Positions 1-34,959 of a DNA stretch of 34,959 nucleotides are shown here, piece after piece (within the stretch, counting starts at the first letter, position 1; each line of letters starts with the position of its first letter). A program made the position numbers and the translations under genes. Origin of the DNA: a virus (Duplodnaviria; Caudoviricetes); the IMG/VR virus record IMGVR_UViG_3300008255_000082, positions 1-34,959 of that record. One strand, 5' to 3'. The notes beneath the pieces were generated by a model. The model was not told the DNA's origin. It ran no database searches and saw nothing but the letters and a program-made list of their open reading frames with translations.

Positions 1-123
1 GCTACAAGCGGTGCCGGAGGAGCTGGAGGAGCTGGAAGTAGCTTGGTATTAACCGCTGGTGATGGTGGAGCTGATAGTGAAGGAGGTTCTGGAACTGGAG
101 GAGTTGGTGGAAGTATTACTTTA
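1..123. repeat. Terminal direct repeat, identical to 34837..34959 (circular closure overlap)
   Basis: gctacaagcggtgcc...agtattacttta occurs at both ends, and the reading frame continues across the join. Confidence 0.95.
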
Positions 124-417
124 ACTCCGGGTTCTGGTGGATCAGGTAACTCTACTGGTGTATCTGGTAGTATCGTATTAGCAGGTTCTAACCCTGTGAA
201 CGCTACTAGTGGAGGTATTCGTACTATTCAGAGCGTTGCTAACGTGACTGAAGCGGCTCCAACTGATGCTGAGCTAGATAGTGCGTTTGGAACTCCTGCT
301 ACTCTTGGTAGGGGTTTCCTAGCTACAATTGATGATAATGATGCTGATTTGGCTTCCATACTTGTATGGACTACTGATGCGTCATGCTATCATGTTGTAG
401 GTACTAAGTCCATATAA
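1..417 (+). CDS. C-terminal part of the junction-spanning Gly-rich fibre
   Basis: Frame open from 1 to TAA 417; GGx-rich repeats with LTxGxGG spacers; the TTG at 43 is not the true start. Confidence 0.8.
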   Translation, partial: ATSGAGGAGGAGSSLVLTAGDGGADSEGGSGTGGVGGSITLTPGSGGSGNSTGVSGSIVLAGSNPVNATSGGIRTIQSVANVTEAAPTDAELDSAFGTPATLGRGFLATIDDNDADLASILVWTTDASCYHVVGTKSI

Positions 418-435
418 GGAATGGCTGTAATGCCT

Positions 436-457
436 ATTTTTTTCCTTTATTTTTTTT
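436..457 (+). terminator. Oligo-T tract, archaeal-type terminator
   Basis: T-runs directly after the gene end. Confidence 0.4.
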
Positions 458-482
458 AAGTGAGTACGTTTAGAGAAAAACT

Positions 483-704
483 ATGGAAAATGATAAAGAA
501 GTGTTAAAGGCTGAGAAGCCACCTGAAAAAAAGGAGATGAGAGCAACCGTTTTACATAATGGTTCCAATGAGAAAGTGCTTACGATTAGTACTGACGGCT
601 CAAACATTAACCTTGATCCTCAGAACCTTTCACGTTTGGAGATTGAGATGATTCTTGTTAAGTCTTTACAGTTTATGAGGGGTGAAGTAAATGCCAAAAG
701 TTAA
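483..704 (+). CDS. Hypothetical protein
   Basis: 73-aa ORF in the operon direction, overlapping the next ORF. Confidence 0.6.
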   Translation: MENDKEVLKAEKPPEKKEMRATVLHNGSNEKVLTISTDGSNINLDPQNLSRLEIEMILVKSLQFMRGEVNAKS

Positions 705-843
705 AGGTCCATTAACATTAAAGAGTGGAGCTTCGGTTCCTAAGGTCGTTCTTGATGCGGTTAGTGGGAAGGTTAAGTCTAAGGGTTTGATTTTCAAAAA
801 TTTTAAGAGTAAAAAAAAAGGGGTGAAGCTGGTATCAGCGTGA
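691..843 (+). CDS. Small very basic protein (50 aa, missed by the ORF track)
   Basis: GGTGA RBS then ATG; MPKVKGPLTLKSGASVPKVVLDAVSGKVKSKGLIFKNFKSKKKGVKLVSA; fills the gap and abuts the next ATG. Confidence 0.65.
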   Translation: MPKVKGPLTLKSGASVPKVVLDAVSGKVKSKGLIFKNFKSKKKGVKLVSA

Positions 844-1227
844 ATGATGGTTAGGAAAATATCTGTTAAGAGGATAAGTGGTACAACTGATACTAGTGGT
901 GATGCTACTGTTTATTCTTCTCCGTTTGGTGGTAAGTTGTTGTCGTTTCATCTTGATATTGATGCGTTAGATGCTACTGCTGATGTGACGGTCACTTCTG
1001 ATTCTGAGCTCGTCGCACAAACGTTGTATTCTAGTACTAATAGTAATACGAATGTGGCTGTGTATCCTCGTGAGTATGCTATGGATACTGCTGGTGCGGA
1101 TCTTACCTTTGATGGAACGAGAAAGGTTCCTACGGAGTTCGTGTTGAATGGTAGGGTTAAGGTTGTTGTTGCGCAGGGTGGCTCAACGAAGGCTTTTACG
1201 ATTAATGCGTATGTGGAGGAGTATTAG
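844..1227 (+). CDS. Putative virion structural protein (beta-rich)
   Basis: Thr/Ser/Val/Asp-rich, in the head module. Confidence 0.6.
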   Translation: MMVRKISVKRISGTTDTSGDATVYSSPFGGKLLSFHLDIDALDATADVTVTSDSELVAQTLYSSTNSNTNVAVYPREYAMDTAGADLTFDGTRKVPTEFVLNGRVKVVVAQGGSTKAFTINAYVEEY

Positions 1228-1232
1228 AGCGT

Positions 1233-1598
1233 ATGGAATACTTGAACAGTACTGGAGAACCTAAAAAGTATCGTGTTTCTGATTCTCATGAGACTAGTGG
1301 GTATCTTTGGAAGACGGTGAAGAATGGTATGGTAGTTACCGATATTGATGATTCTCAAGCTATTGCTTTAGGACTTTCTCGTTTAGGGAAACCTGATGAG
1401 CTTGAGAATGTTGAAACGGTATCCTCTGAAGAGTACGTTAGTAAGTTGTTAAGTGTTAGAGGTGTAGGTCATAAAACGGCTGATGATATTATGATTTTGT
1501 ATCCTACGTTTGATGATTTAAAGAGTGGTATCAGTTCGGGGGATGACCTACCATTGAGGGATGATGTTGTTATTAAATTGAAAAAGATGAGATGGTAA
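1233..1598 (+). CDS. Helix-hairpin-helix domain protein
   Basis: LLSVRGVGHKTADDI HhH-like motif; GGAGG RBS. Confidence 0.65.
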   Translation: MEYLNSTGEPKKYRVSDSHETSGYLWKTVKNGMVVTDIDDSQAIALGLSRLGKPDELENVETVSSEEYVSKLLSVRGVGHKTADDIMILYPTFDDLKSGISSGDDLPLRDDVVIKLKKMRW

Positions 1599-1608
1599 TT
1601 GATAGAGA

Positions 1609-1902
1609 ATGGGAAGGACATATTTTCAATCGGACGGTAACGGTGGATACGTTGTTAGCAAAGACCTTGCGGCTTGGATTGGTGTGATTATTACTATTTT
1701 GGTGGTGTTGTCTAGTGTCGTAGCGTATGGGGTGAGTGCTAGGGCGCAGTCTGATTATACTAAGGTGGTTGCTGAGGAGCTTAAGACTGAGTTTAAGGGT
1801 TTGGATAGTCGTGTTGATCGTAATGAGGTTGATATTGCTGTTGTTATGAATCAGTATGAAGAGATTAATCGGAAGTTGGATAAGGTTTTAGAGAAGGGAT
1901 GA
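1609..1902 (+). CDS. Single-TM protein with C-terminal coiled coil
   Basis: Hydrophobic AAWIGVIITILVVLSSVVAYGV followed by a heptad-like tail. Confidence 0.7.
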   Translation: MGRTYFQSDGNGGYVVSKDLAAWIGVIITILVVLSSVVAYGVSARAQSDYTKVVAEELKTEFKGLDSRVDRNEVDIAVVMNQYEEINRKLDKVLEKG

Positions 1903-1903
1903 A

Positions 1904-2725
1904 ATGACTTTTATTACAGAGACGCAGGTTAGAACGGCGAGTGGTGTGCCTAGTACGTTGGTTACTGCTAGTCAGATTACTCAGATTATTTCTCGTGTTG
2001 AGGAAATGACGGCTCGTGCTATGAATACACGTTTTGTTCCTACTAAGGAGATTGATGTTCTTGATGGAAATGGTAAGGATCTGGTTTTTACAGAGAAGAA
2101 TCCTTTGTTAAAGGTGGTGAGTTTGAAAACTGATGGTTCTAGTGTTACTCCTAGTACGCTTCATGTGTATCGTTCTAGTGGGAAGATTAAGATGGGAACG
2201 GATAGTGAGGTAGGTAAGTTTGTTTCTAAGTCTAGGAGTGTGATTGTTGAGTATTATTATGGCCTTTTAGAGAGGGATGGTAGTGTTAGCAGTACTACTA
2301 CTGGAGCGTCTGTTGCTGGTACTAGTATTACGATCACGTTGAGTGATGCTTCTAGTTTTTCGGCTAATGATTGGGTTGAGCTATATGGTACCGATGGTTA
2401 TGTTGAGACTGCGCAAATCTCTGGCATTTCGAGTAATGATGTAACTTTTGATTCGCTTTCTTTTACTCATGTGAGCGGTACTATTGTTACGAAGTTAAGT
2501 ATTCCTCAGTGGATTCAGAGGTTTATGGAATTGGAGGCTACAGTATATGCGTCTTTGAACGCTATTGGTGCTACTTACACGTTTAATGCGTCCTATGGAC
2601 TTGCGGATTTGAATGTGGTAAAAGGTGTTCCTTATACGCATTGGCGTGAAAGTTTAGAGAAAGCATTAAAAGAGAGAGAATCATTGAGAAGTATGATTAA
2701 ACCTAGGCCTAAGGTGGTGATTTAA
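1904..2725 (+). CDS. Putative head-tail adaptor with inserted beta domain
   Basis: Position after the head genes; adaptor-like helical N- and C-termini, LDGNG...P..KVVSL and VIVEYYYG segments; internal Ser/Thr-rich insert. Confidence 0.6.
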   Translation: MTFITETQVRTASGVPSTLVTASQITQIISRVEEMTARAMNTRFVPTKEIDVLDGNGKDLVFTEKNPLLKVVSLKTDGSSVTPSTLHVYRSSGKIKMGTDSEVGKFVSKSRSVIVEYYYGLLERDGSVSSTTTGASVAGTSITITLSDASSFSANDWVELYGTDGYVETAQISGISSNDVTFDSLSFTHVSGTIVTKLSIPQWIQRFMELEATVYASLNAIGATYTFNASYGLADLNVVKGVPYTHWRESLEKALKERESLRSMIKPRPKVVI

Positions 2726-2953
2726 ATAGCGTGGGATGATACTAAGGTAGCCGAGGACGATTTTTTATCAGCTGATTGGAATAGTATGGTTACGGATCAG
2801 AAGACTCGTGCTGTGGTTTCTAGTGGTGCTGGTGCGCCTAGTAGTACGCCTAGTAGTGTTGGGTATTTTTATGTTGATACAACTAACTCGCATTTGTATG
2901 TTGCTTTTGGTACGAGTAGTTCTGGTGATTGGAAGAAGGTGCTGACACAATGA
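2726..2953 (+). CDS. 75-aa fibre-motif protein with probable ATA start (missed by the ORF track)
   Basis: GGTGA RBS 5 nt before ATA-GCG-TGG; (M)AWDDTKVAEDD...SGAGAPSSTPSSVGYFYVDTTNSHLYVAFGTSSSGDWKKV; TGA overlaps the next ATG (ATGA). Confidence 0.7.
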   Translation: MAWDDTKVAEDDFLSADWNSMVTDQKTRAVVSSGAGAPSSTPSSVGYFYVDTTNSHLYVAFGTSSSGDWKKVLTQ

Positions 2954-4788
2954 GCAGGTCTTATGGAATGTGGGTTCTTGGAGTTTTAGCTGTGTTAATT
3001 GTTGCTTTGTTGGTCCAGGCTTTACCTTTTAGGGTGAGTGATGATTTACAGATGGAGCAAAATGATATTTATAATGCGTCTAATATTAACGGTACAACCT
3101 TTTGGCAGAACGGCACTAAAGTTCTTGACACTGGAAGCCTAGCCGGGTTAAATAATACTAACAGCTCGAATTTTTGGGATAACCTTGATGTGCCTGGTGA
3201 TTTGAATAATAAGCTTCAGCTTAGTTGGCTTAATATCACTGGTAAGTTGATTAATAGCACGGACACTCCATGGTTCGTGATCGTAAACGGGGAGTTGCGG
3301 GTGAATGCTACGACACTTACGTCTTATGCTGCTAATTATACGGTGAATAACAGTTTGCATATAGGTCAAGCGGTGGACATGATTCAATTAACGAACCAGA
3401 TTCAGCTTCGTCAGGAGAACATTACTAATGCTTTTGTTATTGCGGTTGATAATGTGAGTCTTTACATGACAGGTTTGGATAATGAGAGTATGAGGGTTAA
3501 TGGAACGTGGATTAACACTACTATTGGAGAGTTGGACACTGATACGCGTGTTGGTGCGCTTACTTCTTATTTGATAAACACTAGTGTTGCTATAACTTTT
3601 AATGAGTCTAAGCTTAATCAGACGATTGAAGAGCTTGATACGGACACGAGAGTAGGCAGTCTTGTACCATACCTTTTGAATAATAGTGTTCGTATAGATT
3701 TTAATGAGACTAAACTAAATCAGACTGTTGAGGAGTTAGATACGGATACAACATATAGTAACAGTACAGGTATTATCCTTAATGGTACAGTGTTTAGTCT
3801 TCCTAGAGACTGTTCGGGAGCGGAAGTTTTGAAATATAATGTAACTTCTGGCCTTTGGGAGTGTGAGGTTGATGAAATCGGTACAGGGGTTAATAATGCT
3901 ACTGTTGATGAACGGATTGATCTTGCTGAGCCTGATCTGAATGTGAACCAGTCTGGCTTTTGGGATAACCTTGATGTGCCTGGTGATTTGACAAACTTGT
4001 TCACCCTAGACTGGGCTAACATTACCAACCGTTTTATAACGGCTGTGAATGAAAAATGGTTTTACATGGTGGGAAGTACGCTGACACTTAATGGCACTAC
4101 GCTGAACGCTACTATTGAGGAGTTGGACACGGATACAACGTATGATAACGGTACAGGTGTTGAGTTGTCAGGCACAACGTTTCAGTTGCCTACTAGTTGT
4201 GGAGCGTCTGATGTTTTAACGTGGAATGATACGAGTTCGTTCTGGGATTGTCTTGTACCTCCTGGAAGTACGTACTCTAATAGTACTGGTATCGTGCTTA
4301 ATGGTACAGTGTTTAGTCTTCCTAGAGACTGTTCTAGTGCGGAGATTCTTAAGTATAATGTGACTACGAATTTGTGGGAGTGTGAGGTTGATGAAAGCGG
4401 TACAGGGGTTAATAATGCTACTGTTGATGAACGGATTGATCTTGCTGAGCCTGATCTGAATGTGAATAGTTCTGATAGGTGGGACGATTTGGATACGCCT
4501 ACTGATATAACGTCAGTGGGTACTTTAACAAGCCTTACGGTTAGTGGATCGGTTAATCTAGGTCTTAACTGGACACTGTTGCAGAATTATCCTAGTGCTT
4601 GTCCTTATGGAACGTACCTTACAGAGTTGGCTGATAGTGTGATTTGCACGAGTGTATCTCATGCTACTGCTGGTTTGAACATTACAAAGAATGTGACTGT
4701 TCAGCCGAATAACAGGTATTGTTTGGATGGTGATTGTAATGCGAGTGTGTATAAGAATAGCAGTAACGGGTTGGTGTACTTAGGATGA
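2950..4788 (+). CDS. Exported, repeat-containing fibre-like glycoprotein
   Basis: ATG 2950 coupled to the upstream stop; N-terminal hydrophobic signal; about 40 N-x-S/T sequons by hand count; repeats ELDTDT x4, FWDNLDVPGDL x2 and TYSNSTG..LNGTVFSLPRDC..W.C. Confidence 0.8.
   Translation: MSRSYGMWVLGVLAVLIVALLVQALPFRVSDDLQMEQNDIYNASNINGTTFWQNGTKVLDTGSLAGLNNTNSSNFWDNLDVPGDLNNKLQLSWLNITGKLINSTDTPWFVIVNGELRVNATTLTSYAANYTVNNSLHIGQAVDMIQLTNQIQLRQENITNAFVIAVDNVSLYMTGLDNESMRVNGTWINTTIGELDTDTRVGALTSYLINTSVAITFNESKLNQTIEELDTDTRVGSLVPYLLNNSVRIDFNETKLNQTVEELDTDTTYSNSTGIILNGTVFSLPRDCSGAEVLKYNVTSGLWECEVDEIGTGVNNATVDERIDLAEPDLNVNQSGFWDNLDVPGDLTNLFTLDWANITNRFITAVNEKWFYMVGSTLTLNGTTLNATIEELDTDTTYDNGTGVELSGTTFQLPTSCGASDVLTWNDTSSFWDCLVPPGSTYSNSTGIVLNGTVFSLPRDCSSAEILKYNVTTNLWECEVDESGTGVNNATVDERIDLAEPDLNVNSSDRWDDLDTPTDITSVGTLTSLTVSGSVNLGLNWTLLQNYPSACPYGTYLTELADSVICTSVSHATAGLNITKNVTVQPNNRYCLDGDCNASVYKNSSNGLVYLG
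3856..4466 (+). repeat. Intragenic direct repeat, 92 bp (3856..3947 and 4375..4466, one mismatch)
   Basis: Direct comparison; offset 519 nt is in frame; a further 34-bp repeat lies at 3172..3205 and 3958..3991. Confidence 0.9.
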
Positions 4789-5324
4789 GACAGGAGTTTG
4801 TGATTGGTTTGGGAGTGATTGTTGTGTTAGTTGTTGTTAGTCTGGGTGTTGCTCAGAGAGCGGATTCTTCTGGAACTGTTGAGGTGAATACTTCTATTAA
4901 AGGTTTTGCAGAGGAGGATTTTTCTTATTATGAGAAGCGTTGGACAGATTGTAAGGATGTGCCTAGCGTTGTAGGGAATCATGCGGTTTGTAATTCTACG
5001 TACTCAAGAAATAATAGTGATTACGTAATTTTTGATGGGTATGTTGATGGTTATAATGAGACTGCTGTGTTCGTGTATGCAGGTTTAAAAGGTAGGAGTA
5101 GAGGTTTTAAGATTGAGCAGTTTTCTTGCAGTTTTGATGCTTCTAGGTATTGTTGCAATTTTCAGTCTTCTAAGGTTGTTTGTGAGGCTCGGTTAGATGC
5201 TAATTGTGATGGTGTGTGTAGTGGTGGTGAGAGTTGTTATGAGTTTGATACGTCTAATGGTTTTCGGCAGTTTGATAACGTGAATAGGAAGGTGAAAAGT
5301 GAGGGTGGTGTTGTTTGCAAATGA
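4785..5324 (+). CDS. Membrane-anchored or exported Cys-rich protein
   Basis: N-terminal FVIGLGVIVVLVVVSLGVA; about 10 Cys; ATGA coupling. Confidence 0.75.
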   Translation: MRQEFVIGLGVIVVLVVVSLGVAQRADSSGTVEVNTSIKGFAEEDFSYYEKRWTDCKDVPSVVGNHAVCNSTYSRNNSDYVIFDGYVDGYNETAVFVYAGLKGRSRGFKIEQFSCSFDASRYCCNFQSSKVVCEARLDANCDGVCSGGESCYEFDTSNGFRQFDNVNRKVKSEGGVVCK

Positions 5325-6940
5325 GAGCTGGTCTGTTATTCTTTTTGAGTATTTTAATGGTGTTCTTTATTGTACCTTCTGGTGCTCAAGCTGGGGTAAT
5401 TTTTAATTTGAATTTCACTGAAACCGTTTTCCAAAATAACAGCGTTTTTAATTATTCTAATCAAACAAATAATGTGGGAACGGATTATGCAGAATATGTT
5501 TATAATATTCCCTCCGAAAGAGCGATATTTGTTAGTGGAAAAGCAGGAAGTTATTATGGGCATATTTTTCTTAATCTTATAAGTAACGATTATCCACCTT
5601 TGAATCTTAGTGCTGGGGATTTAGAGTTTAACTTTAGTATGCAGGTTCCTAATAAGACTCAGATAGACTACACTGATTGTTCTGGTTTTGGGTTTTGGAT
5701 AGGTAACGATACTGATTCTAGTAACGGCCAGAGTGCAGGGCAAGGCTATTCTCTTACTAATGTTGGAGATAATTTAACCCTTCGTATGTGTTTTAGTGCT
5801 ACTGATGTTCGAGTTTTAGAATCGGTAGAGATTGATATGAATAAGACGAGGCATATTAGTGTGAAGATGAATGATACTGGGATAATTGAGGTATTTGTAG
5901 ATGCAAACACGTCGTCTATTATTAATGTAACTAACACTACTTTTATTAATGGACTTCAGCAGTATATGAGTTTCAAAACTGGTCTTTCAAAAACGAATAA
6001 CATGAAGCTTTGGAATTTGACAATACAGGTTTTAGATGCCCCTCCAGCTCCTGATAAAGACCCTCCTATTATCTCAAATTTTAACTTGACAAGTGAGGGT
6101 GGTTGTATAGCTTGGAGAACGGATAAGTCTGATGCGTGTAACACGACAGACGCTACTCCTACGGTAACGTTTGCAACTGATGAGAACGCAGATTGTGCTA
6201 TGAGTACAGAAGATCTGAACTTTGTGAATATGAACGCTTCTAATCATAGTACGACAACTGCTGGTATTGGTTCTCACATACTTACGTTACTTCTGGCTGG
6301 TAAGTTAGAACCCGGATCAAATAATTTGTATATCGCTTGTCAGGATAATAGTGAGAATTCTAATCAGACTGGCTCGTTGAACACATTTCTTGATGTGACT
6401 GAAGGAGGAGCTGGTGGTGGTGTTGGTCAAAATGCGTATGCGGTTCAGACTGTTCATGTAGTGTCGTACACTGGTTTTAATATGACGTTATCATTGAATG
6501 TTAGTGTGATTAATCCTAGTAATGAGACTGATTTGTCTAGTATTACTGTTGTTCCTGATGCTATGTTTGGTGGTAACCAAACGGTGAGTGTTAATGCGAA
6601 TACGACAGTTCAGGTGAATTTTACGAATCTTACTACTCGTGGGACTGGTGATGTGCAGTTTAACGTGTCTGGATCGGTGCTTCATGGGAATATGAGTTTG
6701 ACTACTAACGAGATCATATTTTTGAATCCGATTGATCCTCCTCATGCGTATTATAAGACTGGAATTGTGGATTGTAGTCTTAATCCGGTTCATCGGGAGA
6801 GTGGTGTGGTGTTTGGTAATCCTCTTGTTATTACGGGTAGTGGTGGTTTTGTGGTTGAGAGTAGTTTGAGAGCTTCGAGTTTTGTTAGGAATTCTTCTTG
6901 TACGGTTGCGTTAAATGATAGTAAGTTGGTGATGGGATAG
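5321..6940 (+). CDS. Exported glycoprotein with putative lectin(ConA/LamG)-like and Ig-like domains
   Basis: Signal peptide MRAGLLFFLSILMVFFIVPSGAQA; about 30 sequons by hand count; DKDPPIIS...TPTVTFATDENADC...LYIACQD Ig-like pattern. Confidence 0.75.
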   Translation: MRAGLLFFLSILMVFFIVPSGAQAGVIFNLNFTETVFQNNSVFNYSNQTNNVGTDYAEYVYNIPSERAIFVSGKAGSYYGHIFLNLISNDYPPLNLSAGDLEFNFSMQVPNKTQIDYTDCSGFGFWIGNDTDSSNGQSAGQGYSLTNVGDNLTLRMCFSATDVRVLESVEIDMNKTRHISVKMNDTGIIEVFVDANTSSIINVTNTTFINGLQQYMSFKTGLSKTNNMKLWNLTIQVLDAPPAPDKDPPIISNFNLTSEGGCIAWRTDKSDACNTTDATPTVTFATDENADCAMSTEDLNFVNMNASNHSTTTAGIGSHILTLLLAGKLEPGSNNLYIACQDNSENSNQTGSLNTFLDVTEGGAGGGVGQNAYAVQTVHVVSYTGFNMTLSLNVSVINPSNETDLSSITVVPDAMFGGNQTVSVNANTTVQVNFTNLTTRGTGDVQFNVSGSVLHGNMSLTTNEIIFLNPIDPPHAYYKTGIVDCSLNPVHRESGVVFGNPLVITGSGGFVVESSLRASSFVRNSSCTVALNDSKLVMG

Positions 6941-6943
6941 AAT

Positions 6944-7348
6944 ATGGCTGGTGAGAATGTTAAAGTTGGTGTTGTGGGTTTGGTCGCTTTACTACTTGGG
7001 TTTGGCGGTAGTCTTATGTTGTCAGTTGATGAGTTAGATATGGCTTATTACTGTACTGTAACGGAGGAGTATGGTGTTTTTGCAGGTGGTATTAGTGGTA
7101 CGGCTTATACGGCTTACCCTTTTTCTGATTCGAGGCGTGGTTATGAAAGGTGTGTGGATGGTGATGGTTTGAAGGGTAGGTGGGTTCCTTTGCGTGAGGA
7201 AGCGTTAAGGAGAGGTGTTGATCTTGATGAGTTAATCACTAGCCTAGAGGGTGATCCTGTTAGTTCTGATTTTTTTGTTCCGAGTAAGGATTATGGCAGT
7301 GCGGAACAGTTTTCTTGTGACCAGTTGGGTTGCATTAAGATTAGGTGA
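6944..7348 (+). CDS. Membrane-anchored protein with Cys pairs
   Basis: N-terminal TM VGVVGLVALLLGFGGSLML; four Cys. Confidence 0.7.
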   Translation: MAGENVKVGVVGLVALLLGFGGSLMLSVDELDMAYYCTVTEEYGVFAGGISGTAYTAYPFSDSRRGYERCVDGDGLKGRWVPLREEALRRGVDLDELITSLEGDPVSSDFFVPSKDYGSAEQFSCDQLGCIKIR

Positions 7349-7354
7349 TGTAGT

Positions 7355-7855
7355 GTGGGTATTGTAATTACTAAATATGAGGACTCGGTTAATCAGAATA
7401 TTCGTTTTGATATTTCTACGTTTGATTATTCTAATGATTCGGACACGTTTGATACTGATGTTCTTGCGGATTTTAAGGCTATTATTTTGGAGCAGGGTGA
7501 TAATTTTACGTTGATTAAGGAAACGGTTACTACGGATGGTTTTGGTGATGTGACTGCGGTTAGTGATACGGAGTATGTGATTTTTGGTTATATTCGTGAT
7601 GTTATTAAGCGTGATCGTGAGGTTCAGGAGGCTGGTCTTGCGGTTACGGGTAATATGGTTTTTTATTCGTATGCTGAGTATTCTACTACGAGTGCTGGTG
7701 TTGAGACCACTTGGGAGGTTGTGGAGGGTGATATTATTAAGGATCGTGATGGTGGGCGTTGGCGTGTTGTTCAGGTGGTTCAGGAGCCGTATGTTCAAGA
7801 TACAAAGATTTACAAGAAGTTGGTGGTTCGTGATATTCACCATGGGGGAAGTTGA
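7355..7855 (+). CDS. Putative head-closure (stopper) protein
   Basis: TDGFG and GDIIKD..GRWRVVQV pattern; directly upstream of the gp10-like gene. Confidence 0.6.
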   Translation: MGIVITKYEDSVNQNIRFDISTFDYSNDSDTFDTDVLADFKAIILEQGDNFTLIKETVTTDGFGDVTAVSDTEYVIFGYIRDVIKRDREVQEAGLAVTGNMVFYSYAEYSTTSAGVETTWEVVEGDIIKDRDGGRWRVVQVVQEPYVQDTKIYKKLVVRDIHHGGS

Positions 7856-7860
7856 TTTTT

Positions 7861-8295
7861 ATGAAGCTTTCTTTTAGTGTGGATGTTCCTGATAGTGCTA
7901 TGTTACGGGAAGATGTTCTGGAGAAGGCGAGAACTGTTCTGTGGCTTAGTATGCACGAGATGCAAACGTTAGCTAAGAGGTATGCTCCGGTAGATGTTGG
8001 TCTTTTAAGGAGTAGTATTAATTTGGATCCTATTGCTGATGGTTATGACACTTACACGTTGAGTGTTGGTGTGGACTATGGTGTTTATGTTGAGTATGGT
8101 TCTGGACCTCATACGCCTCCTATTGAGCCTTTGAAGGGTTGGAGTCGTAGGGTTCTTGGTGATGAGGCTCTTGCTTATGCGGTTCGTGCGAAGATTGCTA
8201 AAGAGGGTGTTGATGCTCAGCCTTTTATTCGTCCTGCGCTTAATGAGGTTCAGAAGGTGCATTTGCCTCGTATTTGGGCTAATGTTATGAGTTGA
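7861..8295 (+). CDS. HK97 gp10-like neck/tail-completion protein
   Basis: APVDVGLLRSSI, YGVYVEYG and AQPFIRPAL hallmark motifs. Confidence 0.9.
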   Translation: MKLSFSVDVPDSAMLREDVLEKARTVLWLSMHEMQTLAKRYAPVDVGLLRSSINLDPIADGYDTYTLSVGVDYGVYVEYGSGPHTPPIEPLKGWSRRVLGDEALAYAVRAKIAKEGVDAQPFIRPALNEVQKVHLPRIWANVMS

Positions 8296-8314
8296 GTTTA
8301 AGAAAGTTTAAATA
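8294..8314 (+). promoter_or_regulatory. Archaeal BRE/TATA promoter, late class
   Basis: GAGTTTaaGAAAGTTTAAATA, same pattern as 29016 and 31531. Confidence 0.65.
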
Positions 8315-8406
8315 TGTTGGAAAGGGTAGTATTTTCTGATTACCGCTGTGCCTTACTAATAGTCAAGGGACTTGGCACGGTAAGATACAGCCAAGAGGCT
8401 ACATGA

Positions 8407-9114
8407 ATGGCATATTTGAATCCGGATAAGATAATTGTCGATTTTTTGAGAAATAACATCTCTGATCCTCGTTCTAGTCGTGTGGGAACATCTACTAGTG
8501 ATAGCTTCACGGCATCTGCATCTCAAACTACGTTTCAATTAACCCCTAGTTCTGAGAAGTCTTTGAGTCATGTGACGAGTGTTACTGTGGACGCTGGATC
8601 GAAGGATAAGTGGGAGGATTATTACATTGATGCTAAGGCTGAACAGATCGTGTTTTTTAGTGCGATGAGCGGTGGAGAAGCTGTTGTGGTTAATTATGTT
8701 GAGAATAGTACAAATTGGATTTTTGATGATAAACCTGTTGAGAGTTTGGGTGCTACGGCATACCCAAGGATTAGTGTTCAGTCGTTTGGTAGTGGTGATC
8801 GCCTTGGAAATTTTGAAGCTCCTGTTAGTACTATTCTGACGGTTCAGGTTGATATATGGTGTAAGGAGCGAAGTAGTACTGACGTGTTTACCGTTAGTAG
8901 CCGTGTTTACACTGGTGAAGATTTGTGTAAGTATCTTGGTGTGCAGGTTTCTCAAGCGTTTGAAGATTCTGAGAGTGACTTGCATCCGGTACTGTATAAT
9001 TATGTTCCAAAACAAACGCCTAGTAGACCTATGCCTTTTGATTTGGTTCGACAGGCGCATCATAGGATAGTGGAGTTTAGTATTGAAGGGCTGAGCCTTG
9101 GTAGGACAGCGTAG
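8407..9114 (+). CDS. Putative tail terminator protein with inserted domain
   Basis: Synteny (neck, terminator, tube); YPRISV and TVQVDIW segments. Confidence 0.65.
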   Translation: MAYLNPDKIIVDFLRNNISDPRSSRVGTSTSDSFTASASQTTFQLTPSSEKSLSHVTSVTVDAGSKDKWEDYYIDAKAEQIVFFSAMSGGEAVVVNYVENSTNWIFDDKPVESLGATAYPRISVQSFGSGDRLGNFEAPVSTILTVQVDIWCKERSSTDVFTVSSRVYTGEDLCKYLGVQVSQAFEDSESDLHPVLYNYVPKQTPSRPMPFDLVRQAHHRIVEFSIEGLSLGRTA

Positions 9115-9123
9115 GAGGATGAG

Positions 9124-10086
9124 ATGGCATTTAATGAGTATTTGATTAATAAGCGTGGGCGTTTGACTTGGTGTGATGAGGCAGCGTTTGGTGATGGTGG
9201 TGACATGGCTAATAATGGTATTCTTGTTGGTGTTAATGCTATGATAGAGCCGGATTTTGATGAGAACTGGCAGGAGATATTGACTGCTGGTGCGGATGCT
9301 AGAACTGTTGAGAATAAAGTGGTTGGTCCTCTTACTCTACCTTTTACGTTGTCTTTTACAATGGTTGAATGGAAGTTTTTGAAGTATCTTGGTTATTCGT
9401 TTACGAATACGGGTGGTCCGACGTATACGCACACTGGGACGTTGCAAAATGCGGTTCAGTCTTTTGCTATTGAGTGGGCGTTTAGGCATACTACTTCTGT
9501 AGTGATTAGTCTTGTGGGTTGTTTTGCGAAGGGTGGGACTATATCCTTTCAGAAGAGTACTGGTGAGGGCACTGAGAGTTTTGTGAAGGTGACTATGCAG
9601 TGTATGGCTCAGGATTACACTCTTGGTAGTAGTGTGACTAGTGTTTCTGCTACTACGAGAACGCCTTACCAGTTCCGCATGATCAAAGCAACATTAGATA
9701 ATGTTGAGACGGTTGAGGTGAACAATGGAGATATTACAATAGATCAGGGCATTAATGAGGATGATAGCAGGTATGCTAATAACACTCTTAATCGGAAGAT
9801 TGGAGAGCCAATACCATTAACTCATAGGATCACAGGTCGTTTTAATGTGAACCATAAGGCCAGTACTCATTTTGATAGTTGGGCAACTGATGCTGCAATA
9901 TCCAATTGCTCTCTGGATTTTATTGAGAATTCTAGTACGAATAAGTTAGAACTGGATTTTTCAGGTTTCCGTTTCCATAAGGTTTTCCCTTCTATGGATA
10001 ATACAAGTGTTACAAACTCTGACCTTGTATGGAGTGCGTTAAGTTTTTCTGGAATTGTAGCAACTGATACACTAGGTGATTACTAA
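9124..10086 (+). CDS. Tail tube (major tail) protein
   Basis: 320 aa, beta-rich; GGAGG RBS; precedes the chaperone and tape measure genes. Confidence 0.75.
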   Translation: MAFNEYLINKRGRLTWCDEAAFGDGGDMANNGILVGVNAMIEPDFDENWQEILTAGADARTVENKVVGPLTLPFTLSFTMVEWKFLKYLGYSFTNTGGPTYTHTGTLQNAVQSFAIEWAFRHTTSVVISLVGCFAKGGTISFQKSTGEGTESFVKVTMQCMAQDYTLGSSVTSVSATTRTPYQFRMIKATLDNVETVEVNNGDITIDQGINEDDSRYANNTLNRKIGEPIPLTHRITGRFNVNHKASTHFDSWATDAAISNCSLDFIENSSTNKLELDFSGFRFHKVFPSMDNTSVTNSDLVWSALSFSGIVATDTLGDY

Positions 10087-10478
10087 TGGGAAGGAATTAT
10101 GAGGATGATTTTGCTAGTTCTGAGCTGGTTGAGTTAGAGGTTGAAGGTTTTGAAAATGGGGATTTTTTGTATCAACCTGTGACTGCTGAGATGGAAAACT
10201 TGTGGGTTAGTGAATGTACTAGTCGTGATAAAGAAACTGGAGAGATCATTCAAGACTTGTCAGAGGTTAATAAGCGTCGTATTGCTTTGTTGCATAAGGT
10301 TCCTTATTCTAGGGAGTTGATTAAGAAGCGTACAAAGTTGGATAAAGAGTGGAGCGAGTTAGGTGTGGATCATAAGTGGGATTTTTTGAAGGGTTTGAAG
10401 CCTGTGAGGTTTAATGCTATTATCAGTGCTATGGTAAATTTTGATAATGGGGATGGTGAGGCTAAAAAAAAGTCCTAG
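10086..10478 (+). CDS. Tail assembly chaperone (short form)
   Basis: Between tube and tape measure; ends at a slippery site. Confidence 0.75.
   Translation: MGRNYEDDFASSELVELEVEGFENGDFLYQPVTAEMENLWVSECTSRDKETGEIIQDLSEVNKRRIALLHKVPYSRELIKKRTKLDKEWSELGVDHKWDFLKGLKPVRFNAIISAMVNFDNGDGEAKKKS
10466..10472 (+). promoter_or_regulatory. -1 programmed ribosomal frameshift site A-AAA-AAG
   Basis: Correctly phased heptamer just before TAG; the -1 frame is open to 10705. Confidence 0.85.
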
Positions 10479-10705
10479 AGGCGATTAGATCATTTAATCC
10501 TGGTTTGGGTTTTCAACTGAGTGATCCTGGGGAGAAGTATTTATATCATAAGTGGTTGTATTGGAAGAATGGTATCAGTGCTCGTGAGTTTCGTAATGAG
10601 TGGGTTCGTGATATGAGAGATATAATGGATATTGAAAATGCGGTGAGTGAGAAGCAACAACGTGAACAAGCGATAGTTAGTGCTATGCGTGGGGTGAAGT
10701 TCTAA
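10469..10705 (+). CDS. -1 frame extension of the tail chaperone (lambda GT-like)
   Basis: Frame ...VLEAIRSFNPGLGFQL... has no good start of its own; its stop overlaps the tape measure ATG. Confidence 0.75.
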   Translation, partial: KVLEAIRSFNPGLGFQLSDPGEKYLYHKWLYWKNGISAREFRNEWVRDMRDIMDIENAVSEKQQREQAIVSAMRGVKF

Positions 10706-11580
10706 TGGTTCGGGGTGTTGGAAGGGTTGGTTCAGCTGGAAGTTTGAAGGTTAAGGGTAGTTTGGACACGTCTTCTTTAGAATCTGGTTTCCGTAGGGTT
10801 AAGGGTGGTTTTGAGGGTGTTCGTGGTCAGGCTAGTGGTCTTGCTGGTTCTTTTAAGAACGCGTTTGTAGAGTCTCAAGGGTTACTTAACACGTTGAAGG
10901 GGTTGAGTTTAGCGGGTGTTGCTGGTATTGTGGCTATTGCTAGTCGTGCTCCTGCGGTTGCTCCTGCTATTGCAAAGATGAAGGCCACGTTTGACATACT
11001 TACAAGGGCTTTAGGTGAAGCATTGGCTCCTGCGTTTGAGAGGGTTAGTGTTTGGTTGCTGAGGTTTACGGATTGGGTGTTGGCTAATAAGGGTCCGATT
11101 AGGAATTTTGCTATGGGGGTTTTGGATCTTGCGGAGAGTATTGGAGGTGCTTTGTTGCCTTATGTTAAAAGTTTTGGTGAGTGGGTTTTGTCGCATCCTA
11201 AGCTGTTTGCTACTTTTTTTGGCGGTTTGGCTTTAACGCCTAAGATTTTGGCAGGGATTAGTACTTTAACGTCGTTTTTTAGTTTGGTTGGTGGTCTTGG
11301 GCTGACTTCTGGTGCTACTATTGCGGTTACGGCTACAGGATTAGGAAGTTTAGGTGCAGTTGAAAACTCTTATAGAGGTGCTCAGAGGGAGAGAGAGGCT
11401 ATTAATGCTCGTCCTGGCCATGCTCCCAGAACATATAATACGAGTGGGGCTAGTACAGAGGAATTACTTAACCTTTTGGATCAGGAGATAGCGCAAGGTA
11501 AGGCTTTAATTGCTCGTAATAAGCAGGACAATGCTAGATATTCTTGGCTTAACGTGTCTGATATGTTATTTGGTGGATGA
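10705..11580 (+). CDS. Short tape measure protein
   Basis: GSLKVKGSLDTS N-terminus; Ala/Gly-rich amphipathic helices with periodic W/F; synteny. Confidence 0.75.
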   Translation: MVRGVGRVGSAGSLKVKGSLDTSSLESGFRRVKGGFEGVRGQASGLAGSFKNAFVESQGLLNTLKGLSLAGVAGIVAIASRAPAVAPAIAKMKATFDILTRALGEALAPAFERVSVWLLRFTDWVLANKGPIRNFAMGVLDLAESIGGALLPYVKSFGEWVLSHPKLFATFFGGLALTPKILAGISTLTSFFSLVGGLGLTSGATIAVTATGLGSLGAVENSYRGAQREREAINARPGHAPRTYNTSGASTEELLNLLDQEIAQGKALIARNKQDNARYSWLNVSDMLFGG

Positions 11581-11583
11581 ATT

Positions 11584-12558
11584 ATGGTTATGAAGATTGA
11601 GAATTGGAATGGTGCTTTAGATACGTTTACGTTTCCTTATAATCCTACTGTTTTTGATGTGACTGCCGATTCTGATTATGTGATGAGTACATATAACTAT
11701 CAGGGATATGGTATCTTGTCGAGTTCTGGTACGAGGTTTCCTTTGAGTCTGGTTCTCACTGGGCATTTTAGTGGTACGAGTAAGACTACTAATTTTGATA
11801 CGTTTGCGCAACATTTTGGTGAGAGTGATCGTCTTAAAAAGCTTTATTTTGAGAGTACTAAGTTTTATTTAGGGGTTGGACAACAGCTTAAGAAGGTTCA
11901 TTCTGGTGGTCGTACTAATTTTATTGATTACGTCTTCCCGTTTAAAGGGATTTGTGGTATTGCATTTGGAGATACAGAGCGTACTAGCGGTACTAACACT
12001 GGTAATGCGACAACGTATGTTAAGAGGATTATTGGAACGGTCACTAGTGGTGCTAGTGCGGTGACTTTATCGGATGCTCTTGGGCTGACAGTGACGGTTC
12101 CGGCTTCTGTTCTTACAACTAATGAAAAAGTGTTGTATCAGTTTGTTTGGATGGCTAATACAGGAATTGGAGTGTTTCAGACGATGTATGGGTGGGTAGG
12201 TTTTGAGGTGACGGTTACTAATTCTGGATCTGCTACTAGCACTGTTGCATTTCAACTGGTTGATTCTGGAGGTACGCCTAATTTTACTAGTTCTGTTCAG
12301 GCGGAGGATGTTGTTCATAACACTACTGATGAGACTTTTACAAGGGTGGTTAGTGTCACGGATAATAGTACGTTAGTCTTGCAGGATGATATTATGGCTA
12401 GTGGTGAAGCTTATGTTATTTATCGGAAGACTGAACTTGCGATTTCTAGTGGAGGATACGGAGTTTTAAGACTTAAGAGTGGTGCTAATGTGAGTACGGT
12501 GGCCACAACGAATTTGACGAGTCCTACGGTATATTTTCACGATGGGTATGTGGTGTGA
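11584..12558 (+). CDS. Putative distal tail (Dit-like) protein with extra domain
   Basis: Follows the tape measure gene; FTFPYNP and L.LTG.F motifs. Confidence 0.55.
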   Translation: MVMKIENWNGALDTFTFPYNPTVFDVTADSDYVMSTYNYQGYGILSSSGTRFPLSLVLTGHFSGTSKTTNFDTFAQHFGESDRLKKLYFESTKFYLGVGQQLKKVHSGGRTNFIDYVFPFKGICGIAFGDTERTSGTNTGNATTYVKRIIGTVTSGASAVTLSDALGLTVTVPASVLTTNEKVLYQFVWMANTGIGVFQTMYGWVGFEVTVTNSGSATSTVAFQLVDSGGTPNFTSSVQAEDVVHNTTDETFTRVVSVTDNSTLVLQDDIMASGEAYVIYRKTELAISSGGYGVLRLKSGANVSTVATTNLTSPTVYFHDGYVV

Positions 12559-12561
12559 TGT

Positions 12562-14694
12562 ATGGCAGTTTTTCAATTTACTTTTACCAACCCTTCTGGA
12601 AATTCAGGAACGCTTTTTCCAGATTTCGAGTTTTATTACACTGACAGGTTAAATGATGTTAATGAGGCAAGTCTCAAGTTTAGTGGTACTGACGCTATTG
12701 ATCGTGGTCTTATTGTTAGTGGTTCTGAAGTACAGATTAAAAGAGATGGGGTGGTTGAGTTTAAAGGTGTTGTTGATCTTATTCACAATTTGGAGATCGG
12801 CTCTATAATCTTGCACGTTTCTGGTTATGAAACTTGGCTTGGTAAAGAGAACGGTACTTTTGCGAATAGCCCTTGGAATAATACGGCTAGTGCTACCGTT
12901 TTTGGTGATGTCATCGGGGATAGTACGAAGTTCTCGGCTGGTACTGTTGATGCTGGTACGAGTATTGATTTTCGTGCTAATAAGAGTCAGAGTATTTGGA
13001 ACGCGCTGATTTCAGGTTTGCAGCAGACCGGTCAGGAAATTCAGATTGATTATGTGAATGATGAGGTTGATATTTTAAATGCGAGAGGTAGTGCTAGTGT
13101 CGTTGCAAGTTTGAATGATGGTCTTGAGATTCGTGATTTGAGAGTTACTACTGGTCCAGTTCAGGGGAATCATATTATTGTGTATGGTAAGGGTGATGGT
13201 GATAATCAGGCTTTTGGTGAGGATGAGGATGCTACTAGTATAGCAACGTATGGTCGTATTAAGAAGACGATTATTGATCCTACGCTTATGACTGATGCTT
13301 CTTGTGGTCTTGTGGCTACTACGGAGCTTGGTGTGCTCAAGGATCCTTCTGAGTTGTATGAGTTCAAGTTAGTGTTTGATATTCCTGTAAGTGTTGGGGA
13401 TCATGTGTACCTTAATAGTTCTGCTCACGATTTGTCTATTAAGGAGGTTAGGGTTATTTCCGTTGTTCGTGGGATGAGGGGTGGAGATGAGTATGTGAAG
13501 GTTCAGGTTAGTAACGTGGCTCATTCTAGGGCTGTGCGTACTAAAGATCAGGTTATAGCAGCTATTGAGAAGAAGCAAAGGGATATTAAGGCGTTTATGC
13601 AGGGTAATACTGCTACTAGTGAGTGGAGTAAAGGGTTGAATGCTAAGACTAATTTTCCTATGGCTATTCCCTTCTTGATTGATCCTAATACTATGGTTGA
13701 TGAAACTGGTACGCTTCGTGTGTTGTCGCTTACGGTAGATTATGAGGTTAGTAAGTATAAACGGCAGTATGGTAGTACGTCGTATAGTGCTGGGGACGTT
13801 GCGCTTAAGGCGGGAACGGTGAGTACTGATGGGGAGAGTACGCTAACTGGTTCGACTGATAGTACAGTTCCTACAATTTCAGGAACTACTGATGTTGATA
13901 GTGCTCCTGCGTATAATGAGTTTGGTAATTTCCTTAGTTCTTCCTTTACGATTAATATAGTTTCTGCAACAAAGTACACTATTAGCCCTAATAGTTCAAA
14001 CACGAGTGGTATGTTTATTTGCATTTCACTTTATCGCCCTTTATTGACAGATTTTCAGAGTTTAAGTATTACGATTGATAGTACTACTGGTAATACGTAT
14101 GGTCCTTTTGATGTGTTTGTGATCGGATCTGATGCGAGGAATAGTGGCAGTCCTACTGGTGAGGGAATCGCGTTCTGGTCTATGTATATTCCGGAGGACA
14201 CGCAATTAGAGGATTATGATATTAAGGTTAAGTCTAGTTTAACTTTTGGAAATACTTCTGAGAATAGTTGGTTTATTACGGTTAATTGGATTACGTGGTT
14301 GCCTCACAATCATAATGATGGATCGTTAGCCGTGGGCAGTCATACACATGGATCCACTGGTATAACGGATATTGGTCATGGTCATGGCCCGGGAACGTAT
14401 GCGGTTCCAGCGGAGGATTTTGATGGTATTACGATTGGTGACGATGTTGGTTTGGCTGGTAGTGTTAATGCTTCTGAGGTTAATTTATATTTGGACTTTT
14501 GGAATGGGAGTTCTTGGGTTAATAAATTTGATATTCCTAATACGGGTAATACGTTGGATACGGGTGTGGATATAAGTTTGGCGGGTGTTTATCCTGATAG
14601 TTCTGGTTTGTGGAGGGTGCGTATTGAGCCTGTGACGGCTACTCCTGATTTTGTGGAAGGAATCGTTAAGGTTAAATATCAGACGGATAACTAG
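12562..14694 (+). CDS. Tail hub/spike protein with C-terminal needle or receptor-binding region
   Basis: Hub-like N-terminal half (NHIIVYGKG, SIATYGRI, VGDHV); HxH motifs HNH, HTH and HGH in the C-terminal half. Confidence 0.7.
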   Translation: MAVFQFTFTNPSGNSGTLFPDFEFYYTDRLNDVNEASLKFSGTDAIDRGLIVSGSEVQIKRDGVVEFKGVVDLIHNLEIGSIILHVSGYETWLGKENGTFANSPWNNTASATVFGDVIGDSTKFSAGTVDAGTSIDFRANKSQSIWNALISGLQQTGQEIQIDYVNDEVDILNARGSASVVASLNDGLEIRDLRVTTGPVQGNHIIVYGKGDGDNQAFGEDEDATSIATYGRIKKTIIDPTLMTDASCGLVATTELGVLKDPSELYEFKLVFDIPVSVGDHVYLNSSAHDLSIKEVRVISVVRGMRGGDEYVKVQVSNVAHSRAVRTKDQVIAAIEKKQRDIKAFMQGNTATSEWSKGLNAKTNFPMAIPFLIDPNTMVDETGTLRVLSLTVDYEVSKYKRQYGSTSYSAGDVALKAGTVSTDGESTLTGSTDSTVPTISGTTDVDSAPAYNEFGNFLSSSFTINIVSATKYTISPNSSNTSGMFICISLYRPLLTDFQSLSITIDSTTGNTYGPFDVFVIGSDARNSGSPTGEGIAFWSMYIPEDTQLEDYDIKVKSSLTFGNTSENSWFITVNWITWLPHNHNDGSLAVGSHTHGSTGITDIGHGHGPGTYAVPAEDFDGITIGDDVGLAGSVNASEVNLYLDFWNGSSWVNKFDIPNTGNTLDTGVDISLAGVYPDSSGLWRVRIEPVTATPDFVEGIVKVKYQTDN

Positions 14695-14720
14695 ATAATG
14701 TGGTATTTAGGTGATTATTA

Positions 14721-15245
14721 ATGGTGGATAAGTTTGATTTAGATGTTACGATTGAGGATGTGTATGAAGAGAACAATCATCTTGTTGTAATTCTTGAGAC
14801 AAGGTATGGTAAGAAAAACCTCTTTTTAGATTTGGATGATAAGTATGATAACCATCTTACTGGACAGCCGAGGTATCTTGCAAAGGTTAAGGAATATTTA
14901 AGTAAACAATATGCAAGTCCTGTAATTGAGAAAACGCAGGTGGAGAGTCCGTATGTGGGCCAGACGATACGTTTAAGTGAGATAAGTTCGGGGGTTATTT
15001 CTGGGAGTGTTAAACGTTTAGTTGGGAAGTTAGGATTTAATCTTGGAGATGCTAAGGTGGTTGCGGAGAAGTATCCTAATTTGATGAAGATCAGATCCGA
15101 TTTGCAACGTGGTAAGAGTTTGCCCTTTAGTGAGGAGATTAATGCTAAGCTTGAGGATTATTTTAGTGGGGAGAGTATTGGGTTTGGTACTCCTTCTGAT
15201 AGTTCCAGTCACATTCCTTTAAGGGATGATGTTGGGGAGAAATAG
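14721..15245 (+). CDS. Hypothetical protein with degenerate HhH-like C-terminus
   Basis: GGTGA RBS; YP..LP..KL pattern and PLRDDV shared with 1233..1598. Confidence 0.65.
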   Translation: MVDKFDLDVTIEDVYEENNHLVVILETRYGKKNLFLDLDDKYDNHLTGQPRYLAKVKEYLSKQYASPVIEKTQVESPYVGQTIRLSEISSGVISGSVKRLVGKLGFNLGDAKVVAEKYPNLMKIRSDLQRGKSLPFSEEINAKLEDYFSGESIGFGTPSDSSSHIPLRDDVGEK

Positions 15246-15247
15246 AT

Positions 15248-15529
15248 ATGGTGAATGTTGTATTGTTTAAAGAGTTGGTTACGCTTGTTGGTTTTCCTTT
15301 ATTGAGGAGTTTTAGTGGTTGGTTGGCTAAGAGTTCGGAAGATGGGAAGTTTACGGAGTTTGAATTTCGACAGCTTCTTAAGACTCTTGTAAAGGTGGGT
15401 AGTATGTCATTTGTTGGTTATCTGGGATTGGGTGCTATGAGTGTGGATAATGCGGCTTTGATTGCTGGTGCTGGTAGTTTCTTTGTTGATAAATTGGTGG
15501 ATTCTTTGAAGGAGTCAAAACGTAAATAA
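15248..15529 (+). CDS. Small membrane protein, holin-like candidate
   Basis: Several hydrophobic segments, basic C-terminus, last gene of the late operon. Confidence 0.5.
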   Translation: MVNVVLFKELVTLVGFPLLRSFSGWLAKSSEDGKFTEFEFRQLLKTLVKVGSMSFVGYLGLGAMSVDNAALIAGAGSFFVDKLVDSLKESKRK

Positions 15530-15540
15530 GTCCTTTTTTT

Positions 15541-15623
15541 TGGGAAGGGGTAATTTTTTGGGATCGTTCTCTACTACCCTCTTGATAGATTCTTTAGGTT
15601 ATTCCTTCCCATCCTTTTTTTTT
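15541..15623 (+). terminator. Long hairpin flanked by T-tracts ending the structural operon
   Basis: tgggaaggggtaat pairs with gttattccttccca (with G-U), followed by T9 and preceded by a T-run. Confidence 0.6.
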
Positions 15624-15714
15624 CTTGGGGCTTTGCCTCATAAGTATATCAAAATTAACACTTATGGGGCAACCTTGACTTATAGCGGACTATTGAGGCA
15701 AAGTCTTTTCTTCG

Positions 15715-15729
15715 GAAAGATATATATAG
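15715..15729 (+). promoter_or_regulatory. Candidate BRE/TATA promoter with no downstream ORF
   Basis: GAAAGATATATATAG. Confidence 0.4.
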
Positions 15730-15880
15730 GGTACGTGCCCATAAAAAATAAAGAAATAGCCCCTCATCGTCGATTATGAGAGAGTATTCATTGTTGAGAA
15801 TACTGAAAAATTGGTTATTTCTGTACTTTAAATAGGTGTCGATTCATTCAGTGTAATAATTCACAGTCCAAGAATGTCAA

Positions 15881-15941
15881 AATGGTGGGGGTGAAGCGTT
15901 TGGTTTTTCCTCTTTTAACCAAACGCTTCACCCCCACCATT
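15881..15941. repeat. Perfect 25-bp inverted repeat with 11-nt loop
   Basis: aatggtgggggtgaagcgtttggtt / aaccaaacgcttcacccccaccatt. Confidence 0.95.
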
Positions 15942-15945
15942 GCCC

Positions 15946-16161
15946 GATAGTGTATACACTATTTGTATACACTCGTTGGATCCGAGAGGCGCATCTCTAT
16001 AACTAAGCACAGGCATAAAATGGTGCGCTTCTCGGTAACGTGCTAGTATATTAGGTTCTACCTAGTTGGTAGGCTTATAAATATACGGTTTTGGTTACGT
16101 AGTAACCGGGTTGTTTTGCACGTTTTGGTTGGAGGATAGTGTGTACAGTTAGTGTATACAC
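15946..16161. promoter_or_regulatory. Two tandem operator-like pairs of GTGTATACAC (15946..15972 and 16135..16161)
   Basis: Each pair begins GATA and has a 13-bp period; they flank a TATA-like TTATAAATA at 16075. Confidence 0.6.
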
Positions 16162-16195
16162 AACTGGGCTAGAAAAGAGAGGGAGGATAGATAGA

Positions 16196-16498
16196 ATGTT
16201 TAAGGTACGTTTTAATTCGGTGAGGAATGTTGTGAGGGGTAGGAAAAATCCCGGTGGTCAGAAAAGGAAGAAGATTGTTGTGTATGTGGATGCGCATATT
16301 AAGGATCAGATTGAACGTATGGCGGTGTATAATGGTCAGACTGTGAGTGCGTTCTGTGGTCGTGTTTTGTCGCATCATACGAGGGATCGGTTGGCTTTTT
16401 TGGAAAGTGAGTATTTGTATTATGCGCATCTTGCTTCGGTGTTTGCGAGTGCTAAGGCTGGTGAGCAGTTGGAGCGTCGGGAGGAGGAGAATTTCTGA
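16196..16498 (+). CDS. Ribbon-helix-helix transcription regulator
   Basis: KRKKIVVYVDAHIKDQIERMAVYNGQTVSAFCGRVL; GGAGG RBS before ATG 16196. Confidence 0.75.
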   Translation: MFKVRFNSVRNVVRGRKNPGGQKRKKIVVYVDAHIKDQIERMAVYNGQTVSAFCGRVLSHHTRDRLAFLESEYLYYAHLASVFASAKAGEQLERREEENF

Positions 16499-16499
16499 G

Positions 16500-16862
16500 A
16501 TGGTGAGTCCTAAGAGGTATTGGTGTTGGAGGTGTGGTTATTGTGGTCATAGGAGGAAGCAGGTGGATCGGTGTCCGAGTTGTGATGAGTCTAATTGGTG
16601 TGTGGTTTCTTCGGTTGAGAGGTTTTTGCATTTGTTGCGTAGGGGTGTGGTGGTTGGTGGTTGTTTGTTGTGTGTTTTTTGTGCGGAGCCGTTGAATAGT
16701 GAAGGTGGTGGTTGTCGTTGGTGTAAGTATTGTAAGGGTGTTCAGCCGAGGGGTAGTTATTTGAAGCGGTGTGTTGGTTGTAGGGTGTTGTTTGTTACGA
16801 GGGTTCGTTATAAGAAGTTTCATTCTGTGGGGTGTAAGGTGGTTAGTGTTAAGAAGGGTTAG
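16500..16862 (+). CDS. Multi zinc-finger protein
   Basis: Several CxxC pairs and a C-terminal CxxC...F...FHSxxC motif; starts right after the upstream stop. Confidence 0.6.
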   Translation: MVSPKRYWCWRCGYCGHRRKQVDRCPSCDESNWCVVSSVERFLHLLRRGVVVGGCLLCVFCAEPLNSEGGGCRWCKYCKGVQPRGSYLKRCVGCRVLFVTRVRYKKFHSVGCKVVSVKKG

Positions 16863-16908
16863 TTTTTCGTAAGTTTTATATACTACCTTGTATTACAATA
16901 TTGTAATA
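16851..16908 (+). promoter_or_regulatory. 58-bp repeated promoter module (TATA plus 18-bp palindrome), copy 1
   Basis: Identical to 20843..20900; TTTTATATA then TATTACAATATTGTAATA. Confidence 0.85.
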
Positions 16909-16925
16909 AATCGGAGGAGAATAAC

Positions 16926-17042
16926 ATGGAAGACGTAACACATATAGAAAAAATATTAGAAAAAATGGAAGAAGAACAAAGACAACAAACCAAAGTACTG
17001 GAACGAATAGCCACCGCAATCATAAACCTAAGAGGGATATAA
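16926..17042 (+). CDS. Small coiled-coil peptide (38 aa, missed by the ORF track)
   Basis: GGAGG RBS after the promoter; MEDVTHIEKILEKMEEEQRQQTKVLERIATAIINLRGI. Confidence 0.65.
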   Translation: MEDVTHIEKILEKMEEEQRQQTKVLERIATAIINLRGI

Positions 17043-17044
17043 CT

Positions 17045-17365
17045 ATGGTAAGACCAATTAAAGCGAGATGGAAGTGTCAGAAGTGTCAATGTGAGCAAGG
17101 GATCAGCAGGAAGGATGTGCATATAAGGACGTATCTTAAACCCGGTGAACGAGTAGAATTACTGTCAGAGGATGGTGATAAATTCCTTAAGAAGTATAGG
17201 GTAACTCGTCGCATAGCTTTGAAGTCCATTAGGTGTGTGATATGTGAGAATGTTGAATTTGTAGAAGGTTTTGATGGTACAAAGTATATTGGTGGGCAAC
17301 TCGTTGAAGTTAAAGAAAAAAATCCGGGGATTAAACCTGTTAAGAGATGGTGGTTTCATGGGTAA
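17045..17365 (+). CDS. Zinc-ribbon protein
   Basis: CQKC...CVIC. Confidence 0.65.
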   Translation: MVRPIKARWKCQKCQCEQGISRKDVHIRTYLKPGERVELLSEDGDKFLKKYRVTRRIALKSIRCVICENVEFVEGFDGTKYIGGQLVEVKEKNPGIKPVKRWWFHG

Positions 17366-17516
17366 AATTGATCCTTATAGAGAAATTGAGTTGATACGTA
17401 TTGAGTCTCAGGAGCATACGAGAATTCTGAAGGATATAAGTTCTCGATTAGGCTTACTGTGGAAGAAATTAGAAGGTGATATGTGGATGAGCAAATATGA
17501 GAAAGACAGATATTAA
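17358..17516 (+). CDS. Small hypothetical protein
   Basis: ATG overlapping the upstream stop region; helical. Confidence 0.5.
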   Translation: MGKIDPYREIELIRIESQEHTRILKDISSRLGLLWKKLEGDMWMSKYEKDRY

Positions 17517-17604
17517 GGATTTAAAGTTTAGGGTGGCGTTAATGCTCATGCTGACATACACGTCAGTTGGATGTTTTTTGTATCTGGTCTCAACGATTAG
17601 ATAA
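17497..17604 (+). CDS. Possible 35-aa membrane peptide
   Basis: MRKTDIKDLKFRVALMLMLTYTSVGCFLYLVSTIR fills the gap before the next RBS. Confidence 0.35.
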   Translation: MRKTDIKDLKFRVALMLMLTYTSVGCFLYLVSTIR

Positions 17605-17617
17605 GGAGGGTAAGAAC

Positions 17618-18022
17618 ATGGAAAATAAATTAGATAGAATTAAATTGGCAGAGGAAGCGTTGCGTATTCCTGGAAAGATTAGAGATTTGGAAATTGAGAT
17701 GTTGGAGAAGAGTGATCAGGTTCTTTTTGTGAAGGATCAGGTTAAGCGTATTGAGCTTGAAGTTGCGGATGCGGTTCAGAATGAGAAGTCTGAAAGTGGT
17801 AATGCTGTATTTTCTAATGATGTTAGTAGGAAGGCGGAGGTTAGTAGGCGTTTGAATCGTGATGGTAAGTATGTTGAGGTTTGGGAGAAGGTTGGTGTGT
17901 TGGAGTTTGAGCTTCGACGTGCTAAGATTGAGTCTGATGCGTTGGCTAATCGTTTGAGTTCGTTGCGTATGGTTACGATATTGTTGCGTAATCATGTAGA
18001 GGGTGCGGATAAGGGTGTTTAA
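17618..18022 (+). CDS. Coiled-coil protein, possibly a UvsY-like recombination mediator
   Basis: GGAGG RBS; long helical hairpin around FSNDVSRKAEV; adjacent to a putative SSB; resemblance by eye only. Confidence 0.45.
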   Translation: MENKLDRIKLAEEALRIPGKIRDLEIEMLEKSDQVLFVKDQVKRIELEVADAVQNEKSESGNAVFSNDVSRKAEVSRRLNRDGKYVEVWEKVGVLEFELRRAKIESDALANRLSSLRMVTILLRNHVEGADKGV

Positions 18023-18058
18023 TGTGGGGGTGGTTTGATCTTTTTTTTTGTTGATTTG

Positions 18059-18097
18059 GAAGGTTTTATATAATGAAATGGTTACGATAATGTAATA
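18059..18097 (+). promoter_or_regulatory. Third, degenerate copy of the early promoter/operator
   Basis: TTTTATATA, then ggTTACgATAaTGTAATA (14/18 match), then a(a/t)tcggagga as in copy 1; T-tract upstream. Confidence 0.7.
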
Positions 18098-18115
18098 ATT
18101 CGGAGGAATAACAAC

Positions 18116-18568
18116 ATGGTAGATATAATAGGAATAGCAGAGAACGTGAGCGAAAGCACTAAGGGAGTGAAGATAAACGAGCAGTGGTATAGTGCCACAC
18201 CAGTATCAGCTAAATATGTTAAAAAGGAGTATGAAGGCAAACAGATTAAGATCAAACTCACTCCAGAAGGTAAAAGTTTTCAGTTTATAACATTAATAGA
18301 CCAACAAGCTTCCCCTGCTAAGGGAAACACACAAGCTCCTGTGCCAAATTACATGGCTAAGGATAATTATTGGGAAGGTAAGGAAAAACGTGAGGAAGTT
18401 AAGAATATTAAGGTGAGTCGTCATGGTGCACTTAACACCGCGATACAGTGTATAAAAGTGGCAACAGCAGGGAATTCCACTGATAAATTAACAGCTGACA
18501 TGGTGTTAGAAGGTGCAGAGCATTTAGCTGAGAGGATACTACAATTTATTAATAAAGGGGGGAGTTAG
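18116..18568 (+). CDS. Putative OB-fold ssDNA-binding protein
   Basis: Beta-rich N-domain (KGVKINEQWYS...GKQIKIKL), Pro/Gln linker, helical C-domain. Confidence 0.45.
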   Translation: MVDIIGIAENVSESTKGVKINEQWYSATPVSAKYVKKEYEGKQIKIKLTPEGKSFQFITLIDQQASPAKGNTQAPVPNYMAKDNYWEGKEKREEVKNIKVSRHGALNTAIQCIKVATAGNSTDKLTADMVLEGAEHLAERILQFINKGGS

Positions 18569-18771
18569 TGGGGTTGCAGAATTTAAGGCGTATTGAAAGT
18601 TTGATGGGCCAAGATAGCAGTGTGGCGTATAGCCCTGTTAAGATTCGTGATCTTCTTGGGATTAATTATTATACTGTGAAGGATGTATTAGAGTATCTGA
18701 TTTTTGTAGGGAGGGTTGTAAAGGTTGATTCAGGATCGAAACTAGGAACGTATAGATGGAGGTCCGGATGA
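18568..18771 (+). CDS. Winged-helix DNA-binding protein
   Basis: SPVKIRDLLGINYYTVKDVLEYL..VGRV plus wing. Confidence 0.7.
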   Translation: MGLQNLRRIESLMGQDSSVAYSPVKIRDLLGINYYTVKDVLEYLIFVGRVVKVDSGSKLGTYRWRSG

Positions 18772-19025
18772 TGATTAGGAAGTTTTTGGAAAAGTTGAAG
18801 GGTTGGTTTAGGATACCGTTGGGTAATTCCGAAATAAAAATAGAGCAGATACCAAGAAGATGGACACATGATGAAGTTAAGACGCTTAAACTTTTGCGGT
18901 TAAAAGGGTGGTCTGTATATAATATCGGGTTAACTTTAGATCGTTCTGTTTCGAGTGTTTCTGGAAAAATTAATAGAGTTCATAGAGCGAGGAAGAAAAG
19001 GTATGAGCGACCTGATAAAGCATAG
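18768..19025 (+). CDS. HTH protein (GcrA/Myb-like)
   Basis: RWTHDEVKTLK...GWSVYNIGLTLDRSVSSVSGKINR. Confidence 0.7.
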   Translation: MMIRKFLEKLKGWFRIPLGNSEIKIEQIPRRWTHDEVKTLKLLRLKGWSVYNIGLTLDRSVSSVSGKINRVHRARKKRYERPDKA

Positions 19026-19254
19026 AAGTAAGTATCACGAGGTTGTTCACGAATTTAGTGGTAAGGAACATTTTTACACGGTTAATAGTTCTAGTAATAC
19101 CATTTATCATGTTGCGTTTAAGGTATGTTGTACGTGTCGGTATCAGAGTGTTCAAGGTACACCCAATTCCAAGATTTGCAGTCACATATTAAGCGTCATT
19201 AATAAGATTTCAGATACGGGAGATGTGTCTTGGAGTAAAGAAGGTGAGATGTGA
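19003..19254 (+). CDS. SWIM zinc-finger protein
   Basis: CTC...CSHILSV. Confidence 0.75.
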   Translation: MSDLIKHRSKYHEVVHEFSGKEHFYTVNSSSNTIYHVAFKVCCTCRYQSVQGTPNSKICSHILSVINKISDTGDVSWSKEGEM

Positions 19255-19426
19255 TGCCTGTAGTAATGAAGGCGGTAAATCAGGATTATGTTATTATTGC
19301 TTTTGTGACAACATACACTTGGTGAATAAGTATGGAGAGAGATATGCGTTTGAAAAGGGCAGGGGAGACGGTTCGACTAGTTCGGTTAAGCAACAGAAGA
19401 ATAAACATAGTAAGGTTCGGGAATAA
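19223..19426 (+). CDS. Possible small Cys-rich protein
   Basis: CDAC...CYYC; overlaps both neighbours. Confidence 0.3.
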   Translation: MCLGVKKVRCDACSNEGGKSGLCYYCFCDNIHLVNKYGERYAFEKGRGDGSTSSVKQQKNKHSKVRE

Positions 19427-19655
19427 TGAGTCAAGTGATCATGCTAAAAAGAAACAGAAGATATGTAAAGTGTTAGAAGAGGAGGGACATTATTTTATGA
19501 CTGAGGCTATTTTTAAGGGTGGTGGTCGTGCTGATATTTTGGTTCTTGATGAGTTTAAAGTCATTGAGATTGTTAATTCAGAAACTTTGGAGAGTATTAT
19601 CCGGAAGAAGGGTTTGTATCCTTCCGGGTTGAAGATGGAGGTTGTACGAGTATGA
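19332..19655 (+). CDS. PD-(D/E)xK-family nuclease-like protein
   Basis: H...K..E...GRADILV...VIEIVNSE. Confidence 0.7.
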   Translation: MERDMRLKRAGETVRLVRLSNRRINIVRFGNNESSDHAKKKQKICKVLEEEGHYFMTEAIFKGGGRADILVLDEFKVIEIVNSETLESIIRKKGLYPSGLKMEVVRV

Positions 19656-19999
19656 ATTTTGCTAAGATGTGGTATTGTAAAGTCGTGGCTTTCTTTGCTC
19701 AGCGTAAGAGGTTGCGTGGTGAGGTTGAGCAGTTACTCGAGATGGTAGATGCTCAGCATAGACTTTTGGTTTCTCAATTTAAGAAGATGGATCAGGGAAG
19801 CGTGTACTTTTTTAAGGTTCCTTTAGATACTCCTCAGGATGTGATTAGGCGTGTGAAGGATGTTTTTGATTTGACTAAGGTTGGGTTGTTATATACTCCT
19901 CCAACGGTGATATTCTCTAGCGTTGAGTTAGAGAAATTGGATAAAAATAAAGTGCTTGAGATTCTTAAGAAGTTTGAGCAGGATGGTGATACGATATGA
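19652..19999 (+). CDS. Hypothetical protein
   Basis: ATGA-coupled ORF with GGAGG RBS. Confidence 0.65.
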   Translation: MNFAKMWYCKVVAFFAQRKRLRGEVEQLLEMVDAQHRLLVSQFKKMDQGSVYFFKVPLDTPQDVIRRVKDVFDLTKVGLLYTPPTVIFSSVELEKLDKNKVLEILKKFEQDGDTI

Positions 20000-20349
20000 G
20001 AAGTCCTTTTTTTTATAGGTTTGTCGCTAGGCAAACGTATATAGTCCAGTTAATGGAAGAGTTGAGTAGTGGTGGTAGGAATATGCCTTCTATGGTTAAG
20101 CGTATTAATGTGTCTTACGCACAGCTTCGTCAGGTGTTGCAGTCTGCGGAGGAGGAGGGCATAATTGAACGCAAGAAGGGATGTAGGGATTATGAGATGC
20201 GACTCACGCAGAAGGGGAAAGTTTTAGCCGAGTTGTGTGTGGGCATTAAGGAAGTGATTGAGAATTGGAATGGTGATGAGACGCTTACGGTTCTTAGGGG
20301 TTTAGATTTTGGACATGGTCGGTCTGTGGAGGTTGAAGATGGAAGGTGA
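19996..20349 (+). CDS. Winged-helix (MarR/ArsR-like) regulator
   Basis: NVSYAQLRQVL...EEEGII...LTQKG. Confidence 0.8.
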   Translation: MRSPFFYRFVARQTYIVQLMEELSSGGRNMPSMVKRINVSYAQLRQVLQSAEEEGIIERKKGCRDYEMRLTQKGKVLAELCVGIKEVIENWNGDETLTVLRGLDFGHGRSVEVEDGR

Positions 20350-20854
20350 AGGTAGTAAGGGTTTTGTTAGTACGGATTCTACTGTTGAGAGTCAGGTTGT
20401 TGAGATTAAGGATGGTAAGGTTGTTCTTACGGAGAAGCAGATGTTAGTGCATACTATGAGTCCTGAGCATTTTATTGGTCAGTATCGGTTGTTGCAGAAG
20501 ACTGAGCAGAATATTCTTGATGCGTTGAGTGATGAGGCTCGTGAGCGTATTGAGGCTGATTTGGAGAAGACTCGTGCTGAGTTGGAGCGTTTGCGTGGTG
20601 ATTATGAGCTGGTTGATGTGTATATTAAGGAGGATTATGATCGTAAGAAGTTGGATGGTTTGGTTGGTCGGTTGCGTGAGCAGTTGGTTAAGCCTTTGAG
20701 TGAGATTAAAGCCGAGTATCTTATGGATGTATGGGATAATCTTCGTAAGAATGAGCCTCGTGTGTTGGAGTTGTTGTCTGTTGAGGAGAAGGCTAAGTAT
20801 TTGAAGGTTCGTGTGAGGTGTTTGGGGTTGAGTCGTGGTTTGAAGAAGGGTTAG
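20339..20854 (+). CDS. Coiled-coil hypothetical protein
   Basis: GGAGG RBS; Glu/Lys/Leu-rich. Confidence 0.65.
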   Translation: MEGEGSKGFVSTDSTVESQVVEIKDGKVVLTEKQMLVHTMSPEHFIGQYRLLQKTEQNILDALSDEARERIEADLEKTRAELERLRGDYELVDVYIKEDYDRKKLDGLVGRLREQLVKPLSEIKAEYLMDVWDNLRKNEPRVLELLSVEEKAKYLKVRVRCLGLSRGLKKG

Positions 20855-20900
20855 TTTTTCGTAAGTTTTATATACTACCTTGTATTACAATATTGTAATA
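20843..20900 (+). promoter_or_regulatory. 58-bp promoter module, copy 2, probably driving a leaderless mRNA
   Basis: Identical to 16851..16908; the last base of the palindrome is the A of ATG 20900, about 26 nt after the TATA box. Confidence 0.85.
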
Positions 20901-21160
20901 TGGTGACGGACAACCAAAAGATAACCATTCCACTAAAAAACCTCAAAGATATGCAATTTGAACAAGTCAAAAAAAGACTTTTCAGAAAACGCATAACACA
21001 CAACACGGTATTATATCGCAACTATCAAGGAGTAAGTCCATACAGTTACGCGTTCCACCACGGTAAGAAGATTAACCCCGAAAGATTCACAGAACATCAC
21101 ACACTTAAAAAAGCGGAAGCATACATACGATCCAAGAGTACGTTACTCGCGTATATATGA
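20900..21160 (+). CDS. Basic hypothetical protein
   Basis: A/C-rich ORF directly after the promoter. Confidence 0.65.
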   Translation: MVTDNQKITIPLKNLKDMQFEQVKKRLFRKRITHNTVLYRNYQGVSPYSYAFHHGKKINPERFTEHHTLKKAEAYIRSKSTLLAYI

Positions 21161-21540
21161 GGATAAAAATGGTCCACGAAGAAAAAAGCATACTGTTCGA
21201 GGACAAAAAACAGTTTAGTATAGAAAGCGTCCAAGATAGTATTAATAGGAAACGTAGTGCTATAATTGAAGAAATGGCACGAGATAACGTCCCAGTATGG
21301 AAGAGAAGACTAGTCTACTGTTGTCGCTGGAAATGGTTTACAACATTATTAGGCGTTGTAGGTAGTAAGAATAAGGGTTACTGCGTTGTTATTGACCAGT
21401 TACCTTTATTTGAAGGTGATACCTTAAGGGAGAATATAGCTCTACGTAAGGATGGGAAAGTGATAGCACAGAGAGAGTTTCGCATAGGATATAAAATGAA
21501 AGTTTGTAAAAGTTCAGGAGAGAAGATAGATGGTTTTTAA
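21157..21540 (+). CDS. Hypothetical protein
   Basis: ATGA-coupled ORF. Confidence 0.6.
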   Translation: MRIKMVHEEKSILFEDKKQFSIESVQDSINRKRSAIIEEMARDNVPVWKRRLVYCCRWKWFTTLLGVVGSKNKGYCVVIDQLPLFEGDTLRENIALRKDGKVIAQREFRIGYKMKVCKSSGEKIDGF

Positions 21541-21682
21541 ACGAGGAGATCAGGGAGAAGGCTGTGAAGATTCGTATAGTATTGTATTTGGTGGGTTTCT
21601 CCTATGGGTGTGTATTTTATCATTGTTTTGGATGTTTAGCCTTGCTATGTATCAGGTTATACGGTACTTGACATGGTTGTGA
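21530..21682 (+). CDS. Small membrane protein (50 aa, missed by the ORF track)
   Basis: GGAG RBS; hydrophobic IVFGGFLLWVCILSLFWMFSLAMY. Confidence 0.45.
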   Translation: MVFKRGDQGEGCEDSYSIVFGGFLLWVCILSLFWMFSLAMYQVIRYLTWL

Positions 21683-21805
21683 TCGAAACTAAACGATTTG
21701 ACGAAGATAGGAAGCCAATAAAGGCGAAAGTGTCAAAAGGAGGTGTAGAAGTTGAAGAAGCAGAAAAATCCTGATGAGTGCCTTATATGGCTGGGTAGTG
21801 TTGAG

Positions 21806-22159
21806 ATGAGTGAGAAGCTTCAAGATCGTTATTCCAGAAGAGGAAGTGTTGATAAAAGGAGGTTTGCATTGGTCGATTGTGTAATTGTTTCCTGTTGTAT
21901 AATGTTATTAGCCCTTCTGAGTTTGTTATTGTATCTCCGTCCTTATTCGTCTATGGACAGTCCTGCAGTTGCATCACTTGTCTCCACGTCTGGAGATTCG
22001 CTGCAGGGCTTTTCTAATCATACTGTTGTGGTGTTTAGTAATGTTACGGTTAGTTCTGGTTCGATTCGTGCAGATCAGGAGATTCCGATTTTGCGTGAGA
22101 GTTGGAATAAGTTATTTGGAGAGGTTACAGCCAATATAAGTGGTGATTTACATGGTTAG
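21806..22159 (+). CDS. Single-TM protein
   Basis: KRR followed by a hydrophobic segment; C-terminal part has sequons NHT, NVT and NIS. Confidence 0.55.
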   Translation: MSEKLQDRYSRRGSVDKRRFALVDCVIVSCCIMLLALLSLLLYLRPYSSMDSPAVASLVSTSGDSLQGFSNHTVVVFSNVTVSSGSIRADQEIPILRESWNKLFGEVTANISGDLHG

Positions 22160-22739
22160 GTTTGAGTATCCTCTAAGGTGGTTGTATCAGCAACCGAGAA
22201 CGAAAAACCCAGATAGAGCAAGGTTTGGCAATCATTCTGTTTTCATGGCAGGAGGCTACCTTGTTGATGAGCTGGGACGATTAGGTGTTAAGAATTGTGT
22301 TATATCATCGAACCTTCAACAACGTGCGAGAGGTGATGGTTTTTATGCCAATCAAAGAGTAGATGATGCTGGAGTTGTTGTTTACTTTGATTTAAAAGGA
22401 AAAGGTAAGGCTATGGCTTGTGATAGATGGGATAAAGTAGAACACAATCTCCGGGCATTGTATCTTTCTGTTCAAGCTATTAGAGGTCTCGAACGGTGGG
22501 GTGGTAGTGAGTTTTTGGATGGTTTGTTTACTGGTTTTGAGGCGTTGCCCAGTTCTGAAGATTTTGCTATGTCGAGAAAGAATTACTTTAAAGGTATAAC
22601 GAACAAAGAAGAGTTAGCGACAACATACAGGAGGTTAGTGAAGTTGTTACATCCTGATATGCCTGGTGGTACGGCTAAAGAGTTTAATATTATGCAGGAA
22701 CAGTATGAGAAGATTAAGAGAAATATTGTCAGGGATTAA
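22152..22739 (+). CDS. Viral J-domain (DnaJ-like) protein
   Basis: C-terminal YRRLVKLLHPD; N-domain YPL.W, VISSN, ACDRWD, RWG and GF.ALP typical of the phage J-domain family. Confidence 0.9.
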   Translation: MVRFEYPLRWLYQQPRTKNPDRARFGNHSVFMAGGYLVDELGRLGVKNCVISSNLQQRARGDGFYANQRVDDAGVVVYFDLKGKGKAMACDRWDKVEHNLRALYLSVQAIRGLERWGGSEFLDGLFTGFEALPSSEDFAMSRKNYFKGITNKEELATTYRRLVKLLHPDMPGGTAKEFNIMQEQYEKIKRNIVRD

Positions 22740-22762
22740 ACGAACAAAAGAGGTGGTTAGTG

Positions 22763-22951
22763 ATGGTGAAGAATGTTTGTAACTCGTGTTGGGAGGTTGT
22801 TGACTTATGCGATGAGTGCGATGATGATTTGAGTGTCGGTGACGATTTGTTTTGCGATGAAGGTCATTGTCATTATTGTTCGAGGGATTGTTATATTGGG
22901 CACGTCATACCTAATGGTGTTGTTACCAAGGATGATGATGAGGAGGAGTGA
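22763..22951 (+). CDS. Acidic Cys-rich zinc-finger protein
   Basis: CNSC, CDEC, HYCSRDC; GAGGTG RBS. Confidence 0.65.
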   Translation: MVKNVCNSCWEVVDLCDECDDDLSVGDDLFCDEGHCHYCSRDCYIGHVIPNGVVTKDDDEEE

Positions 22952-23007
22952 AATGCGTAAACAATATTTCATCATAAACTTTTGGAATTGGGTTAGGGGG
23001 CGAAAAA

Positions 23008-23187
23008 ATGAGAGAACAAAAAGATATTGAAAGGTTGTACAATTTTGTTGGTGCATTCAATGAAGGTAGGTTTATGAATCAGGATTATCGTCGAGGAATA
23101 ATAGATGCACTCTCATATGTTTTGTATGGGGGGGAAGTTCTTGAAACGGTTTTGATTAAAGCATCCAACTTAAGCAAAAAAAAATGA
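23008..23187 (+). CDS. Hypothetical protein (59 aa, missed by the ORF track)
   Basis: GGGGG RBS; MREQKDIERLY...YRRGIIDALSYVL. Confidence 0.5.
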   Translation: MREQKDIERLYNFVGAFNEGRFMNQDYRRGIIDALSYVLYGGEVLETVLIKASNLSKKK

Positions 23188-23366
23188 AGAAAGTAGGTGA
23201 GTGCTGACCAATCCAACCAAATAACCTGCAATTGCAGTGGGTAGCTAACATTCATTAGCATTTTATGGGAGTCAGTTCACCGCGAATCAGATATGCAGAG
23301 AGAGATATATTTAAATATTGTTAAACGAAATTTGAGATGTTCAATTACATCAAGGAGATAAAACAA

Positions 23367-23510
23367 ATGACAAAAGTTAAAGAAATAAAAACGCAAAAAG
23401 CCATTAGACGAAGCAAAATAACTGTTAAAAGTTTAATCGCTAATGTAAGAAAAAAATTAAATATAATAAAATTAAGGTGCTACAATGAAAGAATACTCAA
23501 AATTACGTGA
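23367..23510 (+). CDS. Short basic ORF, possible truncated cassette gene
   Basis: AAGGAG RBS; 47 aa; reads through the core at 23456. Confidence 0.35.
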   Translation: MTKVKEIKTQKAIRRSKITVKSLIANVRKKLNIIKLRCYNERILKIT

Positions 23511-23537
23511 AAGGTTTATAGAAAAAGGTGTAGAATA

Positions 23538-23756
23538 ATGTCACTGGAAGATAAGGTAAAACATTGTAACCATAATACTGTTGAACATATTGGAACGCAA
23601 GAAGGCTTCGGCGATATTCCAAGTATCGAATTAGCCAATTGTATGAACTGTTATACAACCATCTCATTTTCAAGAGAAGCATATGAACCAAACAAAAACT
23701 ATAACAACAAACAAATATACACCAAAAAGAAATTAAATGAACAAAAGAGCACATAA
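23538..23756 (+). CDS. Small zinc-ribbon protein
   Basis: CNH...CMNC; C-terminus encoded by the 81-bp repeat. Confidence 0.55.
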   Translation: MSLEDKVKHCNHNTVEHIGTQEGFGDIPSIELANCMNCYTTISFSREAYEPNKNYNNKQIYTKKKLNEQKST

Positions 23757-23768
23757 TAGGTATTAAAC
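23688..23768 (+). repeat. 81-bp direct repeat, copy 1
   Basis: Identical to 25311..25391; ends in GGTATTAAAC. Confidence 0.95.
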
Positions 23769-23790
23769 GAAATTTGAATTTGAGGCTACA

Positions 23791-24033
23791 ATGAAAAAAG
23801 AATATTACCAATCTAAAGAATATGAGGTATTTGAAAGTAAAGAAATGATTTTAATATTTAGACGGACATTTTTTGGATTATATAAATGGATAAAAAGTTT
23901 CAACAAAGAATACTATAAATATGAAGAAGATGATAAAATGATTATAGTTGTTGAAACTAACGCCTCAAATTCAAACTCAAGCTCAGCTAAAGCTGAATCG
24001 TTTAATAAAGGTTATGAGGTAAATCAAAAATGA
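23791..24033 (+). CDS. Hypothetical cassette gene
   Basis: GAGG RBS after a core; its stop lies inside hairpin element A. Confidence 0.55.
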   Translation: MKKEYYQSKEYEVFESKEMILIFRRTFFGLYKWIKSFNKEYYKYEEDDKMIIVVETNASNSNSSSAKAESFNKGYEVNQK

Positions 24034-24083
24034 TTTACCCAAATGGCTACGCCACTTCTCATAACCTAAATATTAAATGCAAT
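23983..24083. other. Branched hairpin element A (attC-like)
   Basis: TAAA-loop hairpin, TCGTTTAATA, 10-bp outer stem, two inner hairpins, 3-nt bulge, TATTAAAT. Confidence 0.75.
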
Positions 24084-24100
24084 AAGATATGTGGCTCAAA

Positions 24101-24418
24101 ATGAAGATGATAATAAGAATGTGTGACCTTTTGGGATATGGCTCACAAGATGATGAGTATGATTTCCCAGTTAAAGGACATAATCTTAAAGATGAAGATG
24201 TCATAGTCTTTATCAATTCAGAATTGTATGAAGAAGGAGAAAATCTTGAAGTGAAAAAGATTATCAAAAAAGAAGAAGGTTGTTATAAGAGTTCACGCTT
24301 TTTTGAATATCAAGATGCTAAAGATGAAGGTTTCAAATCTTGGGTAAATTTTTTCCCGTTGAAAGACTATAAAAAAGGTCTTGGAAAATATACTAATTAT
24401 AAAGTCACACTTGAGTAG
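24101..24418 (+). CDS. Hypothetical protein
   Basis: Starts about 25 nt after the core at 24072. Confidence 0.6.
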   Translation: MKMIIRMCDLLGYGSQDDEYDFPVKGHNLKDEDVIVFINSELYEEGENLEVKKIIKKEEGCYKSSRFFEYQDAKDEGFKSWVNFFPLKDYKKGLGKYTNYKVTLE

Positions 24419-24435
24419 TTCACAAGGTTGCTAAG

Positions 24436-24669
24436 ATGACAATGCCAATGAAAATAATCACGGACAAGATTGATTGGGTTAGAGAATTTGAAGATTTATA
24501 TTATGCGTGGAATAAGAAGTCAGAGAAGCTCGGAAAACTTAAATATGAAAGAGTTGGGAGACATATGCACTGGTGTTGGTATCAGGAAGAAGATATACGG
24601 ATGTCTCCAGGATGTTTACAGATTGTCCGTGATATTCAAAAGAGGTTAAAATGCGCCGGAAGAAGTTAA
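24436..24669 (+). CDS. Hypothetical protein
   Basis: 77-aa Trp-rich ORF. Confidence 0.6.
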   Translation: MTMPMKIITDKIDWVREFEDLYYAWNKKSEKLGKLKYERVGRHMHWCWYQEEDIRMSPGCLQIVRDIQKRLKCAGRS

Positions 24670-24673
24670 TCAA

Positions 24674-25327
24674 ATGAATAAGATAAAAGTTTTAAACTTG
24701 TATGCTGGAATCGGAGGAAATAGAAAACTTTGGGAAAATGTGCAAGTTACGGCAATAGAAAACAATCCAGAAATAGCCGAAGTGTATAAAAAATTATTTC
24801 CTCAAGATGAGGTTATAGTTGCAGATGCTCACAAATACCTTTTAGAACATTACAAAGACTTCGATTTTATTTGGAGTAGTCCCCCATGTCAAAGTCATTC
24901 TAGGTGCAATCATTTTTTAAAAGGACAAGGAATTGTTCGCTATCCAGATATGAAATTATATGAGGAAATAATTTTCCTTCAAACTCATGCAAAGTGCCTC
25001 TGGGTAGTTGAAAATGTTAAACCTTATTATGAACCCTTAATTGTGCCTCAAAAATGCGGTAGGCATTGCTTTTGGTCAAACTTTAATATCACACCCAAAG
25101 ATTTTGATTATCAAATCGGCACAATGAATAGAAAAGCAAATAAACATTCTCAAAGAAAAGCAATTATTAGAGAGGCACAGATACCTGAACTTATTGATTT
25201 ACATGGTTTAAATAATTTAGATATTCGGCTAAAGAATAAAAGACAAGTTCTCCGTAATTGTGTATTGCCTCAATTAGGTTTGCACATTTTCCAAGAAGCA
25301 TACAGAGAACCCAAACAAAAACTATAA
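24674..25327 (+). CDS. Short DNA (cytosine-5)-methyltransferase
   Basis: Motif I LNLYAGIGG, motif IV SSPPCQSHS, motif VI VVENV, motif X-like RQVLRNCV. Confidence 0.9.
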   Translation: MNKIKVLNLYAGIGGNRKLWENVQVTAIENNPEIAEVYKKLFPQDEVIVADAHKYLLEHYKDFDFIWSSPPCQSHSRCNHFLKGQGIVRYPDMKLYEEIIFLQTHAKCLWVVENVKPYYEPLIVPQKCGRHCFWSNFNITPKDFDYQIGTMNRKANKHSQRKAIIREAQIPELIDLHGLNNLDIRLKNKRQVLRNCVLPQLGLHIFQEAYREPKQKL

Positions 25328-25391
25328 CAACAAACAAATATACACCAAAAAGAAATTAAATGAACAAAAGAGCACATAATAGGTATTAAAC
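25311..25391 (+). repeat. 81-bp direct repeat, copy 2
   Basis: Identical to 23688..23768. Confidence 0.95.
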
Positions 25392-25435
25392 TCAATAAAG
25401 TCATCCACCTCTAAGCGTGGTTCAACATAATTAAA

Positions 25436-26194
25436 ATGGAAATACAACACAACCAAATATATAATGAAGATTGCTTACAATTTATGAAGCAACTGCCTGA
25501 CAAATACATTGACTTAATCATAACTGACCCTCCTTATGGAATACAAATGACTTCAGACGGCTTCGGCGGTTCAAAGAACGCAGATAAAACTGAATATATC
25601 AAAGTTGAAAATTGGGATAAAGAGACGCCATCTGAAGAAGTTTTTAAAGAAATGTTGAGAGTCAGCAAAAATCAAATTATCTTTGGAGGGAATTATTTTA
25701 CTGATAAGTTGCCTACGAGTTTGTGTTGGGTTTGTTGGGATAAAAGATGTGGTGTTACTCCTGAACGAACTTATGCAGATTGTGAATTAATTTGGACAAG
25801 TTTTAATCAATCTGCAAGAATGATAAGATTTGTTTGGGATGGGTTCATTCAGGACACCAAAAATAAGATTAAAGACAAGAGATACCACCCAACACAAAAA
25901 CCAGTAGAAGTTTTAAGGCAACTTATCAAAAGATTTGCCAAAGAAGGGGATTTGATTTTTGACCCATTCGCAGGTTCAGGCAGTTTTTTAGTTGGGTGTA
26001 AGCAATTAGGATTTAAGTTTGTTGGTTGTGAAATCAATAAAGATTATGTTGAAATAGCAAATAAAAGACTGGCTCAACAATCGGTGGCTGATTTTACTCA
26101 ACCTAAAGGTTGCCCTAAAGGGTCGTTTAATAGCGATTTAAAGGAAGTTTCTGACGAAACTTCCAATATTGTTGCTACGCAACAACATCTTTAA
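25436..26194 (+). CDS. Beta-class N6-adenine/N4-cytosine DNA methyltransferase
   Basis: DPPY, HPTQKP, FDPFAGSGS. Confidence 0.93.
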   Translation: MEIQHNQIYNEDCLQFMKQLPDKYIDLIITDPPYGIQMTSDGFGGSKNADKTEYIKVENWDKETPSEEVFKEMLRVSKNQIIFGGNYFTDKLPTSLCWVCWDKRCGVTPERTYADCELIWTSFNQSARMIRFVWDGFIQDTKNKIKDKRYHPTQKPVEVLRQLIKRFAKEGDLIFDPFAGSGSFLVGCKQLGFKFVGCEINKDYVEIANKRLAQQSVADFTQPKGCPKGSFNSDLKEVSDETSNIVATQQHL

Positions 26195-26215
26195 ATCGCA
26201 GATATTAATCGCAAT
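26099..26215. other. Branched hairpin element B (attC-like)
   Basis: Same architecture as element A with different stem sequences. Confidence 0.75.
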
Positions 26216-26290
26216 AAAGGAGAGTGCTTGTAAGATGGAAAATAGTAGGGGATAAAAAAATTCCGTTGGAAGATTTAGAAGAGGTGAAGG

Positions 26291-26947
26291 ATGGAAGTTA
26301 GGATGGTGAGTTTGGATAGTATTAAGCCGTATTGGAGGAATCCTAGAAAGGGTGATAAGGCTATTGAAGCGGTTAAGGAGAGTGTTTCTTGTTATGGTGT
26401 TCGTCAGCCTGTTGTTGTTGATAAGGCTGGTGTGATCGTGGTTGGTCATACGAGGTATAAGGCTTTAGTGCAGTTGCGTGGTAAGCTTTCTAAACGGTTG
26501 GAGAGCCTTAGTAAGGAGATTAAGGTTTCAAAGGATGAAACGGTTAAGGAGGATTTGATTGGTTTAAGAGCGAATCTTATAAGTGTGAATGAGGGGTTGG
26601 TTCCGGTTCATGAGGCGGTAGGTCTGAGTGATAAGATGGCAAAGAAGTACAGGATAGACGACAACACCACCGGTGAACTGAGCGAATGGGATTTTGCCAA
26701 GTTAGAGATGGAAATCCGTGAAACAGGAGAACCAATAGGTTTTAAAGAGTTAAATTTTGAGAAAAACTTCAAAGAAAGAGGCATAAATTACCCCGGCACG
26801 ACCAATAATGAAGAGTTTCAGAAGGAAATAGCCAAAAACCAGAACAGATTCAAAGGGTTAATCGACGCAAAACAAGAAAGTCTCATATATATCACCTGTC
26901 CACACTGCAAAGAAGACTTCAGCGTTAGCAGAAACGAAATAAAATAA
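26291..26947 (+). CDS. ParB/Srx-like domain protein with C-terminal zinc ribbon
   Basis: IKPYWRNPR, QPVVVD..GVIVVGHTRYKA, YRIDDN, CPHC. Confidence 0.88.
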   Translation: MEVRMVSLDSIKPYWRNPRKGDKAIEAVKESVSCYGVRQPVVVDKAGVIVVGHTRYKALVQLRGKLSKRLESLSKEIKVSKDETVKEDLIGLRANLISVNEGLVPVHEAVGLSDKMAKKYRIDDNTTGELSEWDFAKLEMEIRETGEPIGFKELNFEKNFKERGINYPGTTNNEEFQKEIAKNQNRFKGLIDAKQESLIYITCPHCKEDFSVSRNEIK

Positions 26948-26964
26948 ACAGAAGGTAACATCCA

Positions 26965-27330
26965 ATGGCAAAACTAAGTAAGGAAAAGGTTAGAAACGCT
27001 ATACCGGGCACTGCTGGTATAATTACGACAATAGCGATGAATGCTGGTGTGAGTCGTAAGAGTTTGTATGCTTATTTGAAGAAGCATTCGGAGTTGTGGG
27101 GTGATATTGATGAGGAGAAGGCTAAGGTTGTGGATCTTGCGGAGAATCGTTTGGTGAAGCGTATTGAGCGTGATGATTGGAAGGCGGTTAGTTATATGTT
27201 GGATAAGAAGGGTGGTGATCGGGGGTATGGTGATCGTCAGGTTGTTGAGGCTCGTGTTGGTGGTTTGGGTGTTTCTGATTTGGTTTCTGTGTTTGAGGAG
27301 GCTAAGCGTTTGCGTGAGGGTGGTGAGTGA
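26965..27330 (+). CDS. terS: Putative terminase small subunit
   Basis: HTH (AMNAGVSRKSLYAYL), DLAE..L and KG.DRGY motifs; directly upstream of terL. Confidence 0.7.
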   Translation: MAKLSKEKVRNAIPGTAGIITTIAMNAGVSRKSLYAYLKKHSELWGDIDEEKAKVVDLAENRLVKRIERDDWKAVSYMLDKKGGDRGYGDRQVVEARVGGLGVSDLVSVFEEAKRLREGGE

Positions 27331-27461
27331 TGTTTAGGTGGTTTTTTGGTGGGTTCTTGTGTTTTTCGGGATTATACCACAATTAGCCCTTTTTTATTTC
27401 CTAAAATCCAATATTAGTATAGGGGTTTGGTATGTTTTCCCTAGTGCATAAACAACAATAA

Positions 27462-29015
27462 ATGAATGAAAGTCTTATGGAATATCGTCAAGAAATAATA
27501 AAATTATGCCAGAATCCCGACGTTTATGATATTCAAGCATTAGTAAAACACATATGGCCAACACTCAAACCTTGCAAAAACCTCACAAAAAAACAAGCAG
27601 AAATAATCAAAAACATAGTATTCAGCAACAACCGAAGAATTAACATAACAGCATACACAAGATACGGTAAAACCCAAACAGTAGCGATAAGCGTAGCACT
27701 ATACCTTCTATTCAACGAAAACAAAAAAATCAGATTCATAGGACCCACAGCAGAAAAAGCCAAAATAATCAAAGACTACATGAGCGACCTAATACTACAT
27801 TCTAGAAACAACATACTACTAAACATTACAGAAATAGATGCAAAAGGTCCTCAACGCATAAAAGCAGAAACTAGCCAAAACCGCCTCACATTCAAAAACG
27901 GATGCGAATACAGCGTAGTAAGCGCACACGGAGGCGGATTCGCCGCCATGGGTAAAGGGGGAGACCTGATTATCATGGATGAAGCTGCCGAGATTACAAG
28001 AGAAGCATACGCGAAGATTACTCGAATGCTTGGAGATGATCCAGAAAACTCCTGTTTCGTAGAAATTTATAACCCTTGGAACCGGGATACTAAAGCGTTC
28101 GATCATAGTGTTGATCCAACATATATCCATATTGCAATAGACTGGCGTGTTGGTGTTCAAGAAGGACGTACCACAGAGGATTTTATTGAAGAGCAAAAGC
28201 GTGAGATAACACCTTTAGAATTTACAGTCTTGTATGAGTCTAAATTCCCTGACCAAACGGAAGATTCACTGCACTATTTAGAGCATATTAGCGAAGCTGA
28301 AAATATTAACTATCGCCTGTTGGAAACTTTTGAAGATCTTAAGAGAAAATTGGAAGATTTGGAAGGTGATAAGCTTAGAATGTCAGAAAGTAAGTACCGT
28401 ACCGAAACGGGTTCTATTCGTGAGGAGTTAGCACGTTATGTTAAGGTTGTTGCTTGTGATCCAGCTGATAAAGGTCTTGACTATTCTGTAATACTGTGGG
28501 GTGTTATGAAGGACAAGCAGGTTTATGAAGTGTGCGGTATGTATAGTGAGGCGCAAAGTGAGCAGATGGAACTTGTTGGAAGAGTGATGCGTATAGCTCA
28601 AGACTTTATTGGCGGTGATCGTGGGGAGGTTAGATGGGATAACGTTGGTATTGGAATTGGTGCGTTAAGCCGTTGTCGTGAGATAAAAAACGAAAAGGGT
28701 TTGAGCAACGTGCGTGTTATTGGTTGTGGTTACGGGGAGAAAGCTGTTAAAGATTTGGAATTTATGAATAAAAAGGCGGAGAACAATTTTAGGCTTAAGC
28801 ACTTGTTCTCAGACAGGCAAGTGAGTCTTCATAAAGTGGTAAGTTTGAAGGATTATCGTAGGCTGAAGAATGAGTTAATGAATATGCGTTGGGATATTAC
28901 AAGTGGCGGCAAAAAACGTGTGATTGATCCAAAGGATAAAAGTCCTGATTTTAATGATGCTTTGGTGTATTTCGTGTGGGATGATCGTAAAGAGTTGGCA
29001 TTTGCGTTCTTGTAA
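27462..29015 (+). CDS. terL: Terminase large subunit
   Basis: Walker A TRYGKT, Walker B LIIMDEA, nuclease ACDPADKGLD and SPDFNDAL. Confidence 0.95.
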   Translation: MNESLMEYRQEIIKLCQNPDVYDIQALVKHIWPTLKPCKNLTKKQAEIIKNIVFSNNRRINITAYTRYGKTQTVAISVALYLLFNENKKIRFIGPTAEKAKIIKDYMSDLILHSRNNILLNITEIDAKGPQRIKAETSQNRLTFKNGCEYSVVSAHGGGFAAMGKGGDLIIMDEAAEITREAYAKITRMLGDDPENSCFVEIYNPWNRDTKAFDHSVDPTYIHIAIDWRVGVQEGRTTEDFIEEQKREITPLEFTVLYESKFPDQTEDSLHYLEHISEAENINYRLLETFEDLKRKLEDLEGDKLRMSESKYRTETGSIREELARYVKVVACDPADKGLDYSVILWGVMKDKQVYEVCGMYSEAQSEQMELVGRVMRIAQDFIGGDRGEVRWDNVGIGIGALSRCREIKNEKGLSNVRVIGCGYGEKAVKDLEFMNKKAENNFRLKHLFSDRQVSLHKVVSLKDYRRLKNELMNMRWDITSGGKKRVIDPKDKSPDFNDALVYFVWDDRKELAFAFL

Positions 29016-29048
29016 TATGATCATTGGAGTTTCTGAAAGTTTAAAAAT
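29016..29048 (+). promoter_or_regulatory. Late promoter module (28 bp identical to 31531..31558, then TATA)
   Basis: TATGATCATTGGAGTTTCTGAAAGTTTA+AAAAT. Confidence 0.75.
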
Positions 29049-29147
29049 AGAATGTTACCTTGTTTCTAAGGATCTCAAAATACTTTATTCATGGAATTCA
29101 GCAGTCTTAAGCAACCTTGAACGCTAAATTAAGGTTGAATCATTATC

Positions 29148-31535
29148 ATGGTTTGGAACCCTTTTAAAGAAAAGAAAAACGTACCTTTTATCGGTATGCT
29201 AGATGAGACTACACGAGAAGGTCTTAATAAAGCGTTTATTCCGCAATTTCTGTATAAACCGCCTTTTGGGTATCCAAGATTTAGCAACCTTCCATACGTT
29301 AGGTATCTTGCAGCTACTCCTTATGTTGAGATGTGTATTGATACGTTACTCAATGGTGTGATGAGTGTCGAATGGGTGATATTGCCTAATCCGGATGTTG
29401 AAGAAAACGTGTATTACGACGAAAAGGGAGATTTTAGGAAGGATGTACGGAACGAGATAAGTCATATTAAGAGTTTTCTGGAGAATCCTAATACGAATAA
29501 AGAGACTTTTGAGGATGTTTTTGTTAAACAAGCGTTACGTGACGTTCTTGAAGTGAACACTGGAATTTTGAACAAAGTATTTAATCTTAAGCAGGAGATG
29601 GTGGAAGTCGTTGCGAGGGATGGTATCTCTTTTACAAAGAACCCTGATATTCATGGGATGTACACGAATAGGAAGGACATTTTGATTTCTAAGGAGATAA
29701 CAGATGTTGAACCTGTACAAAACCCTTTCCAGCAGATTAATCAGCGTTTGGTAACTGAGGAAGCTGCGTACTTCCAGTATGGTTGGATTGCCGGGCCAAT
29801 GCCTGTACCTTTTGGTAAGCGTGAGATTATTTGGTTGCAGAAGATGTTGCGTAGTAATGACATATATGGTTATAGTCCTGTTCAGTATTTGGCTAAAGCG
29901 TTGCAGATGTTGTTGTATCATATTGAGAGTGATCTTGAGTATTTTAATGATAATAACATTCCTAAAGGTATTATTGGTTTGGATGCTAGTGATACGGATG
30001 AGATTAAGGCGTTTCGTGATCAGTGGAATGAGATGCAGATTAAGAAGGATGAGTTTGGTAATAATAAAAAGATTATGAATAAAGTTCCGATTATGAATTA
30101 TATTCCTAAGTTTGAACGTATAGAGTTTTCTAGTAGTGAGATTCAGATGATTGAGAAGCAAAAGTGGTATTCTAAGATGGTTTGGGCAGCGTTTGGTGTT
30201 ACTGCTACGGAGTTAGGTTATACTGAGGATGCGGCTGGTATGGCTAATCAAATTGTTCAGAGTAAGGTGTTTCGTAAGAAGGGTGTTAATCCGTTGTTGA
30301 GGATGTTGGAACAGGCGATTAATAAGGAGGTTTTGCCAGAGTTTAAGTATAGTGTGAGTATTAGTTCTGGTAGTCGTGAGTTGGCGTTGCCTAAGTACGT
30401 TTTTAGGTATTCTATGTTTGATATTGATGAGGAGAAGAGTAAGTATGAGTTGTATAAGTTGCAGACGGAGAATGGTTTGAGGACGGTTAATGAGGTTCGT
30501 GAGGAGGATGGTCTTGATCCTGTGAGTTGGGGTGATGAGCCTCCTAGGAGTTTTTTGGCTGGTGGTAGTAGTTTTAGTTTTGGTGATAGTTTTGGTGATA
30601 AAGATTCTAACTCCCGTACTAATGTGAATACTAGTAAAGTTCCTAATACTCGAAATCCTCAGAAGGATAATGAGAAGGTTTCAAAAGAGGTTTCTGGGAA
30701 AGGCGAGGGAAAAGCTCAGAGTGTTGATACGCCACTAGTTCTTAAGGAGAATGAGCGTTTAGATAGCGAAAGGTTGATTAAAGCTTTGAAATCTTTATTG
30801 GAGGACAGTAGGAATTCTATTCTTAAGGTGTTGAAGGAAGAAATGCGACCTGATGTTTTAAAGCAGGTTAAAAACGCTGATGAGTTCGATTTCGATAAAG
30901 TGGAGATTAAAAGTTTGTCTGATTTGATTGAACGTGTTAAGGGTTTTGTTCAGCTTGATCGTGTTAAAAGTGTGTTGTTCGGGGTGATTCGAGCTTATTT
31001 CTTGAAAGGTTCTGAAGAGGCAGAGTTACGGATTAATGATATTCAACCGTTTAATTATTCCCCGGATAGTAAAGCTATTGATTACATTAGTAACTACACG
31101 TTTGAGAATGTTAAGGGTATGAATGATGAAATCTCGGAGGATCTTCGTCGTGAATTCAAAATCGGACTTATGAATGGTGAAGGTCTTGATAAACTTCGTG
31201 ATCGTGTGATGAAAGTTTTTGACGTTTCAAAAAATAGGAGTGAAACTATTGTGAGAACTGAGGTTAATCGTGCTTATTCTCATGGGAAATATCAGGCTTA
31301 CAAGCAGAGTGGTGTTAAGGCTAGAAAGTGGTTGTTGTGGACTAATGATCATCGGACCAGTGAGATAACTAAGGCGTTACACGCTAAGTATGGTAGTTCC
31401 GAGAAGAGTATTCCTTTAGATGAGAATTTTAAGGTTACGGTTACTGTCGGTAAAAAGCAGGTTGTCATTGACCAATTAGTTGGTCCGTTCCATCCGAATG
31501 AGCGTGATGATCTGATTATTGAACCTTTTTTATGA
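29148..31535 (+). CDS. Portal protein fused to MuF/SPP1 gp7-like minor head domain
   Basis: Portal motifs YGYSPV, P.GII, AFGV..ELG and TVNEVR..GL.P; C-terminal ETIVRTE...FHPNER. Confidence 0.9.
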   Translation: MVWNPFKEKKNVPFIGMLDETTREGLNKAFIPQFLYKPPFGYPRFSNLPYVRYLAATPYVEMCIDTLLNGVMSVEWVILPNPDVEENVYYDEKGDFRKDVRNEISHIKSFLENPNTNKETFEDVFVKQALRDVLEVNTGILNKVFNLKQEMVEVVARDGISFTKNPDIHGMYTNRKDILISKEITDVEPVQNPFQQINQRLVTEEAAYFQYGWIAGPMPVPFGKREIIWLQKMLRSNDIYGYSPVQYLAKALQMLLYHIESDLEYFNDNNIPKGIIGLDASDTDEIKAFRDQWNEMQIKKDEFGNNKKIMNKVPIMNYIPKFERIEFSSSEIQMIEKQKWYSKMVWAAFGVTATELGYTEDAAGMANQIVQSKVFRKKGVNPLLRMLEQAINKEVLPEFKYSVSISSGSRELALPKYVFRYSMFDIDEEKSKYELYKLQTENGLRTVNEVREEDGLDPVSWGDEPPRSFLAGGSSFSFGDSFGDKDSNSRTNVNTSKVPNTRNPQKDNEKVSKEVSGKGEGKAQSVDTPLVLKENERLDSERLIKALKSLLEDSRNSILKVLKEEMRPDVLKQVKNADEFDFDKVEIKSLSDLIERVKGFVQLDRVKSVLFGVIRAYFLKGSEEAELRINDIQPFNYSPDSKAIDYISNYTFENVKGMNDEISEDLRREFKIGLMNGEGLDKLRDRVMKVFDVSKNRSETIVRTEVNRAYSHGKYQAYKQSGVKARKWLLWTNDHRTSEITKALHAKYGSSEKSIPLDENFKVTVTVGKKQVVIDQLVGPFHPNERDDLIIEPFL

Positions 31536-31562
31536 TCATTGGAGTTTCTGAAAGTTTATAAG
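31531..31562 (+). promoter_or_regulatory. Late promoter module, copy 2
   Basis: Same 28 bp followed by TAAG; about 30 nt before the protease ATG. Confidence 0.75.
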
Positions 31563-31589
31563 TTTATTACGTTGGGATTATAGTTTGAT

Positions 31590-32741
31590 ATGGCTAATAA
31601 ACCGTTTGTGTATTATCAGAACATTGTTGAATCTAAGAGTTACTATGACGAAAGTCTCAAGCGTAAAAGATATTTTATTAAAGGTTACTCTGCAACTGGG
31701 GATCTTGATCTTGTAAATGACATTGTTACAAATAACTGCCTGAACCACATGGGTGGCCAGTTTGAAAATCGTAATATCAAGCTGGATCTTGACCATGAGA
31801 CGTTGCTTAAGACGAAGGGTGGAGATTCTGATGATTCTAAGCTTAACCTTGTTCGTGAACCTCTTGGGAAAGCTGTTAGTTATTCAGTAGATTCTAAAGG
31901 GTGTATGGTGGAGTGGGAGCTTAATCCTAATTATGTTAAGGTTGATTCTAAGGGTGATATAGTTAAGACTTTTGGACAAGTGTGGGATAGCATACAAGAG
32001 AAGTATTATGATGCGTTTAGTATTGCGTACATTCCGACAAAGGCTTCGTATAAGATGGTGGGTGATAAGCAGGTTCGTATGCTTGATGAGTTGAACCTTA
32101 TTAACGTGGGACTCACTGGAAACCCTATTAATCCTGAAACTAGTATGGTGAGTGTTATGGCTAAGAGTTTGAAATGGTTAAAAGATAATAGTGGGTGCGT
32201 TAATCGTAAGGGTTATGAGAAGGATGGTGCTCATGCACACACAGAAAACTCTCCTCTTGGGGAGCATAACCATCCAGAGTTAGAACGTGTATTAGAATCT
32301 ATTTGGGATCGGTTATATGATCTTGAACGTAGAGAACCAGATAAAAGCCCTACATCATTTGATGGGAAGGCAATAAAGGAGAAAGGTGATATTACTATGG
32401 CAGAAAAAGAAAACAAACCTGCGCAAGAACAAGTACAACCTAGTTCTGAAGCAGAAAATAAACCGGAATCACAACAGGAAGGAAGTAGTGAGGCACAACC
32501 TGAAAGTTCGCCTTCTAGTCCTGCATCTGACAGTGCGGAAGGTAAAAGTGTAGACATGAAGGCTTTTGCAGAGTTTAAATCTCAGATTGTAAATATTGGA
32601 TCTGAGTTGAAGAATAATACAGAGGCTATTGCAGAGATTAACAAGGTACTTGCTAAGGCTATACCTAGTGGCAGAGGCGCAGAACGCGCTGATGTAAAAG
32701 CAGAAACGAAAGGTCAGGATAACATTCTTGACTTTATATAG
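31590..32741 (+). CDS. Prohead protease with scaffold extension
   Basis: IKGYSAT..DLVNDIV, catalytic H (DLDHE) and S (AFSI), P.NP; low-complexity C-terminus. Confidence 0.88.
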   Translation: MANKPFVYYQNIVESKSYYDESLKRKRYFIKGYSATGDLDLVNDIVTNNCLNHMGGQFENRNIKLDLDHETLLKTKGGDSDDSKLNLVREPLGKAVSYSVDSKGCMVEWELNPNYVKVDSKGDIVKTFGQVWDSIQEKYYDAFSIAYIPTKASYKMVGDKQVRMLDELNLINVGLTGNPINPETSMVSVMAKSLKWLKDNSGCVNRKGYEKDGAHAHTENSPLGEHNHPELERVLESIWDRLYDLERREPDKSPTSFDGKAIKEKGDITMAEKENKPAQEQVQPSSEAENKPESQQEGSSEAQPESSPSSPASDSAEGKSVDMKAFAEFKSQIVNIGSELKNNTEAIAEINKVLAKAIPSGRGAERADVKAETKGQDNILDFI

Positions 32742-32753
32742 AGGTGATGAGAA

Positions 32754-33911
32754 ATGATGGAAGCAGTAACAGGTGATATTAAATCAGATATGTCACGTAC
32801 AGGTTTTACTCAAAATTCAGCGTATGAACACTCTTTTGGTATTTTAGCGAATGAGACTCCATACGTGAACGGTTGGAAGAGTATCGACCACCGTGGATTA
32901 TTAAATCAGAAAGCGAGTGCGGGTTTTAACCGAGTTCGACAGAAAGCATTAGGGCCAGAGACAGGAGGTGCAGGAACCGCAGGTTTTGCACTTGTTCCTA
33001 TTTATGTTGATCCTAGAATTGTGGATCGAAGTCGTAAATATACTCCTCTCGTAGAACTTATTCCAAGGGTTACAAATAGGGGTTTGACTGCGGATTATAA
33101 TGTTATTACCGCTAAGGGTGCTGCATATACAGCAAATGCTGATTCTGCACTACCAGAGGCAGATGATACTTATGACAGAGTATCACAGAGTATTAAGTTC
33201 CTATATAGTGTTGGTCGGGTTCTTGGTCCAGCTATGGCTGCGATTCCTTCCTACATAATGGAAGGTTTTAATCCCTCTGGTGCAGGTAATGTTGGTGGTA
33301 GTGTGTTTTCAGCGGTTAGTGTTCCAAATGCTAAACAGCAAGAGGTACTGTTAAAGGCTCGTGCTATGAAGGAGTTAGAGGAAAATCTTATCTTAAATGG
33401 TAATGCTTCTACTGATGCTACACAGTTTAATGGTATCATTCAACAGCAAAGCACTACGAATCAGAATGATCTGTCTAGTGCTGCATTAACATGGGATGAT
33501 GTTGAAGAGACTGTGCAGTCTGCTTATGATGATGGTGGTCGTCCTAGCTTGGCTGTTGGAAGTTCTAGTGTGATTACTGATCTTCGTAAGATCATGGTGG
33601 CCACTTTCCGTTATAGCCCGGATCAGCTTGTTGCAGGTGCGAGTTTACCATTTGGAGTACCTCCACAGCTTGTGCTTCAAACTATGGTGGGAGCTATACC
33701 TTGCATTCCAAGTATGTACTTATCGAATGCTTCAGGCTCTAAACAGCTATGGTTCCTTGATACGGACTATATAGAGATGCGAGTGTTACAAGATCTCACG
33801 TTTGAAGATTTGGCAAAGACCAACGACAGTAGCAAGTTCATGCTTAAGATTTATGAATGTCTTATAGTTCGTGCTCCGTCGTTTAATGCGTATATTGATA
33901 ATATCGCATGA
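32754..33911 (+). CDS. Major capsid protein (HK97 fold)
   Basis: Follows the protease; TPLVELIPR, LEENLILNG, FNGI, EDLAKT.DS.K patterns; GAGGTGA RBS. Confidence 0.92.
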   Translation: MMEAVTGDIKSDMSRTGFTQNSAYEHSFGILANETPYVNGWKSIDHRGLLNQKASAGFNRVRQKALGPETGGAGTAGFALVPIYVDPRIVDRSRKYTPLVELIPRVTNRGLTADYNVITAKGAAYTANADSALPEADDTYDRVSQSIKFLYSVGRVLGPAMAAIPSYIMEGFNPSGAGNVGGSVFSAVSVPNAKQQEVLLKARAMKELEENLILNGNASTDATQFNGIIQQQSTTNQNDLSSAALTWDDVEETVQSAYDDGGRPSLAVGSSSVITDLRKIMVATFRYSPDQLVAGASLPFGVPPQLVLQTMVGAIPCIPSMYLSNASGSKQLWFLDTDYIEMRVLQDLTFEDLAKTNDSSKFMLKIYECLIVRAPSFNAYIDNIA

Positions 33912-33929
33912 AATTGGAGGTATGATAGA

Positions 33930-34262
33930 ATGGCATTATTAGTGGAAGGTACAGGTTATGAGGTTGTAGGGAACCAAGTTGGTCCTATTTACAACACGAT
34001 CCTTATAAGAACGATTAACACTGCAAATAATGGTGATACGCTCACTGTTGATCTTACTAAGTATGGTGGTCATGTGTCCGGTCTGATGGGTGTTCTTGGT
34101 TGGGAGCATACTACTGATAACTCGGTAGTAGTGCAGACGCAACCTACTACATCTGTAACTACAGGGACTCTAACTTTAACAATCGGCGGATTGAATAGTA
34201 ATAACCCTTTCTTCTTTGAGGTGAAGGTTATGCACAAAGCTGCAGGTGGTTCCTCGTTGTAA
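33930..34262 (+). CDS. Putative capsid decoration protein
   Basis: Small beta-rich protein co-transcribed with the MCP; GGAGGT RBS. Confidence 0.6.
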   Translation: MALLVEGTGYEVVGNQVGPIYNTILIRTINTANNGDTLTVDLTKYGGHVSGLMGVLGWEHTTDNSVVVQTQPTTSVTTGTLTLTIGGLNSNNPFFFEVKVMHKAAGGSSL

Positions 34263-34278
34263 GTGTGAAGTTCAAAAC

Positions 34279-34302
34279 TTTTTTTTATCCTTTTTAATTT
34301 TT
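34279..34302 (+). terminator. Oligo-T terminator after the capsid genes
   Basis: Three consecutive T-runs. Confidence 0.5.
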
Positions 34303-34374
34303 GTAAGGGATATGGCACTGCCGAGATAAAGACTCGAATGTGCAAGTAAAAAACGAGATAAAAGGGGATATACT

Positions 34375-34959
34375 ATGGGAGCAGGAAGAAACGTTTTAGG
34401 AGTTGTAAGTAAAAAATTACATGAGACAATCACAGTAGATACTAATAAGAAGATTCAGTTTAGAGATACTGGTATTTACATTCAATCGGGATCAGATGGG
34501 AAAATTACTATTAGTTCGGATGGTGGTGGTGCAGATGATATTACGTTAAGTGGTGGTGTTACCGTAAGTGGAGATTTAGCCATTACCGGAGATTTGAACT
34601 TTGGGGATGTATCAACTGATAATATTACTGTTACTGGTGATTTGATCATTACAGATGATAATAAGCTTCACCTTGGAACGGGAGAGGATGTATCTTTTGA
34701 GTTTGATGAGGATGGAACAGATGATCTTAGAGTCACTACTGCATCCGCTTTAGGTGTTGGTTGGCTGACTACCCTTGGATCTGGAACGGCTACTGGTGCA
34801 GGTGGAGCGTTTACGCTTACTGGTGGTGCTGGTGGAGCTACAAGCGGTGCCGGAGGAGCTGGAGGAGCTGGAAGTAGCTTGGTATTAACCGCTGGTGATG
34901 GTGGAGCTGATAGTGAAGGAGGTTCTGGAACTGGAGGAGTTGGTGGAAGTATTACTTTA
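34375..34959 (+). CDS. N-terminal part of a Gly-rich putative head fibre/decoration protein (about 292 aa; continues into 1..417)
   Basis: ATG at 34375 after GGGGA; open frame MGAGRNVLG... to the window end; in frame with position 1 across the overlap; follows the capsid and decoration genes. Confidence 0.8.
   Translation, partial: MGAGRNVLGVVSKKLHETITVDTNKKIQFRDTGIYIQSGSDGKITISSDGGGADDITLSGGVTVSGDLAITGDLNFGDVSTDNITVTGDLIITDDNKLHLGTGEDVSFEFDEDGTDDLRVTTASALGVGWLTTLGSGTATGAGGAFTLTGGAGGATSGAGGAGGAGSSLVLTAGDGGADSEGGSGTGGVGGSITL
34837..34959. repeat. Terminal direct repeat copy (same as 1..123)
   Basis: Exact 123-bp match to the window start. Confidence 0.95.

Follow-up and report, generated by a model that had tools for sequence, protein, structure and literature searches.

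A tailed virus of likely DPANN hosts carries a probable, partly decayed array of mobile gene cassettes

Can small genes enter a virus genome one at a time as mobile cassettes when the virus itself encodes no recombinase, and if so, whose enzyme moves them? The question is raised by an A-rich island (GC 0.30-0.33 vs about 0.40) in the window, the whole stretch of 34,959 nt analysed here, in which a sequence-only reading had seen an integron-like array marked by six short cores and three inverse cores. Our analysis found all nine where that reading had placed them: the cores start at 23320, 23456, 23762, 24072, 25385 and 26204, each with an ATG 29-51 nt on its 3' side (that after 26204 opens only 6 codons), and the inverse core GTTTAAT lies at 23431, 24000 and 26125. 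We counted 6 copies of the motif (G/A)TTAA-N4-AAT(A/T)(A/T) in 23280-26240, where 500 dinucleotide shuffles gave 0.44 on average and never as many, and 10 copies on both strands of the whole window against 2.48 expected (0/100 as high), so the equal frequency in shuffled sequence that had been named as grounds for doubt was not seen; as the motif was derived post hoc from these very sites, the shuffles overstate the case, and the independent support comes from related loci. Read from left to right, the island is composed as follows.

23304..23331, plus strand: first site, unfolded, 28 bp, TAA-N6-TTA in an 11-6-11 layout, dif-like, with G before TT
23321..23456, plus strand: leader, then the first part of a 47-codon frame (23367-23510); folded end absent
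23457..23490, plus strand: leader without a partner site, then a 17-codon frame and a 72-codon frame (23538-23756)
23688..23773, plus strand: unfolded repeat, copy 1, ending in a 28-bp TAA-N6-TTA site (23746-23773) with A before TT
23763..24072, plus strand: cassette A, intact, 310 bp, one 80-codon gene (23791-24033) of no known family
24000..24078, plus strand: folded site A, built of an outer stem and a pair of inner hairpins, with AAT/ATT where the cut is predicted
24073..25385, plus strand: composite unit, 1313 bp, with a leader, two genes without a known family (109 and 77 codons), a C5-type methyltransferase-like gene (24674-25327) and repeat copy 2 as its end
25311..25396, plus strand: unfolded repeat, copy 2, ending in a 28-bp TAA-N6-TTA site (25369-25396) with A before TT
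25386..26204, plus strand: cassette B, intact, 819 bp, one N6/N4 DNA methyltransferase gene (25436-26194; PF01555, 1.8e-28)
26125..26210, plus strand: folded site B, shaped as site A with different stem letters
26205..26240, plus strand: orphan leader, cassette body missing, running into viral sequence before a ParB-like gene (26291)

The six cores are not six equal att sites, as had been supposed. Two of them (24072 and 26204) close folded sites, three (23320, 23762 and 25385) belong to plain double-stranded sites that are not of attC type and have the layout of dif, 28 bp with two 11-bp arms and a 6-bp spacer (PMC2958812), and 23456 is a partnerless leader; all sites in the island face one way. 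Likewise, just two of the five units between cores form intact cassettes (23763-24072 and 25386-26204), the rest being leaders whose folded ends are gone. The inverse cores at 24000 and 26125 do pair with a core near a gene end, whereas the stretch 23431-23462 is unfolded (z -0.4), lies inside the 47-codon frame and has no family-model match. The first site is likely the insertion point, and its G before TT is as in host insertion sites when compared by eye. The unit 23321..23456 is likely a remnant; the start of its leader recurs in several related loci, and the best complement of that leader in the island, at about 23639-23672, is weak (-10.8 kcal/mol). Six listed contig records from three runs match 23456 to about 23490, every match beginning at 23456. 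At the other end, a leader nearly identical to that at 26205..26240 heads a whole 471-bp unit in one related locus (L148) and follows site B in another (L187).

Two methyltransferases had been proposed as swappable cargo. The proposal suits the N6/N4 gene, which sits in an intact cassette, and does not suit the C5-like gene, which has neither a leader nor a folded end of its own; the latter shows motifs I, IV and VI, and the patterns used for later motifs were unmatched. The family model detected no folded site inside the composite unit, and homologues stand between folded sites in locus L207. The gene of cassette A gave no match in Pfam, PHROGs or NCBIfam.

Sites A and B fold at -17.7 kcal/mol (z -7.9) and -25.8 kcal/mol (z -9.0), respectively, with the bottom strand folding slightly better than the top in both, and site A, itself in the training set, scores 86.8 bits with the family model. 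Near-identical copies of site A occur elsewhere and are followed by different DNA; for A and B together, the identity to such copies is 94-99%. The two sites lie 2.1 kb apart on one strand, each closing one gene, with no integrase, and in this respect match a CALIN (at least two co-oriented sites within 4 kb). In each, an imperfect palindrome lets the outer and inner boxes pair within a single strand, as judged from the z values and covariation. The ends of the cassettes carry a further signal. In cassette A, leader positions 23773-23786 are the exact complement of 23962-23975, and the fold of the circular form reaches -40.2 kcal/mol against -22.5 to -30.9 with other leaders, none of 2872 island windows pairing as well. 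For cassette B, the circular form folds at -38.1 against -29.9 to -36.9 with other leaders, and taken by itself its end pairing is weak, being equalled or bettered in 197 of 2872 island windows. With the folded site at the 3' end and the leader at the 5' end, such pairing arises only in a circularised unit.

This type of fold is widespread, and its stems covary across the family. Among 85 pattern matches in 82 genome and metagenome loci, 73 passed the fold filter; dropped before the counts were L161 and L188, which passed the energy filter and were not of the family by eye, L210 and L211, which are identical to the window, and duplicates among the non-seed matches, and a short variant (L222) was left out of alignment A1. 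The family model was trained on A-type seeds (those with A before TT), and alignment A2 was fitted to the model structure. Two-sided changes were counted in 60 cells against 15.8 in shuffles for 48 sites, with the final three letters of the stem varying according to the unit that follows. Across 52 units running from site to site, the own ends pair at -15.2 kcal/mol against -7.3 (0 of 10,000 permutations as low), the own leader being the best of all in 29, among the top three in 42 and outside the top three in 10. One gene covers at least 60% of the unit in 40 of the 49 units with a frame, and starts no more than 60 nt from the core in 39. Of 47 cassette genes, 16 encode DNA methyltransferases. 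We found no published description of this site family.

Breakpoints in related DNA point to the same junctions. Locus L232 aligns with 25384-26207 at 92%, its flanks on either side being unrelated, so the methyltransferase cassette breaks at both cores, and L239 and L374 break at a core at the left end; the deletions downstream of 26240 and within 24073-25385 lie away from cores. Together with the end pairing in the 52 units, the view of cores as cassette junctions is upheld in the main. In a related virus (G403, capsid 62% identical), four sites surround three methyltransferase-like genes upstream of its ParB-like gene, and each tail pairs best with its own leader. Circle joints (24072-23763 or 26204-25386) were not listed in the contigs of seven runs, and contigs drop rare forms.

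We then consider the enzyme. The virus has no tyrosine recombinase, as the sequence-only reading had noted: Pfam gave none among 58 frames, no PF00589 candidate appears in the six frames of the whole record, and this complete record therefore has no integrase gene beside the array. In cellular genomes, sites occur in 33 of 151 genomes of the order of genome G001 and 49 of 151 of its phylum, vs 2 of 79 in the order of genome G002, and in the Pacearchaeota order a divergent XerA-like gene lies 40-95 nt from the start of the arrays. The tailed virus likely infects tiny DPANN archaea. Ten recombinases adjoining sites in nine genomes have XerA (NF040815) as their best model, eight over its cut-off and none reaching the IntI cut-off; they have 267-275 residues, match NF040815 in one stretch and TIGR02249 below cut-off in two, and split from five other XerA proteins at 100/100. 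The extra domain specific to IntI, given as the mark of integron integrases (PMC9668308), is absent from all ten. Judged from these sequences, the enzyme is likely a XerA-like protein without the IntI insertion and not an integron integrase, so that the proposed host enzyme in trans is retained in another type than integrons would imply. Against a DPANN host for the virus, real sites are also present on contigs catalogued with one Bathyarchaeota and one Bacteroidales genome.

Sites of hosts and of virus-like contigs differ at the cut. The pair next to it is C-G in 38 of 45 host-genome sites (AAC/GTT in these 38) and T-A in five; in non-seed sites on A-type contigs it is T-A (AAT/ATT) in 42 of 45 and C-G (AAC/GTT) in none, these contigs being mostly virus-like; for most metagenome contigs, gene content was the sole guide to a viral nature. 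The compensatory change from AAC/GTT to AAT/ATT that had been postulated is thus real and two-sided. In unfolded sites, A precedes TT in 14 of 14 cases on A-type contigs; the ten host insertion sites, read by eye, all have G there. Recombination partners must share the base next to the cut, as established for IntI1 (PMC2811028); sites with A before TT would therefore pair mostly with their like, and those with G before TT with theirs, which suggests separate virus-type and host-type pools. One fold is common to both types, and one model finds both. The first site of the island is G-type, so this virus is not purely A-type. It is possible, and we put it forward tentatively, that viruses of DPANN archaea hijack a Xer-type enzyme of the host and yet run a private library: the change of G to A at the cut would make the sites orthogonal, and viruses would swap methyltransferase and other genes, neither taking up host defence cassettes nor losing their own.

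Comparison with known systems places the island among cassette arrays with features of its own. As in integrons, single promoterless-looking genes are each closed by a folded site in one orientation, crossover is predicted just before TT, and the insertion site lies beside a divergent recombinase in hosts. In contrast to attC, with its conserved AAC and GTT triplets (PMC4889954), sites A and B read AAT and ATT. Extrahelical bases of the inner box select the strand in attC (PMC4792948), whereas A, B and the sites of alignment A1 have an inner stem free of bulges; here the asymmetry is in the spacer, which in 48 sites has 8 nt in 42, 9 in five and 7 in one vs 6 nt on the other arm (the 6 fixed by the search pattern). 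The stem is also extended past the cores by leader-tail pairing, and the linked enzyme is XerA-like. Among the genomes in Data S1 of Ghaly et al. (2022; PMC9668308) are six Pacearchaeales and six Woesearchaeales that have attC clusters but lack IntI; these clusters may represent the present family in its G-type form. Phage attC clusters with methyltransferase cassettes and no integrase are reported by Qi et al. (2023; PMC9892861), along with orphan methyltransferases proposed to act against restriction; cassettes in integrase-less virus genomes and orphan methyltransferase cargo are common to both cases. The phages described there are bacterial, with canonical GTT sites recombined by IntI1 with attI1, whereas here a probable archaeal virus has A-type sites predicted not to pair with G-type ones. 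In the account of CTX-phi (PMC3442271), a folded attP(+) strand with two inverted arm pairs and unequal spacers joins double-stranded dif through the host enzyme, ligation needing pairing next to the cut. The anatomy of folded and 11-6-11 sites here fits this scheme, and the candidate XerA-like enzyme would suit it; there, however, the whole phage enters the host chromosome, whereas here small genes would enter the virus. The units are 310- and 819-bp genes within a complete virus record, not whole elements at a chromosomal dif as in IMEX. The pdif modules described for Acinetobacter plasmids (PMC13141974) hold accessory genes between 28-bp 11-6-11 sites and use the host Xer in trans, as would the three 11-6-11 sites here; those sites flank modules inversely and need matching 6-bp spacers, whereas here there is one orientation, spacers differ and intact cassettes end in a fold.

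Taken together, we consider it likely that the island is a partly decayed array of mobile cassettes of a DPANN-archaeal and virus-like family, inserted by a host XerA-like recombinase in trans in the fashion of integron integrases. A circular single-stranded cassette would fold, the enzyme would join a single strand of the fold to a double-stranded 11-6-11 site, with the exchange just before TT, and replication would complete the insertion. The methyltransferase cargo may shield the DNA of the virus against host restriction, and the other genes may have become fixed when their folded ends were lost.

That the sites are junctions while another enzyme moves the A-type cassettes, either a housekeeping XerA, as CTX-phi uses XerCD, or a recombinase from other viruses or plasmids, seems to us rather unlikely. 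The dif layout of the unfolded sites (PMC2958812) would suit it, as would the finding that all ten host platforms examined are G-type and that 30 of 32 site-bearing genomes have some tyrosine recombinase, and L176 has a distant one of its own (about 26% to the others) beside an A-type array. That enzyme, however, is downstream and convergent, and is the sole one among 86 large frames from 16 long A-type loci; moreover, A- and G-type sites share fold and model, and the left arms of several unfolded sites in A-type loci match host insertion sites beside the array recombinase by eye. A reading of the folds as RNA elements, terminators or stability hairpins at gene ends, with the cores as translation or promoter signals, is highly improbable. 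It would account for gene stops inside the fold in 36 of the 49 units, inner hairpins that score terminator-like and a TATA-like box overlapping the first site, and would leave unexplained why a leader pairs with the tail of its own unit across a joint that only a circle has, why the last three stem letters vary with the next unit and why arrays start beside a recombinase; Rfam gave three matches, at E about 3 and far below cut-offs. Chance matches in A-rich DNA have a negligible probability. In favour of chance, the motif was picked post hoc, the match at 23431 is itself accidental, and a loose pattern on the shared inner loop hit 119 viral loci, with none convincing among the best 45 folds of the 119. 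Against this stand the fold z values, the family, its covariation, the end pairing and the L232 breakpoints; related DNA rules chance out for five of the six cores, and the sixth, in the first site, fits the host insertion-site pattern.

The last alternative concerns present activity only, and can hold together with the origin proposed above: the island may be a dead relic, captured once, partly by homologous or illegitimate recombination, and no longer moving. We regard this as possible, and somewhat doubtful. Four of the six leaders are without a folded partner, the contigs of the runs examined show no circle joint, the 81-nt repeat with its diverged 5' extension looks like a homology-driven duplication, and most relatives have no sites. 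However, sites A and B are intact and close to copies with other DNA behind them, cassette B has exact core boundaries against L232, and the repeat copies are identical over 81 nt and therefore recent. Folded sites are present in one of 27 related virus records and in none of the six near-complete ones, which argues that the island was probably acquired by an occasional capture and is no fixed locus of this virus group. As a single-protein probe, the terminase gave 24 stretches, none confirmed.

With the cassette array as the favoured reading, this half-decayed example of the family offers a likely enzyme for the integrase-less attC clusters of Pacearchaeales and Woesearchaeales, and a cassette logic running on a plain XerA-type protein would bear on the origin of integrons from Xer recombinases. 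The split between A and G would be nature's counterpart of the orthogonal site pairs engineered with IntI1 in the laboratory (PMC2811028), and viruses of uncultured archaea would have a route to change DNA methylation gene by gene.

A direct repeat holding two of the cores (23688-23773 and 25311-25396, 98% over 86 nt) was unmentioned in the sequence-only reading. As a degenerate folded site it failed, with no fold and no plus-strand model match. A 17-base piece of it hit six loci among viral contigs, unrelated beyond the match, and no relative of the repeat was seen among the loci compared. In run X1 the 81-nt repeat collapsed into one piece, so the order of the middle units rests on assembly; the depth of the middle unit there is 13-18 vs 20-24, which is unreadable as a share of genomes. 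Runs X2-X15, with small shares, were left out of the habitat reading. No tRNA was found, and a sigma-70 promoter scan stayed at chance level (14 vs 14.8). In four-base palindrome counts, CGCG occurs 10 times vs 27.7 expected, and we make no link from this to either methyltransferase.

The island at about 23200-26250, distinguished by low GC and A-rich composition, appears from its sequence to be a real, new variant of integron-type cassette capture; the array lies outside the integron family and is half decayed. It belongs to a complete virus with 123-nt terminal repeats at the window ends and terminase, portal, capsid and tail genes, and is directly followed by the ParB-like gene and packaging genes. 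As the sequence-only reading had held, the virus carries no tyrosine recombinase, none being found in 58 scanned frames or in a six-frame search of the whole record. The distribution of the site family, together with TATA-like gene starts that in our reading recur in the window, suggests an archaeal host.

That reading had listed six cores, (G/A)TTAA-N4-AAT(A/T)(A/T), and three inverse cores, GTTTAAT, and all nine coordinates were correct. The motif was enriched over shuffled DNA: the island has 6 copies where shuffles average 0.44, and the whole window has 10 where 2.48 are expected, although these counts include the very sites from which the motif was derived. The six had been regarded as equal att sites; five do lie in folded or 11-6-11 sites and the sixth is a leader (cassette 5' end), but only two fold. 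The cores are of three kinds:

24000 to core 24072: folded site A, z -7.9
26125 to core 26204: folded site B, z -9.0
Cores 23320, 23762 and 25385: unfolded sites, two 11-bp arms (the left closing with TAA, the right opening with TTA) around a 6-bp spacer
Core 23456: neither fold nor 11-6-11 layout, start of a real cassette leader

Sites A and B share an outer stem with two inner hairpins and differ in their stem letters, and the unfolded sites have the layout outlined for dif (PMC2958812). Core 23456 was recognized as a real leader because contig records match from exactly this position onwards (six among those listed, from three runs), while the inverse core at 23431 turned out not to be part of a site, showing no fold and no family-model match. 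An identical 81-nt repeat ends at sites 23762 and 25385, and these identical stretches upstream of two insertion sites stand behind two unrelated genes. An ATG in each copy (23735-23764, 25358-25387) opens nine codons whose stop is the core TAA regardless of the downstream cassette; this short frame may be a leader for translation coupling or the beginning of a gene that was interrupted. At the related locus L230, two unfolded sites likewise share upstream letters behind an ATG.

The cores are cassette junctions. At related locus L232 the N6/N4 methyltransferase unit recurs at 92% and unrelated DNA begins right at both cores; L239 and L374 likewise begin at the left core of this unit, and contigs of sequencing runs X2 and X3 begin at 25384. 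Breakpoints coincide with cores in these cases, which speaks for the cores and against the refuting condition set by the sequence-only reading, although the deletions that took away other cassette ends in this virus lie off them. When circularized on paper, the unit 23763-24072 gained an extra 14-bp stem between leader and tail (the 3' end in the folded site), at -40.2 kcal/mol compared with -22.5 to -30.9 for the other five leaders, and for 25386-26204 the own leader was best by a small margin (-38.1, with other leaders reaching -36.9). Across 52 site-to-site units, pairing within the same unit reached -15.2 kcal/mol and with others -7.3, the observed value being matched by 0 of 10,000 permutations; the own leader ranked best in 29 units, among the top three in 42 and was poor in 10. 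Furthermore, 40 of the 49 units with a frame held mostly one gene.

With outer-stem patterns, 2 of 6 and 3 of 31 loci in viral contigs proved true; genomes and metagenomes yielded 82 loci, in which 73 of 85 matches passed the fold filter. Among 48 aligned sites, the inner stem showed two-sided changes in 60 cells compared with 15.8 in shuffles; the outer letters do not vary because the search pattern fixed them, and are uninformative. The three stem pairs beyond TTA showed one-sided changes, as they should if these letters are part of the following unit. Within the window the covariance model matched no sites other than A and B; in related loci it recovered arrays containing up to six sites.

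One true site (L164) lay in a genome titled Candidatus Pacearchaeota. Model matches were found in 33 of 151 genomes of the order of this genome, in 49 of 151 from the phylum, and in 2 of 79 of the order of a Bathyarchaeota genome. At least 9 of 32 site-bearing genomes searched carried a tyrosine recombinase on the same contig and divergent from the sites, in one case on a 511-kb contig with an SRP54 gene next door. All 15 recombinases compared (ten divergent from sites, five others) had archaeal XerA as their best-scoring model and none had IntI, whose model alignment broke into two parts at the expected position of the extra domain. A midpoint-rooted tree lacking an outgroup set the ten apart from the five with 100/100 support, and each of the ten had a leader-type arm no more than about 95 nt from its start (strict TAA-N6-TTA in three). 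A host XerA-like recombinase is the likely enzyme for these cassettes, judging from sequence. Host cargo included a type I restriction system, a HerA-domain protein and metabolic genes. In three loci (L298, L301, L302) a nearly identical gene-less folded unit opens the host array, within the 250 nt that follow the recombinase. L176:976-1866, which lies immediately downstream of an A-type array, encodes a tyrosine recombinase with distant similarity (about 26%) to the XerA-like set, a candidate virus- or plasmid-borne enzyme.

The pair at the predicted cut divides the sites into G-type (AAC/GTT, C-G) and A-type (AAT/ATT, T-A). Host genomes had C-G at 38 of 45 distinct sites and T-A at five, which lie on two short contigs without any C-G site; on contigs found via A-type seeds, the 45 sites other than the seeds were T-A in 42, C-G in none and ambiguous in 3. 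These counts demonstrate that the proposed compensatory change from AAC/GTT to AAT/ATT is real. Unfolded sites on A-type contigs had A in 14/14, host insertion sites G in 10/10 (by eye), and the first site of the window is an exception, being G-type. For IntI1, partners reportedly must share the first base: with a mismatch the rate falls 1,000- to 10,000-fold, and changing both partners alike brings it back (PMC2811028). If this rule holds for a XerA-like enzyme, A- and G-type sites would form separate pools. A-type contigs include five classed as viruses (G000, G003-G005, G403) and others with virus-like genes, many being too short to judge. The contigs that hold the A-type sites at L164, L172, L173, L268 and L290 are assigned to Pacearchaeota, Bacteroidales and Bathyarchaeota genomes, and several of these may be virus contigs in the wrong bin.

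Folded sites occurred in 1 of 80 loci from a capsid-protein search and in 1 of 27 related virus records (0 of 6 near-complete ones). The related virus G403 has four around three genes with, by our reading, methyltransferase motifs, the third 57% identical to that of the window; each tail pairs best with its own leader, and the array lies ~2.4 kb upstream of its ParB-like gene. This rarity and position indicate that the array is an occasional capture at a tolerant place in the virus group. The 47 cassette genes from related loci comprised 16 DNA methyltransferases, 2 of other families and 29 without family, a share possibly biased by seeds taken from the window.

The analysis establishes the anatomy and the family, where the junctions lie, how host platforms are laid out, the lack of a recombinase in the virus, and the A/G split. 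By analogy with accounts of integrons (PMC4792948) and CTX-phi (PMC3442271), the cassette single strand would fold, exchange one strand at TT with an unfolded site and be resolved by replication; a host enzyme would act in trans on the viral sites, and the methyltransferase cargo may serve anti-restriction. Archaeal integrons with true IntI and attC clusters have been described, as have attC clusters without IntI in 12 Pacearchaeales and Woesearchaeales genomes (PMC9668308), which may hold the G-type form of this family, and phage-borne attC clusters with methyltransferases are reported for bacteria (PMC9892861). In mainly open-access literature, and in the portions available of a review of archaeal tyrosine recombinases, we found neither a XerA-linked cassette platform nor A-type sites.

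In addition, the intergenic stretch 23193-23284, just before the first core, showed modest structure (RNA fold z about -2.1 to -2.2 on either strand) and no Rfam match; a TATA-like box overlapping the first site's left arm and an A-run at about 23178-23187 make a short minus-strand RNA possible. Two intergenic repeat pairs, 97% identical (16846-16908/20838-20900 and 29016-29046/31531-31561), have gene starts directly 3' and to us look like archaeal promoters of leaderless genes. A non-coding gap with a perfect 25-bp inverted repeat and an adjoining longer-range one (15881-15973, 16138-16169) is a candidate replication origin, and a 619-codon gene with internal repeats at 3497-4511 (102-nt spacing and a 234-nt duplication) probably encodes a tail or surface protein.
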